A stretch of DNA of 64,000 nucleotides from a bacterium. Its GTDB lineage: Bacteria; Patescibacteriota; Dojkabacteria; SC72; WJKH01. Position numbers and translations under genes: made by a program. Each line of letters starts with the position of its first letter. The first letter of the stretch is position 1. This document shows, piece by piece, positions 1 through 64,000 of this stretch. A model generated the notes under the pieces. It did no database searches, was not told the DNA's origin, and was given only the letters and a program-made list of their open reading frames with translations. Location of the stretch: positions 42,796 to 106,795 of the forward strand of contig JAKPPS010000040.1 in NCBI GenBank assembly GCA_029547225.1. Direction: 5' to 3'.

Positions 1-789
1 AGTTATGAACTAGCTCCTATAGATATCTCTTATTTTAGAAATATTGATTTCCAAGAATTGCCACTAACCGATGGAACGACTTCATGGTTTGCCAATTTTA
101 AAAATAGTCCTGATAAAAACAATGAGATAAAACAATTCATTAAAAATAATGATGGTAAAATAATTGGCCTACAAACCGATTATCTTGTTGAATTCATCCA
201 TGTAATTGATTCCTCAGAAACATTCATAGCTTTCAATGTCCCTACTGATGATGAGGAAGCTGTAAAAACATATGATGCAATTATTAATAGTGGTGCAAGT
301 AGTACAAGTGTTACTGCTACAGAGATTGACACCCAACCTGTAGCAGAGTTGAAATTTGATTACATTAAAGCATTTATTACTTTCTCTCTGGTTGCTATAG
401 CAATATCATTATTTGCTAAAAACCGTTTTGCGACATTGTGCTCATTAATAGTACCAACAGGAATTATGATTGCATACCATAAACTTGCGAATCTTCCAAT
501 TTCTTCAGATGACCTTATTATCTTCATTATCATTTCTTCAATAATTGCCGTATCACTAGGACATAATAAAAATATTATGATTCAATTAGCCATTCTTTCT
601 ATGATTGGTTTTACAATAATGCATTTGGTTTCTTACGGGCAGATAAGCCATCTTGCTTTGATAGGTTTGTTAAGTACTATTTCTACAATATTTGTATTTA
701 TCCTTTCTGATGTATATGGTAAAAGATTTTTACCACAAACAAATTTCTTTGACAAAATAATTATTAATGGAGGGAAAAATGATAGATAG
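1..789 (+). CDS. Hypothetical membrane protein, N-terminally truncated by the window edge; soluble N-terminal part plus C-terminal polytopic TM region
   Basis: Frame 1 is open from nt 1 with no stop before the listed TTG at 58, so the gene probably starts upstream of the window. The C-terminal half has several hydrophobic helices (FITFSLVAIAISLFA, IIFIIISSIIAVSL, LAILSMIGFTIMHLV). No recognisable catalytic motif. Confidence 0.4.
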   Translation, partial: SYELAPIDISYFRNIDFQELPLTDGTTSWFANFKNSPDKNNEIKQFIKNNDGKIIGLQTDYLVEFIHVIDSSETFIAFNVPTDDEEAVKTYDAIINSGASSTSVTATEIDTQPVAELKFDYIKAFITFSLVAIAISLFAKNRFATLCSLIVPTGIMIAYHKLANLPISSDDLIIFIIISSIIAVSLGHNKNIMIQLAILSMIGFTIMHLVSYGQISHLALIGLLSTISTIFVFILSDVYGKRFLPQTNFFDKIIINGGKNDR

Positions 790-1210
790 AGAGTTAATCG
801 ATATAATTGTTCTAGTCTCATTAGTACCAGCAGGAACCTTACTATTTGCATGGTTATATCAGAAAAAGGATCGAAATATTTTTTCTGCATTCCTATCGAT
901 AGCAGCTGTTGTAGCTCTATACAACTTATCAATATTTATTCTTGAAAAGTTCACTGTCGTGGATATTACATATCGTAGCTTCTGGACATATATTACGACT
1001 GCACTCTTTATCATTTTTATATCTGTATATGAATCGGAATCGATAAAGAACTTTTCAGTCAAATATTTTGTGTCCCTAATATTAATCCTAATTGCATCAA
1101 TTATTTGGTTACCTTTAAATTATATCGTTTCGATAGGTTCAGCTTTACTCGTAGGACTTATCGGGATAGGTATGTACTTTGGTATAAAGAAGTTGATTAG
1201 TAAAAAGTAA
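767..1210 (+). CDS. Small polytopic membrane protein (hypothetical)
   Basis: 147 aa that are almost entirely hydrophobic helices. It overlaps the upstream ORF by 23 nt, which suggests an operon. Confidence 0.4.
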   Translation: MEGKMIDRELIDIIVLVSLVPAGTLLFAWLYQKKDRNIFSAFLSIAAVVALYNLSIFILEKFTVVDITYRSFWTYITTALFIIFISVYESESIKNFSVKYFVSLILILIASIIWLPLNYIVSIGSALLVGLIGIGMYFGIKKLISKK

Positions 1211-1226
1211 TTTTCAATCGTCGATT

Positions 1227-2507
1227 TTGATGACTCCAATTATAGCCTCAATAGTAAATGAAATCGTTGCCAAAATTACAGAATATCTTCTATTTGCTGA
1301 CATTACTCCATACAAATCGCAAAAATATGTTATTAAATATTCAGATACTGCTATCAATTATGAAAAGCAATACGAATATACCCATAACACTGCAGATATT
1401 GACATACCGCCAATTATTGTAATCGGGGGGACAACTGCAAGTGGGAAATCAGACATAGCAGTTGAAGTTGCAAAACGAATCAGATGCAAAATCCCGATAA
1501 TAGTAAATGCAGATTCAAGACAGATATATGATCAGCTAATAATTGGAGCTGCTCAGCCTTTCTTTAATCAGGCAGATAATACTCTTAACAAAAGCTTTTC
1601 TATACTGGGGGGGAGTACACTTAAATGCAATAATATTCAGTGCAATGACACATGTCTCTCCGAAAAAAAGAATATCGCAAAAGCAGGTAATAACATTACA
1701 AATAAAAAAGCTGAAGATATTTCTAAAAAATATAATTTGCAAACAATAAATGGCATAGCTCACTTAATGTATGGCTATAAAAGTATTATTGATGATTACA
1801 ATCTATTTGATTATAAAAATGATTGTGATGAAATATTAAAATCAATTTCTGGCACTCCAATATTAGTCGGAGGTACAGGGATGTATATTGAAAGCGTCAT
1901 TTACAATTACGAAATAAATAATCAATTTGTTGAGAAAAATATCAATGCTCAAAAAGATAATTTACGCGAGAGATTAAACATATTAGATGTTAATCAACTA
2001 CAGAAATTAGCTGGTGATTCGGTTAAATTGTTAAATAATAGTGATAAAAATAATCCGAGAAGATTAATTAGGATAATAGAAAAGAAAACATACTATGGAG
2101 AAGAAAACCTGAAAGATCTTTATCAGAAGCGAAGAAATCGTAGGCATCTCTACTTTTCACTTATTCCAGAAAAAGAAATTGCAATAGACCGTATCAATAA
2201 TAGAACTAATAAAATGTTCGACAATGGGCTTATTGAGGAAAATATCTCGATAATAAAATTTCTGCACGAAAAGAAAATGACTGCGCAAAATGTAAAATCA
2301 TTGAATTCAATTGGATACAAAGAATTCTTTACCAATTCTAATTTTTACCGTTTAGTAGAAAAATCAATTTCCGAGAAAACAGATAAGATTATTGTTGATG
2401 ATTCAATCAAGAAGGAAATTATTAATAGTATTAACATCAATACTGTAAAACTATATAAAAAGCAGAAGACTTGGTTTAGTAAAAACCATTTAGATATTTC
2501 ACAATAA
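1227..2507 (+). CDS. miaA: tRNA dimethylallyltransferase (MiaA) with an N-terminal extension and a Cys-containing insertion
   Basis: P-loop 'IIVIGGTTASGKSDIAVEVAK' followed by 'IVNADSRQIYDQLIIGAAQP', the MiaA 'DSMQVY..IGTAKP' substrate motif. 'IAHLMYGY' corresponds to MiaA 'pHHLid'; 'ILVGGTGMYIESVIY' corresponds to 'vGGTglY'. About 60 aa of extra N-terminal sequence; the likely true start is the ATG at 1230. A roughly 60-aa insert contains 'CNNIQCNDTC'. Confidence 0.75.
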   Translation: MMTPIIASIVNEIVAKITEYLLFADITPYKSQKYVIKYSDTAINYEKQYEYTHNTADIDIPPIIVIGGTTASGKSDIAVEVAKRIRCKIPIIVNADSRQIYDQLIIGAAQPFFNQADNTLNKSFSILGGSTLKCNNIQCNDTCLSEKKNIAKAGNNITNKKAEDISKKYNLQTINGIAHLMYGYKSIIDDYNLFDYKNDCDEILKSISGTPILVGGTGMYIESVIYNYEINNQFVEKNINAQKDNLRERLNILDVNQLQKLAGDSVKLLNNSDKNNPRRLIRIIEKKTYYGEENLKDLYQKRRNRRHLYFSLIPEKEIAIDRINNRTNKMFDNGLIEENISIIKFLHEKKMTAQNVKSLNSIGYKEFFTNSNFYRLVEKSISEKTDKIIVDDSIKKEIINSININTVKLYKKQKTWFSKNHLDISQ

Positions 2508-2555
2508 TAAATACTTGGATACAAGATTCATCAAGAAGTGTTAAGCAAGCTTATA

Positions 2556-3095
2556 TCAGACTATAAGAGAGTATTTGTCGAGGTCACTAACAACAAAATT
2601 TATTGTCTGCGCTTGCCAGATAATTGGATCGGGAATTGTAATCTCCTTCACTTCTGTAAGAATATTAGAATACTCTTGATCTGTTAAGTCCTTCCCTACT
2701 CTTCCTAAAGTAATATGAGGTATAAAAACTTGATCTCTTTTAACCCCAGTTTTCTTTGATAGATCAGTAACTAATTCTCGCAATTGATCTGCTCCTTGAC
2801 CAACTGTTAAAAATATCAGCTCTCTATAACGATTTGAAATACCAGCTTTATATCCCGATATTTCAATATTTATTGGATCGAAGGAATATTTACTTACTCG
2901 ATTCTTTATCAACAGTTTACGAAAGAATGATATCTCATGCCCAATGAATAAAAGTGAAAGATGGTATTTCTCCGGTTCAACCCATTTTACATTAATACCC
3001 TGTGAGGCGAATATCTTACGAATCTCAATGGCCGATTTAGCTATTTTCTTACTGACTTCTATGTCGGGAAAAATCCCTAAAAAATAATTTTTCAT
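2556..3095 (-). CDS. thpR: RNA 2',3'-cyclic phosphodiesterase / 2'-5' RNA ligase family (ThpR/LigT, 2H phosphoesterase)
   Basis: Two H-x-T/S-x motifs typical of the 2H superfamily: 'HLSLLFIG' and 'HITLGRVG'. Size 179 aa. Confidence 0.65.
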   Translation of the reverse strand: MKNYFLGIFPDIEVSKKIAKSAIEIRKIFASQGINVKWVEPEKYHLSLLFIGHEISFFRKLLIKNRVSKYSFDPINIEISGYKAGISNRYRELIFLTVGQGADQLRELVTDLSKKTGVKRDQVFIPHITLGRVGKDLTDQEYSNILTEVKEITIPDPIIWQAQTINFVVSDLDKYSLIV

Positions 3096-3097
3096 AT

Positions 3098-4375
3098 TTA
3101 TTTAGTTGCTTTCTCGATTTTATCTTTCCCTACAAAAGCTCTCAGAACTTCAGGTACAGTTATCGATCCATCAGCATTTTGATATGTTTCCAATAGAGCC
3201 ACCATAAGACGACTTGTAGCTAGACCAGAGCCATTTAAAGTATGCATATATTTTGGTTTATCATCTTTTTGTGATCGATATCTCATATTTCCCCTACGAG
3301 CTTGATAATCTCTTGCATTTGATACTGAGCTTACCTCATAGAATGTATCCATAAATGGCATATAAGCTTCAACATCGTATGTACGAGCCATACCGCCAGA
3401 ACAATCTCCAGCAGCTAGTTTAGACACTCTATAATGCAATCCCAGTTTCTCGACTAGATTCATAGCTTTATGTAACAATTCGTCAAATGCTTTATCAGAT
3501 TGCTCTGGAGTCGTAAATTGAAACATCTCAACTTTATTAAATTGGTGCATCCTCATTAGTCCTCTCTCATTAGCTCTATAGCTTCCGGCTTCTCGTCGAT
3601 AACATGGTGTATATGCAAAAAATTTCTTCGGCAAAATAGATTCGTCGACAATTTCATCTCTGTAATAATTTGCTAAAGCTGTTTCTGCTGTGGGCAAGAG
3701 AAAATTTCCATCTTGTGTCCAAAAAACATCTTCTCGAAATTTCGGCATTTGTCCTGCAGTATACCCAGAATCCTCACAAAGAAGATGTGGAGGAATAATC
3801 ATCGTATAACCATCAGCAATATGCTCTCTAATAAAAAAATTTATCAAGGCCCATTCAAGTAGTGCACCATCACCAACATACATCGACATCTGTGCTCCAC
3901 CGATCTTAGCAGCTCTTTCAAAATCGACAATTCCTAAATCTGCAGATAATTGAACATGATCTTTTACTTTAAAAGTAAAATTTGGTTTAATACCATGACT
4001 TTCAAGAACCTGATTGTTCTCTTTTTCTCCAGCTAATAGATCATCATCAGGAATATTTGGTAAAACATCAAGTAACGATTTAAGCTTCTCTTCTGTAAAT
4101 CGTAAATCTTCCTCAAGTTGTTTAGTCTGTGCTGAAATCTCCTTTAAATCAGAAATCATTTTCCCAAAATCATCTGATTTCCTATCCATCTGTGACATCT
4201 TATCATTGAAACTTTTTTGTTTTGATCGCAATTCATCATATTTAACTTGTTTCTCTCTACGTGACGAATCTAACGCTATTATTGACTCCAAATTAAGTTC
4301 TTCTGGCTTCATCCTTTTGAGGAGAGCATTTTTCACTTTTTCAGTCTCTTCGACTATTCTCCTAATATCTAGCAT
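3098..4375 (-). CDS. serS: Seryl-tRNA synthetase
   Basis: N-terminal 'MLDIRRIVEETEKVKNALLKR' and a coiled-coil arm. Class II core motifs 'GLMRMHQFNKVEMF', 'TAGQMPKFREDVFW', 'GSGLATSRLMVALLETYQNADGSITVPEVL'. Confidence 0.95.
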   Translation of the reverse strand: MLDIRRIVEETEKVKNALLKRMKPEELNLESIIALDSSRREKQVKYDELRSKQKSFNDKMSQMDRKSDDFGKMISDLKEISAQTKQLEEDLRFTEEKLKSLLDVLPNIPDDDLLAGEKENNQVLESHGIKPNFTFKVKDHVQLSADLGIVDFERAAKIGGAQMSMYVGDGALLEWALINFFIREHIADGYTMIIPPHLLCEDSGYTAGQMPKFREDVFWTQDGNFLLPTAETALANYYRDEIVDESILPKKFFAYTPCYRREAGSYRANERGLMRMHQFNKVEMFQFTTPEQSDKAFDELLHKAMNLVEKLGLHYRVSKLAAGDCSGGMARTYDVEAYMPFMDTFYEVSSVSNARDYQARRGNMRYRSQKDDKPKYMHTLNGSGLATSRLMVALLETYQNADGSITVPEVLRAFVGKDKIEKATK

Positions 4376-4539
4376 CTATTTAAGCTAATAATTTATCAAT
4401 CTAATATACAATATTTACGCTGTAAAATCCAGAGTTTAGTCGATAGTATAATAGAAATACTTTTATTTGTTGAAAAAACACCCAAAATCTAAATTATTAC
4501 TAACAAAATTATTTTCTTACTTGAAAATCTGGAAAATAA

Positions 4540-5298
4540 CTATTCTTTTACTTCATATCCATGAACTACTGCATTGTATTTGAATTTTCTGAAATCAATT
4601 ATCTCGATTTCCTGATAATCCCAAACAGAAATATTTTCTGCATTTTTCTGAATTTTTTCTGAGACATATGGTATTGTCATTTTATATAAAGCGGTCGATG
4701 TCTGTCTTGTCGGAGTATAACCATCACGAAGTGATTGACCAATATATCGAGGACTTACTGAGAAACATGAGTTTGAATGTAATCCTAACCAATGGTAGAA
4801 TTCTTCTTGAGATAAAAGATATTCTCCATAATAATGCCAATATCTATCAGTTTTAAGAAGATACCCATCCCAACGTACAATAAGTTTTAACAACTTTATT
4901 ATTGAATTTTTTAATTCCTCTTCATCAGTAATACCATCCAATATAGGATGGTAATTCATAGTCGGAAGATGCATCTCTTTACGTTTACCAGTAATTACTT
5001 TTGAGCAAAAAGATACTAATGTATTCGGGATAATGTTTTTATAATCCTCAACGATTTCATTAACGACTTTTCGATAATTTGTTAGAACTTCATATCTAGG
5101 TATTTCTATCATTGGTCGTTTATATTGTATTAACCCACTGTCTAATGTGCGTAATTGATCGGTATTTAATGTGTTTTTTTGCCTCCAATTAAAATTTGCT
5201 GGATGAACAATCAGATTTATTGCAGAAATTTTTTTGAGGTTTTCTACAAGAATCGGAATCACATCCAATACTTCGAGTTTCTTTTCATTATTTGCCAT
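4540..5298 (-). CDS. Hypothetical protein (no recognisable family)
   Basis: 252-aa soluble protein, Trp/Tyr/His-rich in its C-terminal half (WDGYLLKTDRYWHYYGEYLL). It lies in the tRNA-modification neighbourhood between serS and the SpoU methyltransferase. I can place no motif. Confidence 0.35.
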   Translation of the reverse strand: MANNEKKLEVLDVIPILVENLKKISAINLIVHPANFNWRQKNTLNTDQLRTLDSGLIQYKRPMIEIPRYEVLTNYRKVVNEIVEDYKNIIPNTLVSFCSKVITGKRKEMHLPTMNYHPILDGITDEEELKNSIIKLLKLIVRWDGYLLKTDRYWHYYGEYLLSQEEFYHWLGLHSNSCFSVSPRYIGQSLRDGYTPTRQTSTALYKMTIPYVSEKIQKNAENISVWDYQEIEIIDFRKFKYNAVVHGYEVKE

Positions 5299-5387
5299 AT
5301 TCTACAAGATTTAAACAATAAAATTAGGGCACAATGATACACTAATTTAATAGAATAATCAATTCTAACATCTTTTGAATTAAGCAC

Positions 5388-5861
5388 CTACTTTTCTTCT
5401 CTCAATGCCTCAAACATAATAATACTTGCAGTATTTGCGACATTAAGTGACTCTTTAATACCGAGCATTGGAATCATGATTTTTGCATCACTTTGAGCAA
5501 GAACTAGATTATTTACTCCAAGTCGTTCATGACCGAAAACTAAAGCTACTTCATGAGGATAATCATAGCTTTGAAAATGATAAGCATCATCAGTTAACTC
5601 TACAGAAACAATTGGAATGTGTCTTTCTTTTAATTCATTAATCGCATCAAGCGTTGTTTTGTAATATTCCCATGGAACAGTCTCTATTGCACCTAAAGCA
5701 GTTTTATACATCTTGGGGTTTTCTGGAGTTGGAGTCATTCCACATATATATATTTTGGCACAACCAGTAGCATCAGCAGTTCGAAAAATACTTCCGACAT
5801 TAAAAACACTACGAATATTATCTAATACAATGTGTAATCTTATCTCCTTATTATTATTCAT
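5388..5861 (-). CDS. SpoU/TrmH-family tRNA 2'-O-methyltransferase (TrmL-like)
   Basis: SPOUT motifs 'IVLDNIRSVFNVGSIFRTADATG', 'LVFGHERLGV', 'MIPMLGIKESLNVANTASIIMFE'. The 157-aa size matches TrmL. Confidence 0.75.
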   Translation of the reverse strand: MNNNKEIRLHIVLDNIRSVFNVGSIFRTADATGCAKIYICGMTPTPENPKMYKTALGAIETVPWEYYKTTLDAINELKERHIPIVSVELTDDAYHFQSYDYPHEVALVFGHERLGVNNLVLAQSDAKIMIPMLGIKESLNVANTASIIMFEALREEK

Positions 5862-5909
5862 AATTGAAATTGTGTTTGATTTTTTACTTATTAATAATTG
5901 ACACGGGTA

Positions 5910-8114
5910 TTAGTGGAATAATTTTGTTCTAATATCGTTAATCTGATCAGGATTATACTCGTTAATCATCTTTTTTGCTATATCACGAGCTCTTTTAACT
6001 AGTTGAATATCCATAATATCAGCTACTTTCAACTTTGGTATTCCAGATTGAGCTAATCCATATACTTCACCAGGACCCCTACTCTTAAGATCATATTCGG
6101 CGACATCAAATCCTGAGCTGTGTTTTACAAAATACTCTAAGCGTTTATAACTATCACTATTTGTAGAAACATTTTTACTTGCTACAACGAAACAATGTGA
6201 TTGTTTATCTCCTCTTCCGACACGCCCTCTAAATTGATGCAACTGAGCTAATCCGAAGTGTTCTGCATCCTCAATAACCATAATAGTCGCATCAGGAATA
6301 TCTATACCGACTTCAATTACTGAAGTAGCGACAAGTACATCATATTTTTTGTCTCGGAAATCACTTAGTATGGCCTGTTTTTCAATTTCTTTCATTTTGC
6401 CGTGCAAAAGGCCAACACTTAGTCCCTTAAAAGCACTTGATTTCAACTTTTCAAACTGATCAGTTGCTGATAGTGCATCCATTTTGTCCGAATCATCTAC
6501 TAGAGGAAAAATAATATATGCTTGCTGGATATTCTTATCTGTTTTAGCTTGAATAATATTTTGCTTTATCCAGCGATAACAATCATTTCGCTTTGACTGA
6601 GGCACTAAATATGATTTTACAGGAATACGATTTTTTGGCATCTGTTTAATTATCGAAATATCTGAATCACCATACAAAATTTGCGTCAATGTCCTTGGAA
6701 TAGGTGTCGCAGTCATTGATAAGTAATGAGGTACATTTTTATTATCACCCATCTCTTTTAGATATTCTCTTTGTAATACGCCAAATCTGTGTTGCTCATC
6801 AACAACTACTAAACCTACCTTACCGATGTATTGATCAATATCTTTTTTGAATAATATTGCATGAGTACCTATAAGTATAGATTTCTTGTTTTCACAAAAA
6901 AAGCTTACTAACTGATTTCCAGACATTAAGAGATCAATAGAAAAATCATATTGCTTCATATATTTACCAAGTATTTTATTAAATGTTTCATAATGCTGTT
7001 TTGCTAAGATGGTTGTCGGAGCAATAAGAATTACACTATATCCATTTTGTATGGTGAGTAATGATGTGATAAGAGCGATTATAGTTTTACCACTTCCAAC
7101 ATCGCCATTTAACACCCTACGCATAGGTTTACTATTTCGCATATCAATCAATATCTCTTCAAGTACTTTCTGCTGATCATCCGTGAGTGGATAAGGTAAA
7201 CCCGAAATAAAATCATTTAGATTGCATCCCTCCGCCTTAATACTATATGACTTCTTCTTTTCTCTATATTGATTCTGGTATTCAATGTCGAATGCAATAT
7301 TTAGCATTTCATCAAGCGCTAACCTTTTTTTAGCAATCTCAATCTGTTGAGTATTATCAGGAAAATGAATTTGTTCAATAGCTTTATCAAGCTTAATAAA
7401 TTTACTATCTGAAGAAGATTTAATATTTAGTTCGGAATCAGATAAGTATTGTGTTGGTAAAGAATCCGCAATTGGAATTTGGTCAATTTTCAATAATTTG
7501 TAAATATTTTTTCTTATTATTTTCTGAGAAAGCCCTGCAGTTGTAGGATAGAAAGGCGTGATACCACCGATATTAATTTTACTTAAGTTAGGTAGACTCT
7601 TTTTTTCATTAATAATTTCGGATCTTTTATTTTGAATATTTTCTATATCATTTTGTACCTTTATTATATCAGCAGTGTTCTTAGAAGAAGACTCCTCATA
7701 CTCAGTTTCATCAACTTGTTGATACTCTCTAACCTGCAGTGATACAAAACGATCTTTTATCTTTACCTTTCCATCAATAAAGTAGTAGTTATCCCTTTTT
7801 ATTGACATAATAATATATGGTTGATTAAACCAAACTGCCTCAATTTTACCCGAATCATCGATAAGCTTTGCTTTTGTAATCAAAAATCTTCCTGCTTTGA
7901 AACTAGAAATTGATTCTACCTTTGCAACAATCGTGCCCTCACCTTGTTCAATTAATGTCGAGATATTAAGTAGATTAGATGTATCTCTATATTTTGAAGG
8001 TATATAAAATAATAAATCCTTAACATATTCAATACCAAGTTTATGAAGTTTCGACGCAATAAATGAGCCTACACCTTTAAGCTCTGTGATCGGAGAAGAT
8101 AGTGATATATCCAT
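5910..8114 (-). CDS. recG: ATP-dependent DNA helicase RecG
   Basis: N-terminal 'LKGVGSFIASKLHKLGIEYVKDLLFYIPSKYRD' with wedge domain. Walker A 'GDVGSGKT', DEQH box 'VVVDEQHRFGV', 'LSMTATPIPRTL', 'QFRGRVGRG'. A Lys/Glu-rich insert lies between wedge and helicase core. Confidence 0.9.
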   Translation of the reverse strand: MDISLSSPITELKGVGSFIASKLHKLGIEYVKDLLFYIPSKYRDTSNLLNISTLIEQGEGTIVAKVESISSFKAGRFLITKAKLIDDSGKIEAVWFNQPYIIMSIKRDNYYFIDGKVKIKDRFVSLQVREYQQVDETEYEESSSKNTADIIKVQNDIENIQNKRSEIINEKKSLPNLSKINIGGITPFYPTTAGLSQKIIRKNIYKLLKIDQIPIADSLPTQYLSDSELNIKSSSDSKFIKLDKAIEQIHFPDNTQQIEIAKKRLALDEMLNIAFDIEYQNQYREKKKSYSIKAEGCNLNDFISGLPYPLTDDQQKVLEEILIDMRNSKPMRRVLNGDVGSGKTIIALITSLLTIQNGYSVILIAPTTILAKQHYETFNKILGKYMKQYDFSIDLLMSGNQLVSFFCENKKSILIGTHAILFKKDIDQYIGKVGLVVVDEQHRFGVLQREYLKEMGDNKNVPHYLSMTATPIPRTLTQILYGDSDISIIKQMPKNRIPVKSYLVPQSKRNDCYRWIKQNIIQAKTDKNIQQAYIIFPLVDDSDKMDALSATDQFEKLKSSAFKGLSVGLLHGKMKEIEKQAILSDFRDKKYDVLVATSVIEVGIDIPDATIMVIEDAEHFGLAQLHQFRGRVGRGDKQSHCFVVASKNVSTNSDSYKRLEYFVKHSSGFDVAEYDLKSRGPGEVYGLAQSGIPKLKVADIMDIQLVKRARDIAKKMINEYNPDQINDIRTKLFH

Positions 8115-8117
8115 ATA

Positions 8118-8243
8118 CTATTTCGTAAGTAATGCAATAATTGTAAACAACAATGGTAATAATATTGAAAGTACCATTAAAATTGCAATAACAGTGTTAA
8201 AAGCTTTATTAATATTTTTTCCTATAGCTTTCTTTGATTTCAT
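8118..8243 (-). CDS. Possible 41-aa small membrane protein between recG and rel
   Basis: I translated it by hand from the minus strand as MKSKKAIGKNINKAFNTVIAILMVLSILLPLLFTIIALLTK*: one clean TM helix. It is below the ORF-track size cutoff and fills the recG-rel gap exactly. Confidence 0.2.
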   Translation of the reverse strand: MKSKKAIGKNINKAFNTVIAILMVLSILLPLLFTIIALLTK

Positions 8244-8252
8244 AAGAAGATA

Positions 8253-9749
8253 TTAACATTTTGATAAATACTTTGCAATTTTCTGCTTCGCTCTGACAGA
8301 TACTACAAAATTAAGCCAGTCAGAATTCACAGTTGCTACAGTATTCGGATTTGGAGATACATTAATTTTTATAATATCGTTATTTTTTAATTTCGTATTT
8401 AGTGGCTTAACCACACCATTAATCTCTGCATTTACGGCGCGTAACCCTATTTTTTCATGAATATAAAATGCAAAATCTAAAGCAGTACTTCCCTGAGCAA
8501 GTGCAATAATATCTGACTGTGGCGTAAAGACATAAACTCGATCAGAAAATACATTAGAAATTATTGGATTTGATAATTTTAATTTCTTTTGTTTAGTATT
8601 CTTATCAATTTTCTCCCTGATCTCTTTAACCCACATAAAATCTTCACCTGCTTCTGCATACCTTTTGCCTCTAATTTTGTATGAAAAATGGGAAGCGTAG
8701 CCATATGTATTCGTATTATACATTTCGTATGTCATTATCTGAATTTCAAATTTCAACGGTGTTATTTCTGGGATCGACACAATTAATTGGAGTTGACTAA
8801 ATCCATTTGGTTTAGGATCCATAATATAATCTTCAAAATCAATAATATTATTAACAGTATTTGCCTCAATTATAGAAGCAACTTTGTAACAATCTTTCAC
8901 ATCCTTGACAATAATGCTAAACGCAATTAAATCGCGCATAGCAGAAATATCAGGCTTTTTAGATTCGTTAATGTATTTTATTGTTTTCTTATAAATACTA
9001 TATGGTGCTTTTATTCTTCCAACTATAAATGGTTTATAATGTATATCTCGTAACAGCACCTTAAGTTTAGTACTAATTTCATAAATAAGTTTATCATTAT
9101 CGAGCTGTTTAGATCTTAAGAACATATTTATTTCAGAGTAAATTTCTGGATATAGTATTCTGAAACCGACATCCTCGAAATGTTTCTTAAAAAAGTAGAA
9201 GTTAATGAACTCCGCAAGTGGAGCATAAACACTGATAGCTTTTTTTGCAATATCTTTCTGGAAATCTTCGTCAAAATACTCGATGTTATCTACAGTATCT
9301 CGCATATCACACAAGCGAATCATTAAATATCGTAAGTCAGTTTTGCGCTTTAATATATATTTATGTACAGCCTCAGAAACAGATATCGAATTAGAAATCA
9401 CAATTATTTCGTTATTACCTTTAACTAAATCCAATACATCATTTCCAAATTTTTGTTCTATCTTTAAAAATATTTCATTAATTGAATATTTATTTTTATC
9501 ATAAGTCCTAACAGTTTGATGGACTAAACCCGCAATTACAGTATTAATATCAATGCCTATCTGAGCAAGATAATAAGCAACATTTACTGAGTGTTCTACC
9601 TGCGAATATTTACTATTCCTCATCTGATCTCCAAGTATCTCCAATGCAAATTCATACGCATCAATGATTATTGAATCAAATTCATCTGGAATCAGATTGA
9701 GAATCTTCTTATACTTCAAAGATCCCTGTAGTTGCTTATTAGTATCCAT
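8253..9749 (-). CDS. rel: Short RelA/SpoT-homologue (HD-like N-domain + (p)ppGpp synthetase domain + TGS, no ACT/C-terminal regulatory domains)
   Basis: Synthetase motifs 'RDLIAFSIIVKDVKDCYKVASII', 'DYIMDPKPNGFSQLQLIV', 'EIQIMTYEM...YASHFSYK'. TGS 'VYVFTPQSDIIALAQGSTALDFAFYIHEKIGLRAVNAEINGVVKPLNTKLKNNDIIKI'. N-terminal 'HSVNVAYYLAQIGID..VIAGLVHQTV' aligns with the hydrolase HD region, but HD is replaced by HQ. Confidence 0.8.
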   Translation of the reverse strand: MDTNKQLQGSLKYKKILNLIPDEFDSIIIDAYEFALEILGDQMRNSKYSQVEHSVNVAYYLAQIGIDINTVIAGLVHQTVRTYDKNKYSINEIFLKIEQKFGNDVLDLVKGNNEIIVISNSISVSEAVHKYILKRKTDLRYLMIRLCDMRDTVDNIEYFDEDFQKDIAKKAISVYAPLAEFINFYFFKKHFEDVGFRILYPEIYSEINMFLRSKQLDNDKLIYEISTKLKVLLRDIHYKPFIVGRIKAPYSIYKKTIKYINESKKPDISAMRDLIAFSIIVKDVKDCYKVASIIEANTVNNIIDFEDYIMDPKPNGFSQLQLIVSIPEITPLKFEIQIMTYEMYNTNTYGYASHFSYKIRGKRYAEAGEDFMWVKEIREKIDKNTKQKKLKLSNPIISNVFSDRVYVFTPQSDIIALAQGSTALDFAFYIHEKIGLRAVNAEINGVVKPLNTKLKNNDIIKINVSPNPNTVATVNSDWLNFVVSVRAKQKIAKYLSKC

Positions 9750-9791
9750 TATTTGTTAGATTAAGAGAAAATTATTATTGATTGGCTTGTT

Positions 9792-11756
9792 TTAATTCCT
9801 ATCGATATTGATAAAAGTAAAACCTGTTTGAGGTATAGATAAATAGCCTGGAGCTCTTAGATTGTATGTATTTTTAAATTCACTACCAGGCACACTAATT
9901 ACTCCAATATTTGTATTAAAGCTTATGTACTGAGTCTGTGCGTTATCCCCTTGAACATTGTAAGGCATACCAGAAATAGAAGTTATCGGATTCACAAGCA
10001 AATCTCTCATTTCTTGCATAGAATATGGATTGCCACCCAAACCTTGTATAGGACATTGAGATATAGTGACAGGCATAATACGGCTACTATCATAACCACC
10101 TTTCAAACCAGACCCTTTTAATACTAACCAAGTATTTAAAATATCTGCCATTTCTTCTTCACTCATCCAAGAATTTCGTCCACAAGTTGCAGAAGCATCA
10201 TTATATGTTTGTCTATACCATGATCGATAAAACCACGGATGACCTGACATACTTTCCCAAGATCTACTCAACCAATCTCCACTCCCAGTACGATCAGTTG
10301 TATCCCAGCCGACATTATTGACATAACCACCATGTATAGCAGCATATTGTGTGGAAATAGTATTACCATTTGCATCTTGTAATACCCACCCTCTAGTTTC
10401 ATCTACAGCTTGCTTCCAAGCACCCGACTTAAGTGGATAACTAAAAACTTGACAAGCTTGTGTAGCACATATCGCTCCAGCACCATTACTCGTCCTACGG
10501 ATAGCATATGTCCTTGCAATTATTGCTTGCGCTTTTAATGCTTCATAACCCCAGTTCTCTGGCATTTCTTGAATACCATAAAGATAGTCCGTTTCAAAAG
10601 GTATAGGATCAGCATAACCAATTACAGATATTGTTGCCATAGATGGATAGTCTTTGCGCAAAACTGAACCCGGATAATACGCTTGCAAAATCTCCTCTGC
10701 ACTTTGACCAGCTTCAGCTCTGGCATAAGCACCAGTTTGACTCATACCATTACGATGAGTATAGGCACCGATTGAAAATACTCCGAAGTATCCTGAAGGA
10801 GCATTATCCCTAAAACCAGCTAATGTCGCATTATAATCTCCAGTATTTGGCACTGAACCCTCATTAACGATTGTTCCACCTGATCTCGCAACAATAATAG
10901 CTCTTTGTAATTCAGATATTTGATCGCTAAGAGAAGATATTTCTGAAGAAAGCTGGTATTGTTGTGCATATGTTTGATTCATCTGTTCAATAAGCATAGC
11001 CCTCTCAGCTTCAAATGCTCTTTTGGAATCATCTAATGCTTGCTTTTCAGCTTCAATTTGAATTCGAGAATTCTCAATATCCTTTTTTTGCTTCTCTATT
11101 TCTGCAACTTGTTCATTTAGTTCTTTTCCTAAAGCAATCTGATTTTTTAAGGCATATCTTTTGTAGTTTAGTAAACTCCAAGTATCATCTGTGTTCCATT
11201 TCATTAACAATATCTCCATAATACCCATCCGTGAATTCTTGTAGATCTCAGTTGATACATCAGCAATCAGAAGCAGCTTTTCCTCCAAGATACTCTTCTG
11301 TTCCTCAAGCTGAGCTTCTTTTTCTTGCAATAATCTAGTATTCTCTTCTAGTTTTGCATTACTCTGACCCAATTTATCATCTATCATCCATATTTTCTGA
11401 TCTAATGAGACATTACTTGCAGTTATATCCTGTAAAGATTTTCTTGTCTCTGCAAGGATTCGCTCTTTCTCTTGTTTTATTCGTTCTGCTTCTTCAAGCT
11501 GTTGTTCATATTCTTCAGCAGTTGTAGCATACGCTTTTCGTATAAATTGATCAGATATCTGCTTAGGAATTATTAATCCACTAGGGATAGAGAATATCAC
11601 TGTAGTTAAAATAACAAACATAAATGAAACCGAAAAGTACCTCAAATATGACATTTTCTTTTGTATACTGTGGGTTTTATTATTTTGTTTTATCTGGATT
11701 TCTCCCATCTTCTGATTATAACATATTTTGTTAAAAAATATTAACGGACAAGGCAT
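9792..11756 (-). CDS. Membrane-anchored coiled-coil protein with C-terminal SpoIID/LytB-like domain
   Basis: N-terminal TM 'FSVSFMFVILTTVIFSIP'. About 250 aa of heptad-like E/K/Q-rich sequence follows. C-terminal 'DYLYGIQEMPENWGYEALKAQAIIARTYAIRR' matches the SpoIID/LytB signature ('EALKAQAVAARTYA'). The true start is probably internal (MSYLRYF or MGEIQ). Confidence 0.6.
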   Translation of the reverse strand: MPCPLIFFNKICYNQKMGEIQIKQNNKTHSIQKKMSYLRYFSVSFMFVILTTVIFSIPSGLIIPKQISDQFIRKAYATTAEEYEQQLEEAERIKQEKERILAETRKSLQDITASNVSLDQKIWMIDDKLGQSNAKLEENTRLLQEKEAQLEEQKSILEEKLLLIADVSTEIYKNSRMGIMEILLMKWNTDDTWSLLNYKRYALKNQIALGKELNEQVAEIEKQKKDIENSRIQIEAEKQALDDSKRAFEAERAMLIEQMNQTYAQQYQLSSEISSLSDQISELQRAIIVARSGGTIVNEGSVPNTGDYNATLAGFRDNAPSGYFGVFSIGAYTHRNGMSQTGAYARAEAGQSAEEILQAYYPGSVLRKDYPSMATISVIGYADPIPFETDYLYGIQEMPENWGYEALKAQAIIARTYAIRRTSNGAGAICATQACQVFSYPLKSGAWKQAVDETRGWVLQDANGNTISTQYAAIHGGYVNNVGWDTTDRTGSGDWLSRSWESMSGHPWFYRSWYRQTYNDASATCGRNSWMSEEEMADILNTWLVLKGSGLKGGYDSSRIMPVTISQCPIQGLGGNPYSMQEMRDLLVNPITSISGMPYNVQGDNAQTQYISFNTNIGVISVPGSEFKNTYNLRAPGYLSIPQTGFTFINIDRN

Positions 11757-11934
11757 ACCATAATTTTATGGTTCAGATTCAATAACTAGAAAAATAATTA
11801 ATTTATTTATGTAGTATCAGAAATTCTTCAACAAAGCGTGTCAATCATAAAGGAGGAATAATTCAACCAAATTGTTGTCTACGATTTTATCATTACGCCA
11901 TTACTATCAATACAAGACAGCAATAAATTTCCAA

Positions 11935-12294
11935 TTACTTAAGAATAAAATCCATAACCAAGCTAAAGATTATCCTTACCATAACAATAAAAAACAACCC
12001 TATTACGGTCCAAGTAATAGTTGAAGATGCTTTTTTAACTTTTTCAGGATCTCCTGCAGAAGATATCCACATGTATCCAGAAAAAATCAACAGTGCAAGA
12101 GCAATAAAAACCGATACAGGTATTAATAAAGATTCTATTTTTGAAATTAATGTAGCAAGAAATGCTCCACTTAACTGTGGAGGATCCTGTACCCCACTAT
12201 TCGCATTAACAGGATTAACGGATATTAAAAATACCTGAAGAACAGATAAAATAAATATTATTATTTTTGAAACATAAGCCTTCAATGTATTCAA
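11935..12294 (-). CDS. TrbC/VirB2-like pilin family protein (paralog 4 of 4)
   Basis: Signal/anchor 'IIIFILSVLQVFLISVNPVNA'. Two C-terminal hydrophobic helices flank 'SSAGDPEKVKKASSTITWTVIGLFFIVMV'. Same architecture as the three upstream paralogs. Confidence 0.5.
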   Translation of the reverse strand: MNTLKAYVSKIIIFILSVLQVFLISVNPVNANSGVQDPPQLSGAFLATLISKIESLLIPVSVFIALALLIFSGYMWISSAGDPEKVKKASSTITWTVIGLFFIVMVRIIFSLVMDFILK

Positions 12295-12307
12295 TTTCCT
12301 TTATTCT

Positions 12308-12676
12308 TTAAATACCAACGATATTTTTAATAACAAAATTGACAATAAGAATTGAGAAGAAACATATTACTAGACCGATAATAGCATAGGTAATACCCTT
12401 TGTTGCACCTTTAATTTTATCCTCATCACCATTTGCCGTAATATATCGAATACCGTTCCATATTAACATTACTACCGCAACTAATGCAGTCAATCCAATA
12501 CCCCAATTAAGGAGATCAATTATAATTACCTGTAAGTCACCCTCAGCACGAGGTCCCTTAACTTTGTTTACCCATGTCTCCCATGTCTCCTGAGCTGAAA
12601 CAGCCATAGTTGAAGAGGCTAAAACAACGGCTGAAGTACTTAATTTTGCGTATAACGACACTAATTTATTTTTCAT
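12308..12676 (-). CDS. TrbC/VirB2-like pilin family protein (paralog 3 of 4)
   Basis: Signal peptide 'LSTSAVVLASSTMAVSAQ', then two C-terminal helices around the conserved block 'ITANGDEDKIKGATKGITYAIIGLVICFFSILIV'. Confidence 0.55.
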   Translation of the reverse strand: MKNKLVSLYAKLSTSAVVLASSTMAVSAQETWETWVNKVKGPRAEGDLQVIIIDLLNWGIGLTALVAVVMLIWNGIRYITANGDEDKIKGATKGITYAIIGLVICFFSILIVNFVIKNIVGI

Positions 12677-12751
12677 TTTTTAATTATTAAAAATTAATAT
12701 AATTTATAATTACTTATTTTACACTAAAAAAACTATAATTTCAATATTATT

Positions 12752-13087
12752 TTAAGCTAAAATTTTTCCCATAATAAATCTAATGATTAGTTGTGATAAA
12801 AAAATAATCACTAAACCAATTATCGCATTAACAATCGTACCTGTACCTTTTTTAATTTTGTCCGCATCACCATTAGCAGTAATATATGTAACGCCTCCCC
12901 AAACAATAAAGGCTAAAGCAACTACTGAAGAGATCACTACTGCCGTAGATAAAAATGAAGCAACCTTAGCCAATATTACATCACCGGAACCCGTCTCAGA
13001 TTGAAGAGAGGATACAACTGGATTATTGACACCAAACCAACCTACTAGACAAGTCGAATATTTAATTGTACTTATTATATTTATCAT
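12752..13087 (-). CDS. TrbC/VirB2-like pilin family protein (paralog 2 of 4)
   Basis: Block 'ITANGDADKIKKGTGTIVNAIIGLVIIFLSQLII' is near-identical to paralog 3. Its start overlaps the upstream paralog by 4 nt. Confidence 0.55.
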   Translation of the reverse strand: MINIISTIKYSTCLVGWFGVNNPVVSSLQSETGSGDVILAKVASFLSTAVVISSVVALAFIVWGGVTYITANGDADKIKKGTGTIVNAIIGLVIIFLSQLIIRFIMGKILA

Positions 13088-13524
13088 GATGATGGATTAT
13101 TAGGATCAAATTGAATATTTAGACCAAGGACTTTATTTATAATAACCAATATTACAATAGAAAGCATGATAATTGCAAATCCAGTAATAGCATTAGTTAT
13201 TATTTCTTTAGATTCCTTAAGCTTATCTGGATCTCCTTTACTCAACATAATCGTAATACCTGCATACACCAGTAAGATTATCGCACATAATACTCCCGCG
13301 GGTATAGCAATAACTATTAACTTGTTTACAAATTCAGTTATTACATCTGTCGGTTGACCACCTTGAGTTGTTGTAGTAGTAGTCGTATTAATAAAATCGT
13401 CCACAGTATCTCCAAAACTAGGCCCGAAAGCATCACTATCTCCATTAGCGATCAGGAAAATAAAAGGAATCTGTATGATTTTTGCAAAAATTAATGATAA
13501 GTTCATAAATACAATATTATACAC
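13084..13524 (-). CDS. TrbC/VirB2-like pilin family protein (paralog 1 of 4) with poly-Thr linker
   Basis: N-terminal hydrophobic segment, 'TTTTTTQGGQ' linker, C-terminal 'LSKGDPDKLKESKEIITNAITGFAIIMLSIVILVII'. Its start codon shares nt 13524 with the helicase stop. Confidence 0.45.
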   Translation of the reverse strand: MYNIVFMNLSLIFAKIIQIPFIFLIANGDSDAFGPSFGDTVDDFINTTTTTTTQGGQPTDVITEFVNKLIVIAIPAGVLCAIILLVYAGITIMLSKGDPDKLKESKEIITNAITGFAIIMLSIVILVIINKVLGLNIQFDPNNPSS

Positions 13525-16500
13525 TATAAATACGCATCATCACAAATAGATAAATAATCGCAATATTTACACATAAAACCAGGCCTAGCAATAAAGTTCT
13601 CTGCCAATATTTCATTTTTAACTTCAGCTATTAAGCTAAGTAATTTTGCTTTTATTTTCTCATCAATTTCGACATCTAATATCTCACTACCATCTAGATA
13701 AATTATTTTAGCCTTTTGAACTATCAAATTTTGACTTTCTTCTAGAACTAAAGCATAAAGTGCAAGTTGAAGTTGATAGTCTGAATCTTTATCTTCTTTT
13801 TTTTCACCCGTTTTGTAATCGATAACCGTTACAACATTTTTACCGTCTTCCTCGCCTACTTTATCAATACGGTCAATTGCACCGGTAAATGCTAAATCCA
13901 AAATATTATAGGAGAATTTTCGTTCAAGGTCTATGGGATACTCGTCAACAGAATAAAGTTTCTCAAAGTATTGTTTAATTGTATTTTTAGCTCTGTTTAA
14001 CTGTAATTCTTTTTGCTCAACTGAATCGTATCCGATATCTGACCAATTGGCGTCAAGACATTTCTCGAGAAATTCAAAGTCTGGCTGCTGAACTATACCT
14101 GGCAATGATTCTTTATATTGTTTTTGCTTCTCATAAAAGGACTTTAGAGTATTATGTATCACCCTTCCATAAGTCTGACTAGCACTGGGTTCACCTGGAA
14201 CAAGCTGTAAATATTTATATCGATACTGTTTAGGACATTTTCTATATTGGTTAAATGAGGTGAAGCTTAAAGATAATTTTTTCCTTTGATATGTTACCAG
14301 GAATTTTACCATCTCATCTTCGATAACATTTGACGAGAATGATTTTTCAATCGTGTTAATATTATTGTTTATTGTGCCATTAATTTCATTATCTATCACA
14401 TCTGTTTCCTCTTTATTTTGAGAATATTCTTTATCAAGATCGACTTTGCGATTCAGAAGTTCTTCAATAAAGATACTCGGCTGTTTCTTCCTTACTCCAC
14501 CATAATTTTCGGCTGCTGTAAGATACAACTTCTCTTTTGCTCTTGTAGCACCGACATAAAAAAGGCGTCTTTCTTCTTGCAAATGAGCCATCTTTTCATC
14601 TTTTTCTCCAAGTACTTCCTTGATTAATTCCTCAGGGATAGGTAAACGATCTGACATATACCTTGAAGGGAATCTTTCGGAAGAAAGATTGACAAGAAAA
14701 ACAACAGGAAATTCTAATCCTTTAGAAGAATGAACTGTCATAATATTTACAGCATTTAGATCATCCATTGATTCCTGTTCGACTGAAGGACTCTCACCAA
14801 TCTCAATGCTGTAATTTAAATAATCAATATAGTCATAAAGATTTGTATCTTTACTATCTTGTTCAAACTTCTTAATCGTATCAAAATATTTGCTAATATT
14901 CTGAATTTTAAAAACATCTTCTTGATTAGATGAATTGGCTAGCTGTGACATATACCCACTCTGTTTAAAGAAATTTAAGAGAATATTTCCAATCGATCTA
15001 TTCTCTTTAACCATCTTTAATGAATAATCAAAAATCTGTAGAAAATTTGATAAACTTGCAATTGCTTCTTTTGAAAAAGTAATATCCCTTTGATTCTTTG
15101 GATTTCCTTGATTAACGTCTGTAAAATTATCTTCACCCAATTTTATACCCCACTGAGCTTCAAGCCAGTTAATAATATTTATCTTATCTCTGCGAGAACC
15201 TTGCATGATTTCCGCAACTTCACGCCCTGATAATTTCCAACAATCCATCACGAGTAAGTTATAAGCATCAACATTTTTATTAAAGTCATTTAGTAATTTC
15301 AAAAATGAAATTAGCACTCCTACTTCTGGACGATTATATAGTCCTCTCGGTCCGACAAATTTGAAAGGAATACCTTTGTATTTAAATGCCTGGACAAACT
15401 CATCAATATGCTTATTAGCACGCACTAATACTGCAATATCAGAAAAATTATAATTGGAATTATTACTCACTGTACTATTTGTATCTACAAAAGATGATTG
15501 TCCCTCATCGTTAAATTTCCCTATTAAAACGGAATTATCACTATTACCTGTAAGCTTCAATATCTCTTCAGACACTAATTCTGCTTCATGCACACCTGTA
15601 TCAGTAGCGATAAGATTCACAGGTTCTTCAATTATTTTATCTGTAGCTTTATTAGCAATGAGCTTCTTGTTTATATTTTCAGTTATTTCAAGGCGATGTG
15701 GATTATTATTTGAGATTAATGAGTAAGCAGAATCTAAAATTTTCTGCTCGTTACGGTAATTCCTTGTAAGAACGATATTTGTAGCAGAAGGATATATTTT
15801 CTTAAATTGAAGAATATTTGAGATTGCTGCACCTCGAAACTTATATATTGCTTGATCATCATCTCCAACAACTGTAATATTGGATTTTTTTGATGCTTGA
15901 GTAATTTTCTTCTGTATTTCTGGAGAGCATTTTCCAGTCCCTGCAATTTCAATATACTTGGGATCAACATTTATTGCTAAGGTATTTATAAGCACATTTT
16001 GAGTAAAATTTGTGTCTTGAAACTCATCAACTAAAATATACTTATATTGTTGACGATATTTTTGGAGTGTAATAGGACTTTCGCGAAGTAATTTTAGTGC
16101 GAGATTAATAACATCTCCAAAATCTAGTTTAGACTCATCTATTTTCAACTGACTATAAACTTTATATGTTTCTGACAACTCTTTGAGTCTTTCATAGTGC
16201 TCTTTCTCTTCTTGAGTGTCTTGCTTAAGTTTTGTTACATAATCAATATAATCATCTGGACGAATATCTTCATCTTGCAAGCGACTAAAGTGTTTTAATA
16301 TCTCCGTAATATATGACGATGGATTTCCAATAGGTCTAAGCTTTTGCAGAGGAAACTTGTACAGATTCTTTCTAAAAAGCATATAAGCTTGAGCTTGAGT
16401 CATTAGCGTAAAATTAATATCTAGACCTATATTCAGTGCCTCTTGCCTAAGTAATTTCTCGCAAAAGGAATGAAAAGTTGAGATATTCACTTCTTCATAA

Positions 16501-16733
16501 CCCAATGGCATCGCAGTATCAACACGATCAAGCATTTCTTTTGAAGCTTTATCAGTAAAAGTAAGTGCTAAGATTTCTGATGGTTTAGCCCATCCTTGCT
16601 CGATAATATTAATAATTCGAGTTGTGATTACTTTTGTTTTTCCAGTACCTGCTCCGGCAATAATAAGTAATGGCCCTTGATTATGATTTACGGCTTCAAT
16701 TTGTTCATCATTTAGTTTTTGTGTTAATTCCAT
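13524..16733 (-). CDS. UvrD/PcrA-like SF1 helicase fused to C-terminal PD-(D/E)xK (RecB/Cas4-like) nuclease with Cys cluster
   Basis: Walker A 'IIAGAGTGKTKVIT', 'LTFTDKASKEM', 'ILVDEFQDTNFTQ', 'VGDDDQAIYKFRGA', 'VHSSKGLEFPVVFL', 'YVGATRAKEKLYLT'. C-terminus 'CPKQYRYKYL ... IDRIDKV..VIDYKTGEK ... QLQLALYALVL ... CKYCDYLSIC' is a RecB/Cas4-type nuclease with a 4-Cys (likely Fe-S) motif. Confidence 0.85.
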   Translation of the reverse strand: MELTQKLNDEQIEAVNHNQGPLLIIAGAGTGKTKVITTRIINIIEQGWAKPSEILALTFTDKASKEMLDRVDTAMPLGYEEVNISTFHSFCEKLLRQEALNIGLDINFTLMTQAQAYMLFRKNLYKFPLQKLRPIGNPSSYITEILKHFSRLQDEDIRPDDYIDYVTKLKQDTQEEKEHYERLKELSETYKVYSQLKIDESKLDFGDVINLALKLLRESPITLQKYRQQYKYILVDEFQDTNFTQNVLINTLAINVDPKYIEIAGTGKCSPEIQKKITQASKKSNITVVGDDDQAIYKFRGAAISNILQFKKIYPSATNIVLTRNYRNEQKILDSAYSLISNNNPHRLEITENINKKLIANKATDKIIEEPVNLIATDTGVHEAELVSEEILKLTGNSDNSVLIGKFNDEGQSSFVDTNSTVSNNSNYNFSDIAVLVRANKHIDEFVQAFKYKGIPFKFVGPRGLYNRPEVGVLISFLKLLNDFNKNVDAYNLLVMDCWKLSGREVAEIMQGSRRDKINIINWLEAQWGIKLGEDNFTDVNQGNPKNQRDITFSKEAIASLSNFLQIFDYSLKMVKENRSIGNILLNFFKQSGYMSQLANSSNQEDVFKIQNISKYFDTIKKFEQDSKDTNLYDYIDYLNYSIEIGESPSVEQESMDDLNAVNIMTVHSSKGLEFPVVFLVNLSSERFPSRYMSDRLPIPEELIKEVLGEKDEKMAHLQEERRLFYVGATRAKEKLYLTAAENYGGVRKKQPSIFIEELLNRKVDLDKEYSQNKEETDVIDNEINGTINNNINTIEKSFSSNVIEDEMVKFLVTYQRKKLSLSFTSFNQYRKCPKQYRYKYLQLVPGEPSASQTYGRVIHNTLKSFYEKQKQYKESLPGIVQQPDFEFLEKCLDANWSDIGYDSVEQKELQLNRAKNTIKQYFEKLYSVDEYPIDLERKFSYNILDLAFTGAIDRIDKVGEEDGKNVVTVIDYKTGEKKEDKDSDYQLQLALYALVLEESQNLIVQKAKIIYLDGSEILDVEIDEKIKAKLLSLIAEVKNEILAENFIARPGFMCKYCDYLSICDDAYL

Positions 16734-16964
16734 AGTAGTTATTATTCTGCATTTTCTTACTTATGACAAGTAGATAATATTTGTACTGTTTTATCATGAT
16801 TTGATCTGATAATAAATGTATATTTTAATTAGATTAATTAATCCTTGATAGAAGGGTTTTTCGGCTAAATTTTGATATCACATTGTCGAAATAAAAATAA
16901 TACTGACAATTGGGATTCGATTTTTTGGATTTCATAATTATTTAACACTGTTTTAATAATTATA

Positions 16965-19900
16965 GTGCAAAATAATACTATGATTGAAACAGATAAGAAT
17001 AAAAGAATTATACAAATTTCCGTAGTAATTCTATCAATTGCACTAATCCCTTTACTCGTAACATACTTCAATTTAATTAATGAAAAGCTTGAATTACCAA
17101 ACAAAACTTATAGTCAGATAGTAGAAAATACAGGCTTAATAGAAAACTATACAGAATATGACCAAACTAACGCTATAGAAAAAGTAAGTTTATTAAATAG
17201 TAATCCATCAGATATCCAAAATGAAATAAATGCTAACATCGAGATAGATGAAGAAAATCTTGGAAATAACAATGCCGACAATTTGATAAGTACTGTTCAA
17301 AATATACCTATATCGACAATCAAGTTAGGAATAACCGAAGACACTTACACTGAGAGTGGCTATCCATATGCTAGTCCTTGGGATACACGAAGTTTTTTAG
17401 TCGGATACGATAATCAATGGATGAAACAGAAAACTCGTTCATATCTTAAGTATTCACTTGCAGATTTTGCAATCTATGAGATTTTACCAAGAGATATTGT
17501 TTCTGCTGAATTAAACATTTGGCAGTATTACAATGAAAGCAATAGTGATTATCAAGTCGATATAGGAGTACCAAGCAGCAATTGGTCACAATACAACATA
17601 AATTGGTTCAATCAGCCATCATCAGATAATTATTACTCATATACAATCAGTAAAACGATTGGTCGGAAAACATTAGAAATCAAAAGTATTGTTTTCAATC
17701 AACTTGTAAATAACAATTGGGAGAATGGAATATCACTTATTGCATCAAACGAAAATTTAAATGGCGGTATCTTTTGGAGCAATGCTTGCATATATACACC
17801 TGATCTTCCTCGATGTGAACCAGGACAAGAACCATTTGTATTAGTCAGCTATAAGCAGAATGTGCCTCCTACAAAAGCAAATCTACAATACCCAATAAAT
17901 AGTAACGGAAATCCAGAATATATTGATAATAGGAATATTATTTTTAATTGGGGAATTTCACAAGATCCTAATGAAGATGAAATAACATATTATGTTGAAA
18001 TTTCTGACGCTCAAGATTTTTCAACAATTCTTCATAATTCGGAGGGTCTATCCGAGAATAAATATGAATATACTTTTGAAGAAGATGGTCTGTATTTTTG
18101 GCGAATAAAATCCGAAGACAACCGAATTAAAAATAAGTGCCATACATATTCAGATATAGCATATTTTGAAATAGATACTACCGCACCAGATGTACCTAAG
18201 ATTGATTTTATTCCTCCTGTAACCTACGGAAATAATATTGTCCTCTCTTGGCAATTTAATACAGGATCAGAATCGAACCCAGTAACTTTCGGCATAGAGA
18301 AAATATGTGATACAAATGGAGAACAACTGATATGTGAAGAAAAAAGTACTGCTTATCTTAATGAGCTCTTTACTAATGAGATTGAAGATGTAATTTTTTG
18401 TTACAGAGTATTTGCAAGAGATCATTTGGGCCATCAGAGCGAATATTCGGAGACAATGTGTTCAAGACACGATTTTACTCCGCCAATTTTTACGACCTTC
18501 TCTGTAGGACAACAATACTTATCACCACAAAGTAGTCCAGAAGTGCAAGATAAATTAGAAATCTCATATTCATTAAAAGAAACTAATTTAACTAATGCAT
18601 CATTAATCGTTGAAAATCAAAATAGAGAAATCGTAATAGAAACTCCTATTACAGAAATTGAGGATACTTTAATCCCTGATATTCAAAATCTACCCGAGGG
18701 GAATTATTTTGTTTATGCATCAGCATTAGATATTGTAGGCCAAGTTTCTTTATCTCAGATGATTCCCTTTATTATTGATAACACCCCTCCTTTAAAGCCA
18801 AATATAATCTCCCCGACAAATAATCTCTTGAGTAATCAAAAAGAAATAAAGTTTGAAGCTTTAATAGATCCTTATGCAAAAACTGAAGTTTTAACTTCGA
18901 TTAATAGTAATAGCCAAGAAAACAAGTCGATTTTCACTACCGAACTTTCAAGCCGTTTTAAAAGTAAACTTTCTGCAGATGCGAATACCCTTTACGAAGG
19001 TCTTAATAAAATAAAAGTTGTAACAAAAGATAGAGCAGGAAATTCTTCTGAAAGTATTATTGAATTTCTAACTGATTGGACAAAACCTACAAAACCGATT
19101 ATTGAACTCTCTGCAGATGATCAATCAAAAAATCTATATGCAACAATATCTTCAGTCGGAGCTGATAAATATTACATTTATAATTTAGCCGGATTACATG
19201 CGGTAACAGAAAATACTTCTGGTAAAATATTACTAGTAGAAAACTGGTCAGGTAATAGTACATACTCTTTTTCAGCTGTTGCAACTGATAAATCAGGAAA
19301 TATTAGTGAGAGGTCAGAAATTTATTCTTACACTACCCCTTCAGTAAAAGGGGCTTCTTTATTCGGGATAGGTTCAATTATTGATCCTTCTTTTAAACCT
19401 GCATTAATACCTCTTACCTCTCAATGTTTATATAAATATCAAATAACCGACAATCTTATTACAAAAGTGAGTTGCAATCTCTCAGCGCCAACAATTGAAA
19501 AGAATTATAATTATTCCTCAAACAAAGAAAAGTACTTAGTTAGAACATATGGAGCTGATAACGACAAATTATCACTCACAGTAGAGGCTTACCGGTGTAA
19601 AAAGAAATCATTTTTCGATCCACGTACTTGGTTTAAATGTTTTGAAGAGCAATTACCATCAAAGACTAATGTGATTTCAACATATGGTGCTGTATATGGT
19701 ATTTTTCCTGATTCAAGAAATCATTTTGCTGTACGAGAAACAATCAACGATACAGGTGTAAGATTAGATTTCTTTAAAAATGGAGATTATTCTGGACAAA
19801 ATATTTCGATAGAAAAGGAGATGATTTTTTCGCAGAAAATAGGTCAAAGCTGGTTAGATTTTCATGAAACTGTACCTAGATCAAATGAACAAATAATCTC

Positions 19901-20447
19901 TCAATTGATATATAACCCGATTGGAGATGGGTCGAATAAATACTTCAGATTTCCTTTCAATAAGGTTGTTGGTGTAACACAATGGCACGGATATACAGCC
20001 TTTCAGAGTCCGCATATGGGCATTGATTTTGGGGTTTATCGAGAACCAATATACGCAATAGCTGATGGATATGTAGGATATGTTGGTTGGGATAATTTCG
20101 GAGGTGAATGTCTTACTGGTGGCAATATGATTAAAATTATCCACGATAATGGCATGAGCAGTTTGTACGCACATTTAGAGAATTATAAAAAGGCTGATGG
20201 TACAGATTTAGTTTATGGGGAAAGAGTGAAAAAAGGCGATTTAATTGGGCTGACTGGTAATAGCGGTTACTATAATTGTGAACCGCTGGGCTATCATCTG
20301 CATTTTGAATTACGAAAGGATCAATGGCAAAGCTCTCATATTAATCCGACAGATTGGATCGATGTTGATTGGAATGCGATAAATACTCTTAACGCAGATT
20401 GGTATCCAGGAAGATTATCTGGTGATAATCCCCACCCTACTTTTTAA
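16965..20447 (+). CDS. Large secreted/membrane-anchored multidomain protein with C-terminal M23 (LytM) peptidase domain
   Basis: N-terminal TM 'IIQISVVILSIALIPLLVTYF'. The block 'RSYLKYSLADFAIYEILPRDIVSAELNIWQYY...NINWFNQP' resembles DNRLRE-type carbohydrate-binding domains. FN3-like segments follow. C-terminal M23 has 'HMGIDFGV' (HxxxD) and 'GYHLHFEL' (HxH). Confidence 0.8.
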   Translation: MQNNTMIETDKNKRIIQISVVILSIALIPLLVTYFNLINEKLELPNKTYSQIVENTGLIENYTEYDQTNAIEKVSLLNSNPSDIQNEINANIEIDEENLGNNNADNLISTVQNIPISTIKLGITEDTYTESGYPYASPWDTRSFLVGYDNQWMKQKTRSYLKYSLADFAIYEILPRDIVSAELNIWQYYNESNSDYQVDIGVPSSNWSQYNINWFNQPSSDNYYSYTISKTIGRKTLEIKSIVFNQLVNNNWENGISLIASNENLNGGIFWSNACIYTPDLPRCEPGQEPFVLVSYKQNVPPTKANLQYPINSNGNPEYIDNRNIIFNWGISQDPNEDEITYYVEISDAQDFSTILHNSEGLSENKYEYTFEEDGLYFWRIKSEDNRIKNKCHTYSDIAYFEIDTTAPDVPKIDFIPPVTYGNNIVLSWQFNTGSESNPVTFGIEKICDTNGEQLICEEKSTAYLNELFTNEIEDVIFCYRVFARDHLGHQSEYSETMCSRHDFTPPIFTTFSVGQQYLSPQSSPEVQDKLEISYSLKETNLTNASLIVENQNREIVIETPITEIEDTLIPDIQNLPEGNYFVYASALDIVGQVSLSQMIPFIIDNTPPLKPNIISPTNNLLSNQKEIKFEALIDPYAKTEVLTSINSNSQENKSIFTTELSSRFKSKLSADANTLYEGLNKIKVVTKDRAGNSSESIIEFLTDWTKPTKPIIELSADDQSKNLYATISSVGADKYYIYNLAGLHAVTENTSGKILLVENWSGNSTYSFSAVATDKSGNISERSEIYSYTTPSVKGASLFGIGSIIDPSFKPALIPLTSQCLYKYQITDNLITKVSCNLSAPTIEKNYNYSSNKEKYLVRTYGADNDKLSLTVEAYRCKKKSFFDPRTWFKCFEEQLPSKTNVISTYGAVYGIFPDSRNHFAVRETINDTGVRLDFFKNGDYSGQNISIEKEMIFSQKIGQSWLDFHETVPRSNEQIISQLIYNPIGDGSNKYFRFPFNKVVGVTQWHGYTAFQSPHMGIDFGVYREPIYAIADGYVGYVGWDNFGGECLTGGNMIKIIHDNGMSSLYAHLENYKKADGTDLVYGERVKKGDLIGLTGNSGYYNCEPLGYHLHFELRKDQWQSSHINPTDWIDVDWNAINTLNADWYPGRLSGDNPHPTF

Positions 20448-20475
20448 TAGTTATTTTGGTAATTAATATTTTATT

Positions 20476-21603
20476 TTGCTTTTTTATATGAAGAAAAAAG
20501 ACTTACTTAGAATAATACTAATTTGGGCATTTATTTTGCTGATTTATCTTTCGGTATTTCTTTTATCATTCTTCTTTTATAAAGATAAGGAAGATAATAA
20601 TGTAAATGAAGTAATTGAGACTAATGTATTATTCCCTTTAACTCGTAAAGAAAATTATAAGAATATATTCTGGATTGATGAAAAAACATTTAGCATTGCT
20701 AGTGAAATTAATCAAGAAATTAATACCGAAGAGATATTAAGTTATGACGAAAAATCTGATTTAGTAATTGATTTTTCAGATGCTGAGAATGGCTTTAATA
20801 ATGAAGAAGAATATATAATTTCAGATACGCTCAATAAAGCAAATAACACAACACTACTTGAAATCTATGATACTGATTCGAGAGAACTGATTAAAAAAAT
20901 AATCATAGATAATGCACAGATAGTTGGTATCAAAAATACTAATGAAATTGTAAATCTAAACGATGTTGGCAATATTTCTACTGATCGAGAAAATATTGTC
21001 GATTCAAATAGTCCCAAAAAAATTAGGGAGGGAATCGATGACTCATTAGAAGTTGAAGAAAACGTTTTTTCTGAAAATGTATTAATTATTTGTAATTATA
21101 AAAATAACATTAAAAATACGGAAAGTGATTTTGGAACAGAAATTGAGACAATTGTTTTAGAAACGAACATTTCAGATATTATTAATACCCAAGAGAAAGA
21201 AATAAAAATTTCAGAAGCAGAATCAGATATTAATGAATCAGAACCAAATCATGTTGATACTTTTCCTACTATCACAACTAAGTACGAAAGAAATAAATTT
21301 TTTGTTGTACCGACACTTAAAATTGATAAATGCTCAAATAATCTTATCTATCTATCATCGGCATATCCATTTCAGGAACAAAAGTATTATGAATATGATA
21401 CTGAAAATGACTCACTTAAAGAGATGACTGATAATACCTATAGTTTATCTGGTGAAAGCGAAATTAAAATAACCAAGAATCAAAACAGTCTATTTAATAT
21501 AAACAAATACAATGACATAAAAGAGTATAGAATCAATCAGCAGGAAAATCGTGTAGCACTAGTTTCTTCCGATGGTACTTTCTACATCTATATAAGAGAA
21601 TAA
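20476..21603 (+). CDS. Hypothetical acidic membrane-anchored protein
   Basis: N-terminal TM 'LLRIILIWAFILLIYLSVFLLSFFFY', then an E/D/N-rich low-complexity ectodomain with no motif. Confidence 0.4.
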   Translation: MLFYMKKKDLLRIILIWAFILLIYLSVFLLSFFFYKDKEDNNVNEVIETNVLFPLTRKENYKNIFWIDEKTFSIASEINQEINTEEILSYDEKSDLVIDFSDAENGFNNEEEYIISDTLNKANNTTLLEIYDTDSRELIKKIIIDNAQIVGIKNTNEIVNLNDVGNISTDRENIVDSNSPKKIREGIDDSLEVEENVFSENVLIICNYKNNIKNTESDFGTEIETIVLETNISDIINTQEKEIKISEAESDINESEPNHVDTFPTITTKYERNKFFVVPTLKIDKCSNNLIYLSSAYPFQEQKYYEYDTENDSLKEMTDNTYSLSGESEIKITKNQNSLFNINKYNDIKEYRINQQENRVALVSSDGTFYIYIRE

Positions 21604-21676
21604 GTGCCAAATAATTTGTATTCGATGCAAAAAGCAATGCTTAATAATTATAAAAATACGCTGTTGAAATAATCGT

Positions 21677-22852
21677 TTACTTAGTACTATTCTTACCAGA
21701 GATTGTATCTTTGAAATACAAGCTAATCTCTTGATACCATTTTGTTGAGCTATAAAGAGGAAATTTTACTGAAAGAAATGATTTATCGCTTACTTTCCTT
21801 TTTGCTTGAATTATTTTCCTCTCCTTAAGTGTATCAGGAAAATCAGCTATCGATTTTAAAAATGAACTAATAAATGCAAATATAACAAGTGGATACTTTC
21901 TAGTTATAGCTTGTTTTAAAGTCATAAGACATGTAGAGAGATAAAACATAGGAATCATATATACAAGCGTTCCGAATTGCATATTCTTTAACAATGGTCT
22001 TACCTTTCCTGAATAGTAAAGTTTAAAAGAGTTGTAGTATTTTCGATTATCTTTACGATTTGCTAATCCCGTATGAATTAGATAAGTCTTGTTATAAACC
22101 CAGTTCTCATAACCATATACATTTGCTCTTGTCGAGATATCATCATCATCTAAGTTGAATTTCTGCCTTTCATCAAAACCGCCAATATCTTGCCACACTT
22201 TTTTACTGCAAAAAATTTGCGAGAATGTTACAACACATCGATAACCACCCTCGATTGCCATGACATCTTTGATATTCAAGATTTTATTTCGCATTATTCC
22301 ATAAAATGAATAATAACTTCCGTACTGATTAGTTTCTCCAGACTCAAGTCTTTCTTTATCAACTAGTGGAATCAATAAATACGCAATTTTATCCTTGCCC
22401 CTATAGTACTCCAATAAATTATTAAAAATATTTTTATCAGTACAAATAATATCGTTATCAAAAAACATATAATAATCACCCGTGGCATTTAGGACTGCTC
22501 GATTTCTTGATTTTGGTATACCAAGATTTTCTGGGTTTTTATAATATACGATATCTACTTTATTCTTTTTGCTACTAGAACCTTTACTGGAACTTTTTTC
22601 ATGATCAGAAATAAATTTCTCTATCCACTCTCTACTACCATCTGTTGAGCCATCATCAACAAGAGAAATCTCATAATTTGGATAATCAAATTGAATAAAT
22701 TTCGGTAATGTTTCTTTGATATAATTCAAACCATTAAAATTGCATAAGATTATTGAAACACGAGGATAATTATTTGATTCACCCACTTCGCTTTTATTTG
22801 TGCTTTGTACATCTGTCATTTTCTTTGCATTGTTATTTTTCATGGATATCAT
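21677..22852 (-). CDS. Glycosyltransferase family 2
   Basis: 'VSIILCNFNGLNYIKETLPKF..DYPNYEISLVDDGSTDGS' and a DxD-like 'FDNDI'. C-terminal hydrophobic segments. Confidence 0.85.
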   Translation of the reverse strand: MISMKNNNAKKMTDVQSTNKSEVGESNNYPRVSIILCNFNGLNYIKETLPKFIQFDYPNYEISLVDDGSTDGSREWIEKFISDHEKSSSKGSSSKKNKVDIVYYKNPENLGIPKSRNRAVLNATGDYYMFFDNDIICTDKNIFNNLLEYYRGKDKIAYLLIPLVDKERLESGETNQYGSYYSFYGIMRNKILNIKDVMAIEGGYRCVVTFSQIFCSKKVWQDIGGFDERQKFNLDDDDISTRANVYGYENWVYNKTYLIHTGLANRKDNRKYYNSFKLYYSGKVRPLLKNMQFGTLVYMIPMFYLSTCLMTLKQAITRKYPLVIFAFISSFLKSIADFPDTLKERKIIQAKRKVSDKSFLSVKFPLYSSTKWYQEISLYFKDTISGKNSTK

Positions 22853-22925
22853 TATTTCTTATTAAATTCCATACTTTATTTTAATTTATGAAATAATTCC
22901 AAAATTCATATCAAGTAGATGGTCA

Positions 22926-23966
22926 CTATGATTTTCGTTTGACAATTTTTAGCTCAATCTCTTCATGAGGGCTATTATTTATATATCCATATAAATGACT
23001 TAAATCCATTTCATAACCTTGATTCCATAAATCTAAAAGATAATTTGTATCAATGTTACCACTTCTATTCACATTAAACTTATCTTGTTGAACCTTATTA
23101 ATTGGCATATTTACTAATTTCGACTTCTTATATGCAACCGCAATCTTATGGGAATAAAGTGATGAATATAGTGAGTTTAAATAATATTCATATACATTGG
23201 GAGATGTATAATCAGTATTATGCGAAAGCAATAAAATTTCTTGGAAATCAAATATTGAGCCGTCTACAGATATACTGTAAGCCCAGTCTGCAACTCCATC
23301 TTTCCATTGCCAGAATAATTTATCATCTATCTTGGTATATTTCTTAAATAGATTATTATCTAATAATTTATTCGTTTTAGATTCACAATCCATTGTATAT
23401 GAATATGTTGTATTTGCACCTAAACGTAAAGTCGGCGTAAACACATTGAGTGGTAAATTTTTGACATCAGCATAATCAAATGATTCCGTAAGAACAATAT
23501 CGTCAACAAAAAAAATTATATTTTCAGTGCTAATACTATCAAGTGCTTGCAGATAATCTTCTCTAAAGGATTCCTTGGATTTCTGCAAAATTGGGACTAT
23601 TTCTAAATTAGAAAATTTGGAGAAAACTTCGTGATATGCAGCCTGATGCTTATCGTTTGATGCCCGATAAAAAATATAAATCGGCATTTTTGTAACAAAT
23701 TTCTCATCGATACTTTTAATCAAACTGTACAATTGGAAAGCGCGATCAAATGAAAAAATAAATCCTACTATTTCGTTTTTGTTTTGCATATTATTGATAA
23801 CTTTATTAACTGGTAACTGATAAAGAGAAATTAGCATATCTTGCTGTAATATCTTCTCCTCTCTTTCAACTCTATGCTTATACGATTTGTATATTTTGGT
23901 CTTTGTGTAATCTATATGTAATGATTTTAGAATAGTACCAACAAAGCGGCGTAATTTTCTTAACAT
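22926..23966 (-). CDS. Putative GT-A-fold glycosyltransferase of unassigned family (hypothetical)
   Basis: Rossmann-like start 'IVGFIFSFDRAFQLYSLIKSI' and DxD-like 'IIFFVDDIVL', in glycan-cluster context. No confident family assignment. Confidence 0.3.
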   Translation of the reverse strand: MLRKLRRFVGTILKSLHIDYTKTKIYKSYKHRVEREEKILQQDMLISLYQLPVNKVINNMQNKNEIVGFIFSFDRAFQLYSLIKSIDEKFVTKMPIYIFYRASNDKHQAAYHEVFSKFSNLEIVPILQKSKESFREDYLQALDSISTENIIFFVDDIVLTESFDYADVKNLPLNVFTPTLRLGANTTYSYTMDCESKTNKLLDNNLFKKYTKIDDKLFWQWKDGVADWAYSISVDGSIFDFQEILLLSHNTDYTSPNVYEYYLNSLYSSLYSHKIAVAYKKSKLVNMPINKVQQDKFNVNRSGNIDTNYLLDLWNQGYEMDLSHLYGYINNSPHEEIELKIVKRKS

Positions 23967-23976
23967 GTAAACCTAT

Positions 23977-25227
23977 TTATAACTTATTCTTCGAATTTGA
24001 ATTGACCAGTGAAAGGTATAACTTTTCATAGTCGCTTGATATTTTATCCCAAGTAAAGAAATTTTTCCATTGTTCATAACCCTTGTTACTCAACTTTTGC
24101 AATAGTTTTCTGTCATTATATAATTGTTCTATCATCTTCGCACAAGCATTTATATCAATAGTAGCATAACCTTTTGCAGATTTAGTTGTCGGAATAATCA
24201 TTCCTCCACCAGTCCACGATGCAACCTCAGAAGCATTTCCAACATCAGAGCTTAAAAAGGCAGTATGAGAGGCATTGGCTTCATATAAAACTAACGGAGA
24301 TGCCTCAATATTCGAGGGAAAAAGAAAAAGATCCGCTTCTCTATTGGTATCAGCAAGAAGCTTATCATGTAAATAAGTAAGAATTATCCGCTTTTTTTTA
24401 TTAAAGATTTTAAAATAGAAATTCGCAAGTTTTGCTCTCAATTTGCACTTCCATTCACAATTATTCCGAAAAAAGTAAACAATTGATCTTAACGATTTTA
24501 GAGGATTTAATGATAAAGATAATTTTACAGTTGATTTACCAGTTAGTACAAAAACTGAATTTGAAATATTTGCTTTTACAAAAGATTGTATTGCTTCTCG
24601 ATGACCTTTTGCGTTTGTATGATTTCCTGCATGTAATATCAAAAAAGTATTCATATCCAATCCATTCTTTTTTTTAAATGAATACTCAACAGGAGTATCA
24701 TATAATTTTTCATCTGCCCCATTTGGAATAATAGTAATATTCTTTACTTTATTTGTTCGCGCGAAAGTAACGTCTTGATAAATATTTGATTGGAAAATAT
24801 TAGCATCATATTTGTTTAACCAGTCCGGCATATTAGAAAAATATTCTTTATACTCTTTCAACCTTAATCCAGAAAAGCCAGTAGGACAAGAGACTTTCTT
24901 AGATCCGATATTATCAAGTAAATCTAATACCAGGTCTGAAGCCCATTGCTGCATTGCAAAATTGCACATCACATCATATTCTTGCTTTAAAATAAACTCA
25001 CGATATCGTTCTACCTCGCCTGATATTCCATGTACTAAATTGCCTTTTATATCAAACTGTTTCACGAATACACCATTGATTTCTCCATCCTGACGACCTT
25101 CGACTTTGCATGTTGCAATAGTGACTTGATGGCCTTTTTGAACTAGTCGTTCAGATATTTGTTTCACGACCATATACATTCCCCCACCAGTTGGTGAGTA
25201 GTCTTGAACTGTATGAAGTATTCTCAT
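23977..25227 (-). CDS. Glycosyltransferase, GT-B fold (GT4-like)
   Basis: C-terminal 'FLFPSNIEASPLVLYEANASHTAFLSSDVGNASEV' matches the GT4 E-x7-E sugar-donor motif. 416 aa. Confidence 0.75.
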   Translation of the reverse strand: MRILHTVQDYSPTGGGMYMVVKQISERLVQKGHQVTIATCKVEGRQDGEINGVFVKQFDIKGNLVHGISGEVERYREFILKQEYDVMCNFAMQQWASDLVLDLLDNIGSKKVSCPTGFSGLRLKEYKEYFSNMPDWLNKYDANIFQSNIYQDVTFARTNKVKNITIIPNGADEKLYDTPVEYSFKKKNGLDMNTFLILHAGNHTNAKGHREAIQSFVKANISNSVFVLTGKSTVKLSLSLNPLKSLRSIVYFFRNNCEWKCKLRAKLANFYFKIFNKKKRIILTYLHDKLLADTNREADLFLFPSNIEASPLVLYEANASHTAFLSSDVGNASEVASWTGGGMIIPTTKSAKGYATIDINACAKMIEQLYNDRKLLQKLSNKGYEQWKNFFTWDKISSDYEKLYLSLVNSNSKNKL

Positions 25228-26162
25228 TTTGATCTTATTCTTCTATTTAAAATCTTATGTTTAAATTGAGAAAGCCTTGCCCGAGCAAGTTTTATTTTCA
25301 AGTCAGATCTGTATTTATTTATAAATTCTAACTGTACGTTTAGGAGATTTTTAAAAGTAATAATTCTCTGTGTTGAAAAAAGTTTTGAGATATCAACTGT
25401 ACTACGCATTGAATTCTGTGAATCATAAGTATAGTTAAGCATAGGATCATCGATCACAAACCAATCTGTAAACATTGATATTTTAACCCAAGTTGTAAAA
25501 TCCTCAACTCCTCTAGCTGATATTTCCTCTGGCATTCCCTTAACATCTTCAAATAATTTTCGTGAGACAATAACTGAACTTGTTATTATTGGATTCTCAT
25601 TTTTTAAAGACGTTAAGAAATGATAATCAAAAATGTATGATGTATACCCTACACTTTTAACGCCACCAGATACTGTCTCATCATGGACGAAAAAGAACTT
25701 GCTTTTATGATCAGCTTTGAGATTAATATATTTCCCATGGTTTTCACCATTTGAAGATATTGTGTTAGCATTGGTTGCGACAGCTTCTATTGATCGATTG
25801 TCATTGCTCGATTCATAAATAAATGCCATCTGTATTTCAAGCTTGTTAGGTAACCAATAATCATCACTATCTAAAAATGCAATCCACTTACCACTAGATT
25901 TTTCAAACGCTCGGTTACGAGGTACAGCAGGTGTTTTACTGTTATTCTTTAATTCTAGCAAGATAATATTCTCATGTTTATCAGCATACTTTTGGACTAT
26001 TTCTACTGTTTCATCAGTACTTCCATCATCTGCCACTATTATTTCATAATCTTTATATGTTTGATTAAGTACTGATTCGAGGCATTTACCGATTGTATTC
26101 TGGCGATTCCAAGTTGGGATTATCACTGAAACCATTGGTGTTTTCATACCTAAGGATACCAT
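25224..26162 (-). CDS. Glycosyltransferase family 2
   Basis: 'VSVIIPTWNRQNTIGKCLESVLNQTYKDYEIIVADDGSTDET' and 'FLDSDD'. Confidence 0.85.
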   Translation of the reverse strand: MVSLGMKTPMVSVIIPTWNRQNTIGKCLESVLNQTYKDYEIIVADDGSTDETVEIVQKYADKHENIILLELKNNSKTPAVPRNRAFEKSSGKWIAFLDSDDYWLPNKLEIQMAFIYESSNDNRSIEAVATNANTISSNGENHGKYINLKADHKSKFFFVHDETVSGGVKSVGYTSYIFDYHFLTSLKNENPIITSSVIVSRKLFEDVKGMPEEISARGVEDFTTWVKISMFTDWFVIDDPMLNYTYDSQNSMRSTVDISKLFSTQRIITFKNLLNVQLEFINKYRSDLKIKLARARLSQFKHKILNRRIRSK

Positions 26163-26313
26163 ATCTGATGCAAATACGGAAATCCAAAGGCTCGGTTAAA
26201 ATGTTTAAGATATTTCCTTTCGTACAAAAGGTAAAATAACTGTAGTAAGCTCGGGTAGTCATGGTTAGTGATACTTGGAACGCAATTAGGTTGGTGGCAT
26301 ACCATAAAAAAAA

Positions 26314-27681
26314 CTAACCCACCTCAACAATACCTCGTCGTTCTCCAGGGACTAAATCATTGCGTGTATCCCATTCAATTATTGGTCCCAACATACCCGG
26401 TCTTTTTGCCATCCAATATGGCGATTTACTCAATCCGCCCTGTATGCTTAGATTGATATGCGCTGGAGTTACTCCTGGCTCCGATAACCATTTCCGCCAA
26501 TGTAAAGAAGATATTAGTTCTATGCGATATTCGCCTTCATTAAAAAGATGCTTTGGAAGTTTACTAATAAAAGTTACATTACCTTGCTTAAACTTTGGCC
26601 ATTTTTCCTCCTCTGTATCTGTATGATAAGTCCAATATAATAATTGGTTGTCAGCAGTATATATCGCATAACCTACTGTCAAAGCAGGATCGATCGTCTT
26701 GATACTTCCTGAAATACTGATATAGAAATCGGTATCATTAGATACAGGCATGTTTAAAGCCTTTCCATTTTTGTCCGTAATTGCAATACGCGTTGGACTG
26801 AACCATTCATTGAGCAGGTTTCTGTTAATTTCACTATCATCATACATCCATTCTGATGGCAGATTTCCATTATCGAGAGTATTAAAATAGCTCTTGATCA
26901 CAGACCTAACATCAGTACTATCCATCTTGATCTGACCTTTATCTAGCAAAATACACCTGTTACATAACTGCTCAATAGCGCCCATGTTATGACTTACAAA
27001 TATGACTGTGCGTCCATTGCTGCTTACATCTTTCATCTTGCCAAGACATTTTTTTTGAAATGCTGCATCACCTACCGCCAAAACCTCATCTACTATAAGT
27101 ATTTCTGGTTCAAGATGAGCAGCTACAGCAAAAGCTAATCTTACATACATACCCGAAGAATATCTTTTGACCGGAGTATCAAGGAATTTCTCTACCTCAG
27201 CAAATGATACTATCTCATCAAACTTAGATTTGATTTCTTTTCGAGACATACCAAGTATCGCACCGTTTAGATAGATATTTTCACGACCTGTTAATTCTGG
27301 ATGAAAACCAGTACCTACTTCTAATAGACTCGCTACTCGCCCGGAGATAGAAATACGGCCACTTGTTGGTTCTGTTATCCTACTAAGCATTTTTAATATT
27401 GTTGATTTACCTGCACCATTACGACCAATAATGCCTAATCTTTCGCCATCATTTACATTAAAAGTCACATCCTTAACTGCCCAAAATTCGTTTTCTTTTT
27501 CCTGGTTAGATTTTCTTGATTTGGTTAATGATTTAACTTTTGTATTCAGCAATTCTCTAAAAGAAGATGATGCCTTAGCACCTAAAATATATTTTTTTGA
27601 AAGCTTTTCTACTTTTATTACGGTTTGATCTCCCAAAATATTATTATCAATTTTGTTATTGTGATTAGATGACATCGGCAA
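26314..27681 (-). CDS. wzt: ABC-2 polysaccharide exporter ATP-binding protein with C-terminal carbohydrate-binding extension (Wzt/TagH-like)
   Basis: Walker A 'GIIGRNGAGKST', signature 'YSSGMYVRLAF', Walker B 'ILIVDEVLAVGD'. About 200 extra C-terminal aa, as in Wzt O-antigen-binding domains. Confidence 0.9.
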   Translation of the reverse strand: MPMSSNHNNKIDNNILGDQTVIKVEKLSKKYILGAKASSSFRELLNTKVKSLTKSRKSNQEKENEFWAVKDVTFNVNDGERLGIIGRNGAGKSTILKMLSRITEPTSGRISISGRVASLLEVGTGFHPELTGRENIYLNGAILGMSRKEIKSKFDEIVSFAEVEKFLDTPVKRYSSGMYVRLAFAVAAHLEPEILIVDEVLAVGDAAFQKKCLGKMKDVSSNGRTVIFVSHNMGAIEQLCNRCILLDKGQIKMDSTDVRSVIKSYFNTLDNGNLPSEWMYDDSEINRNLLNEWFSPTRIAITDKNGKALNMPVSNDTDFYISISGSIKTIDPALTVGYAIYTADNQLLYWTYHTDTEEEKWPKFKQGNVTFISKLPKHLFNEGEYRIELISSLHWRKWLSEPGVTPAHINLSIQGGLSKSPYWMAKRPGMLGPIIEWDTRNDLVPGERRGIVEVG

Positions 27682-28507
27682 ACTCCTTTTCTGTTTTCCT
27701 AAAATAAGACAAACCTATTGTAAATATCACCAAGGACATAAGTATAGCAAGTGCAATTCCTGGTATGAATAATTCCTGGTCTGTACGCAACAATGACCAT
27801 CTAAAACCATCTATCACCCCTGCCATCGGATTTAGATAATATAACAACCTGAAATTCTCAGGGATATTTGTGCTGGCAAATCCTACTGGTGAAATATATA
27901 ACCCAAATTGAACAATAAATGGCACAACAAATCTAAAATCTCGATATTTGACATTGAGTGCAGATATAAAATAGCTTGCTCCCAATGTTGTGACTAACGC
28001 GATAATAAAGAACAAAGGCATAAATACAATGTTCATTGTAGGGAAATAATTGTAGTATATCATCAACACAAAGAGTATTAAGAATGCAATTGCCGTGTCA
28101 AGAATATTGACAACTATAGTTGAAGTTGGCACGATTATCCTTGGAAAATAGATTTTTGAAAGCATGTTTGAGTTTGCAATAAGTGAATTACTACCTTCTG
28201 AAAACGAATTTGCAAAAAAATTCCAAGGCAGCAAGGCAGAATATACGAGAATCGGATAAGGTATGTTTTCTGAAGGCAATCCAGCTAATTTGCCAAAAAT
28301 AACTGTAAGTACAATCATTGTAATGACTGGACGCAAAATGCTCCATGCTACTCCAATAATTGTCTGTTTATATCTGACTAAAATATCTCTCCATGCAAGA
28401 AAAATAAATAATTCACGATATGTCCACAGGTCTCTCCAGTAATATTTACCGCTTTTATTTGCCTCTATGACAGTCATCTTGACATTTGTATTGTCTTTCT
28501 TCTCCAT
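27665..28507 (-). CDS. wzm: ABC-2 polysaccharide exporter permease (Wzm/TagG-like)
   Basis: 'YKQTIIGVAWSILRPVITMIVLTVIFGKLAG' ABC-2 signature. Six TM helices. Overlaps wzt by 17 nt. Confidence 0.85.
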   Translation of the reverse strand: MEKKDNTNVKMTVIEANKSGKYYWRDLWTYRELFIFLAWRDILVRYKQTIIGVAWSILRPVITMIVLTVIFGKLAGLPSENIPYPILVYSALLPWNFFANSFSEGSNSLIANSNMLSKIYFPRIIVPTSTIVVNILDTAIAFLILFVLMIYYNYFPTMNIVFMPLFFIIALVTTLGASYFISALNVKYRDFRFVVPFIVQFGLYISPVGFASTNIPENFRLLYYLNPMAGVIDGFRWSLLRTDQELFIPGIALAILMSLVIFTIGLSYFRKTEKEFADVI

Positions 28508-28574
28508 TAATCTAAATCTCGACTTACAAAGTTATAATAAGGAATTATACAGCTAAAGTTGAAAGTTGAAAATG

Positions 28575-29603
28575 TCAAAAACGATATTTATCCAATAACT
28601 GATATTTTATTTCTCTAACTGCATTTTGAGCTTTTAAAGGTAAAAACGAAGCTAAAACTAATTTTCGAACAGCTTCAATCTCTTTTTTGCATTCTTTGAT
28701 ATCAGTAACCTCGTTACTGGCACAATTTGAATATTTTTTAATAAATGCTTTAGCTTTACCCTTAAACTCTTTAGTTTTATTTGTAAGGAAAAGAAATTTT
28801 ATATTATTAAAATCTGTATCCCGCTCAGTATCCTTGTTTGCAATAACTGATTTTTTGAGCTTCTCAACATCAAAGTTTTCATAATTATCTACACCTGTAA
28901 TCTGCTTAGTTTCATATATTTTTTTTATCTCTTCTTTGATTGCTTTTTGTAATGCAAATTTAGAAGCACTAACAGAAGTCGGAATAAATCTATATTTAAG
29001 AAGATATTCTGGCAGAGTATCTATAACCTTGCCCTGACTAATCAATTGCAAATACATATCATAATCCTCACAATACTGTGCCTTAGCACGATACTTAACT
29101 AAACCATCATTTCTAAACATAATCGAAGGGTGTATTGGAGCAATACCTTGTACTATCCGCGTATGATAATTGCGTCTACTCATATTGACTCTGATTTTAC
29201 GAAGTTGAAATCCATTTTCGTCTATTGCATAAGCCCAAGTACCTAACAAATATATATCACGATTTGATTCTAGATATCGAAATTGATTTAATAATCTGTC
29301 GGGAAGAGAAATATCATCTGCATCCATGCGTGCAATATATTGCCCTTTTGCTTTTTCAAGGCCTGTATTAAGTGCATTAACCAAGCCTTTATTAGGAATA
29401 ATATCTATAGGTACAACTCGATGATCAATTTTAGCAAATCGTTTAATAATTTCTGGAGATTTATCAGTTGATCCATCATTTATTAATAAAAGTTCAAAGT
29501 CAATTAATGTTTGATCTAATATTGAACGGACTGCCTCCTCGAGATATTCTTGCGCATTGTAAACAGGTAAAATAACACTTACCTTTGGTGAGTTACTGTT
29601 CAT
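28575..29603 (-). CDS. Glycosyltransferase family 2
   Basis: 'VSVILPVYNAQEYLEEAVRSILDQTLIDFELLLINDGSTDKS' and 'RMDADD'. Confidence 0.85.
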   Translation of the reverse strand: MNSNSPKVSVILPVYNAQEYLEEAVRSILDQTLIDFELLLINDGSTDKSPEIIKRFAKIDHRVVPIDIIPNKGLVNALNTGLEKAKGQYIARMDADDISLPDRLLNQFRYLESNRDIYLLGTWAYAIDENGFQLRKIRVNMSRRNYHTRIVQGIAPIHPSIMFRNDGLVKYRAKAQYCEDYDMYLQLISQGKVIDTLPEYLLKYRFIPTSVSASKFALQKAIKEEIKKIYETKQITGVDNYENFDVEKLKKSVIANKDTERDTDFNNIKFLFLTNKTKEFKGKAKAFIKKYSNCASNEVTDIKECKKEIEAVRKLVLASFLPLKAQNAVREIKYQLLDKYRF

Positions 29604-29623
29604 AGTTTGAATACTAATCGAAA

Positions 29624-31045
29624 TTACTTACGCTTGTATCTTAGTTTAACATATAAATAATAAAAATTCTTTATGATTCTAAAAATATCAAAAGCCCTTA
29701 TGAAACTGAGAAATAATCCTCTCGAATGAGTAAAAAATGCTGGTAGAATAAAACCTGATACGGACTGTGCGATAATCATTGAAATTGCTCCTCCTACAAT
29801 ACCAACCTTCGGTATCAATATAACTGAACAGACATATCCTATCAATAAACCAATTATTGTTTGTAAGATTGTAACCTTAGTTTTGTTTTCTATTACATTA
29901 TATTCAGAGAAAATCATACCTGTTACTATAAATACGCCATTCCACGTGATTAATTTTAGTGCAGGCAAAGCAGTCATATATTCATCTCCAAACAAAATTT
30001 TAATGATAAAACCACCTGCTACAGTAAAGAAAATCGACGCAAAAATACTTATCCATACTAATACATCTAAAATATTTTGTATTCTTCGCCAATATAGATT
30101 TTTATCTGTCTTTTTTGCCAATATCAATGACGGAACAACCGATGATAATATCGCCGAAGGCACAAAAAGCCATATCTCAGAGAGTTTAATTGATACTCCA
30201 TAAATACCCAAATCTTGTGGCGTTAGTTTATCTCCTATAACTAACTGATCAATCCTTGAATAGATAGCAACAAAAATAGCTGATATTAGTAAGGGAAGAC
30301 CTTGCAACAATAAGTATTTTGCGCATGATTTATCGTATTTCCAAAAGAGTATTTTTTGTTTAGAAATACGAAACTGAATAATTAGTAAAACAGTTGCTAT
30401 TACCGTTTCAATAAAAAGTATTATTGCAAAGTAAATCAGGCCTTTGCTTGTTAATATGATTAGTACCTTTAAAGCACTCATTACTAAAAAGGCAATTGAT
30501 CTGGCTATAACAACATACTTAGACGCCACTTTGGATTGATACCAGAAATCAATAACATCAAAAGAGCTCAGAATATACCTAGATGAAAGGATAATAATTA
30601 TTGGCAATAATACAAAATCTAACTGTGGGTTTGTAGCTATTTTGTAATATGTGAAAATAGTTGAAAGAGCTATAACTACAAAACCACCGACAAGTTTAAT
30701 TACAAATGCTGTACCCAAAATAGTATTGCTTTCTTTGCTAATCCTATTATTAATCTCTTTTTCTTCAGTAAATTTATTTGAAGGAACAATTTTCTGAGTT
30801 ATATCACGAATAATTATGCTATCTAATCCAAGAAAAGAAAATACGGAAAAGATCCCAATAATCACTAAAGCGTAGTTGAAAATTCCCATATCGCTAGGTC
30901 CCAGGTACCGTGCCATCCACGCTGATAAAAACACATTGACTAGTAGTTGTACTATCCTATTTGCCAATAGCCAGAATGTGTTTGGCAATACTTTCCTGAT
31001 TAAAGGTCTTTCAGAGAGATAGTTTAGAAATGGGTCTTTGCTCAT
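29624..31045 (-). CDS. wzx: Wzx-like polysaccharide flippase (MOP superfamily, Polysacc_synt)
   Basis: 473 aa with about 12 TMs. N-terminal 'LLANRIVQLLVNVFLSAWMARYLGPSDMGIFNYALVIIGIF' matches Polysacc_synt family starts. Confidence 0.65.
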   Translation of the reverse strand: MSKDPFLNYLSERPLIRKVLPNTFWLLANRIVQLLVNVFLSAWMARYLGPSDMGIFNYALVIIGIFSVFSFLGLDSIIIRDITQKIVPSNKFTEEKEINNRISKESNTILGTAFVIKLVGGFVVIALSTIFTYYKIATNPQLDFVLLPIIIILSSRYILSSFDVIDFWYQSKVASKYVVIARSIAFLVMSALKVLIILTSKGLIYFAIILFIETVIATVLLIIQFRISKQKILFWKYDKSCAKYLLLQGLPLLISAIFVAIYSRIDQLVIGDKLTPQDLGIYGVSIKLSEIWLFVPSAILSSVVPSLILAKKTDKNLYWRRIQNILDVLVWISIFASIFFTVAGGFIIKILFGDEYMTALPALKLITWNGVFIVTGMIFSEYNVIENKTKVTILQTIIGLLIGYVCSVILIPKVGIVGGAISMIIAQSVSGFILPAFFTHSRGLFLSFIRAFDIFRIIKNFYYLYVKLRYKRK

Positions 31046-31135
31046 CTCTTTATTTTATCACAATTTTCAATATCCTTTGATTCAAATAAACTTCAAAGCC
31101 AAAACGTATTCAGAAATTCCACATAATTAGAAACA

Positions 31136-33397
31136 TTATTTCTTTAAAATTTTCTCAATATACTCAGAAATCAATTCTTCTGGCCTTTTCTTTGAATTAA
31201 TGTTCGCATGCAGATCAAGAAACCTATTTGCATATTCTCTTACATTCTGTTTCCTTGCCTTCTTAATCTCAGTTTTTATTGCTTTTGCTAATGATTTCGC
31301 ATCTGTACTTATACTATATGCTCCTAAGGGTTCCTGAAATTTTATTACTTTCTCTCCAATCGGATTATGATAAACAACAGGCTTACCTAACGCTAAAGAT
31401 TCGATTATTGCTCCAGAAAACCTCGAAATGAAAATTGTTCCTTTGCGAACGCAATCATACATACTTTCGTTTGTGACATTATACTCTGATAGATCCCCAT
31501 TATCAGCCGGATGTTGAGATAAAATATAATCAATACCTGCCCGTTTACACCCTTCTATAGCTGTCTTTACAAATAGATCTCTTTTATCGGTCAATACGCC
31601 ATATGAGAAATTTACATTTATCAATGCAATTGGTTTGTCAGGAAATTGGACTTCTTCTTCGTAAAGTTTTCGTACCATAGGTAGTCCAGACACAAATACT
31701 TTTTCTTTTCGATCAGAAAAGAATTGGGTATCGTATTCTCCAGGAACAAAAAGATACTCTGTAGTTCGATATGGATACAAATGTGTTGAGAATCCACAAT
31801 CCAGTTTCAAATAGTCACTTACCCCTTCATTGATAGCGAATGTTGGGATACCTTTTATTCGAAGCTTTCGAATAATTTGATTAAGCTTATTAATATCGTT
31901 AAAAGTAATTAATGCTAATGGAGACTTTTTATCGAAACCGTTTACATCAAAATCAGTACTATTAATAATAACTATTGCCTTTGGGAAATTGTTATATTCT
32001 ATTTTGTTTAGCGAACGTTTTCCTCCGAGATGATACTTAGTATTATCAATTATTACGACTTCAAGATTTTTCTTTCTCATTATTGATGAAACCTTAATTG
32101 CATTTCTCAATTGATAATCAACATCACACCAGATGAATATTGTTCGAGAATATGAATATATATAATTATTTGTATCCGTAGGCTCATTATTCTGGTTTGA
32201 CAAAGCAATCGCTTTGTTGGCGATCTTATTCAAAATTTTGTTTTTAATCATAAGGATTTTCGTTCTATTATTCTTAGTTTGAGATAATTCTTTACGAAGT
32301 CTGTTAATTTTATTTTTTAATTTCTCAAATTTCCCTTCAGAAAATTTTGAATCGTTTTTGAGTTCTTCATACTTCTCAGCAATTTTTTCAACAAATTGTA
32401 CTTTAGTATGGTTGAGTTGAGCAATCAAACTTATTGCTTTAATAATTTGGACTGTGATGTTTCCCTCATTAGCAATAATCTCATTGTATTCGGATGTATA
32501 TCGAATTCGATTGAATAATTCATGAATTAGCAAATATTTTTCACTATTTGAATTTTTGTATTGTAAGATCCGATTAAATAAAGTATTAAATGCAATTAAC
32601 AAACCATTCCAGTAATCTGACTTTATCGCTGAATATAAGCCAATACCACCGAATTTTCTTACTTCTAGTGGAATAGATTCCATACCAGTAATAAAGCCCT
32701 CAATGTTTTCTTTCGTAATTCTACTCGTTATAGATTTTTCACGAGAAAGCCAGTAATAATATATCCCATCATCAAAATAACAGCTTCTTGCATATAAGTG
32801 TAATTTAAAAACAGTTGATATGTCTTCATGCAAACCATCAGGAAATAAAATCTTGTTTTCCGTAAATAAAGATTTACGAATTAGTCTATTCCATGCTGTC
32901 AGAGTCAAGCTTAGATTTGCAAGATTTCTTAACATCACTAATCTATCAGCATTGTATTTCTCAGAACTGTTATCAAATCTTGAGCTGTACAACACTTCAC
33001 CCTTTTCTGAGATTTTGTTGAAACCACCTGTAACAATATCCGCATTTCTTAATAAAGCACCATTGAACAACATTTCTAAAGTGACTGGATCTATATAGTC
33101 GTCGCTATCAATAAAATATAGGTATTCTCCATCAGCATATTTGATGCCTCGATTACGAGTCAAACCTAATCCAATATTCTTTTTGTTTCGTAATAATTTA
33201 AAATTGCTCTTACCTTTTACAAATTTCTCAGCAATTCTTAAAGAAGAATCTGAAGATTTATCATCAATTATTATTACTTCATAATCTGTACTTCTAAGAG
33301 TTTGCTCTTGTAAGCTTAATAGACACTTTTCTAAGTATTTTTCTACATTGTATACAGGCACAATAACACTAACTTTAATATTGCTTATATTTTTCAT
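31136..33397 (-). CDS. Bifunctional glycosyltransferase: N-terminal GT2 + C-terminal TagF/capsule-synthesis-like (CDP-glycerol glycerophosphotransferase fold) domain
   Basis: N-terminal 'VSVIVPVYNVEKYLEKCLLSLQEQTL..YEVIIIDDKSSDSS', 'FIDSDD'. C-terminal 'ILSQHP...FISRFSGAIIESLALGKPVVYHNP' resembles the TagB/TagF 'K.HP ... LITDYSS' motifs. Confidence 0.55.
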   Translation of the reverse strand: MKNISNIKVSVIVPVYNVEKYLEKCLLSLQEQTLRSTDYEVIIIDDKSSDSSLRIAEKFVKGKSNFKLLRNKKNIGLGLTRNRGIKYADGEYLYFIDSDDYIDPVTLEMLFNGALLRNADIVTGGFNKISEKGEVLYSSRFDNSSEKYNADRLVMLRNLANLSLTLTAWNRLIRKSLFTENKILFPDGLHEDISTVFKLHLYARSCYFDDGIYYYWLSREKSITSRITKENIEGFITGMESIPLEVRKFGGIGLYSAIKSDYWNGLLIAFNTLFNRILQYKNSNSEKYLLIHELFNRIRYTSEYNEIIANEGNITVQIIKAISLIAQLNHTKVQFVEKIAEKYEELKNDSKFSEGKFEKLKNKINRLRKELSQTKNNRTKILMIKNKILNKIANKAIALSNQNNEPTDTNNYIYSYSRTIFIWCDVDYQLRNAIKVSSIMRKKNLEVVIIDNTKYHLGGKRSLNKIEYNNFPKAIVIINSTDFDVNGFDKKSPLALITFNDINKLNQIIRKLRIKGIPTFAINEGVSDYLKLDCGFSTHLYPYRTTEYLFVPGEYDTQFFSDRKEKVFVSGLPMVRKLYEEEVQFPDKPIALINVNFSYGVLTDKRDLFVKTAIEGCKRAGIDYILSQHPADNGDLSEYNVTNESMYDCVRKGTIFISRFSGAIIESLALGKPVVYHNPIGEKVIKFQEPLGAYSISTDAKSLAKAIKTEIKKARKQNVREYANRFLDLHANINSKKRPEELISEYIEKILKK

Positions 33398-33610
33398 GTC
33401 AGGTGATAATTACTTAATCAATGTACATTATACCAGACAATACAATTATATTTTATACTTCAATTAGTATTTCTTTCTTGATATACTAATACTTATCAAA
33501 CAATAAATTTATTAATTCTTAACATAGTAAACACTTTACTAAAGAAAGCCAGAGTAATTCTCTCAAGTAACTACGTAAAAGTTATATCTATTGCACTTCT
33601 TGGAAACATA

Positions 33611-34885
33611 TTGCAAGTGGTGGCTTTTTATGGGCAAAGAACTCTAACAGCAGATTCATTAGCAATAATCAATTTTAGCATATATTTTGTAGCGCTATCA
33701 GGGATAATTACAGATTCATTTACAAAATGGCTAACTATTGAATTAAGCTCGCGAGAGATCAAAGAGCGAATAATGTATTTAGTGTCGAACTTCCTTAGAA
33801 TCGTTACTATAATTGACTCAGTAATAATAATTATCGGAATAATAATATATATCACAACTCCTTCTTTACATAATAGTCTTGGTATAACAATTCTAATATT
33901 ATGCTCAATATCTGGGATGCTGTCGGGGATTTCATCTTTTTTTACTTCATATTTTTCAGCTCAAGGCAGATTCTCTATTGTTTCTGCATTAACACTAATT
34001 CTACCCATAACAAGAATTATTTTTACTTTTTTTATCCTTAATGACAGCAATCCTTGGGTTGTATCGTTATCTTATGTCGTAACAGCAGCAATAACTTTAT
34101 TATTCAATATTGTAATATTATCTAAGATTAGTCACCACAATTTCCGAGATATTGTGGGTAGCTTATCTAATAAGGATAATTTTTCTAAAAATTTAAAAAG
34201 CTCAACACTATTTATTATTGAAAACGCATTAATACAGATATGCTTAGGAGCATTTTATATACTCGATGGATTGATACTAAAAGAGATTATAAGTTCTTAT
34301 GATTATACTGTTTACACCTCATTAGCTTATATCTACAAATTTCCACTTTTTTTATCAATAAGTATCTCAATTATACTACTCGGACAAAATGTTGTAGAAA
34401 TAAGTGATACTAATGCGACGCAGGAATATAAAAAAGACAATCTAATCTCAGAAATTTCTAATAAAGATAATACTCAAATTACAAAAAGAAGTGATAAAAT
34501 AAAAAGAACATTTTTTATTAGCTTACTTTTAATATTTGCTTCTTTTGGTTCATTAATTGTTATTGATACACTTTTCCCTGGTCTGATACTTGATATACTC
34601 GGATATGGACAATACTATTCTAGATATCTTTCATTGATAATGGGATTTGCTTGGATGGCAAATACAACATTATATTTCATTTTCGTTTATTTTCTCAAAG
34701 CATATAAAGATAGCTATATTTTCAAAATGCTAATAATATTCTATGCCGTTTCTCTAATAGCTTCGATTATTCTTACAGGAAATGACTTAAATAAAATTAT
34801 TTTCTATATTTTGATTATACCAATTATTTATGTTATTATTACATCGATAACAGGTTATTTTGTTAAGAAGAAACGTAACCAATAA
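33611..34885 (+). CDS. Polytopic membrane protein, possible polysaccharide transporter/polymerase (hypothetical)
   Basis: 424 aa with 10 or more TMs, in glycan-cluster context. The start codon is uncertain (TTG; upstream in-frame stop). Confidence 0.35.
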   Translation: MQVVAFYGQRTLTADSLAIINFSIYFVALSGIITDSFTKWLTIELSSREIKERIMYLVSNFLRIVTIIDSVIIIIGIIIYITTPSLHNSLGITILILCSISGMLSGISSFFTSYFSAQGRFSIVSALTLILPITRIIFTFFILNDSNPWVVSLSYVVTAAITLLFNIVILSKISHHNFRDIVGSLSNKDNFSKNLKSSTLFIIENALIQICLGAFYILDGLILKEIISSYDYTVYTSLAYIYKFPLFLSISISIILLGQNVVEISDTNATQEYKKDNLISEISNKDNTQITKRSDKIKRTFFISLLLIFASFGSLIVIDTLFPGLILDILGYGQYYSRYLSLIMGFAWMANTTLYFIFVYFLKAYKDSYIFKMLIIFYAVSLIASIILTGNDLNKIIFYILIIPIIYVIITSITGYFVKKKRNQ

Positions 34886-34924
34886 AATGGTATAATGATC
34901 AATTAATAACATAAGGAACATTTT

Positions 34925-35689
34925 ATGAGAAATTATTTTGAATTGCTTGACCAGTTTATATCGACAGATTTCAAGCTAAGATATAAAAATTCATACTTAG
35001 GTATTTTATGGATAATTTTGAAACCTCTTGCTTCTTTTGCTGTTATTTACATTATCTGGACAAATTTATTTCCACAATCACCAGATTTTAAAATGAGCTT
35101 ATTGCTTGGAATAATGATTATGAATTTGTTTAGTGAATCGATTATGATGGGGATGACTTCGCTTTCAACAAAAGCTGGAATTATTCTCAAAGTACGATTT
35201 CCAAGAGAGGTTTCAGTTTTCAGCGCAGTAACTATTTCTCTATTCGACTTTGCAATTAACATGATAATATTTACTGCTTTTGCAATTTGGAACCCAATTG
35301 ATATTTCTTTTATTGGAATCATACTTTTCATTTTAAGTATTTTCAGCATATATTTTATTACTACCGGTATAAGTCTTTTTTTAAGTATTATGTTTATTAG
35401 GCTTCGAGATTTGAATAATCTCGTTTCTGTAGTACTACAGCTATTTTTTTGGATGACACCAGTATATTATAAAATTGAAATGCTACCAGAAAATTTACAG
35501 AAAATTATTTCTTTAAATCCAATGACACATATTGTCACACTAGCTCGCAGAGGACTTCTAGGAGCAAGTAATATTGCAACTGATGACTTTTGGCAAATTG
35601 GAATTGTATTCGTATTATCACTTATTGTTTTTGGAATCGGTGTCCTTTTTTTCAAGAAAAGAGTATATAAAATTGCTGAATATTTTTAA
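34925..35689 (+). CDS. ABC-2 polysaccharide/teichoic-acid exporter permease (second Wzm/TagG-like)
   Basis: 'DFKLRYKNSYLGILWIILKPLASFAVIYIIWTNLF' ABC-2 signature. Six TMs. Confidence 0.85.
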   Translation: MRNYFELLDQFISTDFKLRYKNSYLGILWIILKPLASFAVIYIIWTNLFPQSPDFKMSLLLGIMIMNLFSESIMMGMTSLSTKAGIILKVRFPREVSVFSAVTISLFDFAINMIIFTAFAIWNPIDISFIGIILFILSIFSIYFITTGISLFLSIMFIRLRDLNNLVSVVLQLFFWMTPVYYKIEMLPENLQKIISLNPMTHIVTLARRGLLGASNIATDDFWQIGIVFVLSLIVFGIGVLFFKKRVYKIAEYF

Positions 35690-36426
35690 TGGAACAAAAA
35701 CCAGTAATAGAAGTAAAGGACGTAAGTAAATCATTTTATCTTCCTCATGAAAGACATGATACTCTTGTTGAATACCTTACTAATCCAATTAGATTATTTC
35801 GCCGAAATGGTGAAATGTATCAGGTATTGAAAGATATTGATCTCAAAGTATACCCAGGCGAGTTCTTAGGGATTATGGGCAGAAATGGTTGTGGGAAATC
35901 AACATTACTTAAAATAATAGCCGGAATTTACGCGCCAACTACTGGTAAAATTATCATTAATGGTTCAGTAGCTCCATTTCTTGAATTAGGTGTCGGATTT
36001 AACCAAGAACTATCTGGTAGAGAAAATGTGTTTTTAAACGGGATAATACTTGGAATGAACAAGAAAAAGATACGACAAAAATATGATGAAATTGTTCAGT
36101 TCGCAGAATTAGAAAAATTTATGGAAATGCCTTTAAAAAACTATTCGTCAGGAATGAAAGTCAGATTAGCTTTTTCCATTGCAATTATGACTGATGCAGA
36201 GATTTACATACTTGATGAAGTTTTATCTGTAGGAGATATTGCATTTCAAAAGAAATGTGATGGTGTATTTGCAAAATTTAAAAAAGATAAAAAGACAGTC
36301 ATACTTGTAACACATAGCGCGGATGCTGTAAAAAAACTTTGTACTAGAGCAGTTTTTCTAAAAGATGGTATCATGCACGATTATCACGATTTAAATAAAG
36401 TTGTTGAAGCATATATCAATGGCTAG
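35689..36426 (+). CDS. ABC-2 exporter ATP-binding protein (second, short Wzt/TagH-like without C-terminal binding domain)
   Basis: Walker A 'GIMGRNGCGKST', 'YSSGMKVRLAF', Walker B 'IYILDEVLSVGD'. Its start overlaps the permease stop. Confidence 0.9.
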   Translation: MEQKPVIEVKDVSKSFYLPHERHDTLVEYLTNPIRLFRRNGEMYQVLKDIDLKVYPGEFLGIMGRNGCGKSTLLKIIAGIYAPTTGKIIINGSVAPFLELGVGFNQELSGRENVFLNGIILGMNKKKIRQKYDEIVQFAELEKFMEMPLKNYSSGMKVRLAFSIAIMTDAEIYILDEVLSVGDIAFQKKCDGVFAKFKKDKKTVILVTHSADAVKKLCTRAVFLKDGIMHDYHDLNKVVEAYING

Positions 36427-37666
36427 CAGGTTGACCCTAAAAGTAAAAAAATTTAAGGAGATATTACGATTTGAGTCCATTGAATTACTAAGATTATTAA
36501 GATTAAAAAGTGTTTTATCGAGCAAGATCGAAGCAGATAGAAGCGCAGTTTCCGAAATAATTGCTGAATCAATTGATTTTAACAGAAGAACAATTATTGT
36601 CCTGCCAAATATTACTTGGGGATATAGAAAACAAAGACCTCAACATATTTTTTCAAGGTTAGCAAAGAAGGGCTTTAATATATTTTGGGTTTCACAATTC
36701 ACTTCAGATAAAGAAACAATTGAGAAAATTGATGAGAACATTTATCAGTTAAACCTTAAAACACTTAATAATGGTAAATTGTTAAGAGATTTTCATATAG
36801 ATGATGCGAATGCACAGGAAGCTTTCCAATCAATAAAAAGATTGATCGGTAGAAAATTAAAGAAGGACAGTATATTATTTACCCTTCACCCTGCCTGGTA
36901 CTATCTAACACAGAAATTTAAACAAATCATCAAGATTTATGATCTAATGGATCTTTACGAAGGATTTTCTGATTCAAAAAAAGAACTAATAGAAAAAGAA
37001 AAGGAATTAATTTTACAAGCTGATTTAGTGTTTGCTACTGCAGAAAATTTACTCAAGAATGCTAAAGATTTAAATTCTAATTCTTTTTTAATTAGAAATG
37101 GAGCAGATTATGATAATTTCAAGGAAATTTCCCCGAGTGGAGTTCTCGATTGTATTTCAAGCAAGAAGATTATTGGATATTTTGGATCGATGTCAGATTG
37201 GTTAGATGTAAAGAGTATCGAATACCTCGCAAAAAATAACCCTGATTTAAATTTAGTTTTCATTGGCAAAATCAACAGTCGATCAATAAGACATTTATAC
37301 AAATACAAAAATATATATTTATTGGGCGAAATCGAATATCAATATTTACGCTGTTATCTAGCTTATTTTGATGTCTGTATAATTCCTTTTATTATTAATG
37401 ACCTAATTCAGAATACGGATCCAGTAAAATTTTATGAATATATATCTGCTGGCAAACCAGTAGTAACAAATGTATTACCAGAATTGAAAAAGTATAAGGA
37501 TATCTGTTATGTATATAAATCTCCGAATAGTTTCAATCGAAAGGTATTAAAAGCTCTAAAAGAGAATGATCCTCAAATTGTTGCCAAACGAAAAATAATT
37601 GCCCGAAATAATAGTTGGGATAAGAGAGTTATTGAAATACTAAATTGCATAAGTTCCATAGAATGA
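36401..37666 (+). CDS. Glycosyltransferase, GT-B fold (paralog A)
   Basis: C-terminal 'FDVCIIPFIINDLIQNTDPVKFYEYISAGKPVVT' matches the GT1/GT4 'K..EY...G.PVV' motif. Paralogous to the next gene. Confidence 0.55.
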   Translation: MLKHISMASRLTLKVKKFKEILRFESIELLRLLRLKSVLSSKIEADRSAVSEIIAESIDFNRRTIIVLPNITWGYRKQRPQHIFSRLAKKGFNIFWVSQFTSDKETIEKIDENIYQLNLKTLNNGKLLRDFHIDDANAQEAFQSIKRLIGRKLKKDSILFTLHPAWYYLTQKFKQIIKIYDLMDLYEGFSDSKKELIEKEKELILQADLVFATAENLLKNAKDLNSNSFLIRNGADYDNFKEISPSGVLDCISSKKIIGYFGSMSDWLDVKSIEYLAKNNPDLNLVFIGKINSRSIRHLYKYKNIYLLGEIEYQYLRCYLAYFDVCIIPFIINDLIQNTDPVKFYEYISAGKPVVTNVLPELKKYKDICYVYKSPNSFNRKVLKALKENDPQIVAKRKIIARNNSWDKRVIEILNCISSIE

Positions 37667-38940
37667 AGCTTAAAAAAATAATCAAAACTATAGCAGAAAA
37701 AACTCATATAATGTTTTTTTGGAATGTTTATAAAATTTATAAACTTAATGGCTCAAAGAAGGCTTACAAGATTATAAAAAATAAAGTATTCAATTTATTC
37801 ATTTCAAATAAGAAATTAAAGTCAAATTTCCTTAGAAAAATAGAGAGTATTATTGACAATATAGAAAAAGATCAAAAGGTAATAATATCTCTATCCTTTA
37901 TTGATTGGGATATACCACTCTTCCAAAGACCTCAGCATCTCGCATTACAGCTTGCAAATAAAGGTATTATATATTTTTATTGTACATTACAAAATAGTAA
38001 TCTAAAATATTTCATAGAAAAGCAAGCAGAAAACCTTTACGTTCTAGATGAATTCGACATTATTCTTGAAAAAGTTAAAAATAAAGATAAATATTTACAT
38101 GTTCTTTCAACAAATTATTTCAAGCAAGACACGGAAAGAATAGAAAAAGCTATTTCACTGGGTTATAAGATAATATATGAATATATCGATGAAATTTCCG
38201 AGGATATCACAGGTGAGAAGATAGAGAATTTTGTATTTGAAAGGCATAAAAAACTATTAAAGGATGAATCAAATTGTATTGTAATTGCAACAGCAGATAA
38301 GCTTTACCAGGAAGTATTAAAATATCGGCAAAAGAATTGCAAACTAATCACAAATGGAGTAAATGTCAACCATTTCAGAGATAATCATTATCTCGTTCCT
38401 AAAAGCATCAGAAAGATTACATCTCAAAATAAAACAATAATTGGATATTATGGTGCACTTGCAAAATGGATAGACTACAAACTTATGTCTGAGATAGCAG
38501 CCAAAAGAAATGATTGGAATATAGTATTATTGGGAGTAATTTATGATCAAGAAATATACAAATCAGATATAATAAGAGCTAAAAATGTTTACATATTACC
38601 CCCAGTACATTACAATACGATACCAACCTATGGAAAATGCTTTGATGTGTGTATTATTCCTTTTAAGATAAATGATATTACAAAATCAACATCTCCAATC
38701 AAGCTTTTTGAATATATGGCTTTGGGTAAACCAATAGTAACAACGCCTATGCCAGAATGCAAAAAATATAAATCTGTATATATTGCAGATAATAGAGCCG
38801 ATGATTTTATTGAAAAGATTAACTTGGCCTTAAAAAATAACAGCAAGAGATATCAAAAGCTTCTTGAAAAGGAGGCTCTTGAGAACGATTGGAGCTCAAA
38901 AGCGGATGAGATAATTAATTTAATTAGTCGTAAGTTATGA
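37645..38940 (+). CDS. Glycosyltransferase, GT-B fold (paralog B)
   Basis: 'FDVCIIPFKINDITKSTSPIKLFEYMALGKPIVTT' is nearly identical to the block in paralog A. It also shares the N-terminal 'QRPQH' motif. 22-nt overlap with paralog A. Confidence 0.55.
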   Translation: MHKFHRMKLKKIIKTIAEKTHIMFFWNVYKIYKLNGSKKAYKIIKNKVFNLFISNKKLKSNFLRKIESIIDNIEKDQKVIISLSFIDWDIPLFQRPQHLALQLANKGIIYFYCTLQNSNLKYFIEKQAENLYVLDEFDIILEKVKNKDKYLHVLSTNYFKQDTERIEKAISLGYKIIYEYIDEISEDITGEKIENFVFERHKKLLKDESNCIVIATADKLYQEVLKYRQKNCKLITNGVNVNHFRDNHYLVPKSIRKITSQNKTIIGYYGALAKWIDYKLMSEIAAKRNDWNIVLLGVIYDQEIYKSDIIRAKNVYILPPVHYNTIPTYGKCFDVCIIPFKINDITKSTSPIKLFEYMALGKPIVTTPMPECKKYKSVYIADNRADDFIEKINLALKNNSKRYQKLLEKEALENDWSSKADEIINLISRKL

Positions 38941-41900
38941 GTCCCAAAATATCTGTAATTACCACAGTCTATAACACGGAAAAATACTTAGTGAGATGCC
39001 TTGATTCATTAATTCATCAGTCATATAAAAATATTGAGATTATTGTAGTCAATGATTGCTCTAAAGGTAATACTGATGAGATTATCAATAAATATTTACG
39101 TAAATATCAAAATATTAAGTACATAAAACATAATGTAAATAAGGGTTTATTCCACGCTCGATTAACTGGTGCTGATAGTGCTACAGGTGACTTTATTGCT
39201 TTTGTTGACAGTGATGATTATGTTTCTCAAGACTTTTATAGATCAATGATATTCAAAGCAATAAATGAAAATTCAGATATTACTTTCTCACAAGCAATAG
39301 AAGTGAATAATGGGAAAAATTATTTACAGAATCTTCAATATTATGATGATGAGAAACCTATCGAAGGAAATTGTCTAGATTACTATTTTGAACAAGAGGG
39401 TCTCAATTATCGATACTACACTGTATGGAACAAGATATTTCGAATGGATCTCTGGAAAAGCGCAAGACCTTATTATTCCAAGCAAAAAAAACATCTAATA
39501 ATGACTGAAGACATAGCTTTTACAACTGTTCTGTTCTCATATGCAACAAAAATCTCTACCTGTAAGAATGCATTTTATTATTATGTAAGAAATGAAGGCT
39601 CGTCAACAGTAAATACGAATATTTCTATAAATTCAATTAAAAAAAATATATCAGACATCTCAACAAGTTTTGATTTTGTAGAGAATTTTCTATTAAAAAG
39701 ACGACTATATAAAAGATATTCCAAGAAGTTTCTAGAATGGAAAAAATTATTCTCACGCACATATTACTCGAAAATAATCAACTTAAGTTTTACTCAAAAG
39801 GAGAAGAACACATTACTTCGGCAGCTTAAAAAGCACTTTAGTAAAAATTTTCAACTAACTATAAGTAAGGAATCTGATTTCTATTATTACTCGATTCGAA
39901 CTGAATACAATCATCATTACGAAGACATTCAAAACATGATTATTGACAAAAGAGTTAAATTGGTTAGCTTCGATATTTTTGATACTTTAGTATGGAGACC
40001 CCTGTTGTATCCAACGGATCTATTCTTACTAATGAACACATATTTTAAAGATCTATCGGGTTCAAACACTTTACTTGATTTCCAGAGGATACGTGTTGAA
40101 GCTGAGAAATATGCTCGCCAAAAAAGTATTAATGAGGAAATTACACTTACAGATATCTATAAAGAACTTGAAATAAGCTTTAATATCCCAAATCATATTA
40201 CCCAAAAGCTTAAACAGAGGGAAATCGAATTAGAATACAAATATACTAAAAGAAGAGAAAGTGTTTACAACATATTTCAACTTGCAAAATATCTCGGGAA
40301 AAAGATAATAATTACTTCCGATATGTATCTCCCAACAATAGTAATAAAGCAAATCCTTAAAAGTAATGGCTACGAAAACTATGATAAGTTATACCTTTCA
40401 TCGGAAACTAAGGTATCCAAATATACTGGATCTGTTTTCAAAAAAATGATTCAAGATTACAATCTTACGCCAAAAGAAATTGTGCATTTAGGAGATAACT
40501 ATCAAAGTGATTTTGAAACACCAAACAAGCTTAAGATTCAAGGAGTATTATTCCCTAAAGCCTCCGATATTTTTTTCAATTATTTTCCTCATTTAAATAA
40601 TACTGCTAACTGTGGAAGAATTTTTATTAAAAGATTGCCTGAATGGCGTAGCAATGCCGAATCTCTAAACTTTCTTGGCATAAGATCAATGATTGCACTA
40701 ATCGCAAACAAATATTTTGATAATCCATTTAGATCCTTCAATCCGAACACAAATTTCAATGGGGATCCATATTTCCTTGGATACTATGCCCTGGGAATGC
40801 ACTTATTTTCTGTAACAAAATGGCTAATCGAGAAGAGTATTGAGCGAAAGCATAAACAAATGGTTTTCCTGGCTAGAGATGGATATCTACCTCTACAAGC
40901 ATGGGAAATACTCAATAAACACTATAAATGTAAAACAAACACTGTATATTTTCCCTTTTCGAGAAAAGCATCTATCAATTTGCTGATACAAAAACCAATT
41001 GATTTATATACTATAACCGAATACATAAATATTGATAAATACAATGGTACTAAAATTCTTAAACTAATTAAAAATGTTATTTCTAGCTATGATAAAGGAA
41101 TAAATAAAAAATATCTAAAGCTCGGTATTAAAGTAAATAAATATTTTTCTTCCTTGGATGAATTTAACAAATTTATTTCAGCAACCATAAAACTTTTATA
41201 TAGTCAAGAAAAGGTCAATCAGAATCAAGCAATATATAGTAAATACTTTGATAAATTCTTTGTTAGTAATTCAAGTATTTTCGATGTTGGATATAGCTGT
41301 AAGCCAGAAGCGATTTTTGCAAAACTAAGTAGAAGAAAATTGCAAACATACTTTATTAACATAAATAGTGATAAGGGACTATACTATTCAAAAGAATTCG
41401 GAGTAACTTTAGACACATTTTTCGATTATAAGCCATCACTAACCGGATATCTGAGAGAACTTTTTATTTCCGAACAATCAAGCTCATGTGTGTCATACGA
41501 CTTTGAAAACAATGAATTAATACCTGTTTTCGAGAAAACGAAATTTAGTTATTTCGAAAGAAATATTGTTCATAATATCCAAGAAGGTTCATTGAACTTC
41601 ATAAAAGATCTACTAAGCTACTTTAATGAAGAGCTTGATCTTCTATACATACAAAACTATTATGCGTCCCTTGCTCACGAACTATATATTCATTCCTCTA
41701 CTGAAACAGATAAACAAATATTTAGCCCAATAATATTTGAAGATTCTATCGCAGCTGGAAAATATAGTATTACGAATAAGTGGAACACCGACTTACTCTT
41801 TGGAAATCAAATTGATACTAATAAATTATTTACATTAGACTATTCAAACGTAAATAGCACAATGAATCTTCCAGCAAATTATTCATATCAGCCCAAAATA

Positions 41901-42032
41901 TCAAAGCTTATATACTTATTATTGTTTAACAGAGCACTATTAAAGGAAAAAATAAAGAATAAAATACATAGTCCTTTAATTCGCAACACTTTGAAGCATA
42001 CATACAAAACATTAAAAAAATTTTTTAATTGA
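38937..42032 (+). CDS. Large multidomain glycosyltransferase: N-terminal GT2 + HAD-like hydrolase-type domain + C-terminal domain of unknown function
   Basis: GT2 'ISVITTVYNTEKYLVRCLDSLIHQSYKNIEIIVVNDCSKGNTDEI', 'FVDSDD'. HAD-like motifs 'KLVSFDIFDTLVWRP' (motif I-like), 'IITSDMYLP', 'VHLGDNYQSDFETP'. Confidence 0.55.
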   Translation: MSPKISVITTVYNTEKYLVRCLDSLIHQSYKNIEIIVVNDCSKGNTDEIINKYLRKYQNIKYIKHNVNKGLFHARLTGADSATGDFIAFVDSDDYVSQDFYRSMIFKAINENSDITFSQAIEVNNGKNYLQNLQYYDDEKPIEGNCLDYYFEQEGLNYRYYTVWNKIFRMDLWKSARPYYSKQKKHLIMTEDIAFTTVLFSYATKISTCKNAFYYYVRNEGSSTVNTNISINSIKKNISDISTSFDFVENFLLKRRLYKRYSKKFLEWKKLFSRTYYSKIINLSFTQKEKNTLLRQLKKHFSKNFQLTISKESDFYYYSIRTEYNHHYEDIQNMIIDKRVKLVSFDIFDTLVWRPLLYPTDLFLLMNTYFKDLSGSNTLLDFQRIRVEAEKYARQKSINEEITLTDIYKELEISFNIPNHITQKLKQREIELEYKYTKRRESVYNIFQLAKYLGKKIIITSDMYLPTIVIKQILKSNGYENYDKLYLSSETKVSKYTGSVFKKMIQDYNLTPKEIVHLGDNYQSDFETPNKLKIQGVLFPKASDIFFNYFPHLNNTANCGRIFIKRLPEWRSNAESLNFLGIRSMIALIANKYFDNPFRSFNPNTNFNGDPYFLGYYALGMHLFSVTKWLIEKSIERKHKQMVFLARDGYLPLQAWEILNKHYKCKTNTVYFPFSRKASINLLIQKPIDLYTITEYINIDKYNGTKILKLIKNVISSYDKGINKKYLKLGIKVNKYFSSLDEFNKFISATIKLLYSQEKVNQNQAIYSKYFDKFFVSNSSIFDVGYSCKPEAIFAKLSRRKLQTYFININSDKGLYYSKEFGVTLDTFFDYKPSLTGYLRELFISEQSSSCVSYDFENNELIPVFEKTKFSYFERNIVHNIQEGSLNFIKDLLSYFNEELDLLYIQNYYASLAHELYIHSSTETDKQIFSPIIFEDSIAAGKYSITNKWNTDLLFGNQIDTNKLFTLDYSNVNSTMNLPANYSYQPKISKLIYLLLFNRALLKEKIKNKIHSPLIRNTLKHTYKTLKKFFN

Positions 42033-42094
42033 TTAGAGAAAAAATAAGTTTTTTAGGTGGTGAAAACTATATTACTTTGGTTATTCTCTCAAAT

Positions 42095-43219
42095 ATGAAG
42101 AAAATCTTAATGATATTTGGAACAAGGCCTGAAGCAATCAAAATGGCACCATTGTATAAAGAGCTTCAGGACTATAAAAAAGATTTCAAAACAGTAATTG
42201 CTCTAACGGGACAGCACAAAGAAATGCTATATCAGGTCTTAGATTTTTTTAAGATTAAACCAGATTACGATTTAGAATTGATGAAACCTAATCAGACATT
42301 ATTTGATATTACCTCAGACGCCTTAAGAGGACTTGAAAAAATACTAAATAAGGAAAATCCCGATTTGATTATTGTTCAAGGTGACACAACAACTGTACTA
42401 GCTGGTGCTTTGGCCGGATTCTATAAGAAAATTAAGGTTGCACATCTCGAAGCAGGATTGAGAAGTGGTGATAAATTATCCCCATTTCCTGAGGAAATAA
42501 ATCGTATTCTCACAAGTCATATCGCTGATTATCATTGGGCACCGACACCAATAGCGAAAGAAAATCTACTTACCGAAGGCGTTAAATCAAAAAATATTCA
42601 CGTTGTAAAAAACACAGTAATTGATGCACTTTTTCTTGCAGTAAAACTATTGAAAACCGAAGGTGATAAAAAATATTTGAACTTTTTTAAGGGAATAGAT
42701 TTTAAAAAGAAAATTGTCTTAGTAACTGCTCACAGAAGAGAGAGTTTTGGAGAACCATTTGAAAACATATGCAATTCAATTAAAGATTTAGCTGTTAAAA
42801 ATCCAAATGTTGAGTATGTCTACCCAGTTCATTTAAATCCAAATGTGAGAGAAGTCGTATTTAGAATATTAAGTAATATACCTAATATTCACCTACTCGA
42901 TCCTTTGGATTATCCATATTTAGTATGGATTATGAATAAATCCTATATGGTACTTACTGATTCTGGTGGGATACAAGAAGAGGCTCCTTCACTAGGTAAA
43001 CCTGTATTAGTTTTACGAGATGTAACTGAGCGGCAAGAAGGCGTAGATGCAGGTACAGCAATTTTGGTCGGAACAAATCGCAAGAAAATAGTTTCGTATG
43101 GGCAAAAATTGTTAGATGATCCAAAGTATTATGCAAAAATTGCAAAGGCAACTAACCCTTACGGTGACGGCAAAGCTTCGCAACGGATCGTAAAATTATT
43201 ATTAAAAGGAGATAATTAG
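42095..43219 (+). CDS. wecB: UDP-N-acetylglucosamine 2-epimerase (non-hydrolysing)
   Basis: 'MKKILMIFGTRPEAIKMAPL', 'VQGDTTTVLAGALAGFYKKIKVAHLEAGLRS', 'HIADYHWAPT', 'DSGGIQEEAPSLGKPVLVLRDVTERQE'. The ORF track begins at 42029, but the canonical start is the ATG at 42095. Confidence 0.93.
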   Translation: MKKILMIFGTRPEAIKMAPLYKELQDYKKDFKTVIALTGQHKEMLYQVLDFFKIKPDYDLELMKPNQTLFDITSDALRGLEKILNKENPDLIIVQGDTTTVLAGALAGFYKKIKVAHLEAGLRSGDKLSPFPEEINRILTSHIADYHWAPTPIAKENLLTEGVKSKNIHVVKNTVIDALFLAVKLLKTEGDKKYLNFFKGIDFKKKIVLVTAHRRESFGEPFENICNSIKDLAVKNPNVEYVYPVHLNPNVREVVFRILSNIPNIHLLDPLDYPYLVWIMNKSYMVLTDSGGIQEEAPSLGKPVLVLRDVTERQEGVDAGTAILVGTNRKKIVSYGQKLLDDPKYYAKIAKATNPYGDGKASQRIVKLLLKGDN

Positions 43220-43273
43220 ATCGATATCGATAAAAAATATGAAAGCGAGAATCTTATGATAGATTAATCATTA

Positions 43274-43807
43274 TTATTCTCGACTATTCCTCTTTGCAAG
43301 TGCCAATTTAGCCTGTTGAATAATAATTCCTATTAACGAAATTGTAAGGAATGTGTAGAAAGCTGAAGCAAAAGCTTCTGCAACAAACTCAATCTTAAAA
43401 GCCAAAAGTATTGGAACTGGAATCAAAGCGATTAATGAAATAATTGACAGAGTAAACGGTTTCAAGTCATTTGCAATCCAAATATATCCAATAAAATAAT
43501 AAAAAGCAGTTACGAAATCATACCTGTTTGGAGATAAGACAATTATTATTACAAGAAGGATTATCGCAATAATTATATTCAATGGGTTTAGTAATATAGA
43601 ATAAAATATTGTTTCTAACTCTGACTTTAAAAAAGAAAAATCAATAATTTTCTTACTGTCATATGTATTCGCTTCATTAATGCTTACTTTTTTCAAGTAT
43701 TTCTCAACAATTTGAGGTTTAAGATATATCCCTCTAATGGCATTATTTAAGCTTTCGTAATATCTAATGGTTCTATTCTGATTTTTTTTCTTCGTACTTT
43801 TTGACAT
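43274..43807 (-). CDS. Small membrane protein (hypothetical), last gene of the GtrB-like/GT-C-like module
   Basis: 177 aa. Basic N-terminus, 3-4 C-terminal TMs. Start overlaps the upstream 716-aa gene by 35 nt. Confidence 0.3.
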   Translation of the reverse strand: MSKSTKKKNQNRTIRYYESLNNAIRGIYLKPQIVEKYLKKVSINEANTYDSKKIIDFSFLKSELETIFYSILLNPLNIIIAIILLVIIIVLSPNRYDFVTAFYYFIGYIWIANDLKPFTLSIISLIALIPVPILLAFKIEFVAEAFASAFYTFLTISLIGIIIQQAKLALAKRNSRE

Positions 43808-45923
43808 TTTTATTTTTTATTACTAAATATGTTCCTACACTAATAATCGAAATAACAGTAAATAATAGAGAAGCAACAGAGACGTAAGAGAAAATCCGAT
43901 ATGAAACCTGTGGGAAATAATATAATGTTCCTTTAAAAGTATAATTATTTTCCTCATCATAAAGTATATCAATTTCTTGATAATTTTCTGAACTTGATGA
44001 TAGATCTGCAAGATTTATTTCCCATTGATTATTTGATAAAATACCGCTTGAATGATTTTCAGACAATAGATCCTTATAAGAAATTATATTTTTAATGTCT
44101 TGTGTATTTTGATTTGGAACAAGCTCCCATCTAACATCAAACGTATTTAACATCTCAATAGTTGCTTGATTTGTATTGCATTTCAGAACGAAAGGATACT
44201 CAACAGGAGATATACGCTCATATTCGATACTACAATTTTCAGTTTCTTTAACTGAGATAAATTCTTTGTAATCAAGATTCTCATATACAATAAAATTCTC
44301 ATTCTCTTCTACATTAACATAATCTGGATTATACATAAAGTAATTCTCATATTTTTGATAATCTGGAGGTAAATTTTTATTTACAACATCAATTAAATCC
44401 TTTTTGACGAGAATATATTTTATCCCGGCACTATCAATCATTTCATCGAAATCTTCGTAAAAGATAAATGATCCAAGATCAATCTGAAATAACTTCTTAA
44501 ATGTATCACTATAATTACTCAATACATATGCGCCACCCTCCATTAGTATTGGCTTTTTATAAAACAATTCAGCAAAATAATAATTACTTGTATAGTTTTC
44601 GCTATACCCTTCAATCGACCAATAATATGATTCATAAATTAATGCTGGAAGAATATAAACATAATAATTTTGAGAAGTATCAGATTGCAATTGAGTATTC
44701 AATTCAAAATAATCTTGAGGAACTTCCATTTTTCCAATCGTACCATCTAAATATGGAGAAAATAGTATCGGAAAATTTGTGATCGAAAAGCATAAAAGTA
44801 GTATGACCGCAAAAATAATTTTAATACTCTTTTTAACCTTAAGGAGAATAAATGTTAAAGGTAACAATAAAGAATTAATTAATATTGATATAATAAAAAA
44901 TCTATTAAAAGATCTAAAGAAACCAAACCATGACTGAGTCCTAAATAGCCACATCCATATATCTCCCCAAAGATATGAATTAGGTCCCTGCCCTAAATTA
45001 AAAAATATTACATAAACAATTATCAGGAAGAAAACAAAATAATCTTTTTTATCAATTTTCTTTAATCGACTAAAATATATTATAAAAAAAGCATAAGGCA
45101 AGGCTAATAAGGCGTAGTAAATATATGTGACAATCCAACCATTAATTTTCCCAGAGATGTTTCCAGGATAATTGCTATAATTCATAAGGTTAGATGTACG
45201 ACTTGTATCACGATACCCTTGAAAAACTGCCTCCCAATTATCAGAAGAATAAAATGAACTTGGAGATACTTCAAAGATATTACTTATAAACGGAGCTAAC
45301 CAATATGATGATATTAGCAAAATTAATATTACTGTAATAACATATTTGATTAAAACTTTTATTCGAGTTTTTTTATCTTTATATACAAAAAATAATTCAT
45401 AAATAAAGAATGCAAACAACTCAAGAATAAAAATGACAAAGAAGAACTGATGATTAATGAAGATGGTTGATAAAACAATTAATAGTAAATCAAAAAGACG
45501 AATCTCTTTTTTGTATCGAATTAAAAACACCAAGAAAATAAAAATACAAGGTATCAAGTTAAAGAAGTAGTTTCCTGGAAAGTATATCAACTGTTCCCAA
45601 ATAAAATTATTTACAATAAACAATGAGCTGCTTACAATACCAGTTAGGATAGATAAAAGAACTCCATATTTTGATTGTTTTGCAAATCTTCTATATAGAA
45701 AAAATCCGCAGAAAAAGACTAGAATTGCTGAAACTACAATTCCGAAATAAAAAATAAAATCGGACCTTGCTTGGATATCATTGAAAAGTCTTGCAACAAT
45801 ATATCCCAATACCTTTGATGCAACAGTAGAATATCGTTGCATACCAAATTGGTTTTCATCCCAGAGATATACACCATCTCCAGCATTCCACATTATTGGG
45901 GAATCACCATATCCGAAGTACAT
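43773..45923 (-). CDS. Large polytopic membrane protein, possible GT-C-fold glycosyltransferase (hypothetical)
   Basis: 716 aa. The N-terminal roughly 420 aa hold 12 or more TMs rich in aromatic residues. A roughly 280-aa soluble C-terminal domain and a terminal TM follow. It sits immediately downstream of a GtrB/DPM1-like GT2, the usual partner arrangement. Confidence 0.35.
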   Translation of the reverse strand: MYFGYGDSPIMWNAGDGVYLWDENQFGMQRYSTVASKVLGYIVARLFNDIQARSDFIFYFGIVVSAILVFFCGFFLYRRFAKQSKYGVLLSILTGIVSSSLFIVNNFIWEQLIYFPGNYFFNLIPCIFIFLVFLIRYKKEIRLFDLLLIVLSTIFINHQFFFVIFILELFAFFIYELFFVYKDKKTRIKVLIKYVITVILILLISSYWLAPFISNIFEVSPSSFYSSDNWEAVFQGYRDTSRTSNLMNYSNYPGNISGKINGWIVTYIYYALLALPYAFFIIYFSRLKKIDKKDYFVFFLIIVYVIFFNLGQGPNSYLWGDIWMWLFRTQSWFGFFRSFNRFFIISILINSLLLPLTFILLKVKKSIKIIFAVILLLCFSITNFPILFSPYLDGTIGKMEVPQDYFELNTQLQSDTSQNYYVYILPALIYESYYWSIEGYSENYTSNYYFAELFYKKPILMEGGAYVLSNYSDTFKKLFQIDLGSFIFYEDFDEMIDSAGIKYILVKKDLIDVVNKNLPPDYQKYENYFMYNPDYVNVEENENFIVYENLDYKEFISVKETENCSIEYERISPVEYPFVLKCNTNQATIEMLNTFDVRWELVPNQNTQDIKNIISYKDLLSENHSSGILSNNQWEINLADLSSSSENYQEIDILYDEENNYTFKGTLYYFPQVSYRIFSYVSVASLLFTVISIISVGTYLVIKNKNVKKYEEKKSE

Positions 45924-45941
45924 AATTTCTAAAATAAATAA

Positions 45942-46886
45942 TTATATAATCCTCTTGATAATATACAAGGGACGGTTTGTAACCTCATTATAAATAGTCG
46001 CAATATAAAGTGATATTAAACCAAGACAAGATAGTATCACACCTACAAAAAACATCAAGATAATAGCTAAAATTGCCGTACCAGTAATGCTTGCAATATA
46101 CCGATTTTCAAATATATATCGTCCAACAAATATAACTACTAGCAAAATGCTGGATGTAATCATTATAAATATTCCAAGATAACCTGCAATTTTCAGAGGA
46201 AAAAGACTCAAACCAACAAAACTAGAAATTGCTAAACGAACCTTTTTAATAAAATTGTATGATGGTCTCCCCCCGACTCTTTCTCGTGCTTCAAAATGAA
46301 TATAGTCTCTTTTAAATCCCATCCAATCTATCAAACCTCTTGTAATACGATTCCGTTCTGTGAATTTGTTAAGCTGATCAATTACCGTTCTATCAATTAG
46401 CCTAAAATCTGTCGATCCTGGCACACTTTTTGTATCCGAAATTCGATTTAATATACTGTAAAATAACTTTGAACCTAGTTTCGAAACAAAATTACCACTA
46501 TTGTTTTTCCTTACACCGACTACTACATCATTTCCTTCTTCCCATTTTTTGATGAATTGAAGTATTAGCTCTTGTGGAAACTGGAGATCAGCATCAAGTA
46601 TTATTGCCGCATCTCCATGACAATTCATATATCCAGCAGAAGTTGCGATTTCTTTACCAAAATTACGTGAAAATTCAATCAAGTGGTATCTCTTATTTTT
46701 TTTAACAAGCTGCTCAACTTTTCGAACCGTATCATCAGTACTTCCATCGCTGATTATTATTACCTCGAAATTATAATTGTCTTTCTGACTTTCTATAACT
46801 TTATTTACTTCGACATAATATTTATCAATATTTTCTGCTTCGTTGAAAGCTGGAGTTATTATCGAAATTAGTTTTTTCATAAGCAT
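45942..46886 (-). CDS. Polyprenyl-phosphate sugar synthase-type GT2 (GtrB/ArnC/DPM1-like) with C-terminal TM helices
   Basis: 'ISIITPAFNEAENIDKYYVEVNKV..FEVIIISDGSTDDT', 'ILDADLQFP', and two C-terminal TMs ('LGIFIMITSSILLVVIFV', 'ILAIILMFFVGVILSCLGLISLY') as in GtrB. Confidence 0.8.
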   Translation of the reverse strand: MLMKKLISIITPAFNEAENIDKYYVEVNKVIESQKDNYNFEVIIISDGSTDDTVRKVEQLVKKNKRYHLIEFSRNFGKEIATSAGYMNCHGDAAIILDADLQFPQELILQFIKKWEEGNDVVVGVRKNNSGNFVSKLGSKLFYSILNRISDTKSVPGSTDFRLIDRTVIDQLNKFTERNRITRGLIDWMGFKRDYIHFEARERVGGRPSYNFIKKVRLAISSFVGLSLFPLKIAGYLGIFIMITSSILLVVIFVGRYIFENRYIASITGTAILAIILMFFVGVILSCLGLISLYIATIYNEVTNRPLYIIKRII

Positions 46887-46999
46887 TTACGGAATGAAAT
46901 TCTATTATTGTCAATTATACCATTTTTTCTATTCTATATCATTGATAATAATTATCTATAAATATTTAAAGTTATAATACTATTCAGAATATTAGTAAA

Positions 47000-48154
47000 T
47001 TAAATCTCTTTAATCAATTTCTCAAAAATCTCAGAATAATCAAAACCTCTGCTATATTTTATTGCATTCTCACGATATTGTTGATTTACTTTCGGACTCA
47101 TCATTTTAATAATATGATCTGCCATATCTTTCGAATCAAGTGTGATTATTTCACCTGCGTTAACATCTGCAATCTCTCTTGCATTCCAAGGAATATTGGT
47201 AAGCAATACTGGAACTCCACAAGCTAGATATGTTTTTACTTTTCCTGGATCTGCATAATATGTCCATGTATCAAGTTCTTTTGAATATGGCGCTATAGAG
47301 ACTGCTGATTTTGCAATTTCCTTTTCGACATCTTCAAGTTTCTCTATCCTACCTAAAAAATCGCAGTATTTTGAGACGCCCATTTTTGTTGCTTTTTCTT
47401 TAAGAGTATCAAGATATGCTCCGCCACCAATTATTTTGAAGTTAAAACCTGGAATCTTCTTTATTACTTCAGGTATTGAATCTAGAACAAATTGAACACC
47501 CTGCTTTTCGATGATGTGTCCCATAAAAACTAATGTATTTTTCTGACAATCTTTATAATCATATACTTTAATTCTTGAAAGCCACATTCCATAAGGAACA
47601 ACTCTATGAAGCTTATATTCGGTTGTTTTTATGCCTGCATATTTCTCTCGAGCTTCTGCCATTCGTGGGGAAATATCCCACATCTGATCTGCGTTTCTAT
47701 ATCCGAATTTATTTACATTTGAATATATTAAATTTTTTATTTTACTTCCGAAACGATTTTCAGGTACATAATCCATAGCCCAAAAAATAGTTTTATCAAC
47801 CTTACGAAATACTTTTAATAAGTAGCCGTATACGAGACATAAACCGTCCATAGCAATATAGTATTTGAAGTGATTTTTAAGTTTTAAAAGAGAACTTAAA
47901 GTAAAAATAAATTCCTTAACATAAATCAAAACTTCTGGAAGTTTTTTATAATCCTTTGTTTCCCTTTTTTCTATCTTACCATCTGCACCAAATTTTGATA
48001 TCCAACTTTTTCGGTTATCAGCATCAGAAAAACTATGGCAAACTTGAACAACATTTTGGCCAGTACTGACAAGATATTTTATCAACTCATCATCAGGTTG
48101 TGGATTAAACTTATGAGCGACAATAACATAATCCGATTTGAATTTCTTATCCAT
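47000..48154 (-). CDS. Glycosyltransferase, GT-B fold (GT4-like)
   Basis: C-terminal 'PGKVKTYLACGVPVLLTNIPWNAREI' resembles the GT4 E..(A)CG.PV motif. 384 aa. Confidence 0.55.
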   Translation of the reverse strand: MDKKFKSDYVIVAHKFNPQPDDELIKYLVSTGQNVVQVCHSFSDADNRKSWISKFGADGKIEKRETKDYKKLPEVLIYVKEFIFTLSSLLKLKNHFKYYIAMDGLCLVYGYLLKVFRKVDKTIFWAMDYVPENRFGSKIKNLIYSNVNKFGYRNADQMWDISPRMAEAREKYAGIKTTEYKLHRVVPYGMWLSRIKVYDYKDCQKNTLVFMGHIIEKQGVQFVLDSIPEVIKKIPGFNFKIIGGGAYLDTLKEKATKMGVSKYCDFLGRIEKLEDVEKEIAKSAVSIAPYSKELDTWTYYADPGKVKTYLACGVPVLLTNIPWNAREIADVNAGEIITLDSKDMADHIIKMMSPKVNQQYRENAIKYSRGFDYSEIFEKLIKEI

Positions 48155-48171
48155 TTTGAATTACATATAAT

Positions 48172-49238
48172 TTATATTTTCTTAAAATCTTTATATAATT
48201 CAATTAACTGATTTGCACGATTTATATATGTATGAGATTTTCTTACTCGTTCCTGTCCTGCTTTCATTATTGCAATTCGTTTTTCAGGATTTTCAAGGTA
48301 ATATTCCATTTTTTGATTCCAATCATCTTCATTTTCTGCCAGCACTATTTCTTTACCTACTTCAAATTGGTCTTTTATACATCTCACATTATCAACAATT
48401 TCGAAACCTCCATATAGAGAATTTTATATGTTCTTTCATTGCAACAACCACCCGAAATTCTCTGATACTCTTCATGAACATTGACACTAATTTTCGAAGT
48501 GAAATACATATTTGCCTCATCTTGAAGTTTGTATTTTGGCTTTTTGAAATTTTTGAGTATTGGAATATTGAAATATTGTCCACCTCTTTGCACCCATCCC
48601 GTTAATCTATCAAAAAAGGTCCAATCTTGTCCTAAGAGCATTACCTTATATTTATTGCGATACCTTAATACATTTCGATTAAAGAAATCTCTTTTCTCTG
48701 GAAGATTTGTTCCTAAAAACAGAATATCAGAATTAAATCTTTCATCTCTTTGAGGAACGATACTGTCATCAGCTGCTAGTAAAACCGTATGATATTTATA
48801 ACCAGTACCTTCTTCAAAACCTTGCATTCGAGGATCTTCATGATCAGCAGGATGATAAAAAATATCACCCATTAAACCATCCTTAATTTTTTTTATCAAT
48901 TCTTTGTCATCACTTAACCCTTTATCCTCATTAATTCTAAAATCAGAAAATGGATAGCTCCAATAAGGCGCAAAGATCATTGATACCATCCCGTTTTTAC
49001 GTGCTTTATTGTAAACATCCAAATCTAAATATTTAAGATTGAATTTCGATAATGAAGTCATCATGATATCTGGCTTATATTCATCAATTACTTTTTCCAG
49101 ATTATCGTCTGCCGTCAATGGCCTAAATTGATGCCCTAACTTTAGAAAGCCATTTTTGTAGCCATTATATATTGTTCTTCCAGCATATAAAGTGTTTAAG
49201 GAAGGTATCTGATACAATACTTTTAATTTCTTATCCAT
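48172..49238 (-). pseudogene. CgeB-family (Glyco_trans_1_2) glycosyltransferase split by a single-nucleotide frameshift (two ORFs 49238-48384 and 48387-48172)
   Basis: The upstream ORF ends '...NVHEEYQRISGGCCNERTYKIL|YMEVSKLLIM*'. The downstream ORF reads '(LYGGFEIVDN)VRCIKDQFEVGKEIVLAENEDDW..MEYYLENPEKRIAIMKAGQERVRKSHTYINR'. Joined with a +1 shift, these give 'NERTYKILLYGGFEIVDN..FEVGKEIV', which matches the CgeB consensus 'NMRTFEILACGGLLLTD...LFEPGKEIV'. The indel lies in the TATATA/TTTT run at about 48411-48426. Confidence 0.6.
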
Positions 49239-50106
49239 TTTTTATTACTAATAATTTACGCAAAAACTTAAATATTATTATTACCGCCCTAGTCGGGAAA
49301 ACTTGCATGAACCAAGTTGCAAAGAATGCAAGACCATCAGAAAATGTAAATTTATATGCCTTATCATTTTTGTATTTCTTCCGAGCCTTTAAAGTATTAC
49401 GTAAAATAGCTTTCATCTTTTTGTGAGTAGCATTATTCTCCTGTTCACGATAGTAAAGAAGTATTTTAGGAACATTTGCAAATTTATACTTTCTACCGAT
49501 ACGATACCAAAGTTCAATATCTTCAGCCACTGGAAAATCCTCACTATAATTACCACAATCGATAATCGCTTCTTTTCTAATCATACATGAAGGTTGAGCG
49601 AGGGGCGAACTTTTAAATATTCTTTTTCTGATTTCAGCATCGTCTGTTTCATATTTCCTCACATCAAGATTTCCACTTGAATTGAAGCTTTGAAGAAATC
49701 CCCCACATACTCCAATCTTATCATCTGATTTCATGAGCGCAAGCTGATCCGCTATCCGTGTATTTACTGAAATATCATCTGCATCATGTATCACATAGAA
49801 TTGGCCATTAGCTAATTCGAATAGTCTATTACGAGATCTGACAATCTTTTGATTCGTTTCGTTTCGAAAAACTTTTATCCGAGAGTCTTTATTTTCATAC
49901 TTGGTAATAATATCTAGTGTATTATCTGTTGAGCAATCATCTAAAATTAGTAATTCAAAATTTGTATACGTCTGTTCTGAAACACTTTTGATTGCTTCTT
50001 CAATATACTCAGAAGCATTATATGCTGGCATCAAAACGGAGACTAAAGGTTTTGATGAAGTTTGTGACGATTTGTTTGAATTATTTCCCTGATATTTTTG
50101 TGTCAT
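49231..50106 (-). CDS. Glycosyltransferase family 2
   Basis: 'VSVLMPAYNASEYIEEAIKSVSEQTYTNFELLILDDCSTDNT', 'IHDADD'. Confidence 0.85.
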   Translation of the reverse strand: MTQKYQGNNSNKSSQTSSKPLVSVLMPAYNASEYIEEAIKSVSEQTYTNFELLILDDCSTDNTLDIITKYENKDSRIKVFRNETNQKIVRSRNRLFELANGQFYVIHDADDISVNTRIADQLALMKSDDKIGVCGGFLQSFNSSGNLDVRKYETDDAEIRKRIFKSSPLAQPSCMIRKEAIIDCGNYSEDFPVAEDIELWYRIGRKYKFANVPKILLYYREQENNATHKKMKAILRNTLKARKKYKNDKAYKFTFSDGLAFFATWFMQVFPTRAVIIIFKFLRKLLVIKNG

Positions 50107-50110
50107 ATTT

Positions 50111-50992
50111 TCAGAAAGATTTTTTCTTAAAAAACATCGTTATATTATTTGCTCCGATTTTTTTATTATTATTCTTCTCATCAATATGCTCAATCTTCTC
50201 CTTATCAATATTTTTGAAAATCATATTTAACAAGACTAAGAAAACCTTAGCCGTGTGCCCTTTATAAATTGTAGTTATTGGATCGAAATTATTAAATAAC
50301 TCTGACAATGTTTCAAAGTCATACCTTCTTAAATGTCCAATGCGTTTATCATGAATGATGTTCACTAGCCATAATAGAGGACTTATATACTTCAATTTAT
50401 GAGGGACAGTAACCATAATTTGACCATCATCTGTCACGACTCTAGTGAGCTCCTTTGCTGCCTTTACATCTTCTGGAAGATGCTCTAATACTGCATTTGA
50501 GACAAAATAATCTGCTGCTCTATCCTTTATTGGTAAACTCTGTGCATTACAGCAAAGAGTCATTATTTTATCATTAAGTCCTAATACTTTTGCATTATGA
50601 TTAAGTCTGATCAGGTAATCTAATGTAAGATCTGTAGCTAACACATTGTATCCAAGTTTTGCAAGTTCAATCGCTATGTATCCTGTACCAGTACCGCAAT
50701 CAATTATAAGAGCAGATTTCTTCTTCTTAATATTCGTATTCGCGACAAAACTATCAACATATGATTTTTGCCAAGGTTCGATTTTATAATCTGCGCCCAA
50801 ATCTTTAGATTCATTACTAAAATACTCGATTTGTTGTATAAGATGTTTCGGAATTTTATCGTAATCTATTAATACAGGTATTCCTTCTATTGTTTTATAC
50901 TTAGCTTCACATTTTGTACAATGATATTTATCAGCATTTTTTTTAAGCGCTCCTGAACATTTTGGACAGACAACAATATCATCTATATTCAT
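50111..50992 (-). CDS. Class I SAM-dependent methyltransferase with N-terminal Cys4 zinc-ribbon (Trm112-like) domain
   Basis: 'CPKCSGALKKNADKYHCTKCEAKY' zinc ribbon. Motif I 'LIIDCGTGTGYIAIELAKLGYNVLATDL'. Motif II-like 'ADYFVSNAVLEHL'. Confidence 0.75.
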   Translation of the reverse strand: MNIDDIVVCPKCSGALKKNADKYHCTKCEAKYKTIEGIPVLIDYDKIPKHLIQQIEYFSNESKDLGADYKIEPWQKSYVDSFVANTNIKKKKSALIIDCGTGTGYIAIELAKLGYNVLATDLTLDYLIRLNHNAKVLGLNDKIMTLCCNAQSLPIKDRAADYFVSNAVLEHLPEDVKAAKELTRVVTDDGQIMVTVPHKLKYISPLLWLVNIIHDKRIGHLRRYDFETLSELFNNFDPITTIYKGHTAKVFLVLLNMIFKNIDKEKIEHIDEKNNNKKIGANNITMFFKKKSF

Positions 50993-51009
50993 ATCACTAT
51001 TTTATCAAA

Positions 51010-52053
51010 TTATTTGACCTTTTCACTATTAACTTCTTCAATATCGCTTTCAACCATTATTTTTACGAGATCTTCAAATTTCGTTTTTGCCTCCCATCCA
51101 AGTATTTTTTTAGCTTTACTACAGTCACCGATCAACAAATCCACTTCAGAAGGTCTAAAATATCTTTCGTCAATCTCAATGATAGTCTTTCCAGTTTTTT
51201 TGTCGATACCCTTCTCCTGCATTCCCTTACCATTCCATTCGATATCTATATCCAATATTTTTGCTGCAGCTTCAACGCACTCTCTTACTGAATGAGTTTC
51301 GCCTGTAGCTAAAACAAAATCATCTGGTTTATCCTGCTGCAACATCATCCACATACCTTCCACATAATCTTTTGCATAACCCCAGTCTCTTTTTGATTCA
51401 AGATTTCCAAGATAAAGCTTTTCTTCCAAGCCCATTTTTATCCTTGTAAGCCCTCTTGTAATCTTTTTAGTTACAAAAGTCCCGCCTCTTCTTGGAGATT
51501 CATGATTAAATAAGATACCATTTGTAGCGAAAATATCATAACTTTCTCGATAATTTACAGTAATCCAATAAGCATATACTTTTGCACAACCATATGGGCT
51601 TCGTGGATAAAATGGAGTTGTTTCTTTTTGAGGTATTTCTTGAACTTTACCAAACATCTCAGAAGAAGATGCCTGATAATATTTTGTTTTGATTTTTGTA
51701 TCTTTTATAGCATCAAGTATACGTAATGCACCGAGTGCTACAACATCAGAAGTGTATTCAGGCATATCAAAACTTACCTTTACATGGCTTTGAGCACCAA
51801 GATTATATATTTCATCAGGATTAACTTTCTCAATAATCCTAGAAATATTGCTACTATCTGACAAATCTCCATAGTGAAGGAACAGCTTCACACCGTTAAC
51901 ATGTGGATCTTGATAAAGATGATCTATACGACTTGTATTAAATGTGGAAGCTCGTCGAAGTAATCCGTGAACTTCATAACCTTTACTGAGAAGCAATTCT
52001 GTAAGATAACTACCATCTTGTCCTGTAATACCTGTGATTAATGCTTTTTTCAT
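51010..52053 (-). CDS. gmd: GDP-mannose 4,6-dehydratase
   Basis: '[36 protein letters not shown]', '[10 protein letters not shown]', '[12 protein letters not shown]', a typical Gmd short-chain dehydrogenase. 347 aa. Confidence 0.95.
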
Positions 52054-52207
52054 ATTTATACTTTTTAATTTATAGCGATAATTTATATCTTATTTCATAA
52101 ATAATATCAATAAGAATTCATTCTTATGATTCAAGGATTACTTCCCAAAATCTAATAATTTCTTTGTCTCCAATTGCGCCCGCTAAATTGTATTCAGAAA
52201 AAATATA

Positions 52208-53149
52208 CTATTTCTTAATATCAACATAATTATTTACAAACCAATCGTATGTCATTTTAATACCCTCTTTTAACTCGATGTTATGTTTCCATCCAAGTCC
52301 ATGTAATCTACTCACATCAAGTAATTTTCGAGGAGTACCATCAGGTTTACTCTTATCCCAGACTATTTCCCCTGTAAATCCGACAATATCTTTGATCGTT
52401 TCAGCCAACTCTTTAATCGTTACATCAATACCTGTACCGATATTTACTATTTCAGATTCATCATAGTTATTCATAAGATAGACTACTGCATCAGCAAGAT
52501 CATCTACATAAAGAAATTCTCGCATTGGTGATCCTGTACCCCACAATGTAACGCTCTCTGCATTAGTTTCTTTTGCTTCATGAAATTTCCTTATCATAGC
52601 AGGCAAGACATGACTTGTTTCCAAATTGAAGTTATCGTTCTGACCATAAAGATTTGTCGGCATTACAGAAATATACTTTGTACCGTATTGCTCGTTAAAG
52701 CTCTGACACATTTTAATACCTGCAATTTTTGCAATCGCATAAGCATCATTAGTTTCTTCTAGAGGACCAGTCATAAGATATTCCTCTTTGATCGGCTGTG
52801 TGGCTAATTTAGGATATATGCACGAACTACCTAGAAACAATAGTTTCTTTACATTATTTTTATAGGAAGCATAAATAACATTATTTTGTATCTGCAGGTT
52901 GATATAAATAAAGTCAGCTTTATGTGTCTTGTTAGCTAAAATACCTCCAACATGAGCTGCGGCCAAAAAGACATATTCTGGCTTCTCCTGTACGAAAAAG
53001 TCCATAGTTGCTTTCTGATCTGTCAAATCAAGCTCCGTAGAGTCACGAAATACTAGATTAGTATAGCCATGACTTTGAAGTTTACGAGTAATTGCTGATC
53101 CAACAAGACCTTTGTGACCTGCAACAAAAATTTTTGAGTTTTTATCCAT
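52208..53149 (-). CDS. fcl: GDP-L-fucose synthase (GDP-4-keto-6-deoxymannose 3,5-epimerase/4-reductase)
   Basis: '[19 protein letters not shown]', '[10 protein letters not shown]', '[15 protein letters not shown]', '[11 protein letters not shown]'. 313 aa. Confidence 0.9.
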
Positions 53150-53580
53150 ATTTTTTATTAATAAATTAGCAAACGCACCGATTTTCGATTAGTAATTGTA
53201 CCATTTTTATAAATTATTTCCATAAATTATTGCTTGTATCTTTTTTTGTAACCATGCATATTGCATGCAAATAGCACATACCATTACAATCCAAGTTTTA
53301 TATCGCTCACTGAGCGTTATCACGTTAAATAGTATATTCTTCTGACAAAAATAGTGGTTAAAAAATAAGCCATTTGTTATTTTCAGGAATGTGAATAAGA
53401 TACTCGATCTGCAATACTCTCGGTTTGTAATGGAGATGTATTAAAGACCACCACTAAGGTCGGTTACATTAACCATATTTTTGGTCAAGCAAAAAGTTTA
53501 TTAATAAATCATTTTTTACCGTTTCGCATCTGTTACTTCTGGTTTTGTTTGTTCCAGTCGAATCAAATCATAAATTTAAA

Positions 53581-54600
53581 TTATTTCAAACTTTTTCTAT
53601 TTACTTTTTTTAAATTTTTTTCTAAAGATTTAATACTTTCAAGATATGCTTTCTCTACAGGTGACAGTGTTTTTACCTGATACTTTTTGTATTCACTTTC
53701 TGCCTTTTTCAATGCCTGATCATGACTTATACTCCCTGCAGTAAGCAATTTACCTTTGCCATATATTCCTACAAATTTTTCAAGCTCACTTAACCAATCT
53801 CTCATGCTCATCCTTTGTTGCTCTATTGCTTTCAACTCAGCTAAATCGAAAAATGCCGACACAAGTCGATTTAGCCTTTGCAGCTCATCAGAACTTAAGT
53901 AATTCTTAGCAACTTCAATCTCTTTTTTTATTGGAATTGGGCCAGAGAAAGTCGTTAATCCCATAAACTCTTTTTCTGCATCCGCTCTAGAATATATCAG
54001 TTCTGGAGCTGTTTGTTTATTAACTGCATAATGAAGTTTTTTCTGAACAGTCGCAAAGAATTTTCTCGACTCTTTACTATTTGGATCATAATCAACACTT
54101 GTTGCATAGAGATCAAGCACCTGTCTGTACAACACTTTTTCACTACTGCGGATATCACGAATTCTATCCAGTAACTCTTTCCAGTAATTCCCGCCTGCAT
54201 TTCCTTTCAACTTTTCATCATCTATTGTAAATCCTTTGATGATATACTCTGTTAACCTTTGTGTTGCCCACTTACGAAATTCTGTACCCCTAAGTGATTT
54301 TACTCTGTAACCAACTGATATTATTACGTCGAGGTTGTAGTATTCAAGATCACGAGTGACATCCCTACTACCTTCTTTTTGAACTTGGCGGAAATTCCGC
54401 CTGGTTGAATTTACTTCAAGTTCAGATTCTTTATATATATTTTGAATATGCTCACCAATAGTTCTTCGAGCTTTATCAAAGAGTAATGCCATCTGTTCTT
54501 GAGTCAACCAAACAGTTTCGTCTTCTAAAATTACATCAATAGTAATTTTTTCATCACTTGTTCTAAACAGTATGATCTCTGAATTGCTATTTTTATCCAT
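53581..54600 (-). CDS. rhuM: RhuM-family protein (virulence/defence-island associated)
   Basis: N-terminal 'EIILFRTSDEKITIDVILEDETVWLTQEQMALLFDKARRTIGEHIQNIYKESEL' matches the conserved RhuM start. It is flanked by roughly 430-bp non-coding regions on both sides. Confidence 0.65.
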   Translation of the reverse strand: MDKNSNSEIILFRTSDEKITIDVILEDETVWLTQEQMALLFDKARRTIGEHIQNIYKESELEVNSTRRNFRQVQKEGSRDVTRDLEYYNLDVIISVGYRVKSLRGTEFRKWATQRLTEYIIKGFTIDDEKLKGNAGGNYWKELLDRIRDIRSSEKVLYRQVLDLYATSVDYDPNSKESRKFFATVQKKLHYAVNKQTAPELIYSRADAEKEFMGLTTFSGPIPIKKEIEVAKNYLSSDELQRLNRLVSAFFDLAELKAIEQQRMSMRDWLSELEKFVGIYGKGKLLTAGSISHDQALKKAESEYKKYQVKTLSPVEKAYLESIKSLEKNLKKVNRKSLK

Positions 54601-55035
54601 AATAATAATTATATATAAGAATTATTAATAATTTCTTAAATTCTGATTACTTAATTACTTTCCAATTATCTAAATGTAATGCTTCGCATTGTGTCTTCTC
54701 ACTAAATCGCAAGTAGTTTTCAATCGGAAATGATATGGCTCATTCGTCTTGAAAAAAAATCATCTCAGTATCCAGATTGCCTAAGTAAAATATACTATCA
54801 CGATATATTATATTTACTCGATATCTTTACAATATACGACTTCAAGAATCATTTTATTATCTAACAACTCCTCAAGCTTGTGAACAGGCTGTATTAAGAA
54901 TTTATCAGCATCTTCCCTATGTAAAACAAAAGTAAAAAAAGATTAAATTTTTTATATCTTTCCGACGATACTTTGCAAATATCTGATTATATTCAGTTAG
55001 AGTACTTAAGATATTAATTGTACTCTAAACAGATT

Positions 55036-56283
55036 TTATGAATTCGCTTTTTTTAACTGTTCTTGCTTGACACTCAATATACTTCCCAAGACTACAAGCA
55101 AAATGATCACATAATATGTTATACCTGCAAATGGTAGCAACATTATTATTGAACTAAATAACTGACCGGCTAATAATGATATTACCAAGCTTTTGTTTGC
55201 TATTGATGGTTTGTTCAATGCTTTACTAGTTAATCCTAATAAGACTTGTCCTATTGCGATATTAAAGAATATTAGATTTACACTTATAACTAGAATCGCA
55301 ATTATGAAAGCTACATTTAATATTGGTGCGAATAATTGACCAATTGGGAAATTTATAATCAAGCCTAAAAATGATAATCCAATTAATATTGTTGATCCAA
55401 ACACACACACTGCCATCACCAATACGCCTTTTCCTAAAGATAAACCGAAATTATCCCAGCTTCCGTTAATATTCTTTACTATCGAATACGTTTTAACAGG
55501 GAAAAATTTGATTATCAAGTAGCCCAATGCAAAAGTACCTACGAATTTGAATACAAACGATGCAATTGCTATCATTATATTCTCAAAAGAATATTTATTA
55601 GCTATTGTTATTTGCTCTTCATTTTGTTCTGAGGAGATTTCCTCGCGTAAGAAAGCAAACCTACTGTCAAGTAGTTCACCTTTTGTATCAGTGCCAAGAT
55701 TTATTATTTTTGTTCCTGTAATTTTTTCCTGATTAATACTTCCAAATTGTGCACCCAATAATAGGTCTCCACCTATCTCCGAATCGATGCTTACTGTATT
55801 TGATGCAATCCGCAAATCTTCACCAATAATACCAGCTATCTCAGAATCATATGTAGCAACAAATGCGCTCTCTTCAACCTCAGCTTTTGATATTGCTCTC
55901 TGACCAGCTATAAAAATGTCTCTACCTACAGTACCATCAATATTTATTATATTTCCAGCACAATAAATAGACTTATCTGTATTTCCAGTAAATGTAATTG
56001 TATTCCCGAAAATTATTACGTTGCCTGATATCTCTCCTGTTACATTGACCGTATTCCCGAATATTATCAAATCTCCATTAATTCTTCCATCAACATTTAC
56101 ATTTTCTCCTGAATTTTCTGAAGGTATTATATATACATCATCATTGACGATTTCATCAGCAGATACTGTTGTATTGTCTCTACGCAATTCTAGTGCATAC
56201 GAATTTGTTGGGTTTGATAGGGATAATACTGATAACATTGACAAGGCAATTATTGATATACCTAGTATCTCTTTTATTTTCAT
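55036..56283 (-). CDS. Secreted/membrane protein with bactofilin-like beta-helical repeats and C-terminal polytopic TM domain
   Basis: Signal peptide 'ISIIALSMLSVLSLSNPTNSYA'. Repeats 'GDLIIFGNTVNVTGEISGNVIIFGNTITFTGNTDKSIYCAGNIINIDGTVGRDIFIAGQ' fit the bactofilin/polymer-forming cytoskeletal pattern. About 6 C-terminal TM helices. Confidence 0.45.
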   Translation of the reverse strand: MKIKEILGISIIALSMLSVLSLSNPTNSYALELRRDNTTVSADEIVNDDVYIIPSENSGENVNVDGRINGDLIIFGNTVNVTGEISGNVIIFGNTITFTGNTDKSIYCAGNIINIDGTVGRDIFIAGQRAISKAEVEESAFVATYDSEIAGIIGEDLRIASNTVSIDSEIGGDLLLGAQFGSINQEKITGTKIINLGTDTKGELLDSRFAFLREEISSEQNEEQITIANKYSFENIMIAIASFVFKFVGTFALGYLIIKFFPVKTYSIVKNINGSWDNFGLSLGKGVLVMAVCVFGSTILIGLSFLGLIINFPIGQLFAPILNVAFIIAILVISVNLIFFNIAIGQVLLGLTSKALNKPSIANKSLVISLLAGQLFSSIIMLLPFAGITYYVIILLVVLGSILSVKQEQLKKANS

Positions 56284-56485
56284 TTATATAAATAAATAAC
56301 TTAATAATAAAAATATATCATAATTTCATAACCGAATGCAATTTAAGAGGATATTATTAAGGTCTTTTATAGCAAAAATAGTACTTCCATCATTACGAAA
56401 ATATCAATTCTCTTCTTTCGCTTAAAAATCTATATCGTATAGAGTTATCTAGCTGAATGTTCTCCACAAAGAATCACACTACTCT

Positions 56486-57931
56486 CTATTTCTTGCCGAA
56501 GAAATCTATTGCAACCCGTAATTCTGGATGAGTTTTCGAATACTCCTCTATTGATACTTTTTGTTGCCATGCTTCACATGCTTGTACCAAAGCTTTTGCT
56601 CCGCTTCGAGTACCCTGTGGATGACTATGAACTCCAGCCCCCATTGTTGTTATAAAGTCAACATCCTGCATAGCATCTATAAATGGTGCGAGCAAAACCG
56701 GATTTAAACCTCCTGAGATTATTGGACATGTTTTCTTCATTTTTCTCCAATCCTGAATAAAGTGCTTTGATCTTACTGAATCGAGAAGATGGTAATTAAC
56801 TTTGTTTTGAGCTTTTTTCTCTTTTTCGATCCAATCCTTATCGATGAAACGATTTACAAAAAGTTCACGACTCACATCATCATCCTTCTCATTTACTTTA
56901 TACCAACTTTGCTCAAAAAAATGTCCGTCACTTTCAATATCAAGTGCCAATTTCGCAGCAACAATATCTTCACCTACAGATCCAGACATTTTACCTATGC
57001 CTGCTGTTCCAGTATGGATACCAGATGCGCCAGCTAATCGAGCTAGTTTTGTCAAAACAGGAACTGTCATACCGAATGGATTTTCAAGCCTTGTAAATGC
57101 ACCATGTCCTGCTCTATGAAAATGTAAAAATACTTCTGGGTATCTTCTACGAATTGTTTGAACAGCTGTCCAGCCAGCAGTTATGCCATCGACCAAAAAA
57201 GCATAACTTCCCGGTTTCATCGTTTTCTTAACTAACTCAGCTCTCTCAATCATTTGATCGAAATCTGCCGCAGAAACATTAAAAGAATGAACCTTTGTCT
57301 GTCCAGTTACTTTTTCTGCTTCATCCATAGCTTGTCTTACATACTTGACCATAGATTCATAATCGCAGAAATCCTGATTTGCTTGAGGTTCATCATTCTT
57401 CACAAAAGCACCTCCACCCGACCAAAAGTCAAAGCATACTTCAGCATACTCAGATGATGTTAATCCAATTTTTGGTTTAATAATAGTACCTAAAATTGGG
57501 ATATCATATAAATCCAAATATTGACGCATATTATCGATAGTGTATGAAGGACCGTCATATTGATCTAGCATAGAAGATGGAAACCAAACATCAAGAAGTT
57601 TACATGCTGAAAGATTCCCCATACCCAAAATATTTCCATTGATGTAGGTTATGATGTTTTGTACATTTCCTCCTCTATCAAATATTCTCCAAGGGAATGC
57701 AATCCATACTAGTTTTTTCTCTCGATCAATATTATAAACTATTGCATTTAATGAGTCAGAGAATCTTGTAGATGTACCAATATTTATATTTGATCCTGTA
57801 GAAGATTCTGCAGCTATCTCAGATGCGGCATCAAGCAGCTCATCACGATAAGTATCTACATGAAAGACAGCCAACATATATTGGTCATTAAATACTTCAT
57901 TTGTACCGAGTTTGATATATTTAGTTTGCAT
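56486..57931 (-). CDS. rbcL: Ribulose-1,5-bisphosphate carboxylase/oxygenase large subunit, archaeal-type (form III or II/III)
   Basis: 'AAESSTG', 'IIKPKIGLTSSEYAEVCFDFWSGGGAFVKNDE' (KPK plus carbamyl-Lys KxDE), 'HFHRAGHGAFTR', 'GIHTGTAGIGKMSGS', 'ISGGLNPV...TTMGAGVHSHPQG', 'SIEEYSKTHPELRVAIDFFG'. It aligns along its length with T. kodakarensis RbcL except for one roughly 40-aa insert. There is no small subunit gene nearby. Confidence 0.88.
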   Translation of the reverse strand: MQTKYIKLGTNEVFNDQYMLAVFHVDTYRDELLDAASEIAAESSTGSNINIGTSTRFSDSLNAIVYNIDREKKLVWIAFPWRIFDRGGNVQNIITYINGNILGMGNLSACKLLDVWFPSSMLDQYDGPSYTIDNMRQYLDLYDIPILGTIIKPKIGLTSSEYAEVCFDFWSGGGAFVKNDEPQANQDFCDYESMVKYVRQAMDEAEKVTGQTKVHSFNVSAADFDQMIERAELVKKTMKPGSYAFLVDGITAGWTAVQTIRRRYPEVFLHFHRAGHGAFTRLENPFGMTVPVLTKLARLAGASGIHTGTAGIGKMSGSVGEDIVAAKLALDIESDGHFFEQSWYKVNEKDDDVSRELFVNRFIDKDWIEKEKKAQNKVNYHLLDSVRSKHFIQDWRKMKKTCPIISGGLNPVLLAPFIDAMQDVDFITTMGAGVHSHPQGTRSGAKALVQACEAWQQKVSIEEYSKTHPELRVAIDFFGKK

Positions 57932-58023
57932 AATAGGCAGTTGTTCAATTTATTATTTGATAATATCATTTTAGAATAAATTTTTCTACTCTGAAATTTC
58001 AGTGATTTATTTCATATCCTCAA

Positions 58024-58047
58024 TATGTACCATATATGGTACATATA
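58024..58047. promoter_or_regulatory. 24-bp perfect palindrome ATATGTACCATATATGGTACATAT in the divergent rbcL / M14-peptidase intergenic region; candidate operator
   Basis: I read it directly at 58024-58047. It is self-complementary over all 24 nt, 118 bp upstream of rbcL (minus strand) and about 50 bp upstream of the plus-strand gene. Confidence 0.3.
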
Positions 58048-58096
58048 AGCTTATGAATAAAACTATGATATAATTTCTAAATTTTATCTGATAAAA

Positions 58097-59713
58097 ATGA
58101 AAATGAAGAAATTTGCATTAATACTTTTAATTATTTTTTCAACGTTAGCACTTGGAGCTGTTATTGCATACTTTTTTTTCTCAAACAATTATCGAAATAC
58201 AAAGAGCATCACAGTAGATTTTGGTCAAAACGCTTGTATAGAAGAAGATTATTTTTTACCAAATTTATTAAATTTTGTCGAAGCAAGACAGATTCCAGCT
58301 TATGATAATTCAGAGATATCTGAAGAAAATGCCAATGAAACTCAGAATGGCGAAAATGAAAATATCAATAACGATAATATTGTGTGGAAGATAGATAGAG
58401 AGAATTTTGGATTTAAAAATAGCAAAATATGTTTTTCCCCTAATAGCAAGCTAAAACCTGAGACACAATATTATCTGAAGTACCAATGGCTATTTCAAGA
58501 TTTTGAAATAATTATCAATGTAAAAGATATTGAGCATATTATTAACTACGATTCATTTGAGGACTCAAATGGAGAAAGTCTCACTTTTCGTTCAGACACA
58601 GAAAATATGGATTACGAAAGTACCATCCTTATCAACAATGAAAAAATTACTAATCAATGCACCCAACAAAATGAGATTACAGAATGTAAGATAAAAAGTG
58701 AAGAAGTAAAAAATTTGCTTAGGTCATATTCATCAGAAGAAAACACCACAATAAAAATTGAAATAAGAGGTACATACAAAGAGGAAATCGAAATAGAAAT
58801 TCTATCAGGTTTGGCAAGATATCAAGGAGAAAAATACTTAGGCTTTATAGATTTTAACAATGGATATGGCGTTGATAAAAGTGGCCAAGCCATGATACTT
58901 GGCTATACAGAAAAGAATGTCCCAATCCATGGATATATAATTAACAGAAGCATCTGCGAAAATATTATCAACAATGGCGGTTCAGATAGTAAAAATAATC
59001 TTGCTGATTCAAAAGAAAATTTTGATGAGAGCATTAATAATACTTTTTTTTACTTTGGTGCAATCCATGGAAACGAAGCAAATACGGCTCATCTAGTTGA
59101 TAAATGGAAGAGTGATTTAATACAGCATTGCAACTCAATTCCGCAAAATACAAATATAATTATTTTGCCTTCTATAAATCCAGATGGTGTTGCAATTAAT
59201 AACAGATTTAATAGCAATTCAGTCGATCTCAATCGTAACTTCGATACGAAGGATTGGCAACAGATTACTTACTTAACAGATGGTAAAACATTTCTAAACG
59301 GCGGAGGTAACCATCCTTTTTCTGAAAAGGAAACACAATTAATTCGAGATATTATCTTGCTTACTAGACCAGAATTAACTATATCTTTTCATTCATGGGG
59401 AAGAGTTATTGTGCCAGCAGATATAAATAATTCTTACACATACGCCAATTATTACTCTGATTATTCGGGCTACTATGTCGAGGATATCACTGCAAGTGCT
59501 GAGGACAGTTCATTTAATTATGTTACAACAGGATCATTTAATGTGTGGATGGCAAGCAATAAATTATCTGCGCTAACTATAGAACTTTGGGATTTAGAAA
59601 ATGATGACTGGGGTCGAAACCGACTTGCTTTATGGGATACGATTTCTGATATTAACAAACTTTCTTTTCTAAATGACGATATAAAGAAGCATCAAGATAA
59701 AAACGCACAATAA
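58097..59713 (+). CDS. Membrane-anchored M14-family zinc carboxypeptidase-like protein
   Basis: N-terminal TM 'FALILLIIFSTLALGAVIAYFFF'. 'FYFGAIHGNEANTAH' is the HxxE zinc motif. 'PSINPDGVAINNRFNSNSVDLNRNF' is the M14 'N.DG..R.N..GVDLNRNF' motif. 'SFHSWG' may provide the second His. Confidence 0.65.
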   Translation: MKMKKFALILLIIFSTLALGAVIAYFFFSNNYRNTKSITVDFGQNACIEEDYFLPNLLNFVEARQIPAYDNSEISEENANETQNGENENINNDNIVWKIDRENFGFKNSKICFSPNSKLKPETQYYLKYQWLFQDFEIIINVKDIEHIINYDSFEDSNGESLTFRSDTENMDYESTILINNEKITNQCTQQNEITECKIKSEEVKNLLRSYSSEENTTIKIEIRGTYKEEIEIEILSGLARYQGEKYLGFIDFNNGYGVDKSGQAMILGYTEKNVPIHGYIINRSICENIINNGGSDSKNNLADSKENFDESINNTFFYFGAIHGNEANTAHLVDKWKSDLIQHCNSIPQNTNIIILPSINPDGVAINNRFNSNSVDLNRNFDTKDWQQITYLTDGKTFLNGGGNHPFSEKETQLIRDIILLTRPELTISFHSWGRVIVPADINNSYTYANYYSDYSGYYVEDITASAEDSSFNYVTTGSFNVWMASNKLSALTIELWDLENDDWGRNRLALWDTISDINKLSFLNDDIKKHQDKNAQ

Positions 59714-59763
59714 GAAGCGTGAATACACTTGTATATCTTTTAGAAATTAAAATAGGTAGCAGG

Positions 59764-59961
59764 TTATTCTAGACAGCAATCGACTTTATCCTTTACCCAT
59801 TTTCCTAGGCTTCCCCAGAAGTTAGAGCTTTTTGAAGCACTATCATTGTCTTCAGAGCCACTATCCGTATTTTTTATATTTCTAACTTCAGTCAGTTTAC
59901 TCTTTTCAACTGTATTTACAGTGATTTTTGATTGTTTCTTCTTTGAGTTTTTCTTTTCCAT
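59764..59961 (-). CDS. Hypothetical small Lys-rich protein
   Basis: 65 aa, basic N-terminal half, C-terminal 'CCLE'. No motif. Confidence 0.2.
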   Translation of the reverse strand: MEKKNSKKKQSKITVNTVEKSKLTEVRNIKNTDSGSEDNDSASKSSNFWGSLGKWVKDKVDCCLE

Positions 59962-59979
59962 TATTATGAAAGCAAAATC

Positions 59980-60435
59980 TTAACTTTCTAAATCTTCCTT
60001 TACTCCTTCTGAATCAATAAGGCCCATATTTAGTCCCCAAAATAATGAATACAATCCATATGCCTTAGCAAAACAGTCCTCAGCTTCTTTTGTTTCGCCC
60101 TGTGCAAGCTTTTTTGTACCGTATTCCATAAGTCGATAACTGGATCCCAATAAATGCTTAGAAATACACCATACTTCTCCTTGATATTCTGGGATTATTT
60201 TCAACATAAGCTCTTTCCTCATTTTTCTTATTTCATCAAGGATTGTGTAATACTTTGATTCACCTGTTTTTGCACCACTAAAAAACAAATGCTCCTCAAT
60301 ATTGATTAGATTCATAATCGCTACAGTTAAATCTTCGTCTGAAGACAGATCAAGCTTATTATCCTTTTTTAATGTGTCATATTTCTCTACAAGTTTATTT
60401 ACTTTATCTATTTCTAACTTGCTTACTTTTGCCAT
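59980..60435 (-). CDS. Hypothetical protein
   Basis: 151 aa, soluble, no recognisable motif. Confidence 0.3.
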   Translation of the reverse strand: MAKVSKLEIDKVNKLVEKYDTLKKDNKLDLSSDEDLTVAIMNLINIEEHLFFSGAKTGESKYYTILDEIRKMRKELMLKIIPEYQGEVWCISKHLLGSSYRLMEYGTKKLAQGETKEAEDCFAKAYGLYSLFWGLNMGLIDSEGVKEDLES

Positions 60436-60580
60436 TATTTTGTAGTTAATATTTTAGTTTTAATAAATCTAATTATGCTTAGACTAATTAGTATTTTATC
60501 ATACTTGCTGAAAAATGTGAAAAACTATAACGTTTTATTAGTTAATAGTTTATGCTAGGAATATTTATCAAGGTTATCTA

Positions 60581-61360
60581 TCAATAATAAAGGATAAAAT
60601 AACCCGCAACTGTAAGCAACCATATTATACCAACCGGCACAATTACCCTTTGAAAAGGAAATCTCGCCTTACCACCATTATTTCTTTTAATCTGAGCATC
60701 AAGAAGATAACCAGAAACAAAGCCTAACATTCCAAATGCTGGTCCGATCAATAATTTATCAATACCCCATAAAACATGATCGAAATGGAAGTTGATGTAA
60801 TCTAATGAATATAGCGGATAAATAACAGAGCCTATTGTTATCAAAGCTATTAACACGAGTCTTAATTTTCCTAGCTTTTCTAACCAACCTTTTTTTGCGA
60901 ACCACTCTTCAGTAAGCATTGTGATGGCTACCAACATTGCGCCAAGCCACAAACCTGTAATCAAGTCATCAATACCAAGAAATTTTGCCAATCCCAATCC
61001 CGCGGCAACTCCACCTACACATACTGGACATATTGCATAGGCTGAGGTGGGAACAAATAATGTTGCTGCAGAAATAATTGTTGGTAAACTTATTAATGCT
61101 GAAATAATACTTAATGCTTTCTTTGATGATTTGTTCTTTTTTGAATCCTTTTTTCTATTAATATTACTCGATTTACTACTCCCATTATCATGACAATCTG
61201 TTTCCTTATCGTTTAATTCACTATCCAATTTGTCTGTCGTTTTATCATTATTCTTAGTCAATATCTTACCTATAGCAAAAAGCAAGATTAACAGTATAAA
61301 AATTACAACTATCAAAATCTCTGTATTCGTTTTTCCCTTAAGAAATATCTCTTCCATCAA
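60581..61360 (-). CDS. Hypothetical membrane protein with 'CPVC' motif
   Basis: N-terminal TM, Lys/Ser-rich linker, then 4-5 TMs including 'AICPVCVGGVAAGLGLAKFLGI'. Confidence 0.35.
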   Translation of the reverse strand: MMEEIFLKGKTNTEILIVVIFILLILLFAIGKILTKNNDKTTDKLDSELNDKETDCHDNGSSKSSNINRKKDSKKNKSSKKALSIISALISLPTIISAATLFVPTSAYAICPVCVGGVAAGLGLAKFLGIDDLITGLWLGAMLVAITMLTEEWFAKKGWLEKLGKLRLVLIALITIGSVIYPLYSLDYINFHFDHVLWGIDKLLIGPAFGMLGFVSGYLLDAQIKRNNGGKARFPFQRVIVPVGIIWLLTVAGYFILYY

Positions 61361-61672
61361 TTCATTGTTAACAATTTATTACTGATCTAGAATCAACATA
61401 CTTTTTTGTTAATCTAGTAATACTAATTATCTTTTTCAGCGGCCTCGGAATTTTTTTTATTCATTACGAGACTATCCTTTCAACGAATTCTTACCGAGTA
61501 AATTAAGTATAACATTTTTATTGAACTGAAATCAATTAATAAGATTAAATAATTAGCATACAAATTGTGATTACATTATTCTTTTCAAATTGAGGAATAT
61601 CTGATAGAATCCGAAGCAGAAGAGTTTGTTAAACAAATTCTAGGTCCAATCTAAATTATTAAATAAAATAAA

Positions 61673-62269
61673 GTGAAGCTATTTTCAAAATTATTTGCAA
61701 TATTTATTATATGTTTTTTGTTTATCTTTGCTACTTACTTAGTCATGAAAGAATACATGCATATTGATTTGGTAAAATTAATTATTGGTGATAGAAAAAC
61801 AAATACAAATCAGGTTGATGACAATTCAGAAGTCGAAGATGTTGATGTAAGTCGATCTTCATCATCGCAAGAGACAAAAATCACAGTATCTATGCCCGAT
61901 GGATGGGAGAAAAACGAAAGCTCAGTTCTTGAACATCAATATATGAAGGGTACTTCATCTTTCATGTTAAAATCTGAACCTTTTGAAGGTACTGATCTTT
62001 ATGATATCGTCGATCAGGCAAAAGAAATCTACAGCGATACTTTTGATAATGTAACCTACATCGGATCTACAAAAGATATTGAAATAAATGGGAATCCAGC
62101 AAAAACAATAGTATTCACAGCAGATATAGCAGGATTAGAAATGAAATACATGTATGCTTATACTATCATTAATGGTGAAGTCTATGTAGCAACATTTGGT
62201 GATCTTGCATCTACATTTGATTCACTTCAAAGTGATTACGATGCAATTCTTGCCAGTATAGAATACTAA
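61673..62269 (+). CDS. Hypothetical secreted/membrane-anchored protein
   Basis: N-terminal anchor 'FAIFIICFLFIFATYLV', then a roughly 150-aa beta-rich ectodomain. No motif. Confidence 0.35.
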   Translation: MKLFSKLFAIFIICFLFIFATYLVMKEYMHIDLVKLIIGDRKTNTNQVDDNSEVEDVDVSRSSSSQETKITVSMPDGWEKNESSVLEHQYMKGTSSFMLKSEPFEGTDLYDIVDQAKEIYSDTFDNVTYIGSTKDIEINGNPAKTIVFTADIAGLEMKYMYAYTIINGEVYVATFGDLASTFDSLQSDYDAILASIEY

Positions 62270-62510
62270 TTACAGTTAAGTGCTTACAAATTATCATTTA
62301 TTTGTAATAGTTTTTGATGATCTTCCCAATAACATCCAGCACAGAACTACCACATAAATTGAACACACAAAAGTACTCTTTGTATTTTGCCCATCAATAA
62401 GATATTTGTTAGCGTTTTTGCAATAGCTTATATTACCAACATAAACAGATATTTTCGCCGATAATAAGGGATAACTTGACATTTTACTCACTTAAATATA
62501 CATTATTCTA

Positions 62511-64000
62511 ATGGAACCAAAGCGCCCCGATTTGCTATACAAATCTATTATTGTCGTTTTGTGTTTATTGTCAATTGGTTTTTCGATTTATTTATATATA
62601 ACACTTCGTAAAATCAGTCCAATAATACAAGCTTCAAGAAGTTCAATACAAGATACTCTTTCTTCAATACAAATTCAGGATAGCTCTGGCAATTACACAA
62701 TTATTTCTCCCAAGGTCGTAATAAATGATATTGTTTCTGCACTTAAAAATGATCCTGCCTTTATTAATTCAATAGCTGGTTTACAAGGTGAGAAGGGTGA
62801 GAAGGGCGACACAGGAGAAACAGGCGCGACAGGTGCACAGGGATTGCAAGGCATACAAGGAGAAAAAGGCCAAGACGGATCCTCTACAGGTATACCAGGT
62901 CCTGCTGGTGCAGATGGTCTTGATGGAGTTGATGGATCGGATGGACTCAGTGCTTACGATATTGCCGTTGCTGAAGGCTATTCGGGTACTGTTGCTGAAT
63001 GGTTAGCTTCATTAATCGGACCACAAGGACCTGCAGGCGCTGATGGTATAAATGGAACTAATGGTCTTGATGGAATAGATGGATCGGATGGACTCAGTGC
63101 TTACGATATTGCCGTTGCTGAAGGCTATTCGGGTACTGTTGCTGAATGGTTAGCTTCATTAATCGGACCACAAGGACCTCAGGGGCTACAAGGTTTGCAG
63201 GGATTACAGGGAATTCAGGGAGAAGTTGGTCCTCAAGGGATTCAAGGTGAAACCGGACTACAAGGGCCCGCAGGTGCTGATGGTATTAACGGAGTTGATG
63301 GGTCAGATGGTCTTAGTGCATATGAAGTGGCTGTCGCACAGGGATATTCGGGTACTGTTGCTGAATGGTTAGCTTCATTGATAGGTCCACAAGGACCTCA
63401 GGGGCTACAAGGATTACAGGGAATTCAGGGAGAAGTTGGTCCTCAAGGCATACAGGGTGAAACAGGTGCTACTGGCCCTCAAGGACCACAGGGCGAACAG
63501 GGTTTACAAGGATTACAAGGAATACAGGGTGAAACCGGACTACAAGGGCCCGCAGGTGCTGATGGTATTAACGGAGTTGATGGGTCAGATGGTCTTAGTG
63601 CATATGAAGTGGCTGTCGCACAGGGATATTCGGGTACTGTTACTGACTGGTTAGCTTCGTTAATCGGTCCACAAGGACCTCAGGGAGAGCAAGGATTACA
63701 AGGAATACAGGGTGAAACTGGTGCTACCGGTCCAGCAGGTGATCCACTTGGCGGGTTGACTGATCCGGGTGCCGATAGAATTATGTTTTGGGATGAAAGC
63801 GCGAATGCTCCAGTCTGGTTATCATTAGGAGGTAATCTTGCAATAACAGAGACAACTTTAGATGCAATAATACCTGCCGATAGTTATGTTACTGGAGTTG
63901 CTTTTACCGGTACAAGCACAAAAACTTTAACAGTAACAAGAAGTAACAGCTTACCAGATCTGACTGCAACATTTGATGATATTGGTTTTGCAAATCCAAT
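62511..64000 (+). CDS. Membrane-anchored collagen-like (Gly-X-Y) repeat protein with phage-tail-fibre-type 'GSDGLSAY(D/E)(I/V)AVA(E/Q)GYSGTV(A/T)(E/D)WLASLIGPQGP' interruptions; 3' end beyond the window
   Basis: I translated it by hand from the ATG at 62511 (frame 0). The frame stays open to the window end, and it is absent from the ORF track because no stop lies inside the window. N-terminal TM 'SIIVVLCLLSIGFSIYLYI', then 'GLQGEKGEKGDTGETGATGAQGLQGIQGEKGQDG...' and four collagen/interruption modules, then a non-collagenous C-terminal region ('..LTDPGADRIMFWDES..'). Confidence 0.8.
   Translation, partial: MEPKRPDLLYKSIIVVLCLLSIGFSIYLYITLRKISPIIQASRSSIQDTLSSIQIQDSSGNYTIISPKVVINDIVSALKNDPAFINSIAGLQGEKGEKGDTGETGATGAQGLQGIQGEKGQDGSSTGIPGPAGADGLDGVDGSDGLSAYDIAVAEGYSGTVAEWLASLIGPQGPAGADGINGTNGLDGIDGSDGLSAYDIAVAEGYSGTVAEWLASLIGPQGPQGLQGLQGLQGIQGEVGPQGIQGETGLQGPAGADGINGVDGSDGLSAYEVAVAQGYSGTVAEWLASLIGPQGPQGLQGLQGIQGEVGPQGIQGETGATGPQGPQGEQGLQGLQGIQGETGLQGPAGADGINGVDGSDGLSAYEVAVAQGYSGTVTDWLASLIGPQGPQGEQGLQGIQGETGATGPAGDPLGGLTDPGADRIMFWDESANAPVWLSLGGNLAITETTLDAIIPADSYVTGVAFTGTSTKTLTVTRSNSLPDLTATFDDIGFANP
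62916..63683 (+). repeat. Nested near-perfect tandem DNA repeats inside the collagen-like gene (modules of ~147 bp, ~219 bp and ~282 bp)
   Basis: 62916-63032 is nearly identical to 63063-63179, with a 147-bp period. The block starting at 63177 ('cctcaggggctacaagg...') recurs at 63396. 63246-63360 recurs at 63528-63643. I compared these by eye. Confidence 0.8.

Follow-up and report, generated by a model that had tools for sequence, protein, structure and literature searches.

A membrane-anchored collagen-like protein of Candidatus Dojkabacteria that probably forms a cell-surface fibre with phage-type modules

The gene and its parts

The window, by which we mean the whole stretch of 64,000 nucleotides analysed here, ends inside a gene whose reading frame opens at an ATG (62511), stays open through 64000 (496 codons) and then leaves the window. 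An earlier sequence-only reading expected the gene to extend past this edge and so it does: the full-length protein (P0136) reaches 1133 aa with neither a frameshift nor a stop, its sequence being taken from related contigs rather than from the window. The parts of the gene are the following.

62476..62504, + strand: promoter-like TTGACA-17-TACATT, 7 nt 5' of the ATG, identical in the window's strain and a sister strain
62511..64000, + strand: 5' part of the collagen-like fibre gene (496 of 1133 codons); the peptide is the N-terminus of P0136 and P0134
62544..62603, + strand: hydrophobic N-terminal transmembrane or signal-anchor helix, aa 12-31, SIIVVLCLLSIGFSIYLYIT, as read from the sequence
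62604..62777, + strand: AT-rich juxtamembrane linker, aa 32-89 (58 residues)
62778..63746, + strand: collagen-like region of six Gly-X-Y runs (234 Gly-X-Y residues) and four module interruptions
62946..63017, + strand: module 1 core, LSAYDIAVAEGYSGTVAEWLASLI, profile match
63093..63164, + strand: module 2 core, with the protein sequence of module 1; the sister strain lacks it
63312..63383, + strand: module 3 core, LSAYEVAVAQGYSGTVAEWLASLI, likewise missing in the sister strain
63594..63665, + strand: module 4 core, LSAYEVAVAQGYSGTVTDWLASLI, consensus match
63753..64000, + strand: start of a beta-rich non-collagen stalk (GLTDPGADRIMFWDES...), its remainder and a C-terminal jelly-roll domain lying outside the window

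From the position of the promoter-like site the transcript would possibly be leaderless, but such sites are not more frequent in the region than in shuffled sequence, which makes this weak evidence. That the protein is membrane-anchored and collagen-like, as had been proposed, is borne out by the hydrophobic segment (aa 12-31) together with Gly-X-Y runs and a Pfam Collagen match. An 11-aa K/R-rich tail precedes the anchor helix, no AXA-type cleavage site adjoins it, and the topology would be N-in, C-out. The linker (aa 32-89) matches nothing in Pfam or PHROG. With the suggested Pfam Collagen HMM (PF01391) the protein scores 125.3 bits against a cut-off of 27.2 (E 7.6e-37) over six matched stretches, and the Gly-X-Y runs, which span aa 90-412, measure 36, 21, 27, 51, 72 and 27 residues. 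Their X position is mostly L, P, E or I and their Y position mostly Q, D or T, with a single G-S-S-T-G irregularity, and the 64 kb hold no further collagen runs or modules. In the collagen part GC reaches 0.50, up from 0.31, whereas GC3 stays at a host-like 0.20-0.29 in all four gene parts (neighbour genes, 0.24-0.25); since GC3 is unchanged, a foreign origin of the GC jump can be ruled out and amino-acid composition explains it.

The stalk runs for about 520 residues and is followed by the C-terminal jelly-roll domain of 190 residues. Its stretch within the window is homologous to residues 90-281 of P0140, and its AF2 model has a pLDDT below 50. No PHROG matched the 598 non-collagen residues, all of Pfam gave nothing except Collagen for module, stalk and tip, and a scan of genome contigs with the non-collagen part returned a single weak, unrelated match in an archaeal MAG. 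Distant stalk relatives (P0123, P0128, P0132) bear PF13884, the Peptidase_S74 chaperone found at the C-terminus of endosialidase-type fibres; the window protein, in contrast, has no such chaperone and ends in the jelly-roll domain.

Interruption module, tip domain and a proposed surface fibre

A 24-residue module (LSAY..AVA.GYSGTV..WLASLI) stands between the Gly-X-Y runs in four copies, which agree exactly with the consensus first drawn from the letters at nt 62931-63032, 63078-63179, 63297-63398 and 63579-63680. Each scores 64-67 bits (E ~1e-20) against a profile made mainly from modules of other proteins, the consensus of this fixed-length, in-register module is G..G.DG.SAYE.AV.NGF.GTE.EWL.SL.G, and AF2 predicts a helix(11-17)-loop-helix(24-31) with a pLDDT of about 94. 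The claim that the motif is of phage tail-fibre type holds up well: the module recurs in 393 phage records, annotated mostly as tail fiber and also as minor tail or tail assembly protein, it matches PHROG tail-fibre families by itself (E 1e-9 to 1e-5) and it is found in 78 of the 120 best collagen-like homologues. The Phage_fiber_2 HMM (PF03406) proposed for detecting it, on the other hand, failed to match the whole protein (E<=1) or the isolated module (E<=10). Nor did the module match anything else in Pfam, PF08400 and PF06820 included (E<=10); sequence and profile searches of the PDB gave chance-level matches only, and a literature search with the motif string gave nothing relevant.

Tailed phages have collagen-like proteins of the tail fibre or minor tail (e.g. 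Agrobacterium phage OLIVR4 tail fiber, Mycobacterium phage Rebeuca gp5, Streptomyces phage Shawty gp18) whose Gly-X-Y is interrupted by the same fixed-length module, at 61-70% identity over the 44-residue query. Whereas these phage-encoded proteins lack a membrane anchor, the window protein has one and is encoded on the chromosome. Prophage collagen-like proteins EPclA-D of E. coli O157, whose Col lengths vary by multiples of three residues (Ghosh et al. 2012, PMC3368898), differ in their anchoring and genomic setting, too; the window protein is interrupted by another module, which is shorter, and the EPcl domains PfN (PF08400), Pf2 (PF03406) and PfC (PF06820) found no match in the whole fibre protein at E<=1.

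The C-terminal domain belongs to an unannotated family with 3035 cluster representatives at E<1e-10 and lies C-terminally in 143 of 145 top matches. It is encoded by 207 stretches of IMG/VR viral contigs, and on phage contig L089 the domain protein adjoins tape-measure-like, portal, protease and terminase genes and has a baseplate-connector N-terminus, just as P0157 joins T4_gp9_10_N to the domain. Thus phage carriers of the domain have gp9/10-type N-termini where the window protein has a membrane anchor, and we found no phage module-bearing protein with this domain (the module occurs in 0 of 80 viral ORFs that bear it). P0140 and P0148 combine an N-terminal hydrophobic segment with the C-terminal domain like the window protein does; the P0148 gene sits among SecA, SecDF, tRNA-synthetase and Fe-S assembly genes. 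Synteny gives no support for orthology with the P0140 locus, the neighbours of the two loci not being homologous. The best viral structural matches to stalk plus C-terminal domain are giant-virus collagen-repeat proteins of Catovirus CTV1 (A0A1V0SAG0) and Klosneuvirus KNV1 (A0A1V0SLI4), with Foldseek E-values of 2e-22 and 2e-20 at 21-25% identity over about 630 columns. Two giant-virus-like IMG/VR loci (L042, L064) join long Gly-X-Y regions to the window protein's C-terminal domain, and no SAYE-type module was seen in these two ORFs. The AF2 model of the domain is a beta-sandwich (pLDDT >90) whose best PDB fold matches are CBM61, CBM35, Cry toxin domain III, the ephrin-receptor ligand-binding domain and a Klebsiella phage tailspike. 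Since the jelly rolls matched are generic ones (TM-score 0.44-0.56 on the target, 8-13% identity), a glycan-binding reading is weak. With 393 phage records for the module and more than 3000 sequence clusters for the domain, both are abundant building blocks of fibres, viral and bacterial, that lack a curated family and a solved structure.

From sequence and models we infer, with a probability of about 0.6, a 1133-residue cell-surface fibre of Candidatus Dojkabacteria that is trimeric, carries co-opted viral fibre modules and probably acts as an adhesin. Three chains would form a fibre with a collagen helix of about 67 nm (234 residues x 0.29 nm), the N-terminus being held in the membrane and the jelly-roll domain placed at the distal tip. 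The predicted helix-loop-helix modules may be envisaged as trimeric knots which re-register the three chains between Gly-X-Y runs and might double as hinges. On a partner cell or a substrate the tip would bind some surface ligand, probably a glycan, and it is from such binding that the adhesin role would follow in an organism for which life in attachment to other cells is expected.

While the parts of this fibre are familiar, their combination and setting are not. Scl1/Scl2 (Streptococcus), Lcl (Legionella) and BclA (Bacillus) are surface collagen stalks that present a globular domain, as proposed here. Scl has a C-terminal LPXTG anchor and an N-terminal globular domain, whereas the window protein shows the opposite polarity; the C-terminus of its full-length form (...EKFGKSISVN) contains no LPXTG. 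Scores with NCBIfam models stayed far below their cut-offs (Lcl, NF046116, 135 vs 500; SclB, 121 vs 325; SclA, 101 vs 400; the Scl1/Scl2 adhesin families tested being NF038329 and NF038330) and arise from Gly-X-Y alone. CPR and DPANN organisms are said to carry phage-type receptor-binding proteins that are targets of diversity-generating retroelements. These offer a precedent for ultrasmall episymbionts with phage-like ligand-binding modules on their own surface, but have C-type-lectin (Mtd-like) folds mutagenised by the retroelement, whereas the tip of the window protein is a nearly invariant jelly roll. Little beyond type IV pili is known of partner-cell recognition and attachment in episymbiotic Candidate Phyla Radiation bacteria. 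In this context, an anchored fibre with a tip domain that phages use at baseplate-fibre ends presents itself as a testable candidate partner-recognition device. Work on cultivated Patescibacteria has up to now linked their attachment to hosts to type IV pili (PMC12206443) and not to collagen-like fibres, and a literature search joining Dojkabacteria and collagen found nothing.

The protein might instead, though we think this unlikely, coat the surface passively as a 'hairy nap' like that of BclA on Bacillus exosporia; such a coat would set spacing, hydrophobicity or protection (e.g. against phages or grazers), and its tip would be a trimerisation and folding nucleus and not a specific adhesin. 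A collagen stalk with a C-terminal beta-sandwich fits such a coat in layout, but the 50 best PDB matches of the jelly-roll domain contain no C1q, TNF or BclA chain. Between strains the tip hardly varies, which sets it apart from many fast-evolving receptor-binding tips, yet its fold neighbours are mostly ligand-binding modules and phages place its family distally on baseplate-attached fibres, in other words in the receptor-binding position. A further trait in keeping with a coat is length polymorphism by repeat number (see below), which alters fibre length in BclA and Scl and reportedly makes BclA polymorphic in length.

Chromosomal setting and the question of phage origin

The adhesin reading places the gene among those of the bacterium itself, and its neighbours include RuBisCO, an M14 peptidase, RecG, an AddA-like helicase, SpoIID and a glycan-synthesis cluster. 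Downstream, over 2.4 kb read from sister-strain contig L004, follow a 154-aa membrane protein, an alpha/beta hydrolase and an RRM protein, and both strains share the same flanks. The sequence-only reading had proposed looking for phage tail or baseplate genes nearby, and neither the 62 kb upstream nor the 2.4 kb downstream contain any phage genes. Estimates of dN/dS (~0.03-0.19) indicate purifying selection. On sequence grounds, and as far as these 62 kb and 2.4 kb of flanking DNA show, the fibre gene is a resident, functional chromosomal gene and does not lie in a prophage. A phage origin, which had been raised as a possibility, therefore stands for the phage-type modules and is confined to them because the gene itself has a chromosomal context and host-like codon usage.

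We regard it as very unlikely, then, that a plain phage or prophage tail-fibre gene, intact or remnant and unrelated to the bacterial surface, happens to lie at the window edge. Shaft and tip do share with phage fibres the SAYE module and a C-terminal domain known from viral contigs, both of them distinctive and typical of such fibres, but tail fibres bear an N-terminal tail- or baseplate-attachment domain in the place of which we find a membrane anchor and a linker. Against PHROG tail-fibre families the whole protein gives E-values of 1e-58 to 1e-24, largely via the collagen repeats; set against this are the chromosomal genes on both sides, the flanks common to both strains, a GC3 equal to that of the host, the low dN/dS and the anchored relatives among housekeeping genes.

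Repeat units and strain variation

The collagen-like region is built from nested repeats at the DNA level.

62931..63179, + strand: tandem duplication with a 147-nt unit, containing the exact 102-nt repeats 62931-63032 = 63078-63179
63201..63448, + strand: exact 38-nt direct repeats 63201-63238 = 63411-63448, spacing 210 nt
63246..63641, + strand: exact 114-nt repeats 63246-63359 = 63528-63641, spacing 282 nt

Near-identity of the DNA copies, noticed at first sight, was found to amount to 115 of 117 positions between 62916-63032 and 63063-63179. Exact repeats of 102 and 114 nt are far above chance expectation in 1.5 kb; the latter cover modules 3 and 4 plus their upstream Gly-X-Y, and the 38-nt direct repeats flank the second unit that is missing in the sister strain. 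While Tandem Repeats Finder gave just the 9-nt Gly-X-Y periodicity, the long units came from a repeat search and a separate scan.

Repeat number had been predicted to vary, and the sister strain indeed has two modules instead of four (1014 vs 1133 aa), the difference being exactly two repeat units, i.e. two in-frame indels, one of 147 nt and one of 210 nt, with exact repeats at their borders. Removal of 62931-63077 and 63201-63410 yields a gapless match to strain B at 98.0%. A single 357-nt deletion from module 1 to module 3 was ruled out, as these modules are spaced by 366 nt and the two-deletion model is gapless. Hence near-identical units permit in-frame gain and loss of whole knot-plus-collagen units, and the locus offers a clean natural case of a prokaryotic collagen whose length varies in frame and unit by unit. 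Between four and two modules the fibre would change in length by about 20 nm and by two knots.

All assemblies are short-read metagenomes that possibly share raw data, and four window-identical contigs break inside the repeats, L003 and L005 inside or at the 102-nt repeats and L002 at 63597, within the second 114-nt copy. That the four-module array or the two-versus-four difference is an assembly artefact, an expansion or collapse with no real variation behind it, is nevertheless highly improbable, for although exact repeats of 102-114 nt are longer than common assembler k-mers and L002, L003, L005 and L006 all end within repeats (with an N gap there in L001), the four-module form is present in P0136, in P0134 and, as far as its end within module 4, in JGI contig L002, the two-module form in four assemblies (ENA, JGI), copy number tracks flanking SNPs (R33 with four modules, H33 with two), 23 further substitutions separate the collapsed sequences, and a third allele (1020 aa, +18 nt) occurs in two assemblies, all alleles (1014, 1020 and 1133 aa) being in frame.

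Going beyond the adhesin reading, we may tentatively envisage that ultrasmall CPR bacteria have domesticated viral receptor-binding modules (collagen shaft, helical-hairpin knot and a jelly-roll tip shared by phages and giant viruses) as membrane-anchored host-capture fibres, the reach of which would be tuned from strain to strain by recombination adding or removing knot-plus-collagen units. If so, knot and tip would represent large, structurally uncharacterised families in viral and cellular fibre biology. As for how the alleles are distributed, an exact scan of metagenome contigs retrieved a single contig, which carries the two-module allele.

Architecture of the fibre gene and its full-length product

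The collagen-like gene opens at ATG 62511 and runs without a stop to 64000 (496 codons), with these features:

Features of the fibre protein and its gene
N-terminal tail: 11 residues, K/R-containing, preceding the hydrophobic helix
aa 12-31: hydrophobic helix, 20 residues
Linker: 58 residues, AT-rich, directly after the helix
Gly-X-Y runs: six, of 36, 21, 27, 51, 72 and 27 residues
Interruptions between runs: one G-S-S-T-G irregularity and four module copies
62946-63017, 63093-63164, 63312-63383, 63594-63665: module cores, LSAY(D/E)(I/V)AVA(E/Q)GYSGTV(A/T)(E/D)WLASLI
Longest exact DNA repeats: 114 nt (spacing 282), 102 nt (spacing 147), a 38-nt pair (spacing 210)
Beyond the window: beta-rich stalk, ~520 residues, two ~90-residue repeat copies (…TF.NGL…GGNL…T.I.Q…VGIGT..P…)
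Beyond the window: C-terminal domain, 190 residues

The four motif copies that the sequence-only reading placed between Gly-X-Y runs are thus present, and its example of near-identical DNA copies is identical at 115 of 117 positions. Pfam Collagen, which it had named, matches (E 7.6e-37) as the only significant Pfam family on the protein. No second collagen run or module was found elsewhere in the 64-kb window. Within the gene GC climbs from 0.31 to 0.50 because of Gly, Ala and Gln codons while GC3 stays at 0.20-0.29; as this is comparable to the neighbouring RuBisCO (0.24) and peptidase (0.25) genes, foreign DNA is ruled out as the source of the jump. A TTGACA-17-TACATT site within 62476-62511 ends 7 nt upstream of the ATG and no Shine-Dalgarno sequence precedes it, which suggests a leaderless transcript, with promoter-like sites no more numerous than shuffled expectation.

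Look-up of a neighbouring 151-aa protein recovered the same locus on 23 contigs. The N-terminus of P0136 (1133 aa, a cluster member of the homologue P0121) equals the window's 496 residues exactly, so the gene goes on in frame for 637 further codons, as its predicted continuation beyond the window required; a partial protein (P0134, HQG57771.1) has the identical start, and its NCBI name, with those of the window's RuBisCO and M14 peptidase, assigns the window to a Candidatus Dojkabacteria MAG.

Modules shared with viral fibres

Taken alone (30 residues), the module matches twelve PHROG families (E 1e-9 to 0.19), six annotated as tail proteins and six without known function. Searched with 44 residues, it turns up in 393 phage records, the majority annotated tail fiber, minor tail or tail assembly protein, from phages of Streptomyces, Mycobacterium, Agrobacterium, Acinetobacter, Xylella and Staphylococcus, which bears out the proposed likeness to phage tail-fibre repeats. 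It occurs in one to seven copies in 78 of the 120 best collagen-like homologues, and over 214 distinct instances (consensus G..G.DG.SAYE.AV.NGF.GTE.EWL.SL.G..G) its length is fixed and in register with the flanking glycines. No Pfam family matches it, and Phage_fiber_2, the other family suggested from sequence, hits neither module nor fibre protein; no PDB chain matches the module by sequence or profile, and its motif strings are absent from the searchable literature. AlphaFold2, run on a 48-instance alignment, predicts helix (AYEVAVA)-loop-helix (VAEWLASL) with pLDDT ~94, and we infer that three such hairpins would form a small knot re-registering the chains between repetitive Gly-X-Y runs.

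The non-collagen part matches 3035 proteins at E<1e-10 (HMMER, 1.84 billion cluster representatives), almost wholly through its last ~190 residues, and this tip-domain family comprises >3000 clusters at 50% identity. Of the 145 top hits (184-2201 aa), 143 have a tip that stops at most 15 residues short of the C-terminus; no Pfam or PHROG family matches it. It is encoded by 207 stretches of IMG/VR viral contigs. On a phage contig (L089) a 253-aa carrier, whose first 37 residues match a 'baseplate wedge tail fiber protein connector' family, lies amid terminase, portal, S78 protease and tape-measure-like genes, and another carrier (P0157) joins T4_gp9_10_N to the tip; both architectures put it at the far end of short phage fibres that attach to the baseplate.

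The AlphaFold2 tip model is a beta-sandwich (pLDDT >90 for residues ~380-595 of P0122), and its best PDB neighbours, CBM61, CBM35, Cry toxin domain III, ephrin-receptor ligand-binding domains, MAM domains and a Klebsiella phage tailspike, score at a generic level only (TM 0.44-0.56, identity 8-13%). Invariant are an H-x-H, two more His, two Arg and several acidic residues (P0122 numbering, domain ~405-598: H481, H492-x-H494, H585, E510, D571, D583, R561, R564). T4 gp37 and gp12 use H-x-H motifs to hold metal at their three-fold axis; the tip residues could likewise coordinate metal where three chains meet, or belong to a binding or catalytic site.

For stalk plus tip, the top viral structural matches (BFVD) are collagen-repeat proteins of Catovirus and Klosneuvirus. 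Among 80 tip-bearing IMG/VR ORFs, two join long Gly-X-Y regions to the tip and none carries the module. On the giant-virus-sized contig L042 (1.15 Mb, around 6001-6531) the tip ends a 2168-aa ORF with ~1929 residues of Gly-X-Y; L064 similarly combines a collagen region and the tip. For all their abundance, knot and tip lack both a curated family and a solved structure.

Nine of the 145 top tip hits have an N-terminal hydrophobic segment. One (P0140) is a 474-aa protein of anchor, stalk and tip without collagen, and aligns with the L004 protein of the sister strain over residues 305-499 and 721-1011 of the latter; in another (P0148), on a contig of 35% GC, the neighbouring genes are those for SecA, SecDF, Fe-S assembly and tRNA synthetases. 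Cellular, membrane-anchored use of the tip is thus not unique to our locus; among anchored relatives, the collagen-plus-module shaft was seen only in the Dojkabacteria cluster.

A probable surface fibre in a chromosomal setting

The best-supported reading, to which we assign a probability of roughly 0.6, is a type II-anchored trimer on the cell surface: a fibre in which ~67 nm of collagen helix with four knots is followed by a stalk and ends in a ligand-binding tip, and which most likely serves to hold on to a partner cell. Of this, the architecture is near-certain; the adhesin function, which the sequence-only reading had raised as a possibility, stands at about even odds and is favoured because the lineage is expected to live as an episymbiont. 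Such a fibre would be built of modules common to viral fibres and long resident in a bacterial chromosome. Between strains synonymous divergence is 5-30x non-synonymous (dN/dS ~0.03-0.19). Defining features of the Scl, Lcl, EPcl and S74-fibre families were looked for and are lacking, so the protein belongs to none of them. There are precedents for collagen-like proteins at the surface and in phage fibres, and for repeat-length polymorphism; new is that a CPR chromosome encodes a membrane anchor together with a knotted collagen shaft of phage type and a tip of the type found in phages and giant viruses.

That the fibre is a passive BclA-like nap is possible, if rather unlikely. A prophage tail fibre is improbable: the protein lacks the context and N-terminal domain of phage tail fibres, and no phage gene was seen either in the 62 kb upstream in the window or in the 2.4 kb covered downstream on L004, where genes for a 154-aa membrane protein, an alpha/beta hydrolase and an RRM protein follow. 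The window is chromosomal, encoding RecG, an AddA-like helicase-nuclease, SpoIID and an M14 peptidase (HQG57766.1, like the RuBisCO Candidatus Dojkabacteria by NCBI name), besides:

Further loci in the window
16965-20447 (+): 1160-aa ORF, CBM96 + Big_13 (bacterial Ig-like) + C-terminal M23 peptidase
22000-53000: surface-glycan synthesis cluster (~30 kb), several GT2 glycosyltransferases, Wzx-like flippase, Wzt-type ABC transporter, epimerases/dehydratases, methyltransferases
53581-54600: RhuM-family gene, after the glycan cluster
56486-57931 (-): form III-like RuBisCO large subunit (PF02788 + PF00016; HQG57765.1), on a Dojkabacteria chromosome of ~31% GC; 99-100% identical across the two strains

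The 1160-aa product may be a secreted hydrolase of cell walls, of possible use to an epibiont feeding on a partner cell.

Repeat number between sister strains

The anticipated variation in repeat number exists: the sister-strain gene (alleles of 1014 and 1020 aa, the latter with two extra Gly-X-Y triplets) has two modules, the window four. Removing from the window a 147-nt unit (62931-63077) and a 210-nt unit (63201-63410), each flanked there by exact direct repeats, leaves a gapless 98.0% match to the sister strain with 3 amino-acid differences in 377; the strains therefore differ by two whole units. Four contigs 100% identical to the window terminate at 62960, 63179, 63198 and 63597; three break off within an exact repeat or where it stops, one (L006, 63198) 19 nt beyond such a repeat. 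We give very little credence to an assembly artefact, although all strain data are short-read and assemblies may share raw reads, since flanking substitutions track copy number (R33 with four modules, H33 with two) and the four-module form recurs in P0134 and, in part, in the window-identical contig L002.

In sister-strain contig L001 (GCA_035351115.1, DAOPVN010000012.1) a run of N, a scaffold gap, occupies 3223-3322 in the middle of the collagen array, and the gene is consequently annotated as two partial proteins of 191 aa and 796 aa (HNZ70654.1). The sister strain (L001, L004, L007, L092) matches the window at 98-100% identity across most of the adjacent 7 kb, with divergent patches in two putative surface proteins; strain variation concentrates in putative surface proteins beside the fibre gene. 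In 200-nt bins against L004 the exceptions to a mostly 98-100% identity lie at 58890-59280 and 60480-61670, with drops to 81-88% in the interior of the M14 peptidase ORF and to 70-92% in a 258-aa membrane protein and its adjoining intergenic region.
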